Below, in pieces: positions 1-58,684 of a stretch of 58,684 nt of DNA. The first letter of the stretch is position 1. The number at the start of each line of letters is the position of its first letter. Source of the stretch: Eubacteriales bacterium. Its GTDB lineage: Bacteria; Bacillota; Clostridia; Oscillospirales; CAG-272. The stretch covers positions 1 to 58,684 of the forward strand of contig JAZOQX010000074.1 of the NCBI GenBank assembly GCA_045656325.1, written 5' to 3'. A program made the position numbers and the translations under genes. The notes under the pieces were generated by a model that worked only from the letters and a program-made list of their open reading frames with translations, was not told the origin of the DNA and searched no databases.

Positions 1-196
1 CCACGACCTCCTTCTGCAGATAAACCTTCACGTCCTCCTTTACGGGGTCGATGGCAACTCTCATCAGGGTACTGCTGCCGTACTCCTTTTTCAGAGCCGA
101 CAGAAGCGCCGCTTCAATCTTTTCCATCATGTATTCCTTGGGAATACCCTTTTCTTTTTCCAAAAGGTCCAATGCCACAAAAAATTCCTTGTTCAT
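1..196 (-). CDS. nusA: Transcription termination/antitermination factor NusA, N-terminal fragment (continues past window edge)
   Basis: Reverse complement of 1-196 reads MNKEFFVALDLLEKEKGIPKEYMMEKIEAALLSALKKEYG..., a typical NusA N-terminus. It starts 33 nt downstream of rimP, as in the conserved rimP-nusA operon. Confidence 0.85.
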   Translation of the reverse strand, partial: MNKEFFVALDLLEKEKGIPKEYMMEKIEAALLSALKKEYGSSTLMRVAIDPVKEDVKVYLQKEVV

Positions 197-229
197 TTTA
201 AAACTCCGTCCTTTATGTTTTTCGTTGGA

Positions 230-697
230 TCAAAATTCAAAGCAGGTGCAAAGCTTTGCCACCGAGCTTGGTTCAAAGGAAAGCACGCTTCCCGCCGCGT
301 CGATGCGGATGAAGCCGTCCTCCTCCAAGGGAAGCAGCACGCCGCGGAACAGCTTGGAGCCATCCTTCGGCGCGTACAGCCGAACCTCCACGTCCCAGCC
401 CTCGCACGCCATGATATGCTCCTCGGTTTTCAGCTCTCGCTCGACACCGGGAGAGGAAACCTCCAGATAGTACGCCTCCTCGATGGGGTCCGCCTCGTCC
501 AGAATCGGATCCATTGCTCTGTGCATCTTCTCGCAATCTTCAATGTTGACGCCCTCCTCCGAGTCGATGGTGATCCGAAGGACCCGTCTTGCGCCTTCCT
601 TTACGTATTCCACGTCCCACAGCCAACAGCCGATGGACTCCGCCACAGGCTCCGCCAACGCGCGGACCGTATCGGCAACGCCGTTTCCTTTTGCCAC
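230..697 (-). CDS. rimP: Ribosome maturation factor RimP
   Basis: 155 aa with the RimP-like pattern (ITIDSEEGVNIEDCEKMHRAMDPILD...YYLEVSSPGVEREL). GTG start with AGGAGG 6 nt upstream. Confidence 0.9.
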   Translation of the reverse strand: MAKGNGVADTVRALAEPVAESIGCWLWDVEYVKEGARRVLRITIDSEEGVNIEDCEKMHRAMDPILDEADPIEEAYYLEVSSPGVERELKTEEHIMACEGWDVEVRLYAPKDGSKLFRGVLLPLEEDGFIRIDAAGSVLSFEPSSVAKLCTCFEF

Positions 698-744
698 AGA
701 GACCTCCTATCCGAGCCTTTGCTCATTCTTCGAAATTAACAATT

Positions 745-772
745 AAGAGTGGGTTCTCTCAAACCCACTCTC
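745..772 (-). promoter_or_regulatory. Leader hairpin (10-bp stem AGAGTGGGTT/AACCCACTCT) followed by a U-rich tract in the rimP-nusA 5' UTR; possible attenuator
   Basis: Perfect 10-bp inverted repeat with a 6-nt loop. On the minus strand it is followed by UAAUUGUUAAUUU and lies between the predicted promoter and the rimP RBS. Confidence 0.45.
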
Positions 773-784
773 ATACTCTACGTT

Positions 785-813
785 ATTATATCACATTTTT
801 TCACGGATTGCAA
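785..813 (-). promoter_or_regulatory. Sigma-A type promoter for rimP-nusA
   Basis: Minus strand reads TTGCAA, a 17-nt spacer, then TATAAT. Confidence 0.6.
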
Positions 814-903
814 GTGTTTTTTCGATTTTTTTGCAATTTTTCCGTTTGTTGACTTTTAAAGTGCCTTTCCCCTCTTTTTTGTCTGTATTGCACAATTTTT
901 CGA

Positions 904-2445
904 TCAGTACAGGCGTATCACTCGGAGATCAAATCCCGCCGAGCCCTCCGCAGGCGCATCCAGCGCAACCGAAAAGCGAGACGCGGTGGCATACACCGAG
1001 AAATACAGAGTCTCTCCTCCTATGTCCGTCTCCTCATTGTAAAGGCAGTCCAATCCGTCCACAGAATCCTGCGCCAGCCTGCCGTCCTGTCCGCCATACA
1101 CGGTAACCAAGAGGGGCGTTTCCACCTCGTACACCCAAAGAGGAAGCTTAGTTCCCTCCTTGACGGTTAGCCAAAGGAATCCTCCTCGTTCTCCGCCGAT
1201 TCGATACGCTCCGAGAATCCCCTCCGACTCGATTCCGTCCGCAAGGATCGACTGCTCCTCCGTCACCGTCAAAAAGGTCACGGTCCCACCCGCGCCCTCT
1301 TCCGAAATCCATTGCCATCCATACAAATTTTGCAAAATCCTTTGCGCGTTTGATTCCGAAACCTCAGACAGAAACACGCCGTCCCTCTCCCCGACCTGAA
1401 TCCAATCGGTCACCGCCGCGACCTCCTCGGGGGACATAGGCTCCTCCGAGAAGCTGCTTATGGCGCATCCCAGACGGAACTCGCTTCGCTCCGCTAAAAG
1501 AAGCTCCGCGTGATCCAATCGGTTTTCACAGCTTCCGTCGCCATCCTCGTCCAAAAACAGCAAGTCCAAAAAGGCATCCGTCGCCGTCTTCAAGCCGACT
1601 CCCGTTTCCGCCCGCAAGGAAATCCCCTCCTCCGTTGGGCACAGGCGAACGGTACCCTCCGGCTCTGCCTCTGCCGAAAATCGGATCATCCGCTTGGCGG
1701 ATGGGACTTCATTCTCGGACACGGCAGGAACGACGTATCCCGACACACGCTCGATCTCATCCCGCAGATGCTCTGCCAGCGTGTGAAGGAACGTCGCTCC
1801 CTTTGCATCGTACACGATGCAAAAATTCGAAAGCTCCTCCCCGTTCCAGCTGACGAAATCTCTCTCATATTCGGTCTTTTCCAATATCTGCACGCCCTGC
1901 GGGACGAACGCCGCGCGGCTCACGCTTGGCAGAAGGCGCTGCTCAAAGGCATCCAGCGCCAAAAGCGTTGCCGCCTCACTCCTTCCTCCGATGACCGTCG
2001 CGTACCTGCCCACCGCGCAGACGTAATCCTCCTTCTTCAAGCCACTCATTTTCAGGGCGCAATCGGGATGCTCACTTTCTCCGATTACCAACTCGTACGC
2101 GTCGGCGCGAGAAGCGGAAAGATTTTGATCGGTGACGATCACGTAAGGAATTTCCGTTCTTTCCGCAATCGCATCCCCAAGCATCTGCGCGCGCTCATAC
2201 AGGGTAACGCTTCTGTCCGCAGGCAGGACGATACGAATGCTTTGGGCAAACGCCTCCTCGGCTTCGCCCTGAGAGTTTTCGTCTCCCTCCCCGTCATCGG
2301 AAAGCAGCGGTGTAAAATCGGGAAGCTCGTTTTCCGCCCCGCAGGCAGAGAATATTCCCGCCAGAAACAAGAATACCGCCGCGAACACCATCAAAAGAAG
2401 GATCCTTCCCCTTTCTCCACGTATTCCGAACCAAACCGCCCTCAT
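904..2445 (-). CDS. Hypothetical lipoprotein, unknown function
   Basis: 513-aa ORF. N-terminal signal with lipobox-like LAGIFSAC, then an acidic linker. No catalytic motif recognised. Consensus promoter upstream. Confidence 0.7.
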   Translation of the reverse strand: MRAVWFGIRGERGRILLLMVFAAVFLFLAGIFSACGAENELPDFTPLLSDDGEGDENSQGEAEEAFAQSIRIVLPADRSVTLYERAQMLGDAIAERTEIPYVIVTDQNLSASRADAYELVIGESEHPDCALKMSGLKKEDYVCAVGRYATVIGGRSEAATLLALDAFEQRLLPSVSRAAFVPQGVQILEKTEYERDFVSWNGEELSNFCIVYDAKGATFLHTLAEHLRDEIERVSGYVVPAVSENEVPSAKRMIRFSAEAEPEGTVRLCPTEEGISLRAETGVGLKTATDAFLDLLFLDEDGDGSCENRLDHAELLLAERSEFRLGCAISSFSEEPMSPEEVAAVTDWIQVGERDGVFLSEVSESNAQRILQNLYGWQWISEEGAGGTVTFLTVTEEQSILADGIESEGILGAYRIGGERGGFLWLTVKEGTKLPLWVYEVETPLLVTVYGGQDGRLAQDSVDGLDCLYNEETDIGGETLYFSVYATASRFSVALDAPAEGSAGFDLRVIRLY

Positions 2446-2484
2446 CGCACCATCTACCTCCGCAAAGCCACAAAAAATCGGCTC

Positions 2485-2513
2485 ATTATACCATATTCGT
2501 CAAATTTTGTCAA
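2485..2513 (-). promoter_or_regulatory. Sigma-A promoter for the 904-2445 lipoprotein gene
   Basis: Minus strand reads TTGACA, a 17-nt spacer, then TGgTATAAT (extended -10). Confidence 0.65.
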
Positions 2514-2604
2514 GAAGTATTTTCTCCCTTCGCCTCCTTGATCGGCTCTGACAGAGAGGTTTTTGAAAAATCGTTCCATATTTATAGAAAATATAAAGAA
2601 TGTG

Positions 2605-2633
2605 TTTACAAAACGGAAAGAATGTGGTATACT
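2605..2633 (+). promoter_or_regulatory. Sigma-A promoter for the yybS-like/gdpP string
   Basis: TTTACA, a 17-nt spacer ending in TGG, then TATACT. Confidence 0.55.
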
Positions 2634-2684
2634 TGTATAATAGGGTTGTTATTCCCTATTTTAAAAACATTTTCCGAGGTCGTC

Positions 2685-3887
2685 GTGAATCAAACAAAAG
2701 AACCAAATTTTGATATAATCGCATCGGAGCTGAAAAAGGAATCCCCCCGACTTGGAGATCGAATCCTGCTTTCTCTGATCCTATTTGTGGCATCGGTATA
2801 TCTTCCCCTTGCCGCCGCCCTTCCCATGCCCCCCGAGGCAAAGGAAGCCTTTTCCTTCCTCGTCTGCGCGCTGAGCGTTCTGGCGCAGGCAAGGCTCTCT
2901 AAAAAAATAAGCGCGGGCGTCGGACATGCCGTTCTCCTTCTTCTCGTTGGATTCTTGTTCGGCGGTCCTTACGTTGCCGCGGCTCTTGGCTCCTTGGTCA
3001 GCGTTGCCTGCATTTTTTGCCGTCTCGCTCTGACCACCTCTTCCCTGCTTCCCATCGCAATCCCTGCGGTAGCTTACTTAACGGCGACCGTCGCCGTGGG
3101 CTCTCCCTTTTTAGGAGCGCTGTCCTTAGTGGGAATGCCCCTTGCGCTTTTTCTTCTGCTCTCCGTACGGATGCTTCTGCCCAAGGTGCGCGCCCTCTGT
3201 CTGATCTCCTTTGGAATCGGACTTTCCGCCGCCGTTGCCGCCATCCTCTATCTGCTTCTTGCTCACAACGGCATCAGCGCGGATCTGCTCCGAGAGGGAG
3301 TGGAAGCCCTCCGCGCCCTGCTGACGGAGGAGCTTGAGCTTCGGTTGTCCCTATTGGAGGGAGACGTAAGCGGTCTTCTTCCCTTGGGAATCGGAAAGGA
3401 GGACTACGCGCGGACGCTGGCGAACGAAATTATCAACCATCTTCCCGCTATTCTGATCCTGCTTTGCAACGCGGTTGCGCTGGTGACCCATTCCTCCATG
3501 GTTCGGATCCTGCTCTCGCTCAAGCTTTCCAAGGAGCCTCTCGCTCCCGTGGCGATCTTTGACATGAGCGCTTCCTCCGCCGTCGTCTTCCTTGTGTCCC
3601 TGATCCTTTCTCTGGTTATGAGCGGACCCGATTCGGCAATGGCGGTTGCCGTATGCGAAAATCTATACCTGATTCTCATTCCCGGTATGCTTATTACCCT
3701 TTGGATGGTCCTGAACGCCTTTTTGCTTGCGAAAGCCCCCTCCTGCTTCGGGATCCTTCTGTATCTTGCCCTTCCCTTTTTGTTCTTCCAATTTTCCTCT
3801 GCGCTTCTTCCCATCGGTGCCGTCATCGGCGCAATCCTGATTCTCGTGGGAAAGATCCGCAAAATCCTTCGCGAAAAGAAATCCTGA
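2685..3887 (+). CDS. YybS-like (DUF2232-type) polytopic membrane protein
   Basis: Highly hydrophobic multi-TM ORF directly upstream of gdpP-rplI-dnaB, the position held by yybS in Bacillus. The start is set at GTG 2685 (GAGG RBS) because the predicted promoter lies inside the longer ORF that begins at 2538. ATG 2622 is an alternative start. Confidence 0.6.
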   Translation: MNQTKEPNFDIIASELKKESPRLGDRILLSLILFVASVYLPLAAALPMPPEAKEAFSFLVCALSVLAQARLSKKISAGVGHAVLLLLVGFLFGGPYVAAALGSLVSVACIFCRLALTTSSLLPIAIPAVAYLTATVAVGSPFLGALSLVGMPLALFLLLSVRMLLPKVRALCLISFGIGLSAAVAAILYLLLAHNGISADLLREGVEALRALLTEELELRLSLLEGDVSGLLPLGIGKEDYARTLANEIINHLPAILILLCNAVALVTHSSMVRILLSLKLSKEPLAPVAIFDMSASSAVVFLVSLILSLVMSGPDSAMAVAVCENLYLILIPGMLITLWMVLNAFLLAKAPSCFGILLYLALPFLFFQFSSALLPIGAVIGAILILVGKIRKILREKKS

Positions 3888-3918
3888 GTCTTAAGCCCTT
3901 ATGAAAGGATGAACGACT

Positions 3919-5979
3919 ATGACCAATAAAAAACACGATCTTTTCCGTCAGCTGGAGGAGCTTCCCTCCATGCTGTACATTCTGTTCGCCATTCTGGCAT
4001 TGGCGATTCTCGTTGCCCTTTGTACCTATACCCTGGTCTCGGTGGCGCTGGCGGGGATCCTGCTGATCCTGATCTACGCCGCAGTATCCCTAACCTTATA
4101 CGTTCTGTTCCACCGCCGTCTGAGGCGTTACAAAACCGAAGCGGAGGTCTTTGAGGAGCAGAGAGACAACGTGATCCGCGCCTTCCGCGACTCGGTGGAT
4201 TTTCCCTACGCCGTTCTGACCGAGGACGGAACCATCGTCACGGCAAACGAAGCCCTGCGTCAGCTGAAGGATTTCGGCGAAACGATCTACGGCACTCCCC
4301 TCTCCCAGCTTTGCGAGCTGACCCCCGCCGAGCTTCCCTCTCTGATCAGAGACGAGGATGAGGAGGACGAGGAGGCTTCCTCCTCTCTGCTGAAGCGGCG
4401 CGCCGTTTCCGTGGGTGAGAAAAAATTCGTTCCCGAATGTATTCCCGTTCCGTCGGGCGGCAAGCTTTTCTACTTGCTGGCGCTTCACGACGTAACCGAG
4501 CTGTCCGCGCTTCAGACCCTTTATCACAACAACACCTCCGCCGTTGCCTATATCGTTCTCGATAATCTGGACGAGCTGGCGCAATACGTAAAGGTCAGCT
4601 ATCAGGTGGAAACCCGCGATACCGAGGCCATTCTCCGCGCATGGGCATCCTCCATGGGAGCGATGATCCTCGAATACGACCGCAACAAATACGTGATGTT
4701 CCTCTCCCGAGAGGAAATGGCAAAGTGCATCAAAAACCGCTTTGACGTTTTGGACCGCATCCGAAACATCCGTTTGGGAGAGAGCAACACCCCCATTACC
4801 GTTTCCATCGGTATTTCCGTTCTCGGAAAGACCTTGGCGGAACGGGAAAAGGACGCGCTGAGCGCGCTGGATATGGCGCTGCTGCGCGGCGGAGATCAGG
4901 TCGCCCTGAAAAACGACACGGGCACCTATTTCTTCGGCGGACGCACCAAGAGCCCGCAGAAGAAGAGCAAAACCGACTCCCGCGTGGTCACCGACCAGCT
5001 CTGCGCCCTGATTAAATCCTCCCCCAACGTGCTGATCATGGGACACAGCAACCCAGACTTCGACTCCATCGGCGCGTGCGTGGGACTTTCGGTCCTTTCG
5101 ACGCATTTGGGCGTTCCCGCCAAGGTGGTGGTGGACACCGCGTCCGAAAACTTCCGCGCCTGTACCTCGCGCCTTTGCGAGCTTGCCGATTACAGAAATA
5201 TGTTCATTGACGGAGTTGAGGGCATGGCGCTCTCCTCCTACGGAACCCTTTTGATTATTGCAGACGCGAACAATCTTTCGATTTTGGAAGCCCCCGAGCT
5301 TGCTAAAAATTCCTTTAAAACGGCGATCATCGACCACCATATCAAGCAGCAGTTTGAGAACGAGCCAAAGCTGAGCTATATCGACCACACCGCCTCCTCC
5401 GCCTGCGAGCTGGTCAGCGAGATCCTTGAGGATATCCTGCCCGACGGCGCGCTCCGCTCCGAGGAAGCCAACGTCATGATGGCGGGCATTATGGTGGACA
5501 CCAAGAACTTTACGAGAAACGTAGGCACGAGAACCTTCTCGGCAGCGCTCTATCTACGCAACGCGGGGGCAAACACCGAGTACGTCCGCACCTTCTTCGA
5601 GCAGAACTTTGAGGACTATCTGTCCGAGGCGCAGTTCGGCTCCGAGGCGCAGATTTACCGTGAGCAATTTGCCATTACCGCGCTGACGGGCTGCGGCTCC
5701 GCGGGTGACCGCGTAGCGGCGGCAAAGGCAGCCGATCGACTTCTCACCGTCCGTCAGGTCAACGCCGCGTTCGCGTTGATCCTGCTTGGTGAGACGGTCC
5801 ACGTTTCCGCCCGCTCCAACGGAACGGTCAACGTCCAGCTGATTTTGGAAAAGCTGGGTGGCGGCGGTCACTTCGATATGGCGGGAGCTGCCCTTCGCGA
5901 GCTTGATCTGGCGGAAGCGCAGGAACGCTTGCGCGATGCCATCGACCAATATCTCGAGGATATCAAAGCCAAGAGCTGA
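3919..5979 (+). CDS. gdpP: Cyclic-di-AMP phosphodiesterase GdpP (2 TM + PAS-like + degenerate GGDEF + DHH/DHHA1)
   Basis: Two N-terminal TM helices; DHH motifs (GHSNPDFDSIGA, IIDHH); DHHA1 GGGH near the C-terminus. Synteny with rplI and dnaB. Confidence 0.88.
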   Translation: MTNKKHDLFRQLEELPSMLYILFAILALAILVALCTYTLVSVALAGILLILIYAAVSLTLYVLFHRRLRRYKTEAEVFEEQRDNVIRAFRDSVDFPYAVLTEDGTIVTANEALRQLKDFGETIYGTPLSQLCELTPAELPSLIRDEDEEDEEASSSLLKRRAVSVGEKKFVPECIPVPSGGKLFYLLALHDVTELSALQTLYHNNTSAVAYIVLDNLDELAQYVKVSYQVETRDTEAILRAWASSMGAMILEYDRNKYVMFLSREEMAKCIKNRFDVLDRIRNIRLGESNTPITVSIGISVLGKTLAEREKDALSALDMALLRGGDQVALKNDTGTYFFGGRTKSPQKKSKTDSRVVTDQLCALIKSSPNVLIMGHSNPDFDSIGACVGLSVLSTHLGVPAKVVVDTASENFRACTSRLCELADYRNMFIDGVEGMALSSYGTLLIIADANNLSILEAPELAKNSFKTAIIDHHIKQQFENEPKLSYIDHTASSACELVSEILEDILPDGALRSEEANVMMAGIMVDTKNFTRNVGTRTFSAALYLRNAGANTEYVRTFFEQNFEDYLSEAQFGSEAQIYREQFAITALTGCGSAGDRVAAAKAADRLLTVRQVNAAFALILLGETVHVSARSNGTVNVQLILEKLGGGGHFDMAGAALRELDLAEAQERLRDAIDQYLEDIKAKS

Positions 5980-6017
5980 CAAACGATCAAAACACATAGA
6001 ATGAAGGAGAACAAAGC

Positions 6018-6467
6018 ATGAGAGTCATTTTAACCGCAGACGTGAAGGGTCAGGGAAAGAAGGATCAGGTCGTGGAGGTTTCCGACGGCTACGCAAGAAA
6101 TTTCCTGTTTCCCAAGAAGCTGGCGATTCCCGCCGACGCTTCCGCGCTGAACAATATCAAAAACAAGGAAGCCTCCAAGCAGCATAAGCTGGACGTGGAA
6201 AAGAAAAACGCGGAGGAGATCAAGAAGAAGCTGGAGACCATCGTGGTAAAATTCGTATACGCCGCAGGTCCCGACAAGCGTCTTTACGGCTCTGTCACCT
6301 CCAAGGAGATCGCCGAGGCACTGAAGAAGGATTTCGGCATCGAGGTGGACAAGAGAAAGATCACCCTTGCCGCTCCCATTAAGTCCTTTGGCAGATTTTC
6401 CGCCGAGGTCCGTCTCTTTACCGACGTAGTCGGAGTCATTACCGTTGAGGTTGTCGGAAAGGAATAA
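6018..6467 (+). CDS. rplI: 50S ribosomal protein L9
   Basis: [36 protein letters not shown] is a canonical L9 N-terminus. 149 aa. Confidence 0.95.
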
Positions 6468-6470
6468 ATC

Positions 6471-7808
6471 ATGAACGAGGATCTTTCCAGAAAGCTTCCC
6501 TTTTCCTTGATTGCGGAGCAGTCGCTCCTCGGCTCCATCCTGTTTGATCCCGAATCTCTCAACGAGGTTGCCGAGATCATCAACGCAGAGGACTTTTATC
6601 TCTCGGAGCACGCCCAGATCTATACTGCCATGCACGAGCTTTTCCTCATCAACAAGGAGATCGACGTGGTGACTCTTGTGGATATGCTGGTCACCAAGGG
6701 GCTGTATGACAAGTCGGGCGGCGAGGACTATATCCGTTCTCTCTATCGCTCGGTATCCAACGCCCTGAACGTCAAGGACTACGCCACCATCGTCAAAAAC
6801 AAAAGCGTGCTGCGCTCCTTGATCGGCGTCTGCTCGGATATTTCCGACAAGGCGTACAGTGAGGAGGGCTCCACCGAGGAATTGGTAAACTATGCCGAGT
6901 CCCTCATTTTTGACCTTGCTCAGGGACGGGATACTAAAAGCTTCCGCCACATTCGCGAGGTTATCGGAAGCGTATACAGCAATCTGCATACCATGGCAAC
7001 GGAGGGAGATTCCGCTCAAGGTACGAAAACCGGCTTTTCGGGCATTGACGGTGTCCTCGCGGGCATGGGCAACTCCGACCTGATTCTGGTGGGTGCCCGT
7101 CCCGGTATGGGAAAAACCTCCTTCTGCTTGAACATCGGTACCAACGTAGCGCTCCAAACGGGCAAAACCGTTTGTATCTTCTCCCTTGAAATGTCCGCCG
7201 AGCAGCTGGTCACCCGCGTGATCTCCAGCGAAGCCATGGTGGACAGCTATGCCCTCCGTACGGGAAAGCTGGACGGAAAGCAGTGGGAGGATATTGCCAA
7301 CGCCACCACCCGCCTTGCGGGCTGTAATATGCTCATCGACGATACGGCTGGCATCACGGTCACGGGTATGAAGAGCAAACTTCGCCGCGTGCAGAATCTG
7401 GGTCTTGTCATCATCGACTACCTGCAGCTGATGCAAAGCGACCGACGCATCGACAGCCGTGTCAACGAGGTCGCCGACATTTCGAGAAATCTGAAGCTGA
7501 TGGCAAAGGAATTGAACGTTCCCATCATCTGCTGCTCCCAGCTTTCCCGAGGACCCGAGCAGCGTACCGACAAGCGTCCCATGCTGTCCGACCTCCGCGA
7601 ATCGGGATCCATCGAGCAGGATGCGGATACGGTTATTTTCCTCTATCGAAGCGAATACTATGACAGCGAGGCAAATGACGAGGAGGGTAACATCGCCGAG
7701 GTCATTATTGCCAAAAACCGTCACGGCTCCACGGGTAACGTGAAGGTGGGCTGGATCGGATGCTACACCAAGTTCCGCTCCATCGCTACCGACGTTGCCG
7801 AATCCTAA
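6471..7808 (+). CDS. dnaB: Replicative DNA helicase (DnaB family)
   Basis: 445 aa. N-terminal LPFSLIAEQSLLGSIL, Walker A GARPGMGKTSF, and IIDYLQLM / SQLSR motifs. Confidence 0.95.
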   Translation: MNEDLSRKLPFSLIAEQSLLGSILFDPESLNEVAEIINAEDFYLSEHAQIYTAMHELFLINKEIDVVTLVDMLVTKGLYDKSGGEDYIRSLYRSVSNALNVKDYATIVKNKSVLRSLIGVCSDISDKAYSEEGSTEELVNYAESLIFDLAQGRDTKSFRHIREVIGSVYSNLHTMATEGDSAQGTKTGFSGIDGVLAGMGNSDLILVGARPGMGKTSFCLNIGTNVALQTGKTVCIFSLEMSAEQLVTRVISSEAMVDSYALRTGKLDGKQWEDIANATTRLAGCNMLIDDTAGITVTGMKSKLRRVQNLGLVIIDYLQLMQSDRRIDSRVNEVADISRNLKLMAKELNVPIICCSQLSRGPEQRTDKRPMLSDLRESGSIEQDADTVIFLYRSEYYDSEANDEEGNIAEVIIAKNRHGSTGNVKVGWIGCYTKFRSIATDVAES

Positions 7809-7818
7809 GGAGCGCTTC

Positions 7819-9198
7819 ATGACACCGCAACCGATTTTTCCTAAGGGCTATCGCTCCCCTGCCGCTCTGGCGGGATTTCCCGAGGACTCTGCCATTCTCG
7901 TTGGCTTTTCGGGAGGTGCCGATTCCCTTTCCCTTTTGCATATGCTCACCCTCGAGGCCCGTTATACAGGCGCGAGAATCGTCGCCGCTCACGTCAATCA
8001 CGGCATTCGCGGAAAGGAAGCCGACCGCGATGAGGATTTTTGCCGCGCCACCGCTCAGGCGATGGGCGTGGAGTTCTTTTCCTGCCGCGTTGACGTTCCT
8101 GCCCTTGCGGAAGCAAGGGGAAAAAGCGTGGAGCTGACGGCAAGAGAGGCACGCTACGAATTTTTTGACCGTATTATGGAAGAGAAGCGGATTTCTCTTT
8201 TGGTCACCGCCCACCACGCGGATGACAATTTGGAAACCATGCTCTTTCACCTCATTCGGGGCACGGGACTTCAAGGTATGTGCGGGATTCCGCTCTCCCG
8301 TCCCTGCAAGCACGGAACGCTGGTCCGTCCCCTTTTGGGGGTCACGCGAAAGGAGCTTCTCGCCTATTGCGAGACCCATCGCCTTTCCTTCGTGACCGAC
8401 AGCACCAATACCGATGCGGGCTATACCCGCAATCGGATCCGCTCCGAGGTCATTCCTGCCCTGCTTGCCATTCAGGAAAACGCCGTAGAGAACGCCGCTC
8501 GGATGGCTGAAAATCTCCGTGCCGATTCACGCTGCCTTCGAAGCATGGTCGATTCCTTTTTAGAGGAGAATGGCTCCGACGGCTCCCTTTCACCGAGAAG
8601 CATCAACACCGCTCCCGACGCTGTGGTCAATCGCGGGCTGATGGCCTTGTTTTCCGACGCGTCGGAGGGAATGGATCTGGAGCATTGCCACGTGGAGGCG
8701 ATCCGCGCGCTTTGTCGGAAGGAGATTCCACATTCCAAGGTATCCTTACCCGGAAACATGGAGGGAGTCGTTGAAAACGGAAGATTTTTCTTTCGAAAAG
8801 CGCGGCAGTTGCCCCCGTCCCCGCCTTATCGACAGGCACTTTGCGACGGTGTGCAGACGATTTCACACACAAACACCGAAATCGTCATGAGTTCTTCACA
8901 AAAGCCCATAAATATTTACAAAAATTCAATACTATTGTCCTTAGATTCTGCTACAATAAATGGTGTGCTGTTTGCACGAAGCCGCGAGGAGGGAGATCGC
9001 ATCCGTCTTGGCGGTATGAGCAGAAGCATCAAAAAAATGTTTTGCGACAAAAAGATCCCCGTGGAGCTTCGCACCCGCCTGCCCGTCCTTTGCGACGAAA
9101 GCGGCGTGGTAGCCGTTCCCATGCTGGGGGTCCGAGACGGAACGGCAGCCTCTCCCCAAACCAAGGAGACGCTGTGGGTTCAGGTCAGTTTAAAATAA
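7819..9198 (+). CDS. tilS: tRNA(Ile)-lysidine synthetase TilS
   Basis: PP-loop SGGADS (VGFSGGADSLSLL). The start is set at ATG 7819, with AAGGAG 7 nt upstream, just after the dnaB stop. Confidence 0.88.
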   Translation: MTPQPIFPKGYRSPAALAGFPEDSAILVGFSGGADSLSLLHMLTLEARYTGARIVAAHVNHGIRGKEADRDEDFCRATAQAMGVEFFSCRVDVPALAEARGKSVELTAREARYEFFDRIMEEKRISLLVTAHHADDNLETMLFHLIRGTGLQGMCGIPLSRPCKHGTLVRPLLGVTRKELLAYCETHRLSFVTDSTNTDAGYTRNRIRSEVIPALLAIQENAVENAARMAENLRADSRCLRSMVDSFLEENGSDGSLSPRSINTAPDAVVNRGLMALFSDASEGMDLEHCHVEAIRALCRKEIPHSKVSLPGNMEGVVENGRFFFRKARQLPPSPPYRQALCDGVQTISHTNTEIVMSSSQKPINIYKNSILLSLDSATINGVLFARSREEGDRIRLGGMSRSIKKMFCDKKIPVELRTRLPVLCDESGVVAVPMLGVRDGTAASPQTKETLWVQVSLK

Positions 9199-9243
9199 CG
9201 GACGCAAGCTGACAGACCGTCCATTCTTACGCGGAGGAACCTG

Positions 9244-11403
9244 ATGAAAAAAAGCAACCTGAAAATTATTATCTTCTATTTTGTTCTGATTATGGCGATC
9301 ATTATGGCGCTGTCCTTTATGTTCAGTCAAGATACGACCGAAACGGTTCAGTACAGCGACGTGCTGAATTATTTCGAGGAAGATGCCGTAAAGAGTTTCG
9401 TAATCAGCGATTCGAACTATATCGAGCTGACCGTATACACCGAAAGGGATGCCTCGGGGGCGGTGATCCCCGATGCCGCCAAGGTCAAGACCGTGGGCTA
9501 TCAGCTCCAGAGCCTTGGACTTTTCGTGGAGGATTGCGGCCGCTATTATGCGGGAAGCGATCTGATTCCCGCCAACAGCAATTTGGAATCCTTTGACATT
9601 CAGCCCGAAAAGGAAACGCCCCTGTGGCTCGCTTTCCTTCCTTATATTATCGTGATCGTCATCTTCATCATCCTCTTCGTCGTGATCACCAAGCAGGCAT
9701 CGGGCGGCAAGGGTGCCGCAGGCAAGATGATGAACTTCGGCAAAGCCCGTGTCAAGACCGCCGACGCGTCCAAGGATAAGGTCCTGTTCCGCGACGTGGC
9801 GGGAGCGGACGAGGAAAAAGAAGAGCTGGAGGAGGTCGTGGAATTTCTCAAGGCTCCTCAAAAATTCTCCAAGCTCGGCGCAAAGATCCCCCACGGTGTT
9901 CTTCTCGTGGGCCCTCCCGGTACGGGTAAGACCCTTCTTGCCAAGGCAGTGGCGGGAGAAGCGGGCGTTCCCTTCTTCTCGATTTCCGGCTCGGATTTCG
10001 TGGAAATGTACGTGGGCGTAGGCGCGTCCCGTGTCCGCGACCTCTTTGAGAACGCGAGAAAGCACCCCGCCTCCATCATCTTTATCGATGAGATCGACGC
10101 GGTGGGCCGTCACAGAGGAGCAGGCTTGGGCGGCGGACACGACGAGCGCGAGCAGACCCTGAACCAGCTTTTGGTGGAAATGGACGGATTTGGCTCTCAC
10201 GAGGGCATTATCGTCATCGCGGCAACCAACCGACCCGACATTCTCGATCCCGCTCTGCTCCGTCCCGGACGCTTTGACCGTCAGGTCACGGTCAACTATC
10301 CCGATATCAAGGGCAGAGAGGAAATCCTCAAGGTCCATGCGAAGAATAAGCCCATGGAGGACTCCGTGGATCTGGCGCAGGTGGCAAAGACCACCGCAGG
10401 ATTTACAGGCGCGGATCTTGCCAACCTGTTAAACGAGGCATCGCTTTTGGCGGCTCGCCGCGGAAAGACCCTCGTAGGTATGGAAGACATTGAGGACGCC
10501 TTTATCAAGGTGATCGCGGGTCCCAAGAAGAAAACCCGTGTTCGCAAGGAGGAGGAGCTTCGCAAGACCGCCATTCACGAGGCGGGTCACGCCATCATTG
10601 CTCATATCCTTCCCCATTTGGATCCCGTTCAACAGATCTCTATTATTCCCAGCGGAAAGGCCTTGGGATATACCCTCAATCCTCCCACCGAGGATAAATA
10701 CAGCGTCTACAAGAGCGAGCTCAAGGAGCAGATCGCCATGCTGCTGGGCGGCAGAGCCGCAGAGGAGCTGGTATTCGGCGACGTATCGGGCGGCGCCTCC
10801 AACGACATTGAGCGCGCCACGGATCTTGCCAAGAAGATGGTTACCCGTCTGGGCATGAGCAGCGTGCTTGGTCCCCGCGCCTTTGGTACGGGACAGGGCG
10901 AGGTATTCCTTGGAAAGGAATTTACCAGCTCTCAGGACTATTCCGACGAGACGGCAGCCAAGATCGACGGCGAGATCCACGCCATCATCAGCGAGGCTTA
11001 CAGCCGCGCCAAGGAGATCCTCTCCGAGCATATGGAAAAGATGCGGTTCGTTGCCGAGTTCCTCATGAAGAACGAGATCATGGACGGCGAGCAGTTTGCC
11101 GCAGCCATGGACGGCGAGCCTACCTTTGAGGAACTGGAGGAGATGACCGAGGCGAAGAAGCGAAAGAGCCGCGAGGAAAACGAGGAACGCCGCCGCGCCG
11201 AGCGCATTGCCGAGCGGAAGCGTCAGGAGGAAGAGGAGGAAGCAAGACTCAACGAGGAAGCCCCCACTCTTCGGGAGGATCCCATAGAGGAGGCAGAGGA
11301 AGAAACCGCTGCCCCCGAGCAAATAGAAGAAACGGTGGAAGAAGCCGAGGAGGAAGCCCCCGCAGAGGAGGAGCCGTCCGAGGACGAAAACACCGAGGAA
11401 TAA
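9244..11403 (+). CDS. ftsH: ATP-dependent zinc metalloprotease FtsH with a long charged C-terminal tail
   Basis: Two TM segments, AAA Walker [17 protein letters not shown] region, and Zn motif HEAGHA. The last ~92 aa are rich in E, K and R. Confidence 0.95.
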
Positions 11404-11503
11404 TCCGCCGCCTGCGGAAGCTGTCCAAGCGCCGCAAATGCTTCTCTGCCTTTTGCCTTCCCCGCTGGCGAAGACTTGCGTGTGCGGTTTCCATAAAACA
11501 ATC

Positions 11504-11540
11504 AAAAGCCCCCGCTCTCTCAAGAAGAGCGGGGGTTTTT
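11504..11540. terminator. Bidirectional intrinsic terminator between ftsH and the convergent lipoprotein gene
   Basis: AAAAGCCCCCGCTCT - loop - AGAGCGGGGGTTTTT; A-run on one side and T-run on the other. Confidence 0.8.
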
Positions 11541-11560
11541 GTCGCAATCGCGTTTTTGTT

Positions 11561-13576
11561 TTATTTGTAGCAATCGTAGATCTGCTGCAAGAAGTTACCA
11601 AGCTTGCTCGCAGCCGCGTCGTAGGTAGACTCGATATCCTTCGTGGGATCCGCGATCAGGTTACGAGGCAGGTAAGTATAATCCGACATATTCAGGATGT
11701 AACCGAACTGCATCGTAGCATCAAAGCTGGGATGCTCCATAATCTTATTAACCATTTTGGCAGTCGCGAGATCCTGAGAGTAACGACCCTTCAAAATTAC
11801 CTCGTAGTACTGGTAGTACAACGTCTCGGAGCTCTCCGCGCAAAGCGCGTCGGTAATGTGCGCCGTGAAGACACGCTCGGTGCTCTTCAAGGAAGTGGGA
11901 AGTCCCCAAATGGTGTAACGGTCGTTCAGCTTGGTACGGTAAACCTCCTGAGAGAGATTATATTTGGGCGTGGGAACGATTCCCAAATTGGACATACCGG
12001 TGATGCCTTCCGCCCCGTATACGTTCTTGAACGAAGAAATGATAAATCCTGCCTCTCCGTTTAAAAACTTCGCCTCTGCATCGACAGCATAAGCATAATT
12101 GCTTCCGTACGCGCACATTGCGTTATCACTGTCGTGGAAAAAATCGCGAAGCTTATTGATGATCGTTGCGTTGGTGGAATCGGTCATGAAGGTAGCGGTA
12201 ATGGTGTCATTCTCCTCCTTTAAGAAGCTACAGTTAAAGGATTCAAACCAAGCGTCCATCGAATTTCCGGTTCTTGCGTAAAATCCAAACACGTCCGACG
12301 CATCCTTTCCCGGCTCACCCTCGTCTTCATAAATCTGTGAAACCAAAGTCTTGAACTTTCCAAAGGTCCAGCTTCCCTTCTCCACGTAGCCGTAAAGCTC
12401 TTCTCTGCTCACGTCGCAGTACTCGTCCAGCAGATCGAGGTTCACGAACATTGCCATAGAAGACTGAAGCTTGGATACGCCAAGGTCGCCCGTCAAGGAA
12501 AGAAGCTTTCCGTTGTAGGTAACCTCATCGTTCAGCATCTTGTCCCAACGCTTGGAATTGGAAAGATCCAAATATTTGGTTCCGTTTTCATCGGTTAGGC
12601 TTCCCAACGCGTTCCAATCCTGGAAGCATCCGTTGATGATAAACTCGCCGACTCTGTACGCGTAATGTCCGTAGATATTGTGCGTGGACATGCCGTTCTT
12701 AATTGCGGGAGATGCATCCGCATAGTAAGAATCGGTGTTCCAGTTCTGATGTACGATCTTTACGTTGAAGGTATCCTGAACCTTCTTCTTCCAACGGTAG
12801 ATAGCATCCCGCTCGAGGTCTGCCGTGATCTTATCGGGATCAAACTGATAGGAATGCTCGGAGTTGGGAAGAGAGATACTGAACTGCTTACCTTCGTAGT
12901 CAGCCTGAGGAAGCTTCTTCAGAATGTCCAGATCGACGTATACTTCTTCCAAATCCGGATCCTCTTCCTCGGGCATATCCAAAACAAACTCTCTGCCGTC
13001 GGTCATTTTAATGACCAACTGACCTTGCTCGTTAAAGGTGATGGACTCAATGGTGGCGCCGGTTTCACCTTGGTCGCCCTTGTCACCCTTATCGCCCTTT
13101 TCGCCTTGGATACCCTGTTCTCCCTGAGTTCCCTCGGCTTTTATGTTGGTGTTGGTATCTCCAATCCACCAATATCCGTCCTTAATGTAGGGGGTCTTTC
13201 CATCCGTGCCGTCTTTTCCGTCCGCGCCATTCTGCACGATCTTGCCCAGATTGATGATGCTCCCGTCCGTAAGAGCGATCAATAAAGTCCCCTCTACCAC
13301 TGTGACTTCCTTGATTCCCACACCGTCCTTGCCAGGGTCACCCTTAACCAGCGCCTTGAATTCCTCAAGGCTTCCCTCGTAGCCGAGAGACACCGCTTTG
13401 GCGTACACCGCTTCGGTAGCGCTCGTAGGAAGCTGCGTCACGTTGCTTTGTTCGTCTTGGACTTCCTCCTCGTTTGGGGCATTTGTCTTTTCGTCCTCCG
13501 TTTGGCAAGAGACCAACGCGCACGCAAGCATTGCCAAGCACAAAAGAATCGCCAGCGCCTTTTTCATGATTGTCAT
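11561..13576 (-). CDS. Lipoprotein with collagen-like Gly-X-Y repeats fused to a large extracellular solute-binding-protein-like domain
   Basis: The start is set at ATG 13576 (GGAGGA RBS 8 nt upstream), giving MTIMKKALAILLCLAMLACALVSC (lipobox). Gly-X-Y runs are present (GTQGEQGIQGEKGDKGDKGDQGETG). The C-terminal ~480 aa resemble large sugar-type SBPs. No permease or ATPase genes are adjacent. Confidence 0.75.
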   Translation of the reverse strand: MTIMKKALAILLCLAMLACALVSCQTEDEKTNAPNEEEVQDEQSNVTQLPTSATEAVYAKAVSLGYEGSLEEFKALVKGDPGKDGVGIKEVTVVEGTLLIALTDGSIINLGKIVQNGADGKDGTDGKTPYIKDGYWWIGDTNTNIKAEGTQGEQGIQGEKGDKGDKGDQGETGATIESITFNEQGQLVIKMTDGREFVLDMPEEEDPDLEEVYVDLDILKKLPQADYEGKQFSISLPNSEHSYQFDPDKITADLERDAIYRWKKKVQDTFNVKIVHQNWNTDSYYADASPAIKNGMSTHNIYGHYAYRVGEFIINGCFQDWNALGSLTDENGTKYLDLSNSKRWDKMLNDEVTYNGKLLSLTGDLGVSKLQSSMAMFVNLDLLDEYCDVSREELYGYVEKGSWTFGKFKTLVSQIYEDEGEPGKDASDVFGFYARTGNSMDAWFESFNCSFLKEENDTITATFMTDSTNATIINKLRDFFHDSDNAMCAYGSNYAYAVDAEAKFLNGEAGFIISSFKNVYGAEGITGMSNLGIVPTPKYNLSQEVYRTKLNDRYTIWGLPTSLKSTERVFTAHITDALCAESSETLYYQYYEVILKGRYSQDLATAKMVNKIMEHPSFDATMQFGYILNMSDYTYLPRNLIADPTKDIESTYDAAASKLGNFLQQIYDCYK
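13055..13342 (-). repeat. Collagen-like triplet-repeat coding region (three Gly-X-Y runs of 3, 4 and 9 triplets)
   Basis: Translation contains GDPGKDGVG, GADGKDGTDGKT and GTQGEQGIQGEKGDKGDKGDQGETGAT. Confidence 0.8.
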
Positions 13577-13637
13577 AGAACATTCCTCCTTTTTGTCCTT
13601 CACTATAAGAAGTCGTATTTTTTCCTTTTTTGTCTCA

Positions 13638-13673
13638 CAAAAAACAAAAAAGTGCGCAGCCGAAGCTACGCAC
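13638..13673 (-). terminator. Intrinsic terminator/attenuator in the leader of the collagen-like lipoprotein gene
   Basis: Minus strand reads GUGCGUAGC-UUCG-GCUGCGCAC followed by UUUUUUGUUUUUU. It lies 60 nt upstream of the ATG. Confidence 0.75.
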
Positions 13674-13813
13674 GAAAAACGCATAGCTCCCATTGCTGCC
13701 ACACAAGTGTTTCGGTACGATCAGGGAAGGTACGCAAAACAAGAGTATGCGTTTTTACCGAGGGTAAAAATAAGCATACCTATCCCATTACCGTTTTATT
13801 CACTTGTGTGGCA
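13638..13813 (-). ncRNA. Candidate structured RNA of ~175 nt (cis-regulatory leader or small RNA): a 117-nt rod-like hairpin plus a terminator
   Basis: A 13-bp perfect closing helix (13813-13801 with 13709-13697) encloses nested helices and an apical hairpin. The predicted TSS falls on the first base of the helix. A UUCG-capped terminator follows. I recognised no known family signature. Confidence 0.45.
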
Positions 13814-13818
13814 ATTTC

Positions 13819-13847
13819 ATTGTAGCACAAAACAAGAGGTTTGTCAA
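13819..13847 (-). promoter_or_regulatory. Sigma-A promoter driving the structured RNA/leader
   Basis: Minus strand reads TTGACA, a 17-nt spacer, then TGcTACAAT (extended -10). Confidence 0.65.
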
Positions 13848-13854
13848 TAAGTTT

Positions 13855-13888
13855 CAAAAAAGCGGGAGGATCTCGTCCTCCCGCTTTT
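13855..13888 (-). terminator. recG intrinsic terminator
   Basis: GCGGGAGGA-tctcg-TCCTCCCGC, followed on the minus strand by UUUUUU. It lies 10 nt after the recG stop. Confidence 0.8.
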
Positions 13889-13896
13889 GCTTAAAT

Positions 13897-16026
13897 TCAA
13901 TTGATGGTTCCCTGCTCGGGTTGAAACATGGCGTTGACCGACTCCGCAAGGATCGGATGCTCCGAAAGACTAGGGTCGGCTTCAATCAAGGCTCTTGCCT
14001 CGCCCATGGCCTTCTTCATCAGTCCCGTGTCGTCGCAAAGCGCTGCTAGACGGAAACGTACTCCGCCGCTTTGACGGAAGCCCTGCTCCCCGCCGCTACG
14101 CAAAAAGTCTCCCGGACCGCGCATCTCCAAATCCCGCTCGGCAATGGAATAGCCGTCATAGCAGTTCTTCATCACCGACAGACGGTTATGCGCCTCGTTC
14201 TCCTCCGTTGCCGCCTCCGACACCAGAACGCAATAGGATTTTCGCCTGCCCCGTCCTACTCTTCCCCGAAGCTGGTGTAGCTGAGAAAGTCCGAATCGGT
14301 CGGCGTTCTCTACGATCATCAAGCAGGCGTTGGGTACGTTGACCCCCACCTCGATCACGGTGGTGGATACCAGCACGTCGATCTCGCCCGAAGAAAAGTC
14401 CCGCATGACCGCGTCCTTTTCGGCGGTCTTCATTTTTCCGTGAACCACCGCCACCCGCAGAGCGGGCAGAGCGGTTGCCAGCTCCTCGGCGTATCCTACC
14501 GCCGATTTTAACGGCGCGCTTCGGCGGACCCGTCCCTCTCCGTCAATATCCGAAAGAGAGAGGTCGGCTTCCTCGTCCTCCCCGTTTTCTTCGATGGAGG
14601 GACAAACCACGTAGACCTGTCCCCCCTCCTCGGTCTGCTTCAAAATAAAATTACGGAGTCGATCGCGGTAGCTCTCGTCCACCACAAAGGTGTCCACCCG
14701 TTGTCTGCCCGCGGGCATCTCGTCCAAGAGCGACACGTCCAGATCTCCGTACAGCGACAGCGCAAGGGTTCTCGGGATCGGGGTCGCGCTCATAACCAGC
14801 ATATGGGAATGACGGTTTTTCTCCGCCAAGGCTGCCCGCTGATTCACGCCGAAGCGGTGCTGCTCATCGGCGACCACCACCCCCGGCGCGGCAAGCTCCA
14901 CGCCATCGGACAGAAGCGCCTGCGTTCCTACCACAAGCGAAATCCGCTCGGCGGGATCGGCGGCGGAAAGCCCCTTATGGATCCTTTTCTTTTCCGATGC
15001 GCTCAGGGAGCCGCAAAGCAATGCGGGTTGAATCCCCATGGGCAAAAACAACTCGCAAAGGTCCGCGTAATGCTGACGCGCCAGAATCTCGGTGGGCGCC
15101 ATCAGCACGGCCTGTCTTCCGTTTTGCAGAGCGATCCACATAGCAATGGCAGCGCACACGGTTTTTCCGCTTCCCACGTCTCCGATGAGGATACGGTTCA
15201 TTGCCTGCCCTCTTTCCATATCGGCGCGGATCTGCTCGGCAACCCGCTTTTGCGCCCCCGTCAGCGCATAGGGGAGACGGTCGCAAAGGCTTTTATACTC
15301 TCCATGAGGACAGGGCTCTGCCTCGATGATCTCTCTTTGCTTTGCGGTTACGGACAAGCCGAGCGAGAAAAGGAAAAATTCCTCGAAGATCAATCGCTTC
15401 TTTGCCGCCGCCAGCGCGGAAAAGCTCTCGGGGGCATGAATGTTACGAATGGCAAAGGAGCGCAGGCAAAGCCCGTGACGGCGGCGAAGCTCGGCGGGAA
15501 GCATATCCTCCTCCCCCTTGACCGACATCAGCGTCAGCGCCGATCTCATATCCTTCGCCAGCTGCTTTTGGGAAAGTCCCTCGGTCAACGGATACACGGG
15601 GACCAAGGGCGGAAGCTCGCTCTCCTCTCTCCATGGCTCATAGGCGGGAGAGGTCATGGCGTATCGGTTATTTTTCCGCTCGACCCGTCCGTAAAAGCGG
15701 AAGGTCGCGCCCAAGGTAAATACGTTTTTCAAAAAATCCTGATTAAAGAAGGTGATTTCGCACACACCGCTATCGTCATAGGCGCGGAATTTGAGCAAGG
15801 ACATTCTTCCCTTCACTCTCGCGCTTCTCGGCTCGGTGGCGACGGTCAGAAGATGGGCGCTCTTACCCACGCCGTCTGTCTCGCTCAGAAGACGGATATT
15901 CCCTCGGTCCTCGTATCCCCTCGGATAATGGACCAAAAGATCCTCTACGGTACGGATCCCCAGCTTTCCGTATGCCTTGGCTCTCGCCTCGCCTACGCCG
16001 TAGAGCTTTTTGATATCGGTGCTCAT
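13897..16026 (-). CDS. recG: ATP-dependent DNA helicase RecG
   Basis: Wedge/OB N-terminus, helicase motif I GDVGSGKT, and motif II DEQHRFG. The start is set at ATG 16026 (MSTDIKKLYGVG) with a GGAGGTGG RBS. Confidence 0.92.
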   Translation of the reverse strand: MSTDIKKLYGVGEARAKAYGKLGIRTVEDLLVHYPRGYEDRGNIRLLSETDGVGKSAHLLTVATEPRSARVKGRMSLLKFRAYDDSGVCEITFFNQDFLKNVFTLGATFRFYGRVERKNNRYAMTSPAYEPWREESELPPLVPVYPLTEGLSQKQLAKDMRSALTLMSVKGEEDMLPAELRRRHGLCLRSFAIRNIHAPESFSALAAAKKRLIFEEFFLFSLGLSVTAKQREIIEAEPCPHGEYKSLCDRLPYALTGAQKRVAEQIRADMERGQAMNRILIGDVGSGKTVCAAIAMWIALQNGRQAVLMAPTEILARQHYADLCELFLPMGIQPALLCGSLSASEKKRIHKGLSAADPAERISLVVGTQALLSDGVELAAPGVVVADEQHRFGVNQRAALAEKNRHSHMLVMSATPIPRTLALSLYGDLDVSLLDEMPAGRQRVDTFVVDESYRDRLRNFILKQTEEGGQVYVVCPSIEENGEDEEADLSLSDIDGEGRVRRSAPLKSAVGYAEELATALPALRVAVVHGKMKTAEKDAVMRDFSSGEIDVLVSTTVIEVGVNVPNACLMIVENADRFGLSQLHQLRGRVGRGRRKSYCVLVSEAATEENEAHNRLSVMKNCYDGYSIAERDLEMRGPGDFLRSGGEQGFRQSGGVRFRLAALCDDTGLMKKAMGEARALIEADPSLSEHPILAESVNAMFQPEQGTIN

Positions 16027-16056
16027 CCTGCCACCTCCCTTCTTTTTTCTTCCTTT

Positions 16057-16086
16057 ATTATACAACCATCGGTGTCATTCTGTCAA
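16057..16086 (-). promoter_or_regulatory. Putative recG promoter
   Basis: Minus strand reads TTGACA, an 18-nt spacer, then TATAAT. Confidence 0.5.
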
Positions 16087-16156
16087 GCATACGGCAACGC
16101 TTTCTCGGATTTTCCTCCTCTTTCCCAAAAAAAATGCCCAAAAACGGTTTTTCTTA

Positions 16157-16185
16157 TTGACAACGGAGCATTTCTGCGATATAAT
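16157..16185 (+). promoter_or_regulatory. Sigma-A promoter for the LRR lipoprotein gene
   Basis: TTGACA, a 17-nt spacer, then TATAAT (perfect consensus). Confidence 0.65.
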
Positions 16186-16216
16186 AATATGGAATTAGAA
16201 TACATGGAGGTATCTC

Positions 16217-17110
16217 ATGAAAAAGCTTCTTGCCATCATTCTCGTCGCCCTGCTTGTTCTCAGCTTTGCAGCGTGCGGAGAGGAAGAAGAAACAGATAAC
16301 AACGATTTGGGAAACGCCGTACAGGAGGAGATGACCCTCAAGGCAAACGCGGAAAACACCGCCGCTTGCTCCGTCGTTTACGGCGTAAACGAGGAGGGTA
16401 CCTACGAGATCACGGGAATCATCTACGACGGCGTGTCCCCTTTGCATATTAAGATCTCCGCAGAAGAGCTTGCTACGCTGGACCGTGACATTACGGGCAT
16501 TGCCAGCGAGGCATTCAAGTCCTGCAAAAATCTGGTTTCCATTGAGATCCCCGACACGGTTACTTATATCGGGAAAGCCGCGTTCTACGATTGCGAAAAG
16601 CTTGTGTCCGTAGTGCTTCCCAAGACCGTTACGGTGGTGGAAAACAACGCCTTTGAAAAGTGCGTTTCCCTGACCTCCTTTACCGCAAATCAGGGTGAGA
16701 TCGAGGTAAACGGAGAGCAGGTCATGAGCGGTCTTGCAACCATTGAGGCTTACGCCTTCAAGGATTGCGCGGCTCTGACTGCCGTTTCCCTTCCCACCAC
16801 TCTCAAGACCGTTTCGGACGGCGCGTTCATGAACTGCAAGGCTCTTGCCGAGCTTACCCTTCCCGATTCGGTAAAGACCATCGGAAGCGGTGCGTTTCTC
16901 AACTGCGATGCCCTGACTAAGCTGATCGCGCTAGGCAACCCCGAAAAGATCGCTGATCCCGAGAATCCCGACAGAGATTATCTCTTCTCCTCGGGCATGA
17001 GCGTCACCATGGTGGTGACCGAGGACTCCTCTTTGGAGAAATACGCCGTAGCCAACGGCATCGATTACCTGCTCGATGGCGCGGAGGATCCCTACTACGA
17101 GGACGTTTGA
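16217..17110 (+). CDS. BspA-type leucine-rich-repeat surface lipoprotein
   Basis: Signal plus lipobox LLVLSFAAC. Repeated units of ~23 aa of the form AFxxCxxLxSVxLPxTVxxIxxxAF. Confidence 0.8.
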   Translation: MKKLLAIILVALLVLSFAACGEEEETDNNDLGNAVQEEMTLKANAENTAACSVVYGVNEEGTYEITGIIYDGVSPLHIKISAEELATLDRDITGIASEAFKSCKNLVSIEIPDTVTYIGKAAFYDCEKLVSVVLPKTVTVVENNAFEKCVSLTSFTANQGEIEVNGEQVMSGLATIEAYAFKDCAALTAVSLPTTLKTVSDGAFMNCKALAELTLPDSVKTIGSGAFLNCDALTKLIALGNPEKIADPENPDRDYLFSSGMSVTMVVTEDSSLEKYAVANGIDYLLDGAEDPYYEDV

Positions 17111-17122
17111 GTTTAAAAATGA

Positions 17123-17158
17123 AAAGGAGCTGTTTTCAAAGCAGCTCCTTTCTTTATT
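17123..17158. terminator. Hairpin terminator between the convergent LRR and GH36 genes
   Basis: AAAGGAGCTG-loop-CAGCTCCTTT, flanked by an A-rich tract 5' and a T-rich tract 3'. Confidence 0.7.
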
Positions 17159-17159
17159 C

Positions 17160-17193
17160 GATATGCACCCCGTCCCGGGGTGCATATCTTTTT
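17160..17193 (+). terminator. Second hairpin terminator
   Basis: GATATGCACCCC-gtccc-GGGGTGCATATC followed by TTTTT. Confidence 0.65.
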
Positions 17194-17196
17194 CGT

Positions 17197-19392
17197 TTAT
17201 TCAACCGCGTTGACGTGATACTTGAGCGTCAGGAAATCGCCGCCGCGGAATTTGATGATGATTCCCACCGTCATCAAGATCTCTCCCGAAAGAGTGAGAT
17301 CCAACTCGGAAATGTGATACATGGTCTTAGGATCCAATCCCTCCAGCCGCATTCTCAAGGGGTAGTCGTTGCAAATATTGGTTCTGCGGTAAAGGGTCAT
17401 GGTGGACTGCTTCTTGTCCTTGGACACCAACTGGAATGCAAAGAAATTGCTCTCGAAGGGGTTGGCAAGGCGATACAGATCTCCGTTCAGTACCAGATCC
17501 TCGTCATTTTCCTTATAATCGACGATCTGCGCCCGAACCTCTTCCCGATCCTCATCGGTAAAGGCGGTGGAGTCAAGCTCGTAGCCCGTAGCGCCCAGAT
17601 GGGCAATATCTCCTCGGGTCTTCATGGAGCAAACGCGTCCGTAGGTCTGATGGTTGGGAACCGCGGATACGTGACAGCTCATGGAGGACAGAGGATAACA
17701 CATAGAGGTACCGTACTGGATCAGCGTTCTCGCTTCCGCGTCGGAGTTATCGGAGGTCCAGATCTGAGAGAAGTAGTGAAGCATAGCGGGGTCAAAGCGT
17801 CCGCCGCCTGCGGAGCAGCCCTCAAAGAAGACGTTGGGGTTTGCCTCAACGATCCGCTCGCACAGATCGTACACGCCAAGGGCGTACAGGTGGGCAAACC
17901 GAGCCTGATCCTTAGCCGCTCTGCCGAGGGAGAAGGATTCGGTCACGTTACGGTTGTAATCCCACTTTACGTAATCAAGACCGTTCTCGCGGATGACCTT
18001 ATTGACGGTCTCTACGATATAGTCGCGAACCTCCTTGCGGGTCAGGTCCATCATCCAAGAATCCCGTCCGATTCCGTGGATCCGTCCGGGCACGCCGATG
18101 ATATAATCGGGATGGGCGCGATACACCTCGGAGTTCTCGTTAAGGCACTCGGGCTCGAACCAAAGTCCCATCTTCATGCCCTTGCTCTTCACGTAGTCCA
18201 CCAAAGGCTTAAGTCCTCCGGGGAGCTTGGTGGGATTCACGATATGCCAGTCGCCAAGGCTCGCCGTAGAGGTGTTGCGATCGGTTCCGAACCATCCGTC
18301 GTCCAATACGAAGGTGTCAATTCCCGTACCCTCAACGGCATCCACGATTGCCTTGAGCTTTTCCAGATTAAAGTCAAAGGTGGTTCCCTCCCAGTTGTTG
18401 AGAACCAAGGGTCTGGGCGCCTTGACGAATCTCTTGTTGATCAGATGCTCGCGGTAAGCGTCGTGGAAGGCGCGGCTCATACCGCTAAATCCCTCTGCGG
18501 AGTAGGCGATGACCACCTCGGGAGTTTCAAAGCTCTCTCCCGCCTCCAGCGTCCAGTAAAAATCAAAGTCGTTGATACCGCCCGTAAGCAGGGTATGTCC
18601 GCCCGAATCTCCCTGCGCCTTCAGCACGTAGGAGGAGGAGTACACCAGATTCACGCCCCATACCTGACCTGCCTTCTCCGTAGCGCCCAAATCGGACACG
18701 GCGATAAAAGGATTCAGCGTTGCGGAGGAGCTTGTATTTTTGGAATCAATGGAAACCACACCGTGGTGAACACGGGTCTTCTGCATAAAGCGCTCGTGCG
18801 CCCAGGAACCCCACAGAGAGGTTACCTCGTAATCTCTCCCGGGAAGACTCAAAGAGAAGGAATAAGCGCGGCGAAGGGTTGCGGGGGTCTTCGCGCCGTT
18901 GCGGTAGACCGCGCGGCGGGCGATCACGTCACAATCGTCGTATACGGTATAGTAAAGATCCGCACAAAAATCGGTATGCTCGTCCTTCAGGTGAAGCACC
19001 AGCGTCTCGCCTCCGTCCAAGGAGGGCATTCCGCTGATGGCGGGCTTGGTGGGAAGGATCTCATGACCCGCGTAAAGGAGATCGGAAAGTCTGTCTCCCG
19101 CCGCGTTCTCCACAAGAACCGCAGGCTCACGGTAGTCGCCCGTTCCAAAGAAGGCAAGCTCGCTCTTCATATAGTTGTAGGACCAGATCCTCTGCCCCTC
19201 AATCGCGGGATTGGGATGGATTCCCTTGGAAAGTCCGCCGTAGGCGCGGGTGTGCATCAAGGACTCGTGAGGAATCTTTTTTCCGAAATAAAGATGCTCG
19301 GCATAGCCAAAGGGATTGATGAAAAAGGAATAGGTCGTTCCCTTTCCGTCCAGCCAGAACGTTTTGGTTTCTTTTTCAAAAATAATGGACAT
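17197..19392 (-). CDS. Alpha-galactosidase, glycoside hydrolase family 36
   Basis: 731 aa. GH36 hallmarks FVLDDGWFG, KWDYNR and CSAGGGRFD. Confidence 0.9.
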   Translation of the reverse strand: MSIIFEKETKTFWLDGKGTTYSFFINPFGYAEHLYFGKKIPHESLMHTRAYGGLSKGIHPNPAIEGQRIWSYNYMKSELAFFGTGDYREPAVLVENAAGDRLSDLLYAGHEILPTKPAISGMPSLDGGETLVLHLKDEHTDFCADLYYTVYDDCDVIARRAVYRNGAKTPATLRRAYSFSLSLPGRDYEVTSLWGSWAHERFMQKTRVHHGVVSIDSKNTSSSATLNPFIAVSDLGATEKAGQVWGVNLVYSSSYVLKAQGDSGGHTLLTGGINDFDFYWTLEAGESFETPEVVIAYSAEGFSGMSRAFHDAYREHLINKRFVKAPRPLVLNNWEGTTFDFNLEKLKAIVDAVEGTGIDTFVLDDGWFGTDRNTSTASLGDWHIVNPTKLPGGLKPLVDYVKSKGMKMGLWFEPECLNENSEVYRAHPDYIIGVPGRIHGIGRDSWMMDLTRKEVRDYIVETVNKVIRENGLDYVKWDYNRNVTESFSLGRAAKDQARFAHLYALGVYDLCERIVEANPNVFFEGCSAGGGRFDPAMLHYFSQIWTSDNSDAEARTLIQYGTSMCYPLSSMSCHVSAVPNHQTYGRVCSMKTRGDIAHLGATGYELDSTAFTDEDREEVRAQIVDYKENDEDLVLNGDLYRLANPFESNFFAFQLVSKDKKQSTMTLYRRTNICNDYPLRMRLEGLDPKTMYHISELDLTLSGEILMTVGIIIKFRGGDFLTLKYHVNAVE

Positions 19393-19405
19393 AGCGTTTC
19401 TCCTT

Positions 19406-20524
19406 TTATTGTTTTACCCATTTAGAGGGATACATCAGCACGTCGGTTCCGTTGTGATTGGTCAGTACCTTCACGTCGTCGCCTTCCGTAAGGTTGGGCT
19501 GGTTTACGCCGTCGTCGGATACCATGGCAACGTAGTGGTTGCCGAAGGGGATTCCGTCCTTTTCGGCGCAAATCTTGTCACTCCAATGCACAAGGTCGGT
19601 GCTGACACGCATTGCCATCACGTCACGGATAAACTGCTTGGGGTTTTCATATTGGAGATCCGACGCGGTCATCAGGTAGATTCCATACTTCTTCAAGTAG
19701 ATCACTCTGGGGTGCCATGCGTCGGCAACGATCACGCTTTCTCTGCCCAGATTTCCTGCCTCGCAGAACGCTCCGTCATAATACTTGACGAAATCGCCCA
19801 TCACGCCATCCTCGCGGCGGCGGGTTCTTGCCACGTACACGTCGCAATGCTCCCAAAGCTCGGTGTCCATGTTCACGCGGGAAATGTTGTAGAAGAGATA
19901 GATGTACTCATCATCAATGAAGCAAGAAAAATCTCCGCTGCCAAGTCCGATCTTGCCCGACTTCTGAGGAACGATATTCTGTCCGTCGGGAATAAACTTG
20001 TCGGTACAAGCCACGTGCTCCGCCGTCACGACCCAACGGTCGAAGATCCAGCTTCTTCCCTCGTCGTCGGAGTGCATCAGACCGATATGACGGAAGTCGG
20101 AGTCAAAGGCGGGGCGATCGCAGAATCCGCGGGAATCGTAGTTGGTTCCCTGCGCCTTCCAGCCCGTTTCATTGTGGAAAAAGCAGAAGAAGCGGTGAGT
20201 CTTGGGGCAGATATAGAGTCCGAAGGGCCAAATGCTTCCGCGAGCGCGGATTCCCTCGGGATACCGAATCCCGGAGAAGGCATAGTCGGCATGACCTACA
20301 CCGAAATTGGTGTTGATATAGTATTGAAGGGTCATATCCTCCAAGGTCTTACCCGAAAACATGGCGATGCGCCCCAAGTGAGAGTGGCCGCTCATTGCCC
20401 AGAGCTTGCCGTCGGTATCACGGTACATGGGAGTGGTTCCATCCTGATACACGTCATACTTGTTCATGAAGGGCGAATCCTTGCCGTCCTCAATCAAAAG
20501 CTTGAAATCCTTCAAAAAGTCCAT
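19406..20524 (-). CDS. Hypothetical Asp-box (BNR-like) protein, probable beta-propeller glycosidase-like
   Basis: 372 aa. The stop codon is 13 nt upstream of the GH36 start codon. Contains SDDEGRSW, which matches the Asp-box consensus S-x-D-x-G-x-T/S-W. No signal peptide. Confidence 0.6.
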   Translation of the reverse strand: MDFLKDFKLLIEDGKDSPFMNKYDVYQDGTTPMYRDTDGKLWAMSGHSHLGRIAMFSGKTLEDMTLQYYINTNFGVGHADYAFSGIRYPEGIRARGSIWPFGLYICPKTHRFFCFFHNETGWKAQGTNYDSRGFCDRPAFDSDFRHIGLMHSDDEGRSWIFDRWVVTAEHVACTDKFIPDGQNIVPQKSGKIGLGSGDFSCFIDDEYIYLFYNISRVNMDTELWEHCDVYVARTRRREDGVMGDFVKYYDGAFCEAGNLGRESVIVADAWHPRVIYLKKYGIYLMTASDLQYENPKQFIRDVMAMRVSTDLVHWSDKICAEKDGIPFGNHYVAMVSDDGVNQPNLTEGDDVKVLTNHNGTDVLMYPSKWVKQ

Positions 20525-20554
20525 AAAAAATCTCCTTTCGATTTCCTTATTGTT

Positions 20555-20583
20555 ATTATAACAAAGGAAGAAAAAAATTGCAA
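20555..20583 (-). promoter_or_regulatory. Sigma-A promoter for the Asp-box/GH36 operon, embedded in an imperfect palindrome
   Basis: Minus strand reads TTGCAA, a 17-nt spacer, then TGtTATAAT. The -10 region lies inside TTCCTTATTGTTATTATAACAAAGGAA. Confidence 0.6.
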
Positions 20584-20594
20584 GGGGATTTTAG

Positions 20595-21476
20595 AAAAGA
20601 AAAGGGAGAAACTTTTCTCTTGCCAAAGCGGAGGGCTGCTTTGATAAATATTATAAGAGTCCGCGAAAGCACCCGCTGATCGCTCTGATCGTTCCCGAGC
20701 CCACAAGCGAATTTTACGGGCGGATCGTTGGAGCCATCGAGCATGAATTAAACGGACGCGGAGTCAATTCGGTAATTACCTACCATTATTTCAACAAGGA
20801 GAAGGTGGCAGACCTGTTTCGTGAATTTGTATACGGCTTGCGTGTGGACGGAGTGATCGTGATAGGAGACGGAAGCCTGATTCGCAATCCGGATCAGGTT
20901 CCGCTGATTTCTACGCGCGCACATTCCGCCGCCAATGCCGACACCATTCGATTGGATTATGAAGGCGGAATCGAGGAGATCCTTCGGACGGTGAAGGAAT
21001 ACGGGCACACGGAGGTAGGCTTTATCGGGGAACGATTGACCGTCGGCAAGACGAAGAGCTTTCGGAGCGCCCTGCGAAAGATTGGACTTCGCGTGTGCAA
21101 CGAGTTCATTTACGAATCCGATAAGCGTTTTATGGAGGCGGGGGAGGACGGGATGCGTATGCTGCTTGAGGGCGACCGCTTTCCCAGCGCCATTGTTGCC
21201 GCCTATGACCAGATCGCCTATGGCGACATGAAATACGCGCAAGAACAGGGATACCGTGTGCCGGAGGACTTTTCCTTTGTCGGTATGGACGATATTTCCA
21301 CTACCCCCTATCTCGGGATTCCTCTCAGTTCACTTCACGTGGACATGGAACCAGCAACCAAGCAGCTTGCGGATCTGCTATTCAAGCGGATCGAGAACCG
21401 TTATTATCGGGAGCGAAACAAGATTGTTATACCTGTGAAGATGGTGGTGCGCGATTCCCTTCGGCGAATCGTTTGA
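20595..21476 (+). pseudogene. LacI-family regulator remnant lacking the N-terminal helix-turn-helix
   Basis: The frame is open from the stop at 20592-94. It reads ...FSLAKAEGCFDKYYKSPRKHPLIALIVPEPTSEFYGRIV... (hinge plus sugar-binding core). There is no ATG and no HTH-coding sequence upstream. The first in-frame start-like codon is GTG 20805 (223 aa). Confidence 0.55.
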
Positions 21477-21533
21477 AAAAGTCCGTTGGGATGCTTTCAC
21501 AAAAAATATGCTCTTCATTCAGTCACTGACCGT

Positions 21534-21585
21534 GAAAAAAAGAGGGCGAGAAATTTGGGATACGTTCCCAAATTTCCTCGTCCTC
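21534..21585 (-). terminator. Hairpin plus U-run, terminator for the minus-strand cytidylate-kinase-like gene
   Basis: Imperfect ~19-bp inverted repeat GAGGGCGAGAAATTTGGGA / TTCCCAAATTTCCTCGTCCTC, with AAAAAAA on the plus-strand 5' side. Confidence 0.55.
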
Positions 21586-21612
21586 TTCCCGATTCCCTTG
21601 AAGTTAAAAATT

Positions 21613-21650
21613 CGTCGACCTGTTTTAAGGCAGGTCGACGTTTCTTTTCT
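21613..21650 (+). terminator. Intrinsic terminator after the LacI remnant
   Basis: CGTCGACCTG-ttttaagg-CAGGTCGACG followed by TTTCTTTTCTT. Confidence 0.7.
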
Positions 21651-21660
21651 TCTATTCCGT

Positions 21661-22281
21661 TTATTCTCCCCGCTCGTCAAACCAAAGGCGTACGTAATCC
21701 GCCACGATGGGTACGAGGGTCTTAATATCTCTGTCGGTGGTGTTGAGACAAAGGTGATAGCCCCGACGGTCTCCCCAAGGGATATCCGAAATAATTCCGT
21801 GGTAGCGTCTGCGGTCGGAATCGATCCGCTTGATCTGGCGCTCCATCTGCTTGGCAGACATCTGCTCCTCCTCGGGTGCTCTCTCCTGACAGCGGCAGAC
21901 CTTGGACGCCATATCGGCATACACGAAAATATTGAAGGGTCTATGCTCGCGGAGGATCACATCGGCGGCGCGTCCCACGATCACGCAATTTCCCTTGGCG
22001 GCAAATTCCTTAATCACGCGATTTTGCTCGGCAAACAGCTTTGCCTCGGTCGCCATCAGCGTAGGCGAATAGGAAAAGGTTCGTCCGAAATGTACGGGAA
22101 AATTCCGAAAGGATCCGCCCTCCAAGGCATAGGATACGTAATGCTCATCCAAACGGTGCTGCTCGGCAATGGCGGTCACGATCTCCTTGTCGTAATATTC
22201 ATATCCCATCTCGTCTGCCAAACGCTTTCCAAGCTCTCTTCCACCGCTTCCAAACTCACGGCTAATTGTAATAATACCCAT
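21661..22281 (-). CDS. Cytidylate kinase-like family protein (P-loop NTPase)
   Basis: MGIITISREFGSGGRELGKRLADEMGYEYYDKEIV is the typical N-terminus of this family. 206 aa. Confidence 0.8.
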   Translation of the reverse strand: MGIITISREFGSGGRELGKRLADEMGYEYYDKEIVTAIAEQHRLDEHYVSYALEGGSFRNFPVHFGRTFSYSPTLMATEAKLFAEQNRVIKEFAAKGNCVIVGRAADVILREHRPFNIFVYADMASKVCRCQERAPEEEQMSAKQMERQIKRIDSDRRRYHGIISDIPWGDRRGYHLCLNTTDRDIKTLVPIVADYVRLWFDERGE

Positions 22282-22319
22282 ATTCAGTCCTCTCTTTCCT
22301 TGGAGTTTTGTCTATTTTT

Positions 22320-22348
22320 ATTATACACGGAAAGAGATGGTTTGTCAA
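22320..22348 (-). promoter_or_regulatory. Sigma-A promoter for the cytidylate kinase-like gene
   Basis: Minus strand reads TTGACA, a 17-nt spacer, then TATAAT (perfect consensus). Confidence 0.65.
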
Positions 22349-22385
22349 GAGATTGTTTTCAGGGAAACCCGCTTTTTTCAAGGAA

Positions 22386-23687
22386 TTACTCCCAATCCTC
22401 TCTCGGCTCGGGGTCATCCACGGCAAAGCGGCGCAGCATTCCTCTTGCCTGACTGTCTGCCAACGCGATCACCGTCATCGCTTCGTCTCCGTACTCCACC
22501 GATTCCACCGTTGCGTAGCGGTAAAGGGTATTCAAAGCGCCCCCCTCGGCGTTGGGAATCCGATAGGTCACTCTCCGCTTCCCCTCGGACACGATCTCCG
22601 TCAGCTTTTCGATCATCCGATCCACGCCCTGCCCTGTTTTGGCGGAAATAAAGACCATGCGATCGTCGGGAGCTTCTCTCCCCACTCGGGCGATCTCCGC
22701 CATGCCGCGGTCGCATTTGTTAAAGACATAGAGGGTGGGCTTGTCCGCCGCCCCCAGCTCGGACAAAAGCGACTCGGTGACCCGAAGCTGCTCACGGAAG
22801 CTCTCGTCTGACGCATCGGTCAGCACCAAAAGCACGTCTGCCTGACACGCCTCCTCCAGCGTGGAGCGAAAGGCGCGGATCAGGTGGTGGGGAAGCTTAT
22901 TGATAAATCCTACCGTATCGGTCAGAAGGATCGGCTCTCCCGAGGGCAGAATAAATTTTCTCGTGGTAGGATCCAGCGTTGCGAACAACTTGTCCTCGGC
23001 AAGGATCCCCGCATCGGTCAAACGGTTGAGCAGCGTGGATTTTCCCGCGTTGGTATAGCCTACGATCGCCACCTCGGGGATTCCGCTTCGGTCACGGGCG
23101 GCGCGCATGGTCTTGCGGTTCTTATCCATCTCGGCAATCTGCCGCTCCAGCGCCTGCACGCGGCGCATCATGTGTCTCTTGTCGGTTTCCAGCTTGGATT
23201 CGCCGGGACCTCTGGTTCCGATTCCGCCTCCGAGACGGGACATTTCGGCTCCGTGACCCGAAAGTCTTGGCGCGGTATATTTGAGCTGAGCCAGCTCGAC
23301 CTGCAGCTTTCCCTCTCCCGTCACGGCGTGAAGCGCAAAAATATCCAAAATCAGCATAGAGCGGTCGATCACGCGGATCTCGTTTCCGAGAATATCCTCC
23401 AAGTTGCGAATTTGGGAGGGAGACAGCTCGCAATCAAAGACCACCAGCGTCACGTCGTTTGCCTCGCACAGCGCGGAAAGCTCCGCCGCCTTACCGCTTC
23501 CGATCATGGTACGGGGATCGGGCGACTCCTTGTTCTGCATCATCTTGGCAACCGTTACGCCCCCCGCGGTATCCAGAAGTCCCTCCAGCTCGCAAAGTCC
23601 TCTCTCTACGCTTTCCTGCGTCTCCCCGCCGTAAACGACGCCCACAAGCACCGCGCGGTCCTCTCTTTTCTTTTCGTTTTGTTCCAT
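22386..23687 (-). CDS. hflX: GTPase HflX
   Basis: HflX N-domain plus G-domain (GYTNAGKSTLLNRLT, DTVGF, NKCD). The start is set at ATG 23687 with a GGAAGG RBS. Confidence 0.9.
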   Translation of the reverse strand: MEQNEKKREDRAVLVGVVYGGETQESVERGLCELEGLLDTAGGVTVAKMMQNKESPDPRTMIGSGKAAELSALCEANDVTLVVFDCELSPSQIRNLEDILGNEIRVIDRSMLILDIFALHAVTGEGKLQVELAQLKYTAPRLSGHGAEMSRLGGGIGTRGPGESKLETDKRHMMRRVQALERQIAEMDKNRKTMRAARDRSGIPEVAIVGYTNAGKSTLLNRLTDAGILAEDKLFATLDPTTRKFILPSGEPILLTDTVGFINKLPHHLIRAFRSTLEEACQADVLLVLTDASDESFREQLRVTESLLSELGAADKPTLYVFNKCDRGMAEIARVGREAPDDRMVFISAKTGQGVDRMIEKLTEIVSEGKRRVTYRIPNAEGGALNTLYRYATVESVEYGDEAMTVIALADSQARGMLRRFAVDDPEPREDWE

Positions 23688-23720
23688 CACAAAACCTTCC
23701 TTTCGGGTTCTCTTATGCAT

Positions 23721-23755
23721 AAAAAAGCAGAAAAGGCAGGTTCATCCTGCCTTTT
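23721..23755 (-). terminator. rpmE terminator, only 33 nt upstream of the hflX start
   Basis: AAAAGGCAGG-ttcat-CCTGCCTTTT. On the minus strand it is followed by CUGCUUUUUU. Confidence 0.75.
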
Positions 23756-23774
23756 GCTCGATCTATGACTGTTC

Positions 23775-23984
23775 TTATCGACCGGAAGCCTCAAGTCTCT
23801 TCTTGAACTTGTCGACACGTCCGCCCACGTCGACAAACTTCTGCTTGCCGGTGAAGAAGGGATGGCACTTGGAGCAGATTTCAACTCTGATCTCGCCGCC
23901 CTTGGTGGACTTGGTCGTTACAGTCTCGCCGCACGCGCAACGGATGACGCACTCTTCGTAATTGGGATGAATTCCGGATTTCAT
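23775..23984 (-). CDS. rpmE: 50S ribosomal protein L31 (Zn-ribbon type)
   Basis: [22 protein letters not shown]...[10 protein letters not shown], 69 aa. The longer ORF extension has no support. Confidence 0.93.
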
Positions 23985-24042
23985 GATTTTTACCTCGTTT
24001 CTAATATTCCGATGTTCTTTGACATCGTTTGCAAACGAAGCA

Positions 24043-24071
24043 ATTATATCACAAACCGATTCGAATTGCAA
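24043..24071 (-). promoter_or_regulatory. Sigma-A promoter for rpmE
   Basis: Minus strand reads TTGCAA, a 17-nt spacer, then TATAAT. Confidence 0.6.
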
Positions 24072-24098
24072 GAGCTTTTTGAAAATTTTTTTATTTTT

Positions 24099-24881
24099 TT
24101 AAAATTCCGCCTCGATCTCCTCCTTGAGACGGGCAATGATCTTCTTTTCCAGTCGAGAAATATAGGACTGCGAAATACCGAGACGCTCGGCAACCTCCTT
24201 TTGGGTCAGCTCCCGCTGTCCGTTCATGCCGTAACGAAGCTCAATGATCTCCCGCTCCCGCGCGCCCAGCCCCGCCACCGCCCGACGGATTCTCTGGCGC
24301 TCCTCCATTTGCTCGATCTCCGAGGCGATCATATCCTCGTCGCTTCCCAAAATATCGGAAAGGAGCAGCTCGTTTCCGTCCCAGTCGGTATTCAAGGGCT
24401 CGTCGATGGAGATCTCGGCTCTCGTCCCCGAATGCTTACGGATAAACATGAGGATCTCATTCTCTATGCAGCGGGAGGCGTAGGTTGCCAGCTTGATATT
24501 CTTATCCGACCGAAAGGTGTTGATAGCCTTGATCAAGCCGATGGTACCGATGGACACCAGATCCTCCAGCCCCGCTCCCGTATTTTCAAACCGCTTGGCA
24601 ATGTAGACCACTAAACGGAGATTATGCTCAATGAGAAGCGCCCTTGCACCCTCGTCCTTGCCCAGCCGCTCGATGATCTGCGCCTCCTCCGCGCGGCTCA
24701 GGGGCGCGGGCAGTACGTCCGAGCCGTTGACGTAATATACGCCGCTCCGCCGAAGGAGCCACCAACCTCGGATTTTTCCCATCCTTCCGCGCAGCCACGA
24801 GGGCAGCCGCCGCGCCCCTTCCCACGCCTTCCTTAGGATTCCGCAGATTTGCTCCCCTATACGCTTGATCCTTTTTTTCAT
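24099..24881 (-). CDS. sigE: Sporulation sigma factor SigE precursor (pro-sigma-E)
   Basis: [14 protein letters not shown], region 2 ([13 protein letters not shown]) and region 4 ([21 protein letters not shown]). It lies 17 nt downstream of spoIIGA. The start is set at ATG 24881 with a GGAGGAA RBS. Confidence 0.9.
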
Positions 24882-24898
24882 TACATTCCTCCCCAAAA

Positions 24899-25777
24899 TT
24901 ATACCGTCATAAGCTCCGCGGGCAGAAGAACCGAATATCCCCCTGCGCTTTTTCCCAAGTGGGACAGCGCCACGATGGCATCCACCTCCCGCTCGCCGTT
25001 TCCGCCGTTCACCGTGATCCGCTCCATGCGAAGCGCCAGCAAAAGCCCCTCTCCCGATGCGGTCTTGGCAGGCACGATCCGAATATTTCGGGCGTGAGCC
25101 TCGCTCACTCGATCCAGCGCCGAGGTACCGCCCGCCCGTGCCGCGCGAAGAATTTCCTCGGGCAGGATCGGACGCAGCGCCTCCGTATCCGCCAAAAGAC
25201 AAGGCTTCCCTCCGATAGGCTCACGCAAAAGATTGCCCGTATCGGTCATTGCATTCAAGCGAATGCTTCTCCCACCATAGGAAAGCGACACTCTCGCGCT
25301 CGTTCTCGCGCTCTGCTTGGTAAAAAATTTCCCGCCCGCCAAGGTAATGATGCCGCTGATTCCCGCCAACAACGCAAAGAGCCACACCGAGATCCCGTCT
25401 CCCTCGATGCCGCCCGCGCTGCCGAGCCAGTCGCTTTTTTTCATCAGATTGAACAGGGCGGTCATGAAGCCGCCAAGGGTCATGGAAACCGCCGTATACA
25501 CCAACACGTATACGGGAAGCGACCGCCGCTCTCCCTTTTTTCCGTATGTAATAAAACAGATTGCTCCGCAGGCGAGAAGGTCGGCGCCCAGCGCCGCCGC
25601 CCCCGCAAGAGGCAAAAACAATGCCAGATCCGCGTAGATCCCTCCCACGGCGGCTCCCGCCGTCATGCGTCCGAAGCGGATCGGTCCCCGAAGGATCCTT
25701 GAGGTCAAAAAAAAGCAAAGAAAGTCCATACTGAAATTGATCAAAAAGTAGAGGTCCACGTAAACCGTTTGCTCCAT
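24899..25777 (-). CDS. spoIIGA: Sigma-E processing aspartic peptidase SpoIIGA
   Basis: [24 protein letters not shown], five TM segments, and catalytic DTGN ([12 protein letters not shown]). Confidence 0.9.
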
Positions 25778-25860
25778 TCTCTCACCCCTTCCATGCTTCT
25801 ATTATACGCGCCCTCCCCCGTGAAATTTGTCTCTTTCCCCCGATTGCCTCAAACTTTTTC

Positions 25861-25904
25861 CAAAAACATACCGCCCCTGCTATCCACACAGATAGCAAGG
25901 GCGG
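25861..25904 (-). terminator. GH127 gene terminator
   Basis: CCGCCCCTGCTATC-cacaca-GATAGCAAGGGCGG, followed on the minus strand by UAUGUUUUU. Confidence 0.7.
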
Positions 25905-25920
25905 TTCGTTATGTATAAAC

Positions 25921-27828
25921 TTACTTGGTAGGCAGCCAAGCGGCAATATGGGTGGTCCAATCCTTACCAGCCGACGCGTAATCGGTCAGAACGAAGGAGG
26001 AGCCGTCGGGAGACGGGAAGGTGCAACGGGTCAGGCAGGGGTTGTCGGGCAAAAACTCACAAGCCCCCTCCGCCTCGCAAGCAATGACCCCGTCCTCGTC
26101 ACGGCAAAATTCAAAGACGGAATGGGCATCCTTTCCCGTACGGGAGTCGATAGCAAGGACCAAGGGTCCTCTGGAAAGGGACACGTAACGGTCGTCCGCT
26201 TCCTCGTGCTTCACCACCACGGGACGCTCGGAGTTGTAGTGGGTATCGGTATAGATCACGTCGGTATCCCAAGCCATGGGATAGGTCTCCCGAATGGTCA
26301 TGTCAAAGGAAATCCCCACGGTCTCCTCGCCGTTCCACTCGCCCCTCAATACGGCATAGCCCTTCTCCTCCACACCGTCACCGCGGTCGGAGGTGATTCC
26401 CACATTCTCCGACCAAGCGGGCAGCCGCAAGCGAAGATCAAAGGAAACGGGAGCGTCGGTGGAAACGGTCAGACGAACGCTTCCCTCCGAGGGATACTCG
26501 GTATCAAAGGAGAGCCGAACGGCAACGCCGTCACGGTAAAGCAACACCTCTCCCTTTTCGTAAAAGTTCACGGTCACGCCTCTATCATCGGAAAGGACGG
26601 CGTTTCGCAAGAAGCTTCCCACGCCCGCGGCGCCGATGGAGGCGCAGCAACTATAAAAGGTCTTGTCCTTAAAGATGCGGAGTCCCGAGTTCTTCTTGCC
26701 CCGCTTATCGGGAGTCAGGGGACTGTAGCTGTCAAAGGGCAACGTCATATAAACCAGCTGAGAATCCGACGTTCCCACGCCAAAATCGCGAACCAGCTCG
26801 TCGGAAACCTTATGGTCGGTATTCAGCGCGCCGAGATAGGCGTTGTAGAAGGTCTGCTCCATGGCATCGGCAAAGACAGAATCCCCCGTCAGCTTCAAAA
26901 GCCTGCCGCAGAATTTCATCCAAGTCACCGACACGCAGTTCTCCTGACGGATCCCGTCCAACGCCTTGGCAGTCTGGCGAGCCTTCGAATGGTCAAACAT
27001 TTCGTGGGTCGCTCCGCAGCAGCCGATGACGGTCACGTCAGAATCCAGAAGCGCTCTGCCAAAATTTTCGGCGGCGACACGGTATTTCTCGATCCCCGTG
27101 ACGGCATAGTATTCCAAAAGTCCCTCAAAACAAGAGATCATTTCGTACGCCTTTTCTACGCCGTACTGGTACGGATAGATCTTATTTTCATACGCAAGCT
27201 CAAAGATATTATGCATATGGGAGCCGCCGTTTTCTACGATATAGGTGGCGAAATCCAGATATCGCTTCTCCCCTGTCAGTCGGTAGAGCCACGCCATCGG
27301 CTCCAGAATGGAGGAGGCGTTCAGCCCGAGCCAGCTGTAGCAGCAAAGCGTAATGGGCTTCTTGCCCTCGCTTTCCCGACCGATATGCGCCAGCACGTGA
27401 TCCGCGGCACCCTTCATGAAGGAGAGAATCTCCGACTTCAGCGCCTCGTCGCGGCAAACGTCGTAATAGTACTCCATGCCCAAAAGCACGTACTTACGGC
27501 ACCACACATCCCACGCGGTAAATTCAAGATCGCGGACGAAGGTGGATACCCGACCGTCCTCCTCGGCAACCGTCAGCATATCCCGCACCGAATCGGTCAG
27601 AAGCCCGTACAGCTCCTCGTCCTTGGTATATTCGTAGATCATCACGGCACCGCGCATGGTCTTGCCCCAATATTCTCCCCGCCAGCCGCGGTCAGATCCG
27701 TCGATCTTGTCACGGAACTGCTGAACGAAGCGTTTCCAAAGCACCGTGTCCTTGATCTGCTCCTTCATCAACCAGCGTACGGCTCCGTCCGCCGCACCCG
27801 AAAATTTCTTTTGCTTGACGCTTTCCAT
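25921..27828 (-). CDS. Glycoside hydrolase family 127-like (beta-L-arabinofuranosidase/DUF1680 type)
   Basis: 635 aa. Contains RQENCVSVTW and YSCCASIGAAG, which resemble the Glu/Cys Zn-site and Cys nucleophile motifs of GH127. Confidence 0.75.
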   Translation of the reverse strand: MESVKQKKFSGAADGAVRWLMKEQIKDTVLWKRFVQQFRDKIDGSDRGWRGEYWGKTMRGAVMIYEYTKDEELYGLLTDSVRDMLTVAEEDGRVSTFVRDLEFTAWDVWCRKYVLLGMEYYYDVCRDEALKSEILSFMKGAADHVLAHIGRESEGKKPITLCCYSWLGLNASSILEPMAWLYRLTGEKRYLDFATYIVENGGSHMHNIFELAYENKIYPYQYGVEKAYEMISCFEGLLEYYAVTGIEKYRVAAENFGRALLDSDVTVIGCCGATHEMFDHSKARQTAKALDGIRQENCVSVTWMKFCGRLLKLTGDSVFADAMEQTFYNAYLGALNTDHKVSDELVRDFGVGTSDSQLVYMTLPFDSYSPLTPDKRGKKNSGLRIFKDKTFYSCCASIGAAGVGSFLRNAVLSDDRGVTVNFYEKGEVLLYRDGVAVRLSFDTEYPSEGSVRLTVSTDAPVSFDLRLRLPAWSENVGITSDRGDGVEEKGYAVLRGEWNGEETVGISFDMTIRETYPMAWDTDVIYTDTHYNSERPVVVKHEEADDRYVSLSRGPLVLAIDSRTGKDAHSVFEFCRDEDGVIACEAEGACEFLPDNPCLTRCTFPSPDGSSFVLTDYASAGKDWTTHIAAWLPTK

Positions 27829-28016
27829 ACCGTTCTCCTCTTAGATGTATTTTTTATATTTCTGTCAAAAGAAGCCTATATCCTTCGGATTCATTATAAC
27901 AGATAGCCCCTATCTTTGCAATGAAAAATAAAAAAAACATTTGAAAAATCCATAAATGTTTGAAAAATGCGACGCCGTTGATCAGAAGCCCGAGGGATAC
28001 CCCTCATTCGCTTGTA

Positions 28017-28062
28017 ACAAAAAATCCCCGTGCAAGCGATCCCTTGGGAACCGTCTGCACGG
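28017..28062 (-). terminator. Terminator of the DUF378 gene
   Basis: Minus strand reads CCGTGCA...TGCACGG with an inner CCCAAGGG palindrome, followed by GGAUUUUUU. Confidence 0.6.
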
Positions 28063-28089
28063 AGAATATCGGTTCATAACGATTCTGCT

Positions 28090-28305
28090 TTACTCGTCCA
28101 TTGCATGGAACCGCTCTCTGGCGCGGAACAGTAAGGAAATACACCAAATTCCTGCCAGTGCTACGATCGTGTATACAATGCGTGCGCCGAGGGCGGTCTG
28201 CCCCCCGAAGATCCACGCGACCAGATCAAACCGAAAAAGTCCGACGCTTCCCCAGTTTAACGCACCGATCACGGTAAGGAGCAGCGCAATTCTGTCCATT
28301 ATCAT
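28090..28305 (-). CDS. DUF378-family small membrane protein
   Basis: MIMDRIALLLTVIGALNWGSVGLFRFDLVAWIFGG matches the DUF378 pattern. AGGAGG lies 6 nt upstream of ATG 28305. Confidence 0.8.
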   Translation of the reverse strand: MIMDRIALLLTVIGALNWGSVGLFRFDLVAWIFGGQTALGARIVYTIVALAGIWCISLLFRARERFHAMDE

Positions 28306-28423
28306 GTCCAATCCTCCTTTAAACGGGTTTCTCCGTTCGTCCTTAGTTTCAACCAAACCCTCGGTTCCATACCCCAAAAAAATCGGTAAATTTTCCAAAA
28401 AATTGTTTTTCCGCCGTTTTTTG

Positions 28424-28452
28424 TTGACGAATACGAAAGAGCGTGATAAAAT
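28424..28452 (+). promoter_or_regulatory. Sigma-A promoter for radC
   Basis: TTGACG, a 17-nt spacer, then TAAAAT. Confidence 0.55.
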
Positions 28453-28493
28453 ATAAATAGGAATATTTGGCTAACCAACGGAGACACCTTATT

Positions 28494-29222
28494 ATGATGC
28501 ATGACGGACACCGTGAAAGAATTCGCAAAAAATTTATGAACGGGGATTCCTTGGAGGATCACGAAATCCTTGAAATGGTTCTCTTTTCCTCCATTCCCCG
28601 AAGCAATACCAACGAATACGCCCATTGTCTGATCGAACGCTTCGGCTCCTTTTGCGGCGTATTCGACGCCAACGCAAACGCGCTCATGGAGGTGAACGGC
28701 ATTGGTCCCTCCTCCGCCTTTCTGCTTCGGCTCATCTCGGAATGTATCTCGCGCTACTCCCTGCAAAGGCAGGATACCCGCGACCTTCTGAACGATCGGG
28801 AATCGCTGATGGAATACCTGCGCGCCCTGTTTATCGGCTGTGATTACGAAAAGGCAATGATCCTCTTTTTCAACGCATCGGGACGGCTATTGGAGGTCTG
28901 CGAGTTGGGAGACGGAGACGTGAACCTCGTCCACCTTTCTCCCCGTCAGGCGCTTACTGCCGCCGCTCGCGTCAACGCCGCCTCAGCCGTACTGGTCCAC
29001 AACCATCCCGACGGCGTGCTTTTCCCCTCCGACAAGGATCTTGTCTCCACGCTGCAGATTTCTCAGGCGCTCTCTACCATTCACGTCAATCTGGTGGACC
29101 ATTTCATCGTCGCCAACCATCAATGCCGTCCTATTGACTATCTCAAGGAGGAAAAAAGGATTGCCGATCTTCCCCTTGAAAAGGAAAAGAGAGGAAGCGT
29201 CACCTTTCCGTCACATTTCTGA
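28494..29222 (+). CDS. radC: RadC-family JAB/MPN domain protein
   Basis: N-terminal HhH region (GHRERIRKKF, LMEVNGIGPSSA) and JAB motif LVHNHPDGVLFPSDKD. Confidence 0.85.
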   Translation: MMHDGHRERIRKKFMNGDSLEDHEILEMVLFSSIPRSNTNEYAHCLIERFGSFCGVFDANANALMEVNGIGPSSAFLLRLISECISRYSLQRQDTRDLLNDRESLMEYLRALFIGCDYEKAMILFFNASGRLLEVCELGDGDVNLVHLSPRQALTAAARVNAASAVLVHNHPDGVLFPSDKDLVSTLQISQALSTIHVNLVDHFIVANHQCRPIDYLKEEKRIADLPLEKEKRGSVTFPSHF

Positions 29223-29346
29223 TAAAAATTCACACAATTTTACGGTTTTTTATCAGAAAAATTAAAAAAATTATGGTACAATATATGATGAAGTATTTTA
29301 CGGGCGCATATGCGCGTCGGACGTAAATACCAAGAGGAGAATTCAT

Positions 29347-32300
29347 ATGTTAGAATTAAATCAAATCGTCAAGACCTACGTTACAGGTAACAATGAGGTA
29401 CACGCGCTGAACGGAGTAAGCCTCAAATTCCGCCGAAACGAGTTCGTTTCGATCTTAGGTCCCTCCGGCTGTGGCAAGACCACCCTCTTGAATATTGTGG
29501 GAGGACTGGATCAATACACCAGCGGCGACCTGATCATCAACGGTGTATCCACCAAAAAATTCAAGGCAAGGGATTGGGATACCTATCGAAACCATTCGGT
29601 GGGCTTCGTGTTCCAGAGCTATAATCTGATTCCCCACCAAAGCGTGCTTTCCAACGTGGAGCTGGCGCTGACTCTTTCGGGCGTTTCCAAGTCGGAGCGC
29701 CGCGCCCGCGCCATTCAGGCGCTCACCGAGGTGGGACTGGGAGATCAGCTTCACAAGCGTCCGAGCCAAATGTCGGGCGGTCAGATGCAGCGCGTCGCCA
29801 TTGCCCGCGCTCTGGTCAACAACCCCGATATTCTTTTGGCAGACGAGCCGACGGGTGCTCTGGACACCTCTACCAGCGTTCAGATCATGGAGCTTCTCAA
29901 GGAGGTCGCCAAGGATCGCTTGGTCATCATGGTTACCCACAACCCCGAGCTTGCCGAGGAATACTCCACCAGAATCGTCCGTCTGCGAGACGGTATGATC
30001 ATGGACGACTCGGCTCCCTTTGAGGGCGAGTCTGCCGTCACCGAGGAGGAAGCGCCCAAAGCAAAGGAAGCCCCCAAAAAGGAAAAGAAGGCGAAAAAGA
30101 AGACCTCCATGTCCTTCCTCACCGCCCTTTCCCTTTCCAGAAACAATCTGCTGACCAAAAAGGGACGTACCATTCTCACCTCCTTTGCGGGAAGTATCGG
30201 TATCATCGGCATCGCGCTGATCCTTTCGCTTTCCAACGGCATTCAGATCTTTATCGATCAGGTGCAGGAGGACACTCTGTCCACCTATCCTCTGACCATC
30301 AGCAAGACCTCCTCCGACTACACCGCCCTGCTCACGGCTATGACGCAGGTCGCCGAGGTCGATACCGACTCTCTGGATGAGAATATGATCTACGTGGACG
30401 ATTCTTTGGGTACCATGATGGGTGCCATGAGCGCCACGGTAGAGAACGATCTGACCGCCTTCAAGGCATATCTGGACGAGCATTACGACGAAATCAAGGA
30501 TTCGGTCAGCGACATTCAGTATACCTACGACCTGAATCTTCACATCTACTCCAACACCGAAAACGGAATCACACAGGTCTCCCCCACAACGATCTTTGAC
30601 AAGATGGGACCCACATTCCAGGGAATCGGCGAAATGATGAACAGCATGACCGAGACCATGGGCAGCTCCATGGGCGGCATGAACATCTTCACCGAGATGA
30701 TCGATAATCAGGAGCTTCTCAACCAGCAGTATGATCTGGTAGGCGAGGGCAGCCGTTGGCCCGAGAATCCCAACGAGGTGGTTTTGGTCGTCGGCAAGAA
30801 CAACACCATCAGCAAGATGGCCCTCTATATGCTGGGTATCGAAAATCAGGATGAATTAGAGGGCATCATGAATGACCTCATGTCCGAGGGAAAATACGAG
30901 GGCGATCACATGGAGCCGATCCCCCTGGAGGATTTCCTTGGCATGAAGTTCTACGTGCTGAACGCTTATGAGTTCTACGAAAAGGGTACCCGCAAAGAGG
31001 ACACCTACACCGTTGACGGCGAAACCTACTACAAATGGATCAAGAAGATCGACAATACCTCCGAGGGCTTCATTACCGAAAACGGAACCGAGCTTGTGAT
31101 CTCGGGTATCGTCCGTCCGAAACCCGGCATTACCGCAGGCTCTATTACGGGTGTGGTCGGATATACCCGCGACCTGACCAATCAGATGCTTGCCAACGCC
31201 GCTGAAAGCGAACTGATCCAGCAGCAGAAGAAAACCCCCGGATACAACGTGCAGACGGGTCTGCCCTTCGAAAGAACGGTCTACACCAAGGAAAACATCG
31301 ACGAGCTGATCGCAAAGGTAGATGCCTCCACCATGGAGCAGCTCTATGCATTTATGACCGCTCAGATCTTCAGCAACGAGGACTTTTTGTCCCGCTTCGA
31401 GGTCAATGAAACAAACTTCATTGGCTTTGCCGCCATCATGAATGCGGAGCAACAGAGCGATCTGATCCGCGCCATGCTTACTGCCGCGCAAGCAAATCCC
31501 GCCAACGCCATGAATCTGGAAATGCTGAGAATGGCGATCGCCACCTACAAGCTGGGTCCCGAGGGATCGGCTGTAACCCTGGAAAAGCTGTTGCCTCTCC
31601 TTGGAAACGAGGAGCGCCTGATGCTCATTAACGGCATTCCGAAAACCGAGCAATCTCCCATGGAGATCAAGGGCTTGAAGGATCTTTGCGACAGCACGAC
31701 CATGTCGAGCATTTACAGCTTCATGAACGAGGAGATCAAGAGCATGACGGTCAACAAGGAGACCTTCCCCATGCTGCTGAATTTCATGGGAGACGAGGAA
31801 TTTGCGATCCTTGAGGAAACCCTTTACGGCATGGCTCCTCAGATCGATGCGACCTATGAATCGGTCATGATCGAGCTTGGCGCCGCAGAAAAGGCAACCC
31901 CTGCCTCCATCAACTTCTACGCCAAGGACTTCGCCTCCAAGGATAAGATCGAGCAATTTATCAAGGATTACTCAGATGCGCAGACCGACGAGACCAAGAA
32001 GATCCAGTACAACGACATCATCGGAACCCTGATGTCCTCGGTCTCCACCATCATCGACGTGATCTCCTATATTCTGGTCGCATTCGTTTCGGTATCCCTT
32101 GTGGTATCCTCCATCATGATCGGAATTATCACCTATATTTCGGTGCTGGAGAGAACCAAGGAGATCGGTATTCTCCGAGCCATCGGAGCCTCCAAGCGGG
32201 ACATTTCCCGCGTGTTCAATGCAGAAACGCTCATCGTGGGCTTCATCGCAGGTCTCTTTGGCGTGGGACTGACGCTCCTGCTCTGCTTGCCCATCAATGC

Positions 32301-32466
32301 CATCGTCCACCTCTTGACAGGCATGACCAACATCAATGCCGTTCTGCCTTGGGGCGCCGCCATCATTTTGGTTGCCATCAGTATGTTCTTAACCTTTATC
32401 GCAGGACTGATCCCCGCAAGAGTGGCTTCCAAGAAGGACCCCGTGGAAGCGCTTCGCTCCGAATAA
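29347..32466 (+). CDS. Fused ABC transporter ATP-binding protein / FtsX-type permease (MacB-like) with a very large extracytoplasmic domain
   Basis: Walker A GPSGCGKTT, signature MSGGQMQRVA, and Walker B ILLADEPT. These are followed by a Lys/Glu linker, TM1, ~600 aa of soluble sequence, and a C-terminal FtsX-like 3-TM bundle. Confidence 0.85.
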   Translation: MLELNQIVKTYVTGNNEVHALNGVSLKFRRNEFVSILGPSGCGKTTLLNIVGGLDQYTSGDLIINGVSTKKFKARDWDTYRNHSVGFVFQSYNLIPHQSVLSNVELALTLSGVSKSERRARAIQALTEVGLGDQLHKRPSQMSGGQMQRVAIARALVNNPDILLADEPTGALDTSTSVQIMELLKEVAKDRLVIMVTHNPELAEEYSTRIVRLRDGMIMDDSAPFEGESAVTEEEAPKAKEAPKKEKKAKKKTSMSFLTALSLSRNNLLTKKGRTILTSFAGSIGIIGIALILSLSNGIQIFIDQVQEDTLSTYPLTISKTSSDYTALLTAMTQVAEVDTDSLDENMIYVDDSLGTMMGAMSATVENDLTAFKAYLDEHYDEIKDSVSDIQYTYDLNLHIYSNTENGITQVSPTTIFDKMGPTFQGIGEMMNSMTETMGSSMGGMNIFTEMIDNQELLNQQYDLVGEGSRWPENPNEVVLVVGKNNTISKMALYMLGIENQDELEGIMNDLMSEGKYEGDHMEPIPLEDFLGMKFYVLNAYEFYEKGTRKEDTYTVDGETYYKWIKKIDNTSEGFITENGTELVISGIVRPKPGITAGSITGVVGYTRDLTNQMLANAAESELIQQQKKTPGYNVQTGLPFERTVYTKENIDELIAKVDASTMEQLYAFMTAQIFSNEDFLSRFEVNETNFIGFAAIMNAEQQSDLIRAMLTAAQANPANAMNLEMLRMAIATYKLGPEGSAVTLEKLLPLLGNEERLMLINGIPKTEQSPMEIKGLKDLCDSTTMSSIYSFMNEEIKSMTVNKETFPMLLNFMGDEEFAILEETLYGMAPQIDATYESVMIELGAAEKATPASINFYAKDFASKDKIEQFIKDYSDAQTDETKKIQYNDIIGTLMSSVSTIIDVISYILVAFVSVSLVVSSIMIGIITYISVLERTKEIGILRAIGASKRDISRVFNAETLIVGFIAGLFGVGLTLLLCLPINAIVHLLTGMTNINAVLPWGAAIILVAISMFLTFIAGLIPARVASKKDPVEALRSE

Positions 32467-32533
32467 TTCCAATATATTCAATTCAAAGAAAGGCTCTGCC
32501 CCAAGCGCGCTTGGGGCAGAGATTCACTACGTT

Positions 32534-32953
32534 ATGGGAAAGATCAAAAACGCGTTGTACCGCTTTATGTACGGAAGATACGGCTCGGACACCCTCAATA
32601 AGGTACTGCTTTGGACCTATATCTCCTTGGTGATCGTTTACACAATCCTCTCCCTGTTTATCACCAATCCGCAGCTTGCCACCGCGCTTTGGCTGATCTA
32701 CACCGTCGCCAACATTTCGTTGGTCGTTACCATCGTCTTTCGTATGTTCTCCCGCAACATTCAAAAGAGACGGAGAGAAAACGAGAGATTCTGCGGCTTT
32801 TTTAAGCTTCGCCGCAATAAGTTCCGTGACCGAAAGACCCACGTCTATCACAAATGTCCCTCCTGCCGCGCCGTCCTTCGTTTGCCCAAGGCAAAGGGAA
32901 AGCACACCGTCCTCTGCCCCCGTTGCCGCCATCGGTTTGAGGTAAAAGGATAA
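32534..32953 (+). CDS. Small membrane protein with a C-terminal zinc ribbon
   Basis: Two TM helices, then CPSC...CPRC (HKCPSCRAVLRLPKAKGKHTVLCPRCRHRF). No clear Shine-Dalgarno sequence. Confidence 0.6.
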   Translation: MGKIKNALYRFMYGRYGSDTLNKVLLWTYISLVIVYTILSLFITNPQLATALWLIYTVANISLVVTIVFRMFSRNIQKRRRENERFCGFFKLRRNKFRDRKTHVYHKCPSCRAVLRLPKAKGKHTVLCPRCRHRFEVKG

Positions 32954-32974
32954 GGCTCATAGAGAAAACAAGAA

Positions 32975-33010
32975 AGAAATCCGTCGTGTTCCAACGGATT
33001 TCTTTTTATT
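32975..33010 (+). terminator. Intrinsic terminator
   Basis: AGAAATCCGT-loop-ACGGATTTCT followed by TTTTATTTT. Confidence 0.8.
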
Positions 33011-33083
33011 TTCCAACTTCCCCTTGCATATTTCAAGGAAACATTATATAATAGTAATGATTGAAATATTCGGAGTATGGACT

Positions 33084-34529
33084 ATGAAACAAGAAAAACT
33101 GATGCAATATATCGGCGGGCGCTCCTCTGCCATTCTCGGCTTGGGCGTATCCCACCTTCCTCTTGCCCGCCAGCTTATGGCGTTGGGGGTTACCTTGACC
33201 GTCCACGACAAAAAATCTCCCGAGGAATTGGGAGAGGATGCCTTGGCGCTGGCCCGCGCGGGAGTCTCCTTCGTAACGGGAGAGGGCTATTTGGATGCCC
33301 CTCGGGGGGATTTGATCTTCCGTTCCCCCGGTATCCGTCCCGACCTTGGCGGACTTCCCGCCGCGGTGGAAGCGGGGGCGGAGCTCACCTCGGAGATCGA
33401 GCTGTTTTTAAAGCTTACCGAGGCGGAGTGCTTTGCGGTAACGGGCAGCGACGGAAAGACCACCTCCACCACGCTGACGGGGAAATTTTTGGAAGCCGAG
33501 GCAAAGAGACGCGGCTTTGGAAAGGTCCTTGTAGGCGGAAATATCGGCGCGCCCCTTCTTGACCGGTTGGAGGAAACGGCACGGGGAGACCGCGCGGTGA
33601 TGGAGCTTTCCAGCTTTCAGCTGATGACCCTTGATACCGCTCCCCATCACGTTGCCATTACCAATATTTCTCCCAATCATCTGGACTGGCATCGAGGCAT
33701 GGAGGAATATATCGAAGCCAAAAAACGGATCATCGGCAAAAATACGCAAAGAGTGGTGACGAACGCCGACAACGAGGTGACCGCTTCTCTGGCAAGAGAG
33801 CTGATCGAAAAGGGTGAGAACCGTCCCCCCTTGATTCTCTTTTCCTCCACGAAATCCTCCTACCGCGAGATCTATTCGGAGGGATCTGCCCTCGGAGACT
33901 GCGCCGTTTACCAAAAGAACGGAGCCATCTGCTTTGACAACGGCTCCTGCGCCATTCCTCTTTTGGAGGTTTCCCGTATTCGGATTCCAGGAAAGCACAA
34001 TATAGAAAACTTCATGACCGCCATGGCGCTAACCTTCGGCTGCGTGGATCCCGCAGTCTACGGAAGGATCGCCGATGAATTTACGGGCGTGGAGCATCGG
34101 CTGGAATTGGTTCGCTCCATAGACGGTGTGGACTTTTTCAACAGCTCCATCGACTCCTCTCCCACGAGAACCGCGGCGGCATTGTCTGCCCTCCACGGAC
34201 GGGGCATCGTAGCGATCTGCGGAGGATACGACAAGAAAATTCCCTTTGAACCTTTAGCAGAAGCCCTTTGCCGTTCGGTCCGCGCCGTGGTCCTGACGGG
34301 AGCCACCGCCCAGCGGATTGAAGCGGCGATTCTCTCCTGTCCTGCCTACCGTGAGGGATCTCCCTTGATCCTTCGCCGCTCCGATTTTGAGGAGGCGGTA
34401 CGCGCCGCGGCGGCGTATGCCAAGAAGGGAGACTGCGTACTTCTCTCCCCTGCCTGTGCCAGCTTTGACGCGTTCAGAAATTTCTCGGAACGGGGTGAGC
34501 GCTTCCGCGCGATCGTAAACTCCCTCTGA
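33084..34529 (+). CDS. murD: UDP-N-acetylmuramoylalanine--D-glutamate ligase MurD
   Basis: VTGSDGKTTSTTL P-loop, GGNIGAPLL, LSSFQL and NISPNHLDWH. The start is set at ATG 33084. Confidence 0.88.
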   Translation: MKQEKLMQYIGGRSSAILGLGVSHLPLARQLMALGVTLTVHDKKSPEELGEDALALARAGVSFVTGEGYLDAPRGDLIFRSPGIRPDLGGLPAAVEAGAELTSEIELFLKLTEAECFAVTGSDGKTTSTTLTGKFLEAEAKRRGFGKVLVGGNIGAPLLDRLEETARGDRAVMELSSFQLMTLDTAPHHVAITNISPNHLDWHRGMEEYIEAKKRIIGKNTQRVVTNADNEVTASLARELIEKGENRPPLILFSSTKSSYREIYSEGSALGDCAVYQKNGAICFDNGSCAIPLLEVSRIRIPGKHNIENFMTAMALTFGCVDPAVYGRIADEFTGVEHRLELVRSIDGVDFFNSSIDSSPTRTAAALSALHGRGIVAICGGYDKKIPFEPLAEALCRSVRAVVLTGATAQRIEAAILSCPAYREGSPLILRRSDFEEAVRAAAAYAKKGDCVLLSPACASFDAFRNFSERGERFRAIVNSL

Positions 34530-34623
34530 CGTGCGGGAAAGTTTACAAAATTTGATAGAATCAGACGTAAAAATCTGCTACAATACGTGTATAAAAAGGA
34601 TGGAAGAAAGGATTTTTCAACAT

Positions 34624-35646
34624 ATGACAAAAAAGATCACCGCCCTCTGTCTCTCTCTGCTCCTGCTGCTCCTCGCCCTCGCATCCTGCGGCGCGGACGA
34701 CAACGGCGCCCCCGAGGGCATGAAATCCGCCACGCTTGCGGGAGAACCCTTCCTGCTCTACGTTCCCGAGGCTTGGTCCCTGAATACGGCAAGCGGCATT
34801 TCGGGAGCCTTCTACAATTCGAATCAGACCATTTTGGTCAGCGCCAGATATCAGAAGTCCTCCGAGAGCGACTTGGTTTCCTACATGAACGCCTGCATGG
34901 AAAGCTACGCCCAAAACAAGGACTGGTCGGAGCTTGGCAATATTACGTACAGCGACACGATTTTGGGTGGCAAGGATGCCCGCCGCGTGTCCTTCACCGT
35001 GAAAAACGGCAGCGAGAATCTCACCTGTTTTCAGGTATCGGTCGCCCATAAGGGCGGATTCGTATCGGTACACGGCTATTGCGCCACCGATCTCTATGAA
35101 GCAAGAAAGAGCGACTACGATTCGATTCTCAAGGAATTTGTGCTTGCCGCCCCCCCTTCTCCCCAAGGAGAGGCAGTAATCGACAAGAACACCCCCGAGG
35201 GCTATCAGATTGCCTCCGCCGATCAGGTGGAGTACCGTCTCTACGTGCCGACTACTTGGCTGTGTGACGCAAAGAGCGGTGCCTCCGAGGCAGAGACCGC
35301 CGACAAGTCCGCTCACGTTTCCCTGACCTCCTATTCTCCCGATTTTTCCACGGATATCAAGAATTATTTTACCGTCTGCGAGGAAACCTACAAAACCTCC
35401 CTGCCAGAATACACCTTGATCGAACGGGATATTCCCGCGCCCACCGCGGACGGCAAGGTGGCGGGACGCACGGCGTACAGCTATATTTACAACGTAACCG
35501 TTGACGGAGAAACCCTCACCATTATGCAGACGCTCTTCGTTTACAACGACATGATGTACTCCTTCACCTACACGGCGAAGGCAGACTGCTTTGAGACCTA
35601 CCGCGCCGACGTCAACACCATGCTCGGCTACTTTACCTTCCGTTAA
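34624..35646 (+). CDS. Hypothetical lipoprotein with an internal two-domain duplication
   Basis: MTKKITALCLSLLLLLLALASC lipobox. Two related halves (FLLYVPEAWSLNTASG vs YRLYVPTTWLCDAKSG). Confidence 0.7.
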   Translation: MTKKITALCLSLLLLLLALASCGADDNGAPEGMKSATLAGEPFLLYVPEAWSLNTASGISGAFYNSNQTILVSARYQKSSESDLVSYMNACMESYAQNKDWSELGNITYSDTILGGKDARRVSFTVKNGSENLTCFQVSVAHKGGFVSVHGYCATDLYEARKSDYDSILKEFVLAAPPSPQGEAVIDKNTPEGYQIASADQVEYRLYVPTTWLCDAKSGASEAETADKSAHVSLTSYSPDFSTDIKNYFTVCEETYKTSLPEYTLIERDIPAPTADGKVAGRTAYSYIYNVTVDGETLTIMQTLFVYNDMMYSFTYTAKADCFETYRADVNTMLGYFTFR

Positions 35647-35649
35647 GCC

Positions 35650-36825
35650 ATGAACGAATCCATGATTTATTTAGACAACAGCGCCACCACGCCTCTGTCG
35701 GACGGGGTGAAAAGAAAGATCTCCGAGGTCATGGAGCAATACGGGAATCCCTCCTCGCTCCATCCGCTCGGTCAATCCGCCGAGGCGGTGGTGGAGGAGG
35801 CAAGAGTCCGTTTGCTCCGCGCCCTTGGGCTTCGTCCCCGCTCCTCGGAGGGAAGGATCATCTTTACCTCCTCGGGAACCGAGGCGACCGCGCTGGCACT
35901 CTTTGGCTCGGCTTACGCGAAAAAACGCAGAAGCGCTACGAGGATCCTGACCACCGACTCCGAGCATCCCTCGGTGCTTCGTGCCGCAGAGCGTCTCGAG
36001 AAGGACGGCTTTGAGGTTGTGAAGATCCCTACGACGGGGGGCGTTCTTGACACGGAGGCGCTGGAATCGGCGCTGGATCAGCCCATTCTTCTTGCTTCCT
36101 TTATGCTGGTAAACAACGAAACGGGCGCGGTCTATTCGGTTGCCGATGCCTTTCGTCGGATCAAAAGAAGCTATCCCGACGCGCTGACCCATTGCGATGC
36201 CGTGCAGGGCTTTATGAAGCTTCCCTTCACCCCCGCAACGCTTTCGGCGGATATGATCACGCTCAGCGCCCACAAGATCCACGCCCCCAAGGGCGTAGGC
36301 GCGCTCTACGTATCCGAGTCCGTCCTCAAGGCGAAAAAGCTGATCCCCTATCTGGTAGGCGGCGGTCAGGAATCGGGAATGCGCTCGGGAACCGAAAACG
36401 TACTGGGCATCGCCGCGTTTGGCGAGGCAGCGGAGGAGCTTCGTCTTTCCCGTGAGGAAGCCCGCGGAACGGCAGAGGAGCTTCGAGCCTATGCCGAGGA
36501 GAAACTCTCTCCCCTCCCCTTACGCATCAATCGCCCCAAGGGAGCGTATCTCCCTCACATTCTCAACGTGACCCTGCCCGACGTAAAGAGCGAAACGATG
36601 CTTCACGCCCTGTCTGCCGACGGCATTTGCGTATCCAGCGGCTCCGCCTGCTCCTCCCATTCCAAGGAGCCCAGCGGCGCGCTTCTTGCCTTCGGACTTT
36701 CCGCTCATGAGGCGGACTGCTCCCTGCGGATCAGCTTGTCCCACAGCAACACCAAGGAGGAGATCGACGCGCTTGTCTCCTCCCTTGAAAAGAACCTTTC
36801 CCGTTTGGTAAGAATCAAGCGTTGA
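35650..36825 (+). CDS. Cysteine desulfurase (NifS/IscS class V aminotransferase family)
   Basis: PLP-lysine motif SAHKIHAPKGVGALY and active-site loop SSGSACSS. Confidence 0.88.
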   Translation: MNESMIYLDNSATTPLSDGVKRKISEVMEQYGNPSSLHPLGQSAEAVVEEARVRLLRALGLRPRSSEGRIIFTSSGTEATALALFGSAYAKKRRSATRILTTDSEHPSVLRAAERLEKDGFEVVKIPTTGGVLDTEALESALDQPILLASFMLVNNETGAVYSVADAFRRIKRSYPDALTHCDAVQGFMKLPFTPATLSADMITLSAHKIHAPKGVGALYVSESVLKAKKLIPYLVGGGQESGMRSGTENVLGIAAFGEAAEELRLSREEARGTAEELRAYAEEKLSPLPLRINRPKGAYLPHILNVTLPDVKSETMLHALSADGICVSSGSACSSHSKEPSGALLAFGLSAHEADCSLRISLSHSNTKEEIDALVSSLEKNLSRLVRIKR

Positions 36826-36882
36826 GGAATTGGTTGAAAAAATGCTTTTTAAGTCTCGCAAGGGGCTTATACTCTGCCATAG

Positions 36883-36922
36883 AAATCCATCGAACGGCGG
36901 TTGCGCCTTCGATGGATTTTTT
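36883..36922 (+). terminator. Intrinsic terminator after the desulfurase gene
   Basis: AAATCCATCGAA-13 nt-TTCGATGGATTT followed by TTTT. Confidence 0.8.
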
Positions 36923-36958
36923 GTCATTCATTATTCCTTGTTATTTTTGAAATACCCG

Positions 36959-36987
36959 TTTACAAAAAGAATTTTTTTTGGTATAAT
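36959..36987 (+). promoter_or_regulatory. Sigma-A promoter for the parE-like operon
   Basis: TTTACA, a 17-nt spacer, then TATAAT. It leaves a leader of ~120 nt. Confidence 0.6.
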
Positions 36988-37112
36988 ATATTTAACTATA
37001 TGGTAATAAAAGCGAGAAGGATTGCGGGGAGCGTTCCGATCCTCGGCATTGGGTAACCCCTAATTTTCGGCTTTCTCCGCGAATCCCAAATACAACGAAT
37101 AAAGGACGAATT

Positions 37113-39119
37113 ATGGCTGTAAAAAAAGACGTTCAAAAGCAACAATACAACGACCAGAGCATCAAGGCGCTCAAGGGCGCGGACCGTGTCCGCAAGCGCC
37201 CGGGCGTTATCTTCGGCTCGGACGGTCTGGAGGGATGCGAGCATTCCTTCTTTGAGATCCTTTCCAACTCGGTGGACGAGGCGCGGGAGGGTCACGGAAA
37301 TGTGATTACCGTCACCGCCTATGCCGACCGTTCCATTCGCGTGGACGACCACGGACGCGGCGTTCCCCTCGGATACAACGAGGCGGAGGGACGCTGGAAC
37401 TGGGATCTCATTTACTGTGAGCTTTACGCGGGCGGAAAGTACGATAACAACAACGGCGCGTCTGCCTACGAGTTCTCGCTGGGTTTGAACGGCTTGGGTG
37501 CCTGCGCGACCCAATACAGCTCGGAATTTATGGACGTTTTTTCCTACGACGGAGCCAATGAATCCAAGATCAGCTTCAAAAAGGGCGAGCCTGTCTCGGA
37601 GCTTCTCGTTCGCCCCTTGGAACGGAACGAGAGACGCACGGGTACGGTCATTCATTGGCGGCCCGACCTTGAGGTATTTACCGATATTAACATTCCCCAT
37701 GAATTTTTTATTGAGACCATGCGCCGCCAGTCGGTGGTCAACCCCGGTATCAGCTTCGTTCTGAAGCTGCAGGGCAATGACGGAAAATTTGAGGAGCATC
37801 GCTTCCTCTACGAAAACGGCATTTCGGACTACCTTTCCGAGCTGGCAGGAGAGACCGCCATCACCGCGCCCGTGCTGTGGCATTTGGAAACGCAGGGACG
37901 GGACCGCGCCGATAAGGACGAGTACCGCTTGAAGGCAGATGTCTCCTTCTGCGTCTCCAACGTAGTCAATCGTCTGGAATATTATCACAACTCCAGCTTT
38001 TTGGAGTACGGCGGATCCCCCGACAACGCGGTGAAGCTTGCCTTCGTGTACGCCCTTGACAAATATCTCAAGGCGCAGGGCAAATACAAGAAGAACGAAA
38101 AGAAGATCGCCTTCACCGACGTGGCGGACTGCCTGCTTCTGGTATCCAACAGCTTCTCCACCATGACCTCCTATGAGAACCAGACCAAGAAATCCATCAC
38201 CAACACCTTTATTTACGAGGCGATGGCGGCGTTTCTCAAGGAAAATCTGGAGATCTACTTTGCCGAAAATCCCACCGCAGCAGAGCTGTTTGCCAATCAG
38301 GTTCTGATCAACAAGCGGAGCCGTGAAAATGCCGAGACCGAACGCTTGAATATCAAGAAAAAGCTTTCGGGCACCATGGACATTGCCAGCCGTGTGGAAA
38401 AATTCGTCAACTGCCGCTCCAAGGATCCCTCGGTCCGTGAGCTGTATATCGTAGAGGGTGACTCCGCCCTTTCCTCCTGTAAGGAAGCCCGCAACTCCGA
38501 CTTTCAGGCAATCATTCCCGTTCGAGGCAAGACCCTGAACTGCATGAAGAGCACCTACGATCAGATCTTCAAGAGCGAGATCATCACCGATCTTTTGCGT
38601 GTCATCGGCTGCGGCGTGGAGATTACCGACCGAAAGGTGAAGGGCGATCTGGTTACCTTCGATTTGGCGTCTCTTCGTTGGTCGAAGATCATCATTTGTA
38701 CCGATGCAGACGAGGACGGCTTCCAGATCCGCACCCTGCTTCTCACCCTCTTCTACCGCCTTCTGCCCACACTCCTGAAGGAGGGCAAGGTATTTATCGC
38801 GGAAACGCCCCTCTTTGAGATCACCACCAAGGACGAAACCTATTTCGCCTACGACGAGTTTGAAAAGGCAGAGATCCTTAAAAAACTCGGCAAGCAGAAA
38901 TATACCCTTCAACGCTCCAAGGGTCTTGGAGAAAACGAGCCAGACATGATGTCCCGCACCACCATGCACCCCGCTACGAGACGCTTGATCTCGGTCACTC
39001 CCACCGACGCGCAAAAGACCGAGGAGATCTTCGATACGCTGCTTGGCAACAATCTCCCTGCCCGTAAGGAATTTATCGCCCTCCACGGCAGCGAATACAT
39101 GAAAGACGCAGATATATAA
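37113..39119 (+). CDS. Type IIA DNA topoisomerase subunit B (ParE/GyrB family, divergent)
   Basis: GHKL ATPase (EILSNSVDEA, LGLNGLGA) and Toprim (YIVEGDSA, PVRGKTLN, ICTDADEDG, QRSKGLGEN). 668 aa. Confidence 0.85.
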   Translation: MAVKKDVQKQQYNDQSIKALKGADRVRKRPGVIFGSDGLEGCEHSFFEILSNSVDEAREGHGNVITVTAYADRSIRVDDHGRGVPLGYNEAEGRWNWDLIYCELYAGGKYDNNNGASAYEFSLGLNGLGACATQYSSEFMDVFSYDGANESKISFKKGEPVSELLVRPLERNERRTGTVIHWRPDLEVFTDINIPHEFFIETMRRQSVVNPGISFVLKLQGNDGKFEEHRFLYENGISDYLSELAGETAITAPVLWHLETQGRDRADKDEYRLKADVSFCVSNVVNRLEYYHNSSFLEYGGSPDNAVKLAFVYALDKYLKAQGKYKKNEKKIAFTDVADCLLLVSNSFSTMTSYENQTKKSITNTFIYEAMAAFLKENLEIYFAENPTAAELFANQVLINKRSRENAETERLNIKKKLSGTMDIASRVEKFVNCRSKDPSVRELYIVEGDSALSSCKEARNSDFQAIIPVRGKTLNCMKSTYDQIFKSEIITDLLRVIGCGVEITDRKVKGDLVTFDLASLRWSKIIICTDADEDGFQIRTLLLTLFYRLLPTLLKEGKVFIAETPLFEITTKDETYFAYDEFEKAEILKKLGKQKYTLQRSKGLGENEPDMMSRTTMHPATRRLISVTPTDAQKTEEIFDTLLGNNLPARKEFIALHGSEYMKDADI

Positions 39120-40066
39120 TGAAAATCATACTGTTAGACACGGGAACCCTTGGCGCGGACGTGGATCTTTCTCCCATTCGCAAGGCGGGTACCGTAACCG
39201 AATACCGCGCCACCGCTCCCTCCGAGGTCGCCGACCGCGTAAGAGAGGCGGAGGTCGTCGTTACCAACAAAATCAAATTGAACGAAAGCAATCTGGCAGG
39301 TGCCTGTTCCCTTCGTCTCATCTGCGTGACCGCTACGGGCTACGACAACATTGACAAGGACTACTGCGCCTCCCGTGGAATCGCTCTTTGCAACGTTCCC
39401 GGCTACTCCACCGAAAGCGTGGCGCAGCTGACGCTTGCCATGGCGCTGACCCTTGTCAATCACCTGAATGAATACCAAACCTTTGTCAAAAACGGCAGCT
39501 ACTCCGCATCGGGTATGGCAAACCACCTCACCCCTCCCTTTCATGAACTTTCGTCTCTCACCTGGGGCGTGGTCGGCGGCGGTGCCATCGGTGGCAGAGT
39601 CGCTATGCTGGCAGAAGCGTTTGGCTGCCACGTGCTCATGTGCCGTCGGACTCCCGACGACCGCTATGAGCAGGTCTGTCTTGACGAGCTTTGCCGTCGG
39701 GCGGATATCCTTTCTCTCCACGTTCCTCTGACCGAGGAAACCAAGGGAATGATCTCCCGCCCTCGGATCGACTCCATGAAAAAGGGAGCGATTCTGATCA
39801 ACGTAGCAAGAGGCGCCGTCACCGATGAAGCCGCTCTTGCCGAAGCTATTGAAAACGGATATCTGGGCGGGCTTGGAATCGACGTATATTCCCAAGAGCC
39901 CCTCCCTGCCGATCATCCCTTTGTTTCCATTATGAACCGACCCAACGTATGCCTGACCCCCCACATGGCATGGGGCGCCATTGAGGCGAGAAATCGCTGC
40001 GTCTCGGTCATCGGAGAAAATATCGCCGCCTACGAAGCGGGCGAGAGAAAAAATCGCATTGTTTGA
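39119..40066 (+). CDS. D-isomer-specific 2-hydroxyacid dehydrogenase (glycerate dehydrogenase-like)
   Basis: NAD fold VVGGGAIGGRVA, INVARG and TPHMAW. The ATG shares its A with the parE-like TAA stop (TAATG). Confidence 0.82.
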   Translation: MKIILLDTGTLGADVDLSPIRKAGTVTEYRATAPSEVADRVREAEVVVTNKIKLNESNLAGACSLRLICVTATGYDNIDKDYCASRGIALCNVPGYSTESVAQLTLAMALTLVNHLNEYQTFVKNGSYSASGMANHLTPPFHELSSLTWGVVGGGAIGGRVAMLAEAFGCHVLMCRRTPDDRYEQVCLDELCRRADILSLHVPLTEETKGMISRPRIDSMKKGAILINVARGAVTDEAALAEAIENGYLGGLGIDVYSQEPLPADHPFVSIMNRPNVCLTPHMAWGAIEARNRCVSVIGENIAAYEAGERKNRIV

Positions 40067-40083
40067 TTGAAAGGTTTTCCACC

Positions 40084-41070
40084 ATGAATATGAGAATCGG
40101 AATTTACGGATACGGAAATTTGGGAAAAGGCATTGAGAATGCCATTCGCCAAAATCCCGACATGACCCTTTCGGCGGTCTTTACCCGCCGAGACCCCGCC
40201 TCGTTGTCCATCGGCACCGAGGGCGTTCCCGTTTGCCACACCTCAACGGTAGAGCAATGGGTGGACAAGATCGACGTAATGATCCTCTGCGGAGGAAGCG
40301 CCACCGATCTTCCCGAGCAGACTCCCGCCTTAGCAAAGCTTTTCTCGGTCGTGGATAGCTTTGACACCCACGCAAGAATCCCCGAGCATTTCGCGAGGGT
40401 AAACGCCGCCGCCAAGGAGGCGGGCAACACCGCGCTCATCAGCGCGGGCTGGGATCCGGGAATGTTCTCCCTGAACCGTCTTTACGCGCAATCCATACTT
40501 CCCGAGGGAAAGACCTATACCTTTTGGGGAAAGGGCGTGAGCCAAGGACATTCGGATGCCATTCGCCGCATCGAGGGCGTGAAGAACGCAAAGCAATATA
40601 CCATCCCCGTGGAAGAAGCTCTGGAGGCGGTACGAAGCGGCGCTTGCCCCGAGCTGACTACCCGCCAAAAGCACCTGCGTGAATGCTTCGTGGTTGCCAA
40701 GGAGGGGGCAGATCTTTCCCGCATTGAAAAAGAGATCAAGGAAATGCCCAACTATTTTGCAGACTACGATACCACGGTTCACTTTATCACCGAGGAGGAG
40801 CTTCTCCGTGACCACGGCGGAATCCCCCACGGCGGATTTGTGATCCACACGGGCAAGACAGGAAGAGATTCGGAAAACGGACACGTGATCGAATACCGCC
40901 TAAAGCTCGATTCCAACCCCGAATTTACCGCCTCGGTCATTGTGGCGTATGCCCGCGCCGTAGCAAGAATGAAAAAGGAGGGAATGGTCGGTTGTAAGAC
41001 CGTCTTTGACGTGCCTCCCTCATACCTTTCTCCCAAATCTCACGAGGAATTGATCGCAGCCCTGCTTTAA
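40084..41070 (+). CDS. ddh: meso-Diaminopimelate D-dehydrogenase
   Basis: MNMRIGIYGYGNLGKGIENAI plus overall Ddh-like sequence (ISAGWDPGMFS, WGKGVSQGHSDAIRR). Confidence 0.85.
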   Translation: MNMRIGIYGYGNLGKGIENAIRQNPDMTLSAVFTRRDPASLSIGTEGVPVCHTSTVEQWVDKIDVMILCGGSATDLPEQTPALAKLFSVVDSFDTHARIPEHFARVNAAAKEAGNTALISAGWDPGMFSLNRLYAQSILPEGKTYTFWGKGVSQGHSDAIRRIEGVKNAKQYTIPVEEALEAVRSGACPELTTRQKHLRECFVVAKEGADLSRIEKEIKEMPNYFADYDTTVHFITEEELLRDHGGIPHGGFVIHTGKTGRDSENGHVIEYRLKLDSNPEFTASVIVAYARAVARMKKEGMVGCKTVFDVPPSYLSPKSHEELIAALL

Positions 41071-41075
41071 TATGA

Positions 41076-41110
41076 AAAAGCCTTCTCCGTCGGAGAAGGC
41101 TTTCTTTTTT
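41076..41110. terminator. Bidirectional terminator between convergent genes
   Basis: AAAAGCCTTCTCC-gtc-GGAGAAGGCTTTCTTTTTT. Confidence 0.8.
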
Positions 41111-42461
41111 ATTCCCTGATCAAAAATCTCATTTTGTTCTTGCAAACGGTAAAGGTGCTTCCCCGCTCGCCCGTCTCACGGTCACGCCAGATGCCCTCCA
41201 GCACCAGCTCGTAGGGGGCATCGTCGAAGTTGGAGACCGCGAGATAGATCTCCTCGTTAACGAACATGGAGGCGACCATGTTGCCGCCCAAGGGGGATTT
41301 GATATACTCACTATCGGAAAGTTCGATATACGCCAAGCTGTTTTCGGTTACCATGGGTCTGTACAGCTTCAAGTATTTGAGCCAATTCGGATACTCGTTG
41401 GGGTCGTCGGGGATCGCCGACCAAAGGCTATACACGTAGGGTCCGTTGGGATTTTCCTTCATGTATGCGGCTACGCGGTTGTAAAAGTCCTGCTCGTCTC
41501 CGCCGTAGTAGGTCACACCGGGAAGATTCTGGTTGTTCCCAAAGATCGGTCTGCCGTACTTCAAGAGAGGAAACTGGAGATACGGAATGGTTCTCGCCAT
41601 GCCCGCGTCTCCCGCCTCTGCGGCGTAGTGCAGGTCAATGCAAGGAACCACGTAATTGGGATAATCCTTGCCCACGCCTGGGGTCTTATCCACCACCGCC
41701 TCGCCGATCCACAGATAGTCGTAAACTCTGTCCTTAACGGGGGGCGCGTTATTGCGGTCTGCGTGGAGCTTATAAATGCCGCCCCGTCTCTTGACCTCGT
41801 TGTAAATAATGCCGAGCAGATCCTCGATCTCGGGGTCATAGGGAAGGTTGGCGCCGATGGCAGGCGCAAAGGCGACCTTGTCGTAGCCCCAGTCGTTGAA
41901 AATGCCGTCGAAGCCGTACTCCTCCATGACGCGGAAGGTACGGGGGAGAATATACTCTCTCCACGTGGCGCTTCCGGGGGAGCATTTTCTGTATTTAAAA
42001 TAATTCTGCGTACACCAAAGACGCTTGGGGTCGTAAAATCCGTCCTTCGGTACAGGATGATCAATCACAAAATCATCCCGAAAATCGGGATCGTTATACT
42101 GGAAAAATCCGGAGGAAACGTAAGGAATAATCTTCATTCCCAAGGAGTGGCAAAGCTCCACGAACTCCTTCATGCCCTCGTGATCGGGGGAATGGAATTT
42201 GTCCGCGCCGTAGAGTCTGACCGCATCGTTCCACTCCTCATGAACCTGCACCAACTCCACGCCCGCCTCTGCCATTTGACGAAGAAGCTTTTCGTCATAT
42301 TCGGTAGGCTTTGCCGATACGTAGGCGGGATAGTCTCCAAGACCGTACGTTACCTGTCCCGGTCGGTAATCCCGAATACGGGTGCGGCGAAAATACCCCT
42401 TATTCTTTGTCTCCGCTTCATTGATATTCCGAATACGGGCAGCGTGCAATTCAATCGACAT
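41109..42461 (-). CDS. Hypothetical TIM-barrel glycosidase-like protein
   Basis: 450-aa ORF with strong coding character. GFDGIFNDWGYD resembles the beta-4 nucleophile strand of alpha-amylase-type barrels. Family not recognised. Confidence 0.55.
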   Translation of the reverse strand: MSIELHAARIRNINEAETKNKGYFRRTRIRDYRPGQVTYGLGDYPAYVSAKPTEYDEKLLRQMAEAGVELVQVHEEWNDAVRLYGADKFHSPDHEGMKEFVELCHSLGMKIIPYVSSGFFQYNDPDFRDDFVIDHPVPKDGFYDPKRLWCTQNYFKYRKCSPGSATWREYILPRTFRVMEEYGFDGIFNDWGYDKVAFAPAIGANLPYDPEIEDLLGIIYNEVKRRGGIYKLHADRNNAPPVKDRVYDYLWIGEAVVDKTPGVGKDYPNYVVPCIDLHYAAEAGDAGMARTIPYLQFPLLKYGRPIFGNNQNLPGVTYYGGDEQDFYNRVAAYMKENPNGPYVYSLWSAIPDDPNEYPNWLKYLKLYRPMVTENSLAYIELSDSEYIKSPLGGNMVASMFVNEEIYLAVSNFDDAPYELVLEGIWRDRETGERGSTFTVCKNKMRFLIRE

Positions 42462-42564
42462 AGAAAAACCTCCTTTAAAATCATATCAAATACATTATAA
42501 CAAATTTAATTTTACAATGGAATTGCTAAAAGAATCAAAATATATTGCATTTCCGACCATCCTA

Positions 42565-42593
42565 TTGCAATCCCCTTCAATTCCGTTTATAAT
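42565..42593 (+). promoter_or_regulatory. Sigma-A promoter for uxaC, preceded by a TATTGCA direct repeat
   Basis: TTGCAA, a 17-nt spacer, then TATAAT. TATTGCA occurs twice, 21 nt apart (42542-42569). Confidence 0.6.
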
Positions 42594-42627
42594 AGAGACG
42601 TAAACTTTTAAAACAAAGGAGATCACT

Positions 42628-44022
42628 ATGAGCTACCTGAACGAAAACTTTTTACTTTCCAATGAATACGCCAAGAGGCTCTACCATGATTACGCCAAGG
42701 ATATGCCCATCTTCGACTACCATTGCCATCTGTCCGAAAAGGAGATCCTTGCCAACGAGCCTTGTGAGGATCTTTGCACCCTTTGGCTGGGCGGTGATCA
42801 TTACAAGTGGAGACTGATGCGCAACTTTGGCATTGACGAGCCATACGTAACGGGCGACAAGAGCCGTGAGGAGAAATTTGCGGCATTCTGCAAGACCCTC
42901 GGAACCGCCTTCGGCAACCCCATCTATCATTGGTCTCAGCTGGAGCTGGAGGACTTCTTTGAATGTGATCTGGAGATCAATGAGGAGAACGCCGCCGAGA
43001 TCCTCTCCCGCGCAAACGCCTATATCAAGGAGCATGAGCTGACCCCCCAGAAGCTCATCGAGCATTCCAACGTCCGTTATCTCTGCACCACCAACGACGT
43101 ATCCGACGATCTGTCCGTCTTCGACGAGATCGCCAAGAAGGACTACAAGTTCGGCGTGTTCCCCGCCTTCCGCAGCGACAAGATCATGAACGTGGACGCC
43201 AAGGGCTATCCCGAGGTCGTGGCGAAGCTGGCATCCCTGACGGGTAAGATCGAATGTATTTGCGATTTGGAGAAGGCTCTGGAAACCCGTCTGAAGGAGT
43301 TCATCAAGAGCGGCTGCTGCGCCAGCGATATCGGCATCGAAAAGGTCTGCCCCATCGGTGACAGAGATAAAGCCAATGCCACCTTCAAAAAGGCATTAAA
43401 GGGCAAAGCCATCACCAAGGAAGAGGCAGAAGACTTCAAGGGCTACTTAACCTACTTCCTCATGAAAATGTACGGAACCTACCACATTGCCACCGAGTTC
43501 CACATTGGTCCCATGAGAAACAACAACACCCGTATGTTCAATTCCATCGGTCCCGACACGGGCTTTGACAGCATCTCCGATGCCAACAGCATCACCCTGC
43601 TCTCCCGTCTCTTCGACCGTCTCGATTCCGAGGGCGTTCTCCCCAAAACCATCGTCTTTAACCTGAATCCCAAGATGAACGCGGAGATCATGTCCCTCAT
43701 CGGCTGCTTCCAGACGGGAGAAGCCAAGGGTAAGATCCAGTACGGCGCGGCTTGGTGGTTCCTTGACAACAAGATCGGTATGGAGCGTCATCTGGAGGAT
43801 ATGACCGCAACGGGACATCTCGGTTCCTTCGTGGGTATGCTCACCGACAGCCGCTCTCTCCTCTCCTACCCCCGTCACCACTACTTCCGCCGTATTCTCT
43901 GCAACTACCTCGGCACCATGATGGAAAAGGGAGAGATGACCACCAATATCGAGCTGGTGGGCGAGCTGGTTCGTGACATCAGCTACCGCAACGCCGTTCG
44001 TTACTTTGGTCTTTCGGAATAA
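42628..44022 (+). CDS. uxaC: Glucuronate isomerase
   Basis: MSYLNENFLLSNEYAKRLYHDYAKDMPIFDYHCHL is a canonical UxaC N-terminus. 464 aa. Confidence 0.92.
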   Translation: MSYLNENFLLSNEYAKRLYHDYAKDMPIFDYHCHLSEKEILANEPCEDLCTLWLGGDHYKWRLMRNFGIDEPYVTGDKSREEKFAAFCKTLGTAFGNPIYHWSQLELEDFFECDLEINEENAAEILSRANAYIKEHELTPQKLIEHSNVRYLCTTNDVSDDLSVFDEIAKKDYKFGVFPAFRSDKIMNVDAKGYPEVVAKLASLTGKIECICDLEKALETRLKEFIKSGCCASDIGIEKVCPIGDRDKANATFKKALKGKAITKEEAEDFKGYLTYFLMKMYGTYHIATEFHIGPMRNNNTRMFNSIGPDTGFDSISDANSITLLSRLFDRLDSEGVLPKTIVFNLNPKMNAEIMSLIGCFQTGEAKGKIQYGAAWWFLDNKIGMERHLEDMTATGHLGSFVGMLTDSRSLLSYPRHHYFRRILCNYLGTMMEKGEMTTNIELVGELVRDISYRNAVRYFGLSE

Positions 44023-44028
44023 TCTTCT

Positions 44029-44724
44029 ATGTGGAACGGAAAAAACAAGGCGCTGACCATCAGCATGGACGACGGTGTTTTGCAGGACAAGCGCTTCATC
44101 AAGCTGCTCAACCGTTACGGTCTGAAGGCAACCTTTAACATCAATTCCGAGCTGCTTGGCAACAGCAACACCGTTTGGTTTCAGGAAAGAATTTCGGTTG
44201 CCCATTGCAAATTCCGTCCCGAGGAGGTTCGCTCGGTTTACGAGGGACACGAAATCGCGGGACATACGCTCAAGCATCCGCGTCTGACCAAATTGGAGGA
44301 CGACGAGGTGATCCGTCAGGTAGAGGAGGACCGTCTGCGTCTTTCGGAGCTTGCGGGCTATGAGGTGGTAGGCTTCGCCTACCCCTGCGGCGGTGTCAAC
44401 TACGACAGCCGTGTTTCCGGGCTGATTCGAAGCCACACGGGAGCCAAGTACGCAAGAACCATCGCGTCGAACCAAAGCTTTGATCTGCAGGACAACCTCT
44501 TCGAGTTCAAGCCCACCTGCCATATGATCCGCTTTGACGATGCCTTTGCCCGCGCCGAGGAGTTCTTGGATCTGACTCCCGAAACACCGAAGCTCTTCTA
44601 TATTTGGGGTCATTCCTACGAATTTGATATTGAGGACACGTGGGACAAGGTGGAGGAGCTCTTCCGCTTGATCTCGGCAAGGAACGATATCTTTTACGGC
44701 ACCAACAAGGAAATTCTCTTATAA
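44029..44724 (+). CDS. Polysaccharide deacetylase (CE4/NodB homology domain)
   Basis: SMDDG (TFDDG-like) and GHTLKHP (HxxxH) metal-binding motifs. 6 nt after uxaC. Confidence 0.75.
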   Translation: MWNGKNKALTISMDDGVLQDKRFIKLLNRYGLKATFNINSELLGNSNTVWFQERISVAHCKFRPEEVRSVYEGHEIAGHTLKHPRLTKLEDDEVIRQVEEDRLRLSELAGYEVVGFAYPCGGVNYDSRVSGLIRSHTGAKYARTIASNQSFDLQDNLFEFKPTCHMIRFDDAFARAEEFLDLTPETPKLFYIWGHSYEFDIEDTWDKVEELFRLISARNDIFYGTNKEILL

Positions 44725-44725
44725 T

Positions 44726-44762
44726 AAAAAAGAACCAAGTTCATTGAACTTGGTTCTTTTTT
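44726..44762. terminator. Bidirectional terminator
   Basis: AAAAAGAACCAAGTTCA-t-TGAACTTGGTTCTTTTTT. Confidence 0.8.
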
Positions 44763-44765
44763 ATC

Positions 44766-46070
44766 TTACAGCTTCTTCAAAAGCTTGTCTGCCACCTCGA
44801 CCATACGGTCGCCCGCATCGGGAGACAGAGAGGAATTGTAACGGGAAAGCTTGGACTCGTAGACCCCTGCACTGAAGGCAGGCTCCGAAACCACGTAGCC
44901 GACGGTACCTCCCGCCAGCTCCACGACCATGCTCTGCTCAAATCCGCTTCGCTCCTTGATCCTCTGACCGATGTCGCAGAAGATCTCACCGGGAAGCGCC
45001 ACCAGCGCGCTCTCACCCATACGGAGCACCTGCACCTCTACGTTCTCAAAGAACTTGGGGTGATCGCAAATATCCTTCAGCTCTCTGGCATACACGATAT
45101 CGTGACGCTCTGGCTCAGCCTCGGCAAGCACTCTCTTGCTGAACGCAATATCCTCCTCGGTGGGCTGACGGCGCTTTGCGCGGAACACCTTAGCCTCTAC
45201 GCCAAGCTCTGCGCTCTCTACCGTGCGAAGCTCCTCGTCGTGAATACGGAGGACCTCCTTTGCCAGAGTTTCTCCCATGGTAACGTAATGATCTGCGGGA
45301 TACTTATACCCCGCCATTCTCTTATACGCGTCAATATGATTGATATTTCCCGCACATCCGTTGAGGAAGGCTACCACGCTGTCCTTGCCGAACCGTTCCT
45401 TGAGGATACGACGCATCACACCGGGATAGTCTGCGCAGAACTCGTGTCCGCCCACCACGTCGGGGTGACAAGCGAAGTTGACGATCTGACCCACGGTCTT
45501 ACCCGTCTCGTCGTCAAAGCGAAGCACCTCTACACTGTAATCAATATCATACATGGGACGCATGGTGGCAGGGTCGGTTCCCACCTTGGGGTTGGTTGCC
45601 GCACTACCGTCCGCCGCAAAGAAGTTGCGGCAGAAGCTGATTCCCCTCTGCTCACCCGTTCCCCGCTTCATGGTGACGGGAACGCGGTTCTCATACGCCT
45701 CGATACCCGCCTCCACGCAAAGATCCTCCAGACGCTTCATCACGCGGGTGTTTTTTTTCACGCAAAAGCCCGTATAGTTGGTGGCATGGCTGGTGTGGGC
45801 ATGAGTCGCCGCCAGCAAGACCGCCTTCTCCTCAATGCCGATCGCCTCCGAGAGACGGCGGCGCACCGCATTGGAAAAGGACGAGACAAAGTCCAGAATA
45901 TCAATGGAAAAGATCGCCAAAAGCTTCTCTCCGTTATCCAGAACGATCGCCTGCGCGTAAAGATCATCCTTCACTGCCGTGGATTTTCTTGTTCCGAAAT
46001 AACCGGGCATATCCACGCCAAGAGCGGGAGTGGAAATCCGCTCAGCGACTCCGCAAAGTAACTGCTTCAT
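44766..46070 (-). CDS. Neutral/alkaline ceramidase-like N-terminal domain protein (uncharacterised hydrolase)
   Basis: N-terminus LLCGVAERISTPALGVDMPGYFGTRKSTAVKDDLYAQAIVL fits the bacterial ceramidase-like pattern. 434 aa. Confidence 0.55.
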   Translation of the reverse strand: MKQLLCGVAERISTPALGVDMPGYFGTRKSTAVKDDLYAQAIVLDNGEKLLAIFSIDILDFVSSFSNAVRRRLSEAIGIEEKAVLLAATHAHTSHATNYTGFCVKKNTRVMKRLEDLCVEAGIEAYENRVPVTMKRGTGEQRGISFCRNFFAADGSAATNPKVGTDPATMRPMYDIDYSVEVLRFDDETGKTVGQIVNFACHPDVVGGHEFCADYPGVMRRILKERFGKDSVVAFLNGCAGNINHIDAYKRMAGYKYPADHYVTMGETLAKEVLRIHDEELRTVESAELGVEAKVFRAKRRQPTEEDIAFSKRVLAEAEPERHDIVYARELKDICDHPKFFENVEVQVLRMGESALVALPGEIFCDIGQRIKERSGFEQSMVVELAGGTVGYVVSEPAFSAGVYESKLSRYNSSLSPDAGDRMVEVADKLLKKL

Positions 46071-46106
46071 AACATAAACTCCTTATCGCGAAATATAGAC
46101 ATTTTT

Positions 46107-46135
46107 ATTATAGCACACCTCTCCCAAAAAAGCAA
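46107..46135 (-). promoter_or_regulatory. Putative promoter for the ceramidase-like gene
   Basis: Minus strand reads TTGCTT, a 17-nt spacer, then TGcTATAAT. The -35 element overlaps the upstream terminator stem. Confidence 0.45.
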
Positions 46136-46161
46136 GGACTTACCGAAAGATGAGTCCTTGC
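46125..46161 (-). terminator. Terminator of the arabinose operon
   Basis: GCAAGGACT-12 nt-AGTCCTTGC followed on the minus strand by UUUUUU. Confidence 0.75.
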
Positions 46162-46171
46162 TCCTGTATAT

Positions 46172-47728
46172 TTACGAATTTAGAAGCTCTGCGCTGGTTT
46201 TCTCGACGGGAAGCATCATGCGATAACGCCTCATGAAGTCGGAAAAGCTCTTCTTTTCCGCTTCGTCTGCCGAAACCGTAACACATTCGGCATCGCCAAA
46301 AATACGCGTAAGGAATGCATCCGCGTCCTTCTCGCCCAAGGCGGTCATCAGCGCTAGAAGTCCGATTCCCCATGCGCCGCCCTCGCCCGCGTTTTTCATA
46401 ACCGAGATGGGCGCGCCGATTGCCGCCGACATAGCGCTCTGCGGAACGGCACCCGCCATAAAGAAGCCGCCGTGACCCATGACCGAATCAAGGGTCACAT
46501 TCTCCTTTCGGAGAATCTCCATACCGATGGAAAGCGAACCGAGGGCGGAATAAATCTGCGCCTTCATCAGGTTTGCCAGATTCAGCTTACCTTCTCTGCC
46601 TCTGACGAGAAGGGGCGCACCGCTCTCGCAACCCACGATATGCTCACCTACACGAAAATTATACGCAACCAAACCGCCCACGTCTGCGTCCGCCTCTTTG
46701 GAAATCTCGTAGAGTCGGTCAAAGAGCGCGCCGCGGCTGATCTGTCCGCCGCCAAGTCGGATCGCCTCATGAAGCAAATCCACCCATCCGTTAAATTCGG
46801 GTGTAAAATTGCCCACGTGGATCATGGCAACGGGATCGCCCACGGGGGTGGTGACTACGTCAATCTCCTCGTAAGCCCGGGTTAGATCCTTTTCCATGAC
46901 TGCCATGAGGAACGCCGAGGTTCCTGCCGACACGTTGGCGGTGCGGGGACGGATGCTGTTGGTGGCGATCATGCCCGTACCCGCGTCTCCCTCGGGGGGA
47001 CAGAGCGCGCAGCCCGCCTGCAGTTTTCCCGTAGGATCCAGAAGCTTGGCGCCCGCCTCGGTCAAATAACCTGCCACGTCGCCCGCCTTGAGAATCGCGG
47101 GAAGCAGGCTCTCAAAATTCACGCAGCAACCGTGAGAGGCAAGCTTTTCGTTCATGGCCTTCATCATACGGGCTGAATATTGACCGTTTTCCAAGGGGAA
47201 CATTCCCGACGCGTCGCCCACACCCAGCACTCTCTGACCCGAAAGGAGATAATGCACGTAGCCCGCCAGCGTATTCAGATGCGCTACGTCCTTGACGTGG
47301 GACTCCTTCGAAAGAACCGCCTCGTAGAAGTGGGACACGCTCCAGCGCATAGGCACGTTAAAGGCAAACGCCTCCGACAGCTCTGCCGCCGCGCGGGCGG
47401 TGGTGGTATTCTGCCACGTGCGGAAGGGTACCAAAAGCCTATCGTCCCTATCAAAGGCAAGGTAGCCGTGCATCATGGCGGAGATACCGATGGCATCCAC
47501 GCGAGAAAGCGTTTCGTTCGTTTTCTTTTGATAATCCGCGGCAAGGGCGGCATAGCTTGCCTGCAGACCCGAAATGATTTCGGATTCCTCGTAGCTCCAA
47601 AATCCGTCCGTAAGACTGCTTGCCCATTCATAAGAACCGCTTGCGACTACCGCCGCCGTCTCGTCCACCAAAACCGCCTTGATTCTTGTGGATCCGAATT
47701 CGATTCCTATAACCTTTGTTTTTTCCAT
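46172..47728 (-). CDS. FGGY-family carbohydrate kinase, probably ribulokinase by context
   Basis: MEKTKVIGIEFGSTRIKAVLVD (FGGY N-terminal phosphate-1 motif). 518 aa. Last gene of the araA/abfA operon. Confidence 0.75.
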   Translation of the reverse strand: MEKTKVIGIEFGSTRIKAVLVDETAAVVASGSYEWASSLTDGFWSYEESEIISGLQASYAALAADYQKKTNETLSRVDAIGISAMMHGYLAFDRDDRLLVPFRTWQNTTTARAAAELSEAFAFNVPMRWSVSHFYEAVLSKESHVKDVAHLNTLAGYVHYLLSGQRVLGVGDASGMFPLENGQYSARMMKAMNEKLASHGCCVNFESLLPAILKAGDVAGYLTEAGAKLLDPTGKLQAGCALCPPEGDAGTGMIATNSIRPRTANVSAGTSAFLMAVMEKDLTRAYEEIDVVTTPVGDPVAMIHVGNFTPEFNGWVDLLHEAIRLGGGQISRGALFDRLYEISKEADADVGGLVAYNFRVGEHIVGCESGAPLLVRGREGKLNLANLMKAQIYSALGSLSIGMEILRKENVTLDSVMGHGGFFMAGAVPQSAMSAAIGAPISVMKNAGEGGAWGIGLLALMTALGEKDADAFLTRIFGDAECVTVSADEAEKKSFSDFMRRYRMMLPVEKTSAELLNS

Positions 47729-47741
47729 ATCGTTGCTCTCC

Positions 47742-49247
<1,506 letters not shown>

Positions 49248-50720
49248 TTACCTCAGCTTCCATGCAAGGTCGGAGAGCAGGAGCTTTTCCTCCAAGCCCT
49301 CGGGTGTGGTATCCTTCGTAATATGTACAAATTCAATCTCCATCATGTTGGCGAAATCACGCATCTGCTCCGCGCTTACGTCGTAGGACAGAACCGTATG
49401 GTGAGCGCCGCCTGCCGCGATCCAGCACTCCACGCCCGTGAGAAGATCGGGAGCAGGCTTCCACATAACACGCGCCACGGGAAGATTGGGCATCTCCATA
49501 ATGGGCTTGATGCACTCAATATCCTGACAGATCAAGCGCATCCGTCCGCCCACGTCAACGAGACTGACCACGATTCCCTCTCCTGCCTTCCCCTCAAATA
49601 CCAAGCGGGCAGGATCCTTTTCATTCATGCCGATACCAAGATGGTGTGTCTCGATTCTCGGTCTGGTACCCGCAAGGCTGGGACAAACCTCCAGCATATG
49701 CGCGCCGAGGCTGTAATTCCTGCCCTCCTCCAAGTGGTAGGTATAGTCCTCCATAAAGGCGGAGGCGCCGTTTCCGTTTTCGCCCATTGCCTTCATAATG
49801 GCGGTCATGGCAGCAACCTTCCAGTCTCCCTCTCCGCCGTAGCCGTATCCCAAGGACATCAAATGCTGGGAAGCAAGACCGGGAAGCTGCTCCATGCCGT
49901 AAAGATCCTGAAAGGTATTGGTGTAAGCAATACAGCCCTCGCGATCCAGCATCTTTTTCATGGCGATCTCTTCCCTTGCCTGATAACGAATCGCGTCTAC
50001 GTTGTCGGTGGCAATATCGTAATCTCTCGTGTAATCCGCCATCAACGCATCGATCTCGACCTCGGTGACCGCGTTCATTTCCTTCACAAGGTCGCCAACC
50101 GCCCATGTATTGACCTGCCAGCCAAGCTTGATCTGCGCCTCTACCTTGTCGCCCTCGGTGACGGCGACCTCACGCATATTGTCGCCAAAGCGCATGACCT
50201 TCAGCTCACGGGACACCGCAACGCCGACGGCGGCTCTCATCCAAGAACCAAGTCTCTTGAGTACCGTTTCATCCGACCAGTAGCCCGCGATCACCTTGCG
50301 GGGCAGACGCAGACGCGCGCCGATAAAGCCATGCTCACGGTCGCCGTGCGCCGCCTGATTGAGGTTCATGAAATCCATGTCGATCTCCTCGTTGGGGATC
50401 TCTCGGTTGTACTGGGTTGCCAAGTGACAATAGGGCTTCTGCAAGAGAGACAGTCCGTTGATCCACATTTTGGAAGGGGAGAAGGTGTGACACCAAGTAA
50501 TGATACCCGCGCAGCACTCGTCATAATTCGCCTCTCGGATCACCCTCGTGACCTCCTCGTTGCTCTTGGCAGTTCCCTTATATACCAGCGTATAGGGAAG
50601 ATATCCGCTTCCGTTCATTTTTTCGGTCATTTCCTCGGCGCGCTCGGATACCGTTTTCAACACGTCGTCTCCGTAAAGGCACTGGCTTCCTACCAACAAC
50701 CAAAATTCTCTTTTTTTCAT
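49248..50720 (-). CDS. araA: L-arabinose isomerase
   Basis: MKKREFWLLVGSQCLYGDDVL..., 490 aa, typical AraA length and N-terminus. Confidence 0.9.
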   Translation of the reverse strand: MKKREFWLLVGSQCLYGDDVLKTVSERAEEMTEKMNGSGYLPYTLVYKGTAKSNEEVTRVIREANYDECCAGIITWCHTFSPSKMWINGLSLLQKPYCHLATQYNREIPNEEIDMDFMNLNQAAHGDREHGFIGARLRLPRKVIAGYWSDETVLKRLGSWMRAAVGVAVSRELKVMRFGDNMREVAVTEGDKVEAQIKLGWQVNTWAVGDLVKEMNAVTEVEIDALMADYTRDYDIATDNVDAIRYQAREEIAMKKMLDREGCIAYTNTFQDLYGMEQLPGLASQHLMSLGYGYGGEGDWKVAAMTAIMKAMGENGNGASAFMEDYTYHLEEGRNYSLGAHMLEVCPSLAGTRPRIETHHLGIGMNEKDPARLVFEGKAGEGIVVSLVDVGGRMRLICQDIECIKPIMEMPNLPVARVMWKPAPDLLTGVECWIAAGGAHHTVLSYDVSAEQMRDFANMMEIEFVHITKDTTPEGLEEKLLLSDLAWKLR

Positions 50721-50735
50721 TGCTTCTTCTCCTTT

Positions 50736-52241
50736 TTATTGATGAGTTTTATCGGTTTTCGCGCCGTCGTCGCGATATTTTTTCGCATTGAGCTGCATTT
50801 CATCTACGGTTTTTTCACGAATCCGTGCCGCCCCTTGATAGTCTCTTTTCTTAGTGATAAAGGTTCCGTTTTCCCGTCTCTCTGCCATTCTCTCCTTGGC
50901 TTTTTCAATTTCATCGGCATACTGGGGCAGCCACTCGGCTTCCTCAATCAGATATTCATCCACCATCTGGTCAATCTCTGCCGTGGTGCATACCGCGCCC
51001 GTCAAGGGATCCATCATCATGGCTTGAACCAACAGCGCGCGGTCACCCGCTACTGCCGCCTCGACGGAAAGTCTCTGTACCCAAGAGGACTGGGAGCAGA
51101 CCGCGGCGCATCCCAAGGGAAGCTCGCCCACCTTTGGAATATTGACACCGTTTCGATCCACGTAGCCGGGAACCTCTACCACACATTCATACGGCAGGTT
51201 GGTGATCGTCCCCTCGTTCATCACGTTGAAATGTCCTCGGTATACCCTGCCCGTTTCCAAGCCTTCAATGATATAAGAGCCATGCTCCTGAGAGCGCTTT
51301 TCGGGAATGAATTGATTGGCAGGCTCTGCCATCCAGTTGGGAAAATCGGTTTCAAACCAGTTCCGCGTCTCGCGGCACTGACGGAGATAGCCGCCCGTCT
51401 CACCGTTGGACCAGCCGAACTCATGATCCAGCCAGTTGGGGATATCCTCGGGATTCTTTCGGTACCACGCCACGTATTCCGACAGATGTCCGTTGGATTC
51501 GGTGGAATAATACCCAAAACGGCGAAGCATATCGATCCGAACCTTTTCCTTACGGGAAAGCATGGGATCGTTTTCATACGCCGAGAGAATCTTGCCCGTC
51601 AGATCTTCTCCCTCATGCTTGACGCTGATGTACCACGTCTGATGATTCAGACCCGCGCAGATGATATCCACGTCCTTTTGCTCATACCCCAAGGCCTTGG
51701 CGATCTGTCTGTGACCGCTTTGAACGCCGTGGCAAAGACCCAGTGTGGGAACCTTTCCGTATTTATTTGCCGCCCACGTCAGCATCGCATTGGGATTGGA
51801 ATAGTTCAGCATCATACAATTCGGCTTCGCCACCTCACGAATGTCACGGCAGAAATCCAGAATGGCGGCAATTCCTCTCTGTCCGTACATAATGCCGCCA
51901 CAGGCTAACGTATCGCCCACACACTGATCTACACCATACCGCAGACCTACCTCGATATCCTTTTCAAAGGCTTCCAGCATACCGATCCGCACCATGTTGA
52001 TCACATACGATGCGTCCTTGAATGCCTCTCGACGGTCCAACGTCTTATGGATCTTGATCTTTAAGCCGTTTGCATCAATATCCCGTTGACAGAGCTGGTA
52101 CACCATATCCAGATTTTGGGGATTGATATCGGTAAACGAGATCTCCACGTCGGAAAATTCGGGAACGGTCAAAATATCCGAAAGAAGTCTTCGGGTAAAG
52201 CCAACGCTTCCCGCACCGATAAACGCAATCTTGAAACTCAT
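50736..52241 (-). CDS. GH4 family NAD-dependent glycosidase (alpha-galactosidase/alpha-glucosidase type)
   Basis: MSFKIAFIGAGSVGFTRRL Rossmann motif and LCHGV / GLNHQTW motifs. It carries a C-terminal extension of ~50 aa. Confidence 0.85.
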   Translation of the reverse strand: MSFKIAFIGAGSVGFTRRLLSDILTVPEFSDVEISFTDINPQNLDMVYQLCQRDIDANGLKIKIHKTLDRREAFKDASYVINMVRIGMLEAFEKDIEVGLRYGVDQCVGDTLACGGIMYGQRGIAAILDFCRDIREVAKPNCMMLNYSNPNAMLTWAANKYGKVPTLGLCHGVQSGHRQIAKALGYEQKDVDIICAGLNHQTWYISVKHEGEDLTGKILSAYENDPMLSRKEKVRIDMLRRFGYYSTESNGHLSEYVAWYRKNPEDIPNWLDHEFGWSNGETGGYLRQCRETRNWFETDFPNWMAEPANQFIPEKRSQEHGSYIIEGLETGRVYRGHFNVMNEGTITNLPYECVVEVPGYVDRNGVNIPKVGELPLGCAAVCSQSSWVQRLSVEAAVAGDRALLVQAMMMDPLTGAVCTTAEIDQMVDEYLIEEAEWLPQYADEIEKAKERMAERRENGTFITKKRDYQGAARIREKTVDEMQLNAKKYRDDGAKTDKTHQ

Positions 52242-52336
52242 AGCTAAAAACCTCCGATAGTTAAGATTGGACGGTCGTCCTATGTTTTATCGTACCCCTC
52301 TTCTCACCTTTTTTCAAGAATTTTGTTGACATAATA

Positions 52337-52365
52337 TAGACAGTTTTTCACATTTGTGTTATAAT
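52337..52365 (+). promoter_or_regulatory. Putative promoter of the AraC-family regulator
   Basis: TAGACA, a 17-nt spacer, then TGtTATAAT. Confidence 0.5.
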
Positions 52366-52394
52366 GAAGCAAACAACCATACCGAGAGGTTTTT

Positions 52395-53258
52395 ATGAAA
52401 AGCAAACTTGAGAAGCGGGTTTTCTTTGACAAAGCCCACGTTTACCCCTGCAAATACAAAAATTTGAACAATATTCCCCACTGGCACACCGAATATGAGC
52501 TGATCTTTGTCGAGTCGGGAACGGTCACGGTCACGGCGGATGGCAATCTATTCACATTGACCGAGGGCATGAGCCTCTTTCTCCATCAAGGCACCGTTCA
52601 TAGCATCTTCTCCGCCGCCGATGCGGTGACGGTGGTTATCAAGGCGGAGGGAACCTACTTTGAAGCCCTGTTCGGGCGAAAAAAATTAGTCTCTCCTCTC
52701 TTGTCAAAGGACTATGGCTTTGCCGCGTATATGGAGGAGCTTTTCGGAGAATCGGCAAAAAGGGATGAGTATAGCGGGCTTCTTGCGGACAGCATCACCA
52801 CCCGTCTCTTTGCCCATATTCTTCGAGGTGAGCCAATCGAGGAGATCTCTCGGGAGGATTCCTCCTCCGCGGAGCGTTATAAGCTGCTTCTTGAGCAGAT
52901 CGCGGAGAATTACGCCTACGTCACCTTTGAGGATGCAGCAGATTTCATGCATTTCAGCCGTCCCTACTTTTCAAAATATTTTTTGGAGCGTACGGGAATG
53001 ACCTTTACCCGTTATCTGAATACCGTTCGTATCTCCTGCGCGGTGGAGCGGATCAAAAAGGGCGAGGGGACCATGACCGAAATCTCTCGGAGCTGCGGCT
53101 TCAACACCATTCGCAATTTCAATCGCGTCTTTAAGGAATTTACGGGATATTCCCCAAGAAGCCTTCCGAAATCCTATCGCTTCGTCCACGAAATGAAGGA
53201 CTATACCGATAAAGGCTTCGACCCCACGCTTTCCGTCACCTCGGTGGTAAGAACGTAA
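52395..53258 (+). CDS. AraC-family transcriptional regulator (cupin + HTH)
   Basis: N-terminal cupin (HWHTEYELIFVESG) and C-terminal AraC HTH (ISRSCGFNTIRNFNRVFKEFTGYSP). Divergent from the arabinose operon. Confidence 0.88.
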   Translation: MKSKLEKRVFFDKAHVYPCKYKNLNNIPHWHTEYELIFVESGTVTVTADGNLFTLTEGMSLFLHQGTVHSIFSAADAVTVVIKAEGTYFEALFGRKKLVSPLLSKDYGFAAYMEELFGESAKRDEYSGLLADSITTRLFAHILRGEPIEEISREDSSSAERYKLLLEQIAENYAYVTFEDAADFMHFSRPYFSKYFLERTGMTFTRYLNTVRISCAVERIKKGEGTMTEISRSCGFNTIRNFNRVFKEFTGYSPRSLPKSYRFVHEMKDYTDKGFDPTLSVTSVVRT

Positions 53259-53276
53259 GCACTTGACGCTCGCGTA

Positions 53277-53330
53277 TTGACAAGATTTTTCACGTATGAT
53301 ATATTGACAAGATTTTTCACGTATGATATA
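53277..53330 (+). repeat. Perfect 27-bp tandem duplication that generates two in-phase consensus promoters
   Basis: TTGACAAGATTTTTCACGTATGATATA occurs twice. Copy 1 reads TTGACA-17-TATATT. Copy 2 reads TTGACA-17-TATAAT (the -10 ends at 53332). Confidence 0.9.
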
Positions 53331-53363
53331 ATGAATTGAAGAAAATATTTGGAGGCTTGTGAT

Positions 53364-54158
53364 ATGGATATTATTTTATTTTGCGGTCAGAGCAATATGC
53401 AGGGACAGAGCGAGCGGCTCACCTCGACGGAAATCATCGAGGGAGCTTATGAGTACCGCCTGCTGACCGATACGGTCAAGCCCCTTGCCAATCCCGTGGG
53501 AGAAAGCGTCCGATATGACGGAAGCGAAGGCTACGTATGTCGGGAAAAGAAGGAGATTCCCCTTTGGCTGACCGAGCACGTGCTGGGAGGCTCGTCGGGC
53601 GGACACACCAATCTGGTGCCCGAATTTTGCCGCGCCTATCGCAAGGAATGCGGCAAGGAGGTGCTGGCGGTTCATGCCGCTAAGGGTAGCACCAAAATCG
53701 CCGAGTGGTTACCGGGAACATCGGGATATGAAATGATCGTCAAAAAGGCGAGGGCGGCAATCTCCAAGATCGAGGGAACCCATGAAAAGGGCAAGATCCT
53801 TTTGGCTTGGCTGCAGGGCGAAAGCGATGCCATCGTCGGAAACAGCACGGAATACTATAAGGAAAAGCTTTCCGAGCTGTTCGGGGCCTTGAAAAAGGAC
53901 GTGGGTGTGGAGAAGTTCGGAGTAATCCGCGTGGGACGCTTTGTGGGCGACGAAAAAGACGACGCCATTATCCGCGCGCAGGACGAGATCTGCGAGGAGC
54001 ACCCCGATTTTATCATGCTGACCAGAATCGCCACCGAGCTGAACACCATCCCCGAATATATGAACCCCTTTGTCCGAGGTCATTACAGCGCTACGGGTCT
54101 TGAAAAGCTGGGCGCAGCCGCAGGCGAGACCTTGGGAAGCTGGAGAAAAAACAGCTGA
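53364..54158 (+). CDS. DUF303/sialate O-acetylesterase-like carbohydrate esterase
   Basis: MDIILFCGQSNMQGQ is the characteristic GQSNM active-site motif. GGAGG lies 8 nt upstream of ATG 53364. Confidence 0.78.
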   Translation: MDIILFCGQSNMQGQSERLTSTEIIEGAYEYRLLTDTVKPLANPVGESVRYDGSEGYVCREKKEIPLWLTEHVLGGSSGGHTNLVPEFCRAYRKECGKEVLAVHAAKGSTKIAEWLPGTSGYEMIVKKARAAISKIEGTHEKGKILLAWLQGESDAIVGNSTEYYKEKLSELFGALKKDVGVEKFGVIRVGRFVGDEKDDAIIRAQDEICEEHPDFIMLTRIATELNTIPEYMNPFVRGHYSATGLEKLGAAAGETLGSWRKNS

Positions 54159-54203
54159 AGCATCCCCCAAAAATCCCACCACCTATGAGATAAGGAGGAT
54201 TCT

Positions 54204-55895
54204 ATGAGAATCAGAATAATTTGCCTTTGCTTGTGCTTTATCATACTCTGCATGGGTTTCGTCGGTTGTACGAGAAACGACACAGACGATCCCACCGACG
54301 GCGTGATTCCAAACGAAGCCGAGTCCGATTCGGATGACGGTACCACCGATTCCGAGAGTGAATCCGAGAGTGAGTCCGAAAGCGACCTCTTGCCCCAAAC
54401 CACCACGGCAGAGATTCTGACTCCCACGGTCTATCTCTTTGAGGGAGACTCCTATGCCTTGGAATATCTCGCCAAGGACGAAAATCTGGAAATAGAATGG
54501 CAGGTCAGTACGGATTGCGCCGAGGTACGGGATGGACGGGTATACGCTCTGAAGGAGGGCTACGCCGTGATATCTGCGGGCGGGGACTCCGTTTGCTCGG
54601 TAAAGATCCTTTCCGAAACCATGCCGGAGCTATACGTATCAACGGGCGGCAAGAGCATTACCTCCAAGGAAACCTACGTTGACTGTACCGTAACCTTGGA
54701 TGCTTCCAACGAGGATTATTCCTTCGAATATGCCGAGGCGGGGATCCGTCTGCGCGGAAACTCCACCATGGGAAAGCCCAAAAAGCCCTACCGTCTAAAG
54801 TTCGATTCCAAGATCAATCTTCTCGGCATGAACGACGGAGCGGAGTGCAAGAGCTGGGTGCTTCTTGCCGAATACATGGATGATACCTTGATCCGCAACA
54901 CCACCTCCCTTTCCCTTGCGGGCTCGGTCCTCGACGAATACAGCTCGGACTGGCGATACGTAAAGCTGACGCTGAACGGAGAGTATAAGGGCGTATACGT
55001 GCTGGCGGAGCAAAGCCAGATCAACAAATACCGCGTGAACATTGAGGAGGCGGGAGCCGACACCGATGCTCTTCGCTCGGGCTACTTCTACGAGGTGGAG
55101 GGCTCCAAGGTCGATAACGGAAAATACTACGTCTCCTATGAGAATCTCGACATTTACACCTTCCTCGGAAACAAATATACCGTACAGTCCACCGACGTGC
55201 AGGCAGACGGACAGCGGCGCTCGGGAATCTTCCTTGAGTTGAAAAACGACGACACCTCCGAGGAGCAGATCGCCTTTGCGGAAAAATACGCTCAGAATAT
55301 CTTTACCCTGATCTATGCGGCGACCTTTGAGGATATCTGTTACGTGATGGACGAAAATCTCAATTTGGTTAGAAGAAACGACCTCACCCCCGAGGAGGCA
55401 ATTTCCTTGGCGGTGGACGTGGATTCCATGGCGAGAATGTATATTTTTGCCGAGCTTGTTTGCAACTTCGACGCCTTTAAGAAAAGCTCCTATTTCTACG
55501 TGGACTTTTCCGAAAACGGAACGGGCAAGCTGACTTTTGCCTGCCCTTGGGATCACGACTGGACCTTTGTGACCTTTAACACCACCGAATTTGTTCCCAC
55601 GGACGAGTATTTTACCGCCGAGCGATCCGTGTTCTACGTCATGATGATGAACCACGATTGGTTCCGTGAAGCCGTGGCGGACGTGTGGGAGGAGGTAACG
55701 AAGGGCAGCGGCAATTTCCGAAACACGCTGCAGATGATGATCAAGATCTCTGACGTCTATGCCGACGACTTCGAGGAGGACGGCGAGCTTTGGGATCGAA
55801 AAAATGAACAAAAGCCCTTTGCCATGTTGACCTACCGTTGGCTTTTGGATCGAATCGATTGGCTGGATACGCAATTTACGGCAATGAAGAAATAA
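54204..55895 (+). CDS. CotH-family (atypical kinase fold) lipoprotein with a Big_2-like domain
   Basis: Lipobox FVGC, an acidic DSESESESESESD linker, an Ig-like segment (VRDGRVYALKEGYAVISAGG), and CotH motifs KKPYRLKF and PWDHDWTF. Confidence 0.78.
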   Translation: MRIRIICLCLCFIILCMGFVGCTRNDTDDPTDGVIPNEAESDSDDGTTDSESESESESESDLLPQTTTAEILTPTVYLFEGDSYALEYLAKDENLEIEWQVSTDCAEVRDGRVYALKEGYAVISAGGDSVCSVKILSETMPELYVSTGGKSITSKETYVDCTVTLDASNEDYSFEYAEAGIRLRGNSTMGKPKKPYRLKFDSKINLLGMNDGAECKSWVLLAEYMDDTLIRNTTSLSLAGSVLDEYSSDWRYVKLTLNGEYKGVYVLAEQSQINKYRVNIEEAGADTDALRSGYFYEVEGSKVDNGKYYVSYENLDIYTFLGNKYTVQSTDVQADGQRRSGIFLELKNDDTSEEQIAFAEKYAQNIFTLIYAATFEDICYVMDENLNLVRRNDLTPEEAISLAVDVDSMARMYIFAELVCNFDAFKKSSYFYVDFSENGTGKLTFACPWDHDWTFVTFNTTEFVPTDEYFTAERSVFYVMMMNHDWFREAVADVWEEVTKGSGNFRNTLQMMIKISDVYADDFEEDGELWDRKNEQKPFAMLTYRWLLDRIDWLDTQFTAMKK

Positions 55896-55903
55896 ATCAA
55901 ACG

Positions 55904-55941
55904 AAAAGCGGACAGAGAACGTGTTCTCTGTCCGCTTTTTT
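55904..55941. terminator. Bidirectional terminator
   Basis: AAAAGCGGACAGAGAAC-gt-GTTCTCTGTCCGCTTTTTT. Confidence 0.8.
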
Positions 55942-55970
55942 GCGGCTTCTGCCGCTCATTTGTATTCGTT

Positions 55971-56792
55971 TCAGCGAGTCTCCGCCCCCGCCATACATTC
56001 CTCCGCCGCTTGCTCCGATTCCTCGCAACGCGCCTTTTTCGCCTTGCGGTCCTTGATCAGCCAAGGCAGATACGCAAGGAAAAACATGAGGGTAATGATC
56101 GCCCCCATCACAAAAATGCGAAGGGCAAAGTTGGGAGGCAGAAAATCAAGGATCGACGGGGTAGATTCGGGCTTTGCCATATAAAGGTAATTGGCACCTG
56201 GTCCGATCAGTACGTTGGAGAAATACGCGATCACGGCAAGAACCGCCAGCGCGCAATAGGATTTAACCATGGATTTCAGGGTGGGGCGAAGCTTATGTAT
56301 GAAGATCATATAAAAGATCGCGATATAGCCCGTGGTATGCTCCAGCCAAAACTGGTAGAAGCGGAATCGAGTGGGACCCGTATAGGTAATGACCGTAGGA
56401 GTCAGCAGCGCGAACACGGTTCCCGAAAAGAGCCAGAAATAGGAAATATCAAACAGCGTTTGGCTTTTTCCAACCAGCATATAGCTGCAAAATACCACCG
56501 ACCAGCCGCATACGGTGATGGGAAGATGATCCACGGGGTTGGCACCCAACGCGGGAACACCCACCAACCGCCAAAAATAAGACATCTCCGAGATGATCAT
56601 GGTAAACGCCAAAACGTAACGAAAGGTCTTTTCATGCTTGGATTCCCGAATCTCCTCTCGGAATTTCCAAATCAGGAGAATGACCCCGACCATCAAAAGT
56701 ATGGGCAGAATATGCGCCAAGGTAAAATTGGAAAATTCCACCTCTGTTCCGATGCCGAAAAAGTAAACAAAGAAATCTTTGATTTTTGACAT
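55971..56792 (-). CDS. YwaF-like (TIGR02206-type) integral membrane protein
   Basis: MSKIKDFFVYFFGIGTEVEFSNFTLAHILPILL followed by ~7 TM segments. The start is set at ATG 56792. Confidence 0.65.
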   Translation of the reverse strand: MSKIKDFFVYFFGIGTEVEFSNFTLAHILPILLMVGVILLIWKFREEIRESKHEKTFRYVLAFTMIISEMSYFWRLVGVPALGANPVDHLPITVCGWSVVFCSYMLVGKSQTLFDISYFWLFSGTVFALLTPTVITYTGPTRFRFYQFWLEHTTGYIAIFYMIFIHKLRPTLKSMVKSYCALAVLAVIAYFSNVLIGPGANYLYMAKPESTPSILDFLPPNFALRIFVMGAIITLMFFLAYLPWLIKDRKAKKARCEESEQAAEECMAGAETR

Positions 56793-56835
56793 AACTTCCC
56801 TCTCTTTCATGCTGACGTACTATGTTGATCGCCCA

Positions 56836-57669
56836 TCAGATCAGCCTCTTGTGAGGAATCACCGTAGGCGTTTTTCCCGCGAAGATCGCTCGGGCATTGC
56901 GAACAAAATCGTCACAGGTCAGATTGCGCTCCCGCTCCATGGATTTGGTATTCCCGTAGCCCAGCTCGTAGACCCATGCGCCGTCGTAGCCCACACGGCA
57001 AAGGGCGGCGTATAAGCTCTTCCAGTCCGTATCTCCCTCTCCCGGGAGCCAGTGCCGCTCATCGACAATGTTGTAGTCGGACACGTGAGTGGTGGCGATC
57101 TTATCGCCAACCCGCTCAATAAAGTGAACGGGGTCCTCCGTTAGCAGGTGATTGGTATCAAAGCAGACTCGAAGATCGGGATGCGCCGACAAAAGCTCAA
57201 GCATCTCATCGGAGTTTCTGCCGAGACAGGTTCTCGGAAGATTCTCCACGCAGACCACACCGCCCACGCTGTTTGCCATCTCCGCCAAAGCAGAGAGGCT
57301 CTTTTTAGACTGCTCCATCCGAACGGCCCGAAGCTCGTCGGGAATCGGCTCTACGCTGGGATGAACCACGTAACGGGTGATTCCCAAGTCCGCCGCCATA
57401 CGAATATGCTCGGACTGACGCTGAACGAATTTCAGTCGCCGCTCATCCCATCGGCTGGCAAGATTAAATTCGGGAAAGGGCAAATGGTAGCTCCAAAGCT
57501 CCACGCCATACCGTTCGGCAAGGCGCGCCACCTCGGAAAGATCCACACCCTCCAGCACCTTTTCTCTCCCTACGCATAGCTCCATTGCCTCGATGCCCGC
57601 TTCGGCATAAGCCGAGAAGGTCTCCTCTCGCAACGGTTTTCCGCAGGATGACAATCCAATCTTCATCAT
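56836..57669 (-). CDS. Sugar phosphate isomerase/epimerase (xylose isomerase-like TIM barrel)
   Basis: 277 aa. AGIEAMEL..., VVHP..., VCVENLP and FDTNHL are typical of this fold. Confidence 0.78.
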   Translation of the reverse strand: MMKIGLSSCGKPLREETFSAYAEAGIEAMELCVGREKVLEGVDLSEVARLAERYGVELWSYHLPFPEFNLASRWDERRLKFVQRQSEHIRMAADLGITRYVVHPSVEPIPDELRAVRMEQSKKSLSALAEMANSVGGVVCVENLPRTCLGRNSDEMLELLSAHPDLRVCFDTNHLLTEDPVHFIERVGDKIATTHVSDYNIVDERHWLPGEGDTDWKSLYAALCRVGYDGAWVYELGYGNTKSMERERNLTCDDFVRNARAIFAGKTPTVIPHKRLI

Positions 57670-57678
57670 CTTTCTCCT

Positions 57679-58605
57679 TTATTCGAACAAGGGTGTAGAA
57701 AAATATCGCTCGGCAGTATCGGGCAGAACGGTCACTACCGTCTTTCCCTTTCCAAGCTTCTTGGCAAGCTTCAAGGCAGCAGCTACGTTGGTGCCGCTGC
57801 TGATACCGCACATGATTCCCTCACGGGATGCCAGCTCCTTGGCGGTGCGGATCGCCTCCTCGTCCTTGATAATACAGACACCGTCGTAAATATTCTGATT
57901 GAGAATGTCGGGGATAAGACCGTCTCCGATTCCCATCTGTACGTGGGTACCGATGGATCCTCCCGACAGAATGGCGGCGTTCTCAGGCTCTACCGCCCAG
58001 ATCGTCATATCGGGATTGACCGCCTTGAGGGTCTCGCCGATTCCCGTAATGGTTCCGCCCGTGCCGATGCCCGAGCAAAAGCCGTGAATCGGGCCATTAA
58101 CCTGCGCGAGAATCTCCTGCGCCGTCTGTGAGCGCTGAATCGCAGGGTTTGCGGGGTTTTCAAACTGCTGAGGAACAAAGACATTCTTATCAGAATCGCG
58201 CATCGAAAGCGCAAGATTCAAACACTCTTCGATACATGCGCCGATGTTTCCCGCATCGTGGACGAGGATAACCTCTGCACCGTAATGCTCAACGAGCTTT
58301 CTTCTCTCTTCGCTGACGGAGTCAGGCATAATTATCTTCGTTTTATAGCCTCGAACTGCTCCAACGAGAGCAAGACCTATACCCTGATTACCGCTGGTCG
58401 GCTCGACAATAACGGTATCTTTATTTATAAGCCCTCGGGCTTCCGCATCGCAAATCATATTATACGCTGTTCTCGTTTTTATTGACCCGCCGACATTGAG
58501 CCCCTCGAACTTCACGAGAATCTCTGCGCTGCCCGGCTCTACGAGGTGAGCAAGCCTTATAATCGGCGTGTTGCCCATCGCCTCTAAAATATTATTGTAT
58601 ACCAT
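57679..58605 (-). CDS. cysK: Cysteine synthase family PLP enzyme (CysK-like)
   Basis: GNTPIIRL, PLP-lysine motif GGSIKTR, EPTSGNQGIGLA and GIGTGGTITG. The start is set at ATG 58605 with a GAGGAA RBS. Confidence 0.85.
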   Translation of the reverse strand: MVYNNILEAMGNTPIIRLAHLVEPGSAEILVKFEGLNVGGSIKTRTAYNMICDAEARGLINKDTVIVEPTSGNQGIGLALVGAVRGYKTKIIMPDSVSEERRKLVEHYGAEVILVHDAGNIGACIEECLNLALSMRDSDKNVFVPQQFENPANPAIQRSQTAQEILAQVNGPIHGFCSGIGTGGTITGIGETLKAVNPDMTIWAVEPENAAILSGGSIGTHVQMGIGDGLIPDILNQNIYDGVCIIKDEEAIRTAKELASREGIMCGISSGTNVAAALKLAKKLGKGKTVVTVLPDTAERYFSTPLFE

Positions 58606-58684
58606 TGAATCATTCCTCAAAAAAACTTACTAAATATTATATTCCAATTTTCACATAAAATCAATATTTTCCGCAAAAAAAATG

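Follow-up and report, generated by a model that had tools for sequence, protein, structure and literature searches.

A structured leader RNA travels with accessory cassettes of gut Clostridia and phages and may act as a transcription attenuator

We analyzed a stretch of 58,684 nucleotides from a member of the Eubacteriales (here called the window) in which a structured RNA of approximately 170 nt lies between recG and a gene for a lipoprotein, the cargo gene. In the order of transcription, the features of this locus are:

16065-13897, minus strand: recG open reading frame, upstream of the leader
13887-13856, minus strand: putative intrinsic terminator of recG, AAAGCGGGAGGA-CGAGA-TCCTCCCGCTTT followed by a T-run
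13847-13819, minus strand: promoter, with -35 TTGACA (13847-13842), a 17-nt spacer, extended -10 TG (13827-13826) and -10 TACAAT (13824-13819)
13813-13801, minus strand: 5' arm of helix P1, UGCCACACAAGUG, at or no more than 1-2 nt from the predicted transcription start
13794-13774, minus strand: 5' strand of the rod, with the P2 5' arm (about 13794-13790) and the P3 5' arm, A1, GGGA(U)AGGUAUGC (13786-13774)
13770-13752, minus strand: apical hairpin P4, with UUUUUACC (13770-13763), loop CUC (13762-13760) and GGUAAAAA (13759-13752)
13751-13736, minus strand: loop L, CGCAUACUCUUGUUUU, a 16-nt internal loop on the 3' side of the rod
13735-13714, minus strand: 3' strand of the rod, with the P3 3' arm, B2, GCGUACCUUCCC (13735-13724) and the P2 3' arm
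13709-13697, minus strand: 3' arm of P1, CACUUGUGUGGCA
13696-13675, minus strand: switch strand A2, GCAAUGGGAGCUAUGCGUUUUU, containing an invariant AGCAA, GGAG and U-run
13673-13638, minus strand: intrinsic terminator GUGCGUAGC-UUCG-GCUGCGCAC (13673-13652) with its U-tract (13651-13638)
13590-11561, minus strand: cargo gene, with Shine-Dalgarno sequence AGGAGG (13590-13585) and ATG at 13576

The leader has a strong promoter of its own. This near-consensus promoter, which the original prediction (an earlier reading of the letters by a model) had placed at the same site, scores 11/12, has an extended -10, and is the sole promoter-like site between 13300 and 14200. Expression of the cargo gene must depend on read-through because no other promoter was found in that interval, and on this point too the original prediction stands. 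The distance from the end of the -10 hexamer to the start of the rod (column 1 of the model) is exactly 5 nt in every lineage described below. The recG terminator is predicted from a reading of the sequence to shield the leader unit from upstream transcription, and equivalent upstream terminators were found in two other members of the family, L018 and L037.

The cargo gene and its leader form a low-GC island. The RNA and the gene together have a GC content of 46-50%, versus 58-60% in the flanks, and the cassette is missing at the same locus in the closest relatives, including L003, in which recG is convergent with ftsH and there is no RNA element. The cargo product (671 amino acids) is a lipoprotein with a signal peptide, the lipobox LVSC, a collagen-like N-terminal part with Gly-X-Y repeats, and a 460-amino acid C-terminal domain. 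The match to Pfam Collagen is weak (E = 7e-4) and under the family cut-off.

The leader RNA folds into a long rod. The window has exactly two copies of the 13-mer TGCCACACAAGTG, one at 13813-13801 on the minus strand and the other, as the complement, at 13697-13709, and these form the arms of the perfect 13-bp helix that had been predicted to close the rod. The minimum free energy (MFE) structure of 13813-13638 (-69.2 kcal/mol, z = -7.5, with 0/200 shuffled sequences folding equally well) consists of P1 (13 bp), P2 (5 bp), P3 (12 bp with one bulged U), the 16-nt loop on the 3' side, and the UUUUUACC-CUC-GGUAAAAA hairpin, and thus reproduces the rod of the original prediction. The P2 helix is present, one nucleotide out of the register that had been proposed (ACGGU/AUCGU by RNAfold and CGGUA/UACCG in the original prediction), and its register is not kept among homologues.

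The RNA is a member of a family that had not been catalogued. Using pattern scans, BLAST and covariance models (covariance model scores of 54-174 bits), we located 14 further instances: one in a metagenome contig, two in human-gut scaffolds, and 11 in IMG/VR phage contigs. These bring the total to 15 instances in nine distinct lineages, including the window. Every lineage has the promoter, the rod, the terminator and then a co-oriented gene, in the same orientation in 15/15 instances, and covariance model matches on the reverse strand score far below those on the sense strand. The RNA of the window is 88% identical to that of L018, while third codon positions of ftsH are 47% identical; we count this as a sign that the RNA is probably under selection. 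Rfam 15, with its T-box, 6S, SRP, ydaO, c-di-GMP-I/II, L20 leader and EAR families, gave no match at the gathering threshold in the whole window. When four members were scanned by E-value, the matches were all sub-threshold and to unrelated hairpin families, with no family recurring across the four on the sense strand. The earlier failure to match the element to T-box, 6S, SRP or ydaO RNAs agrees with these scans, and literature searches found no published description of the leader. We conclude that this structured leader RNA is real, previously uncatalogued, and travels with accessory cassettes of gut Clostridia and of their phages.

The leader is not bound to one chromosomal neighborhood or one kind of cargo. 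It was in none of ten loci syntenic for recG, with RecG up to 89% identical, nor in the loci L020-L034 syntenic for ftsH. Two of the recG loci, L007 and L011, have a promoter and a distant lipoprotein gene and no leader. A tie to collagen-like lipoproteins, which the original prediction had proposed to follow through the intergenic regions of homologues, was not found: genes for homologues of the window lipoprotein (52-73% identity) have no leader and lie a short distance downstream of AraC-type regulators or of other genes, and the other members of the family precede unrelated genes. The genes behind the leader encode lipoproteins, an LRR protein, a zinc-ribbon membrane protein, small phage membrane proteins, a 355-amino acid cytosolic-looking protein, and early phage proteins, and they have no common function or domain. 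On phage contigs some members adjoin holin or amidase genes and others are within early regions; in L038 an integrase gene is 1.6 kb away. No candidate effector is conserved near the leader among the members. Several searches were uninformative or returned nothing: matches to the LRR lipoprotein of L018 were dominated by repeats, window-specific DNA patterns had no match in IMG/VR, plasmid searches gave nothing related to the leader, and the pattern AAACGCATAC...GCTATGCGTTT gave only chance matches within coding DNA.

The rod is conserved as a structure. In the alignment of the family (A8), 96.4% of the rod cells are paired, with compensatory changes at 14 pairs, and controls in which the partner strand was slid gave 42-58% pairing. 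The covariation score is 0.425 versus 0.155 in shuffles (0/500 as high), a comparison in which the shuffles ignore phylogeny, the lineages are only nine and related, and A8 had itself been fitted to the model of the rod. Across the 12 sequences of A8, pairing in P1 is 100%, with compensatory changes in five of its 12 pairs; P3 covaries; and the P4 stem is kept among lineages with a free loop sequence (CUC, UUUG, UACG or AUUU). The original prediction had made its candidate RNA depend on conservation and covariation in related genomes; homologues were found, and their rods covary.

The terminator and an antiterminator that excludes it are both conserved. The UUCG-capped terminator and U-run that had been predicted in the window are borne out, with a 9-bp stem and a T-run after it, and a terminator follows the rod in 9/9 lineages; its pairing is 100% in the first four members. 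A2 is complementary to B3, which comprises the terminator's 5' arm and its loop. The antiterminator, for which 8 nt of pairing had been proposed, is real and longer: it is an 11-bp helix of GGAGCUAUGCG with UGCGUAGCUUC that is included in the MFE structure of the window leader. A helix of 11-16 bp between A2 and the terminator arm is in the MFE structure of the leader prefix in 9/9 lineages, and all antiterminator cells are paired in the first four members. Cognate duplexes of A2 with the terminator arm were stronger than permuted pairings, with 0.2% of 40,320 permutations equal to them. Thus, in 9/9 lineages a hairpin and U-tract lie between promoter and open reading frame, as in intrinsic-terminator attenuators generally, and a mutually exclusive upstream antiterminator is conserved in the homologues. 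In 7/9 lineages, no more than 3 kcal/mol separates the terminator conformer from the antiterminator conformer. In L045 and L041 the terminator is more stable by 7-8 kcal/mol, and therefore the balance of states is not universal.

A2 can also pair with loop L of the rod, which, with the A-run before it, would be the anti-antiterminator. In the window, the A2:L duplex has an energy of -22.0 kcal/mol (RNAduplex), a value reached by 0-6 of 1000 shuffles, and a duplex of 15-21 bp (-14.6 to -20.2 kcal/mol) is kept in every lineage. In the alignment, 93% of the L:A2 cells are paired versus 87% in shuffles (0/500), and nine cells have double changes versus 4.0 expected (0/500 shuffles); these shuffles, too, ignore phylogeny. 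Cognate L:A2 pairs are better than permuted ones, and 0.02% of permutations do equally well. The A-run of P4 pairs with the U5 of A2; in most lineages the antiterminator leaves this invariant U5 in its loop, so that only pairing with the A-run explains the conservation of U5. The original prediction had noted that the segment after the rod resembles the 5' strand of the rod and suggested strand exchange. The resemblance is there, and the partner is different: A2 pairs best with L and the adjoining A-run and not with the 3' arm of the rod, in a search that covered the whole rod in the first four members and the L region in the other lineages. Exchange with the 3' arm was accordingly rejected.

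A2 co-evolves with two mutually exclusive partners, the 5' arm of the terminator and loop L. In a three-way covariation table, changes in A2 come with matching changes in both L and the terminator arm. A role of the 16-nt asymmetric loop as a sensor pocket, as the original prediction might have it, does not fit these data: the variable positions of L track A2, and therefore L is a pairing partner. A rough sum of helix energies puts the rod with L:A2 and the terminator 2.5-22 kcal/mol below the rod with P4 and the antiterminator, before any penalty for a pseudoknot. Nearest-neighbor folding, which is pseudoknot-free, always favors the rod with the antiterminator or the rod with the terminator.

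We believe, with a probability of about 0.58, that the RNA is the leader of a self-contained, horizontally mobile cassette and functions as an intrinsic-terminator attenuator with three competing helices. This reading draws on the anatomy and conservation of the leader, the covariation of the rod, the co-evolution of A2 with both partners, the exclusivity and near-equal stabilities of the helices, and the mobile and phage context. The cassette would consist of an upstream terminator, a strong promoter, the leader RNA, and one or a few accessory genes. Transcription would begin on the first bases of the very stable rod (P1-P3-P4), and the next 22 nt would be A2. If A2 paired with B3, the antiterminator would form and RNA polymerase would enter the cargo gene. 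If A2 paired instead with the A-run and loop L, the terminator arm would be free to form the UUCG-type hairpin and an RNA of approximately 170 nt would be released. L is transcribed ahead of A2 and the terminator arm behind it, and we infer that capture by L, and hence termination, would be the first option of A2; occupying L or locking hairpin P4 would then turn the cargo gene on. This direction of regulation, like the choice between action in cis and in trans, comes from the model. L may capture A2 in cis by a fold-back pseudoknot, which would need a sharp turn because L is separated from A2 by 27-34 bp of helix. Alternatively, L may act between molecules, with the released short RNA pairing with nascent leaders, in a manner that would resemble the P4 CI RNA or antisense attenuation in plasmids.

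The proposed attenuator has the logic of known leaders and differs in its parts. As in the Bacillus subtilis pyr leader (PyrR) and segments 1-4 of the Escherichia coli trp leader, an arm of the terminator is taken by an antiterminator strand, and that strand can itself be taken by an earlier segment, with the decision made during transcription. Unlike those leaders, this one has no leader peptide, PyrR, TRAP or RAT motif, and its earliest partner is inside a long rod, approximately 30 bp from the switch strand.

Action between molecules could make the leader a circuit of RNA alone. The released RNA would set termination on nascent leaders of the same or related elements through L-A2 contacts, sensing dosage or conferring immunity with no protein or metabolite; we regard this more specific version as possible, though rather unlikely. 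The co-varying middle of L and A2 would then define orthogonal specificity groups, parallel to plasmid incompatibility groups or P4-type immunity. In plasmids pT181, pIP501 and pAMbeta1, a strand of the nascent leader picks either a pre-emptor (antiterminator) or the terminator, and termination is forced when a complementary RNA captures this strand, so that gene dosage is sensed. The regulator in these plasmids is a countertranscript from the opposite strand, whereas L, the complementary segment in our leader, belongs to the sense transcript itself. The CI RNA of satellite phage P4, in which seqB pairs with seqA and seqC, and Gifsy-1 IsrK provide phage-borne examples, with short and read-through forms from one promoter (PMC4825925). 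Like our leader, each is a phage-borne leader that carries a short RNA and its own complementary sites, and, as is proposed for ours, RNA-RNA pairing within or between leader copies controls termination or phage gene expression. However, their hosts are unrelated Gram-negative bacteria, and neither their sequences nor their structures are homologous to ours; the CI RNA arises by processing and its pairing promotes termination elsewhere, whereas action of our leader in trans is hypothetical.

A switch of this kind could be of use in accounting for accessory genes. Gut bacteria acquire accessory genes, among them genes for surface proteins, from phage morons and small genomic islands, and the control of these genes is mostly obscure. 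The leader appears to be a portable control module (promoter, leader and terminator) that is found before unrelated cargo in ruminant and human gut Clostridia and in their phages, and it may be a Gram-positive case of termination control by RNA only. If the switch senses copy number, superinfection or a host signal, it could explain the timing of surface display by lysogens. Its three co-evolving helices offer a clean model for co-transcriptional RNA switching, and it could serve as a compact regulatory part in engineering of Clostridia. For annotation, it adds an RNA family missing from Rfam that marks the 5' boundary of accessory cassettes.

The original prediction left open whether the element was a riboswitch-type leader or a small RNA. 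The promoter-to-terminator RNA with a terminator/antiterminator pair was found as described; a metabolite riboswitch is argued against by the mixed set of cargo genes, and a stand-alone small RNA is made unlikely by the constant co-orientation with the downstream gene.

In a ligand riboswitch, the rod and its asymmetric loop would be the aptamer, and a ligand bound at L would free A2 for the antiterminator. The arrangement of sensor, switch strand and terminator is indeed riboswitch-like, the states are nearly isoenergetic, and no known family matches. L also has an invariant core (CUCU...UUU), of which the CUCU is unpaired with a probability of approximately 0.9 in ensembles of the rod only. 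c-di-GMP riboswitches control surface proteins in Clostridia, and like the riboswitches of the c-di-GMP classes that act on transcription, the leader joins a structured domain to a terminator/antiterminator platform, with some surface-protein cargo. However, L changes together with A2 at its variable positions, which is what a strand of a helix, and not a pocket, should do, the strand opposite L is only 0-3 unconserved nucleotides, and no conserved unpaired pocket or functionally coherent gene set was found. The rod helices (12-20 bp) are so stable that they would need no ligand, and phages and mobile islands would be unusual carriers for a metabolite sensor. We consider a riboswitch doubtful.

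We consider it similarly improbable that the product of approximately 170 nt is a small RNA acting in trans, with A2 or L as the seed and read-through as an incidental event. Its strong promoter and terminator would suit such an RNA, as would the usual order of elements in small RNAs, with a stem at the 5' end, then a conserved single-stranded stretch, then a terminator with a U tail, and prophage small RNAs with both short and read-through forms are known (IsrK; PMC4825925). The orientation of the neighboring gene would be expected to vary, but in 9/9 lineages the leader is co-oriented with and directly upstream of an abutting promoter-less gene, with only 6-8 nt between the U-tract and the Shine-Dalgarno sequence in L018 and L037, and a pure stand-alone small RNA is unlikely for this reason. 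A seed alone would not require that the complementarity of A2 to the terminator arm co-evolve, and complements of A2 in the window are at the level expected by chance (six found versus 4.3 expected).

The attenuator model with three helices does not account for the strong conservation of the primary sequence of P1. Columns 3 and 5-10 (C-ACACAA) are invariant, and seven of the 12 pairs are invariant across all lineages, more than pairing requires. This would fit antitermination that depends on a factor (put/nut/qut-like or an RNA-binding protein) reading CCACACAA/UUGUGUGG of P1 and the adjacent AUA loop; RNA polymerase itself or a host or phage protein would be the recognizer and decide whether the terminator is obeyed. 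As in HK022 put, the rod begins at +1, immediately after a strong promoter, and many members of the family are in phage genomes. Against this, there is no protein gene common to the neighborhoods of the leader, and a processive antiterminator needs neither a co-evolving antiterminator helix nor pairing of L with A2. Factor-dependent antitermination seems to us about as unlikely as the two preceding alternatives.

A DNA switch would read the arms of P1 as recombinase repeats. There is a precedent in Clostridioides difficile cwpV, with 21-bp inverted repeats, a 195-bp segment and an orientation-dependent terminator (PMC2784873). Like the leader, the cwpV (Cdi1) and flgB (Cdi4) elements lie behind a constitutive promoter and ahead of an open reading frame for a surface protein and are flanked by inverted repeats; as is proposed for the leader, they stop transcription early in the 5' UTR (PMC2784873). 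In the leader, inversion would put the complement in place of L and so take away the decoy of A2, which is indeed without a partner in versions inverted in silico; inverted repeats of 13-14 bp lie between a promoter and surface-protein genes, and P1 is conserved in sequence with compensatory changes that are mostly transversions. Six lineages have perfect repeats (12-14 bp). In the other three, the L044 group (L044, L042 and L047), the P1 helix is extended only by U.G pairs, and therefore P1 is an RNA helix there and not a strict DNA repeat. We find inversion very unlikely: cwpV and flgB switch by DNA inversion, but the leader has one orientation in all instances of the nine lineages, the RNA hairpin of its interior is specific to one strand, contains G.U pairs and loses 5-17 kcal/mol on inversion in silico, that interior (76-91 bp) is shorter than the segments of C. 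difficile cwpV (195 bp) and flgB (154 bp) and E. coli fim (314 bp), and no small invertase gene is nearby, the integrase gene of L038 being the one recombinase gene noted.

Four other kinds of element were considered and rejected. For a T-box, RF00230 had no match at E ≤ 10 in any scanned member, the apical loops, of only 3-4 nt, are not conserved, and a 7-nt bulge is missing from the antiterminator. For a leader peptide, there is no conserved open reading frame: an 18-codon frame is present in the window and L018, but in different frames over the conserved segment, L037 lacks it, and the rod of L038 has no AUG. For a retron, there is no reverse-transcriptase gene in the window, L018, L037, L038 or L044, and those in some phage contigs are approximately 3 kb away on the opposite strand. 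For a MITE, there is one copy in the 58.7-kb window and none elsewhere in approximately 560 kb of related loci, and the position of the leader is fixed at +1 of its promoter.

We conclude that the leader is best modelled as a three-way switch that attenuates transcription, a reading that draws on its anatomy, conservation, covariation, mutually exclusive helices, and context in nine related lineages. The features in the window are:

13897, minus strand: stop of recG
13887-13856, minus strand: recG terminator
13847-13819, minus strand: promoter TTGACA-17-TGcTACAAT (11/12 score, extended -10)
13813-13801 and 13709-13697, minus strand: the two arms of P1, the closing helix of the 5' hairpin (the rod)
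within the rod, minus strand: apical hairpin P4, UUUUUACC-CUC-GGUAAAAA, in the minimum free energy (MFE) fold
13696-13675, minus strand: A2, the switch strand after the rod
13673-13652, minus strand: terminator, with T-run

The elements drawn in the original prediction held up. The 176-nt stretch downstream of the promoter had an MFE of -69.2 kcal/mol (z = -7.5; 0 of 200 shuffles as good), and this fold and a promoter scan reproduced the proposed promoter, rod, 13-bp helix, and apical hairpin. The terminator and its T-run were likewise confirmed, and there was no second promoter-like site within 13300-14200. P1 is a perfect 13-bp helix whose 13-mer is found only at 13813-13801, with its complement at 13709-13697. 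The rod interior consists of a short helix P2, P3 (12 bp, with a single bulge), and a 16-nt internal loop on the 3' side (L). The proposed antiterminator was also recovered: A2 pairs with the terminator 5' arm and loop (together, B3) over 11 bp in the MFE and all prefix folds.

The element did not match a known RNA family. In Rfam 15, no family reached the gathering score anywhere in the window, and permissive scans of the element and three homologues gave only sub-threshold, inconsistent matches to generic hairpin families, in line with the earlier suggestion that the RNA might be new. Because of this, the T-box, 6S, SRP, ydaO, and c-di-GMP classes are excluded as far as Rfam models can see.

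Relatives of the RNA were found through DNA patterns and not through proteins encoded nearby. The original prediction proposed looking for conservation upstream of orthologous lipoproteins; instead, the lipoprotein homologues are preceded by AraC-type regulators, without a leader RNA. The RNA was also absent at the equivalent locus in relatives reached via RecG and FtsH. In L003 (RecG 89% identical), recG directly meets a convergent ftsH, and in the metagenome-assembled genome whose FtsH is closest (91% identical), a promoter and, some distance away, a lipoprotein gene come after recG, with no leader. A metagenome scan for both P1 arms yielded contig L018, and BLAST against a phage collection yielded two human-gut scaffolds, L037 and L038. 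A pattern made of the columns invariant in the window and these three members picked up 11 IMG/VR contigs, each of which a covariance model confirmed (54-76 bits), for a total of 15 instances in nine distinct lineages. The window carries no second copy, and none was present in ~560 kb of related loci.

Several observations concern individual members. The P1-arm pattern also caught ~30-nt tandem-repeat arrays with CCACACAAGTG (L017, about 1290-1530; L019, about 160-480) that are unrelated to the RNA. The INPHARED records for L037 (MT835845.1) and L038 (MT837627.1), labelled 'UNVERIFIED Bacteriophage sp.', are not phage-like genomes: L037 resembles a bacterial chromosome (ClpB-like, ComEC-like lipoprotein, and YicC-like genes) and L038 an integrative element (a tyrosine integrase and an unknown 436-aa protein). 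L038 alone has a promoter-like TTGGCA-16-TGcTAAACT inside the rod (3022-3049), over the last part of L and the 3' strand of P3, that would yield a transcript without the rod 5' strand and L. In the window, an ORF that opens at GTG 13702, inside the P1 3' arm, reads in frame across A2 and the terminator and joins the lipoprotein ORF (13702-11561, minus strand). Such an ORF is also present in L037 (2135-3259) but absent from L018 and L038, so it is probably due to chance.

The rod is conserved in structure and position. In all nine lineages, the first model column follows the end of the -10 hexamer by exactly 5 nt, and therefore the rod is predicted to be at the extreme 5' end of the transcript. 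All lineages have 27-34 bp between the rod base and L, the linker AGCAA, A2, in which GGAG and a U-run are invariant, and a terminator with a U-tract followed by a co-oriented gene. The covariation among relatives that the original prediction called for was found: in a 12-sequence alignment (A8), which was fitted to the rod model so that its counts lean towards that structure, 96.4% of rod cells were paired (42-58% in slid-partner controls), 14 pairs had compensatory changes (61 cells), and the covariation score was 0.425 versus 0.155 in shuffles (0 of 500 reached it). The RNAs of the window and L018 are 88% identical, compared to 73.5% for FtsH and 47% for its third codon positions. As the cargo genes (those behind the leader) are unrelated, this similarity suggests either that the constraint is very strong or that the leader was recently transferred by itself. 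In four phage contigs (L045, L046, L041, L043), a TTTTTCGCGGAAAATATTTACT-like region 40-60 nt upstream of the RNA, before the -35 box, is conserved across otherwise different lineages, suggesting a shared operator or UP element.

A2 can pair with either B3 or the P4 A-run plus L; the two pairings are mutually exclusive, and both partners co-evolve with A2. All nine lineages had the A2:B3 antiterminator (11-16 bp) in the prefix MFE, and in the first four members it was fully paired. Its cognate duplexes summed to -113.6 kcal/mol versus -94.2 +/- 6.1 when permuted between lineages (0.2% of 40,320 permutations as good). The duplex of A2 with the A-run and L (15-21 bp, -14.6 to -20.2 kcal/mol) was found in every lineage, with a cognate sum of -132.7 versus -96.9 +/- 9.5 kcal/mol permuted (0.02% as good). 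On A8, 93.1% of L:A2 cells pair versus 87.0% in shuffles, with 9 double changes versus 4.0 expected (0 of 500 for each). A column-by-column comparison shows three-way covariation; for example, G to A in A2 (A8 column 154) is matched by C to U, and U to C (column 151) by A to G, in L and B3 alike. The invariant U5 of A2 falls in the antiterminator loop in most lineages, and its conservation is thus explained only by pairing with the A-run. The CUCU core of L is unpaired with a probability of about 0.9 in rod-only ensembles. The asymmetric loop of the original prediction is present, but it has a role not drawn there: because it co-evolves with A2, and the adjacent A-run accounts for U5, L is a strand of a helix (an anti-antiterminator) rather than an evident pocket for a ligand.

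The following account of the direction of regulation, of action in cis or in trans, and of what would set the switch is inferred. Capture of A2 by L would allow the terminator to form and release an RNA of ~170 nt; pairing of A2 with the terminator arm would give read-through into the cargo gene. RNA polymerase makes L first, then A2, and then the terminator arm, so capture by L would come first among the options. The cargo gene would be turned on by anything that occupied L or locked P4. L could act in cis or in trans, in the latter case with the released RNA acting on nascent leaders, much as P4 CI RNA acts on seqA and seqC and the short form of IsrK on its own read-through form (PMC4825925).

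Full-length terminator and antiterminator conformers were within 3 kcal/mol of each other in seven of nine lineages; the terminator was favored by 7-8 kcal/mol in L045 and L041. Nested folding cannot evaluate L:A2 with an intact rod (a pseudoknot arrangement), and forcing it as a nested helix melts the rod at a loss of 15-18 kcal/mol. By a rough sum, the rod without P4, plus L:A2 and the terminator, is 2.5-22 kcal/mol below the rod with P4 and the antiterminator, before any pseudoknot or steric penalty. For a cis L:A2 helix, P1 would have to bend at the conserved (A/U)AUA internal loop and lie back along P3, which may be possible; pairing between molecules is free of this problem.

The RNA is carried by phages and mobile cassettes of gut Clostridia. 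The cassette in the window is an insertion, as judged from its low GC (46-50% for the RNA and lipoprotein gene, 11500-13900, versus 58-60% in flanking recG and ftsH) and the absence of the RNA at the equivalent locus in the closest relatives; no integrase or flanking repeat was seen at this island. The cargo is a collagen-like lipoprotein in the window, a BspA-type LRR lipoprotein in L018, another lipoprotein in L037, and a zinc-ribbon membrane protein then a lipoprotein in L038, with a tyrosine integrase 1.6 kb away. In one IMG/VR group, the RNA and a single gene of 99-152 aa, often with an N-terminal membrane helix, form a stand-alone unit between Arc-like repressor genes and a convergent tail-completion gene, amidase, and holin, a classical moron position. 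In another, the RNA is part of an early region with the same orientation, where it has nucleotide-metabolism genes around it and VRR-NUC-type nuclease genes downstream, and the gene directly after it differs between otherwise near-identical phages. Because the cargo varies in this way, the RNA marks the start of interchangeable accessory cassettes.

Among other readings, factor-dependent antitermination would account for the invariance of the P1 sequence, but the neighborhoods have no gene in common. A metabolite riboswitch is weakened by the incoherent cargo set and by the covariation of L as a helix strand, and a stand-alone sRNA by the fixed co-orientation with promoter-less cargo genes, the co-evolving antiterminator, and the lack of A2 targets above chance in the window. 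The fold is strand-specific; in-silico inversion of the interior costs 5-17 kcal/mol, and covariance-model matches on the reverse strand score far below sense matches. An invertible switch of the cwpV type (PMC2784873) is at odds with this specificity, with the single orientation of all instances, and with U.G pairs in P1 of one group. A leader peptide, T-box, MITE, and retron were each ruled out on a defining feature tested here. Overall, the finding is real and of more interest than a single orphan hairpin. The element is a new RNA family that would act by terminator/antiterminator attenuation, an established mode of regulation, with an unusual co-evolving switch of three partners.

Other features were found near the RNA and elsewhere in the window. 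Phage contigs with the RNA encode a reverse transcriptase (phrog_1423, E = 1e-102; L046 3967-5136, minus strand; equivalents in L041, L043, L045, and L050), a few genes past the holin and amidase and ~3 kb away from the RNA on the other strand, that may belong to a diversity-generating retroelement. The C-terminal domain of the window lipoprotein matches no Pfam or NCBIfam family; ~540-aa homologues of it directly follow AraC/HTH_18 regulator genes in L001, L013, L015, and L016 and precede large genes, which in L001 and L016 have weak or faint Pfam matches to Lactamase_B. At 53275-53328 in the window, the 27-nt unit TATTGACAAGATTTTTCACGTATGATA is perfectly duplicated in tandem (family D12), giving two head-to-tail promoter-like copies of TTGACA-17-TATGAT. 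A perfect 20+20-nt palindrome at 44724-44764 (ATAAAAAAGAACCAAGTTCA/TGAACTTGGTTCTTTTTTAT; I12) is flanked on each side by A/T runs and resembles a bidirectional terminator.
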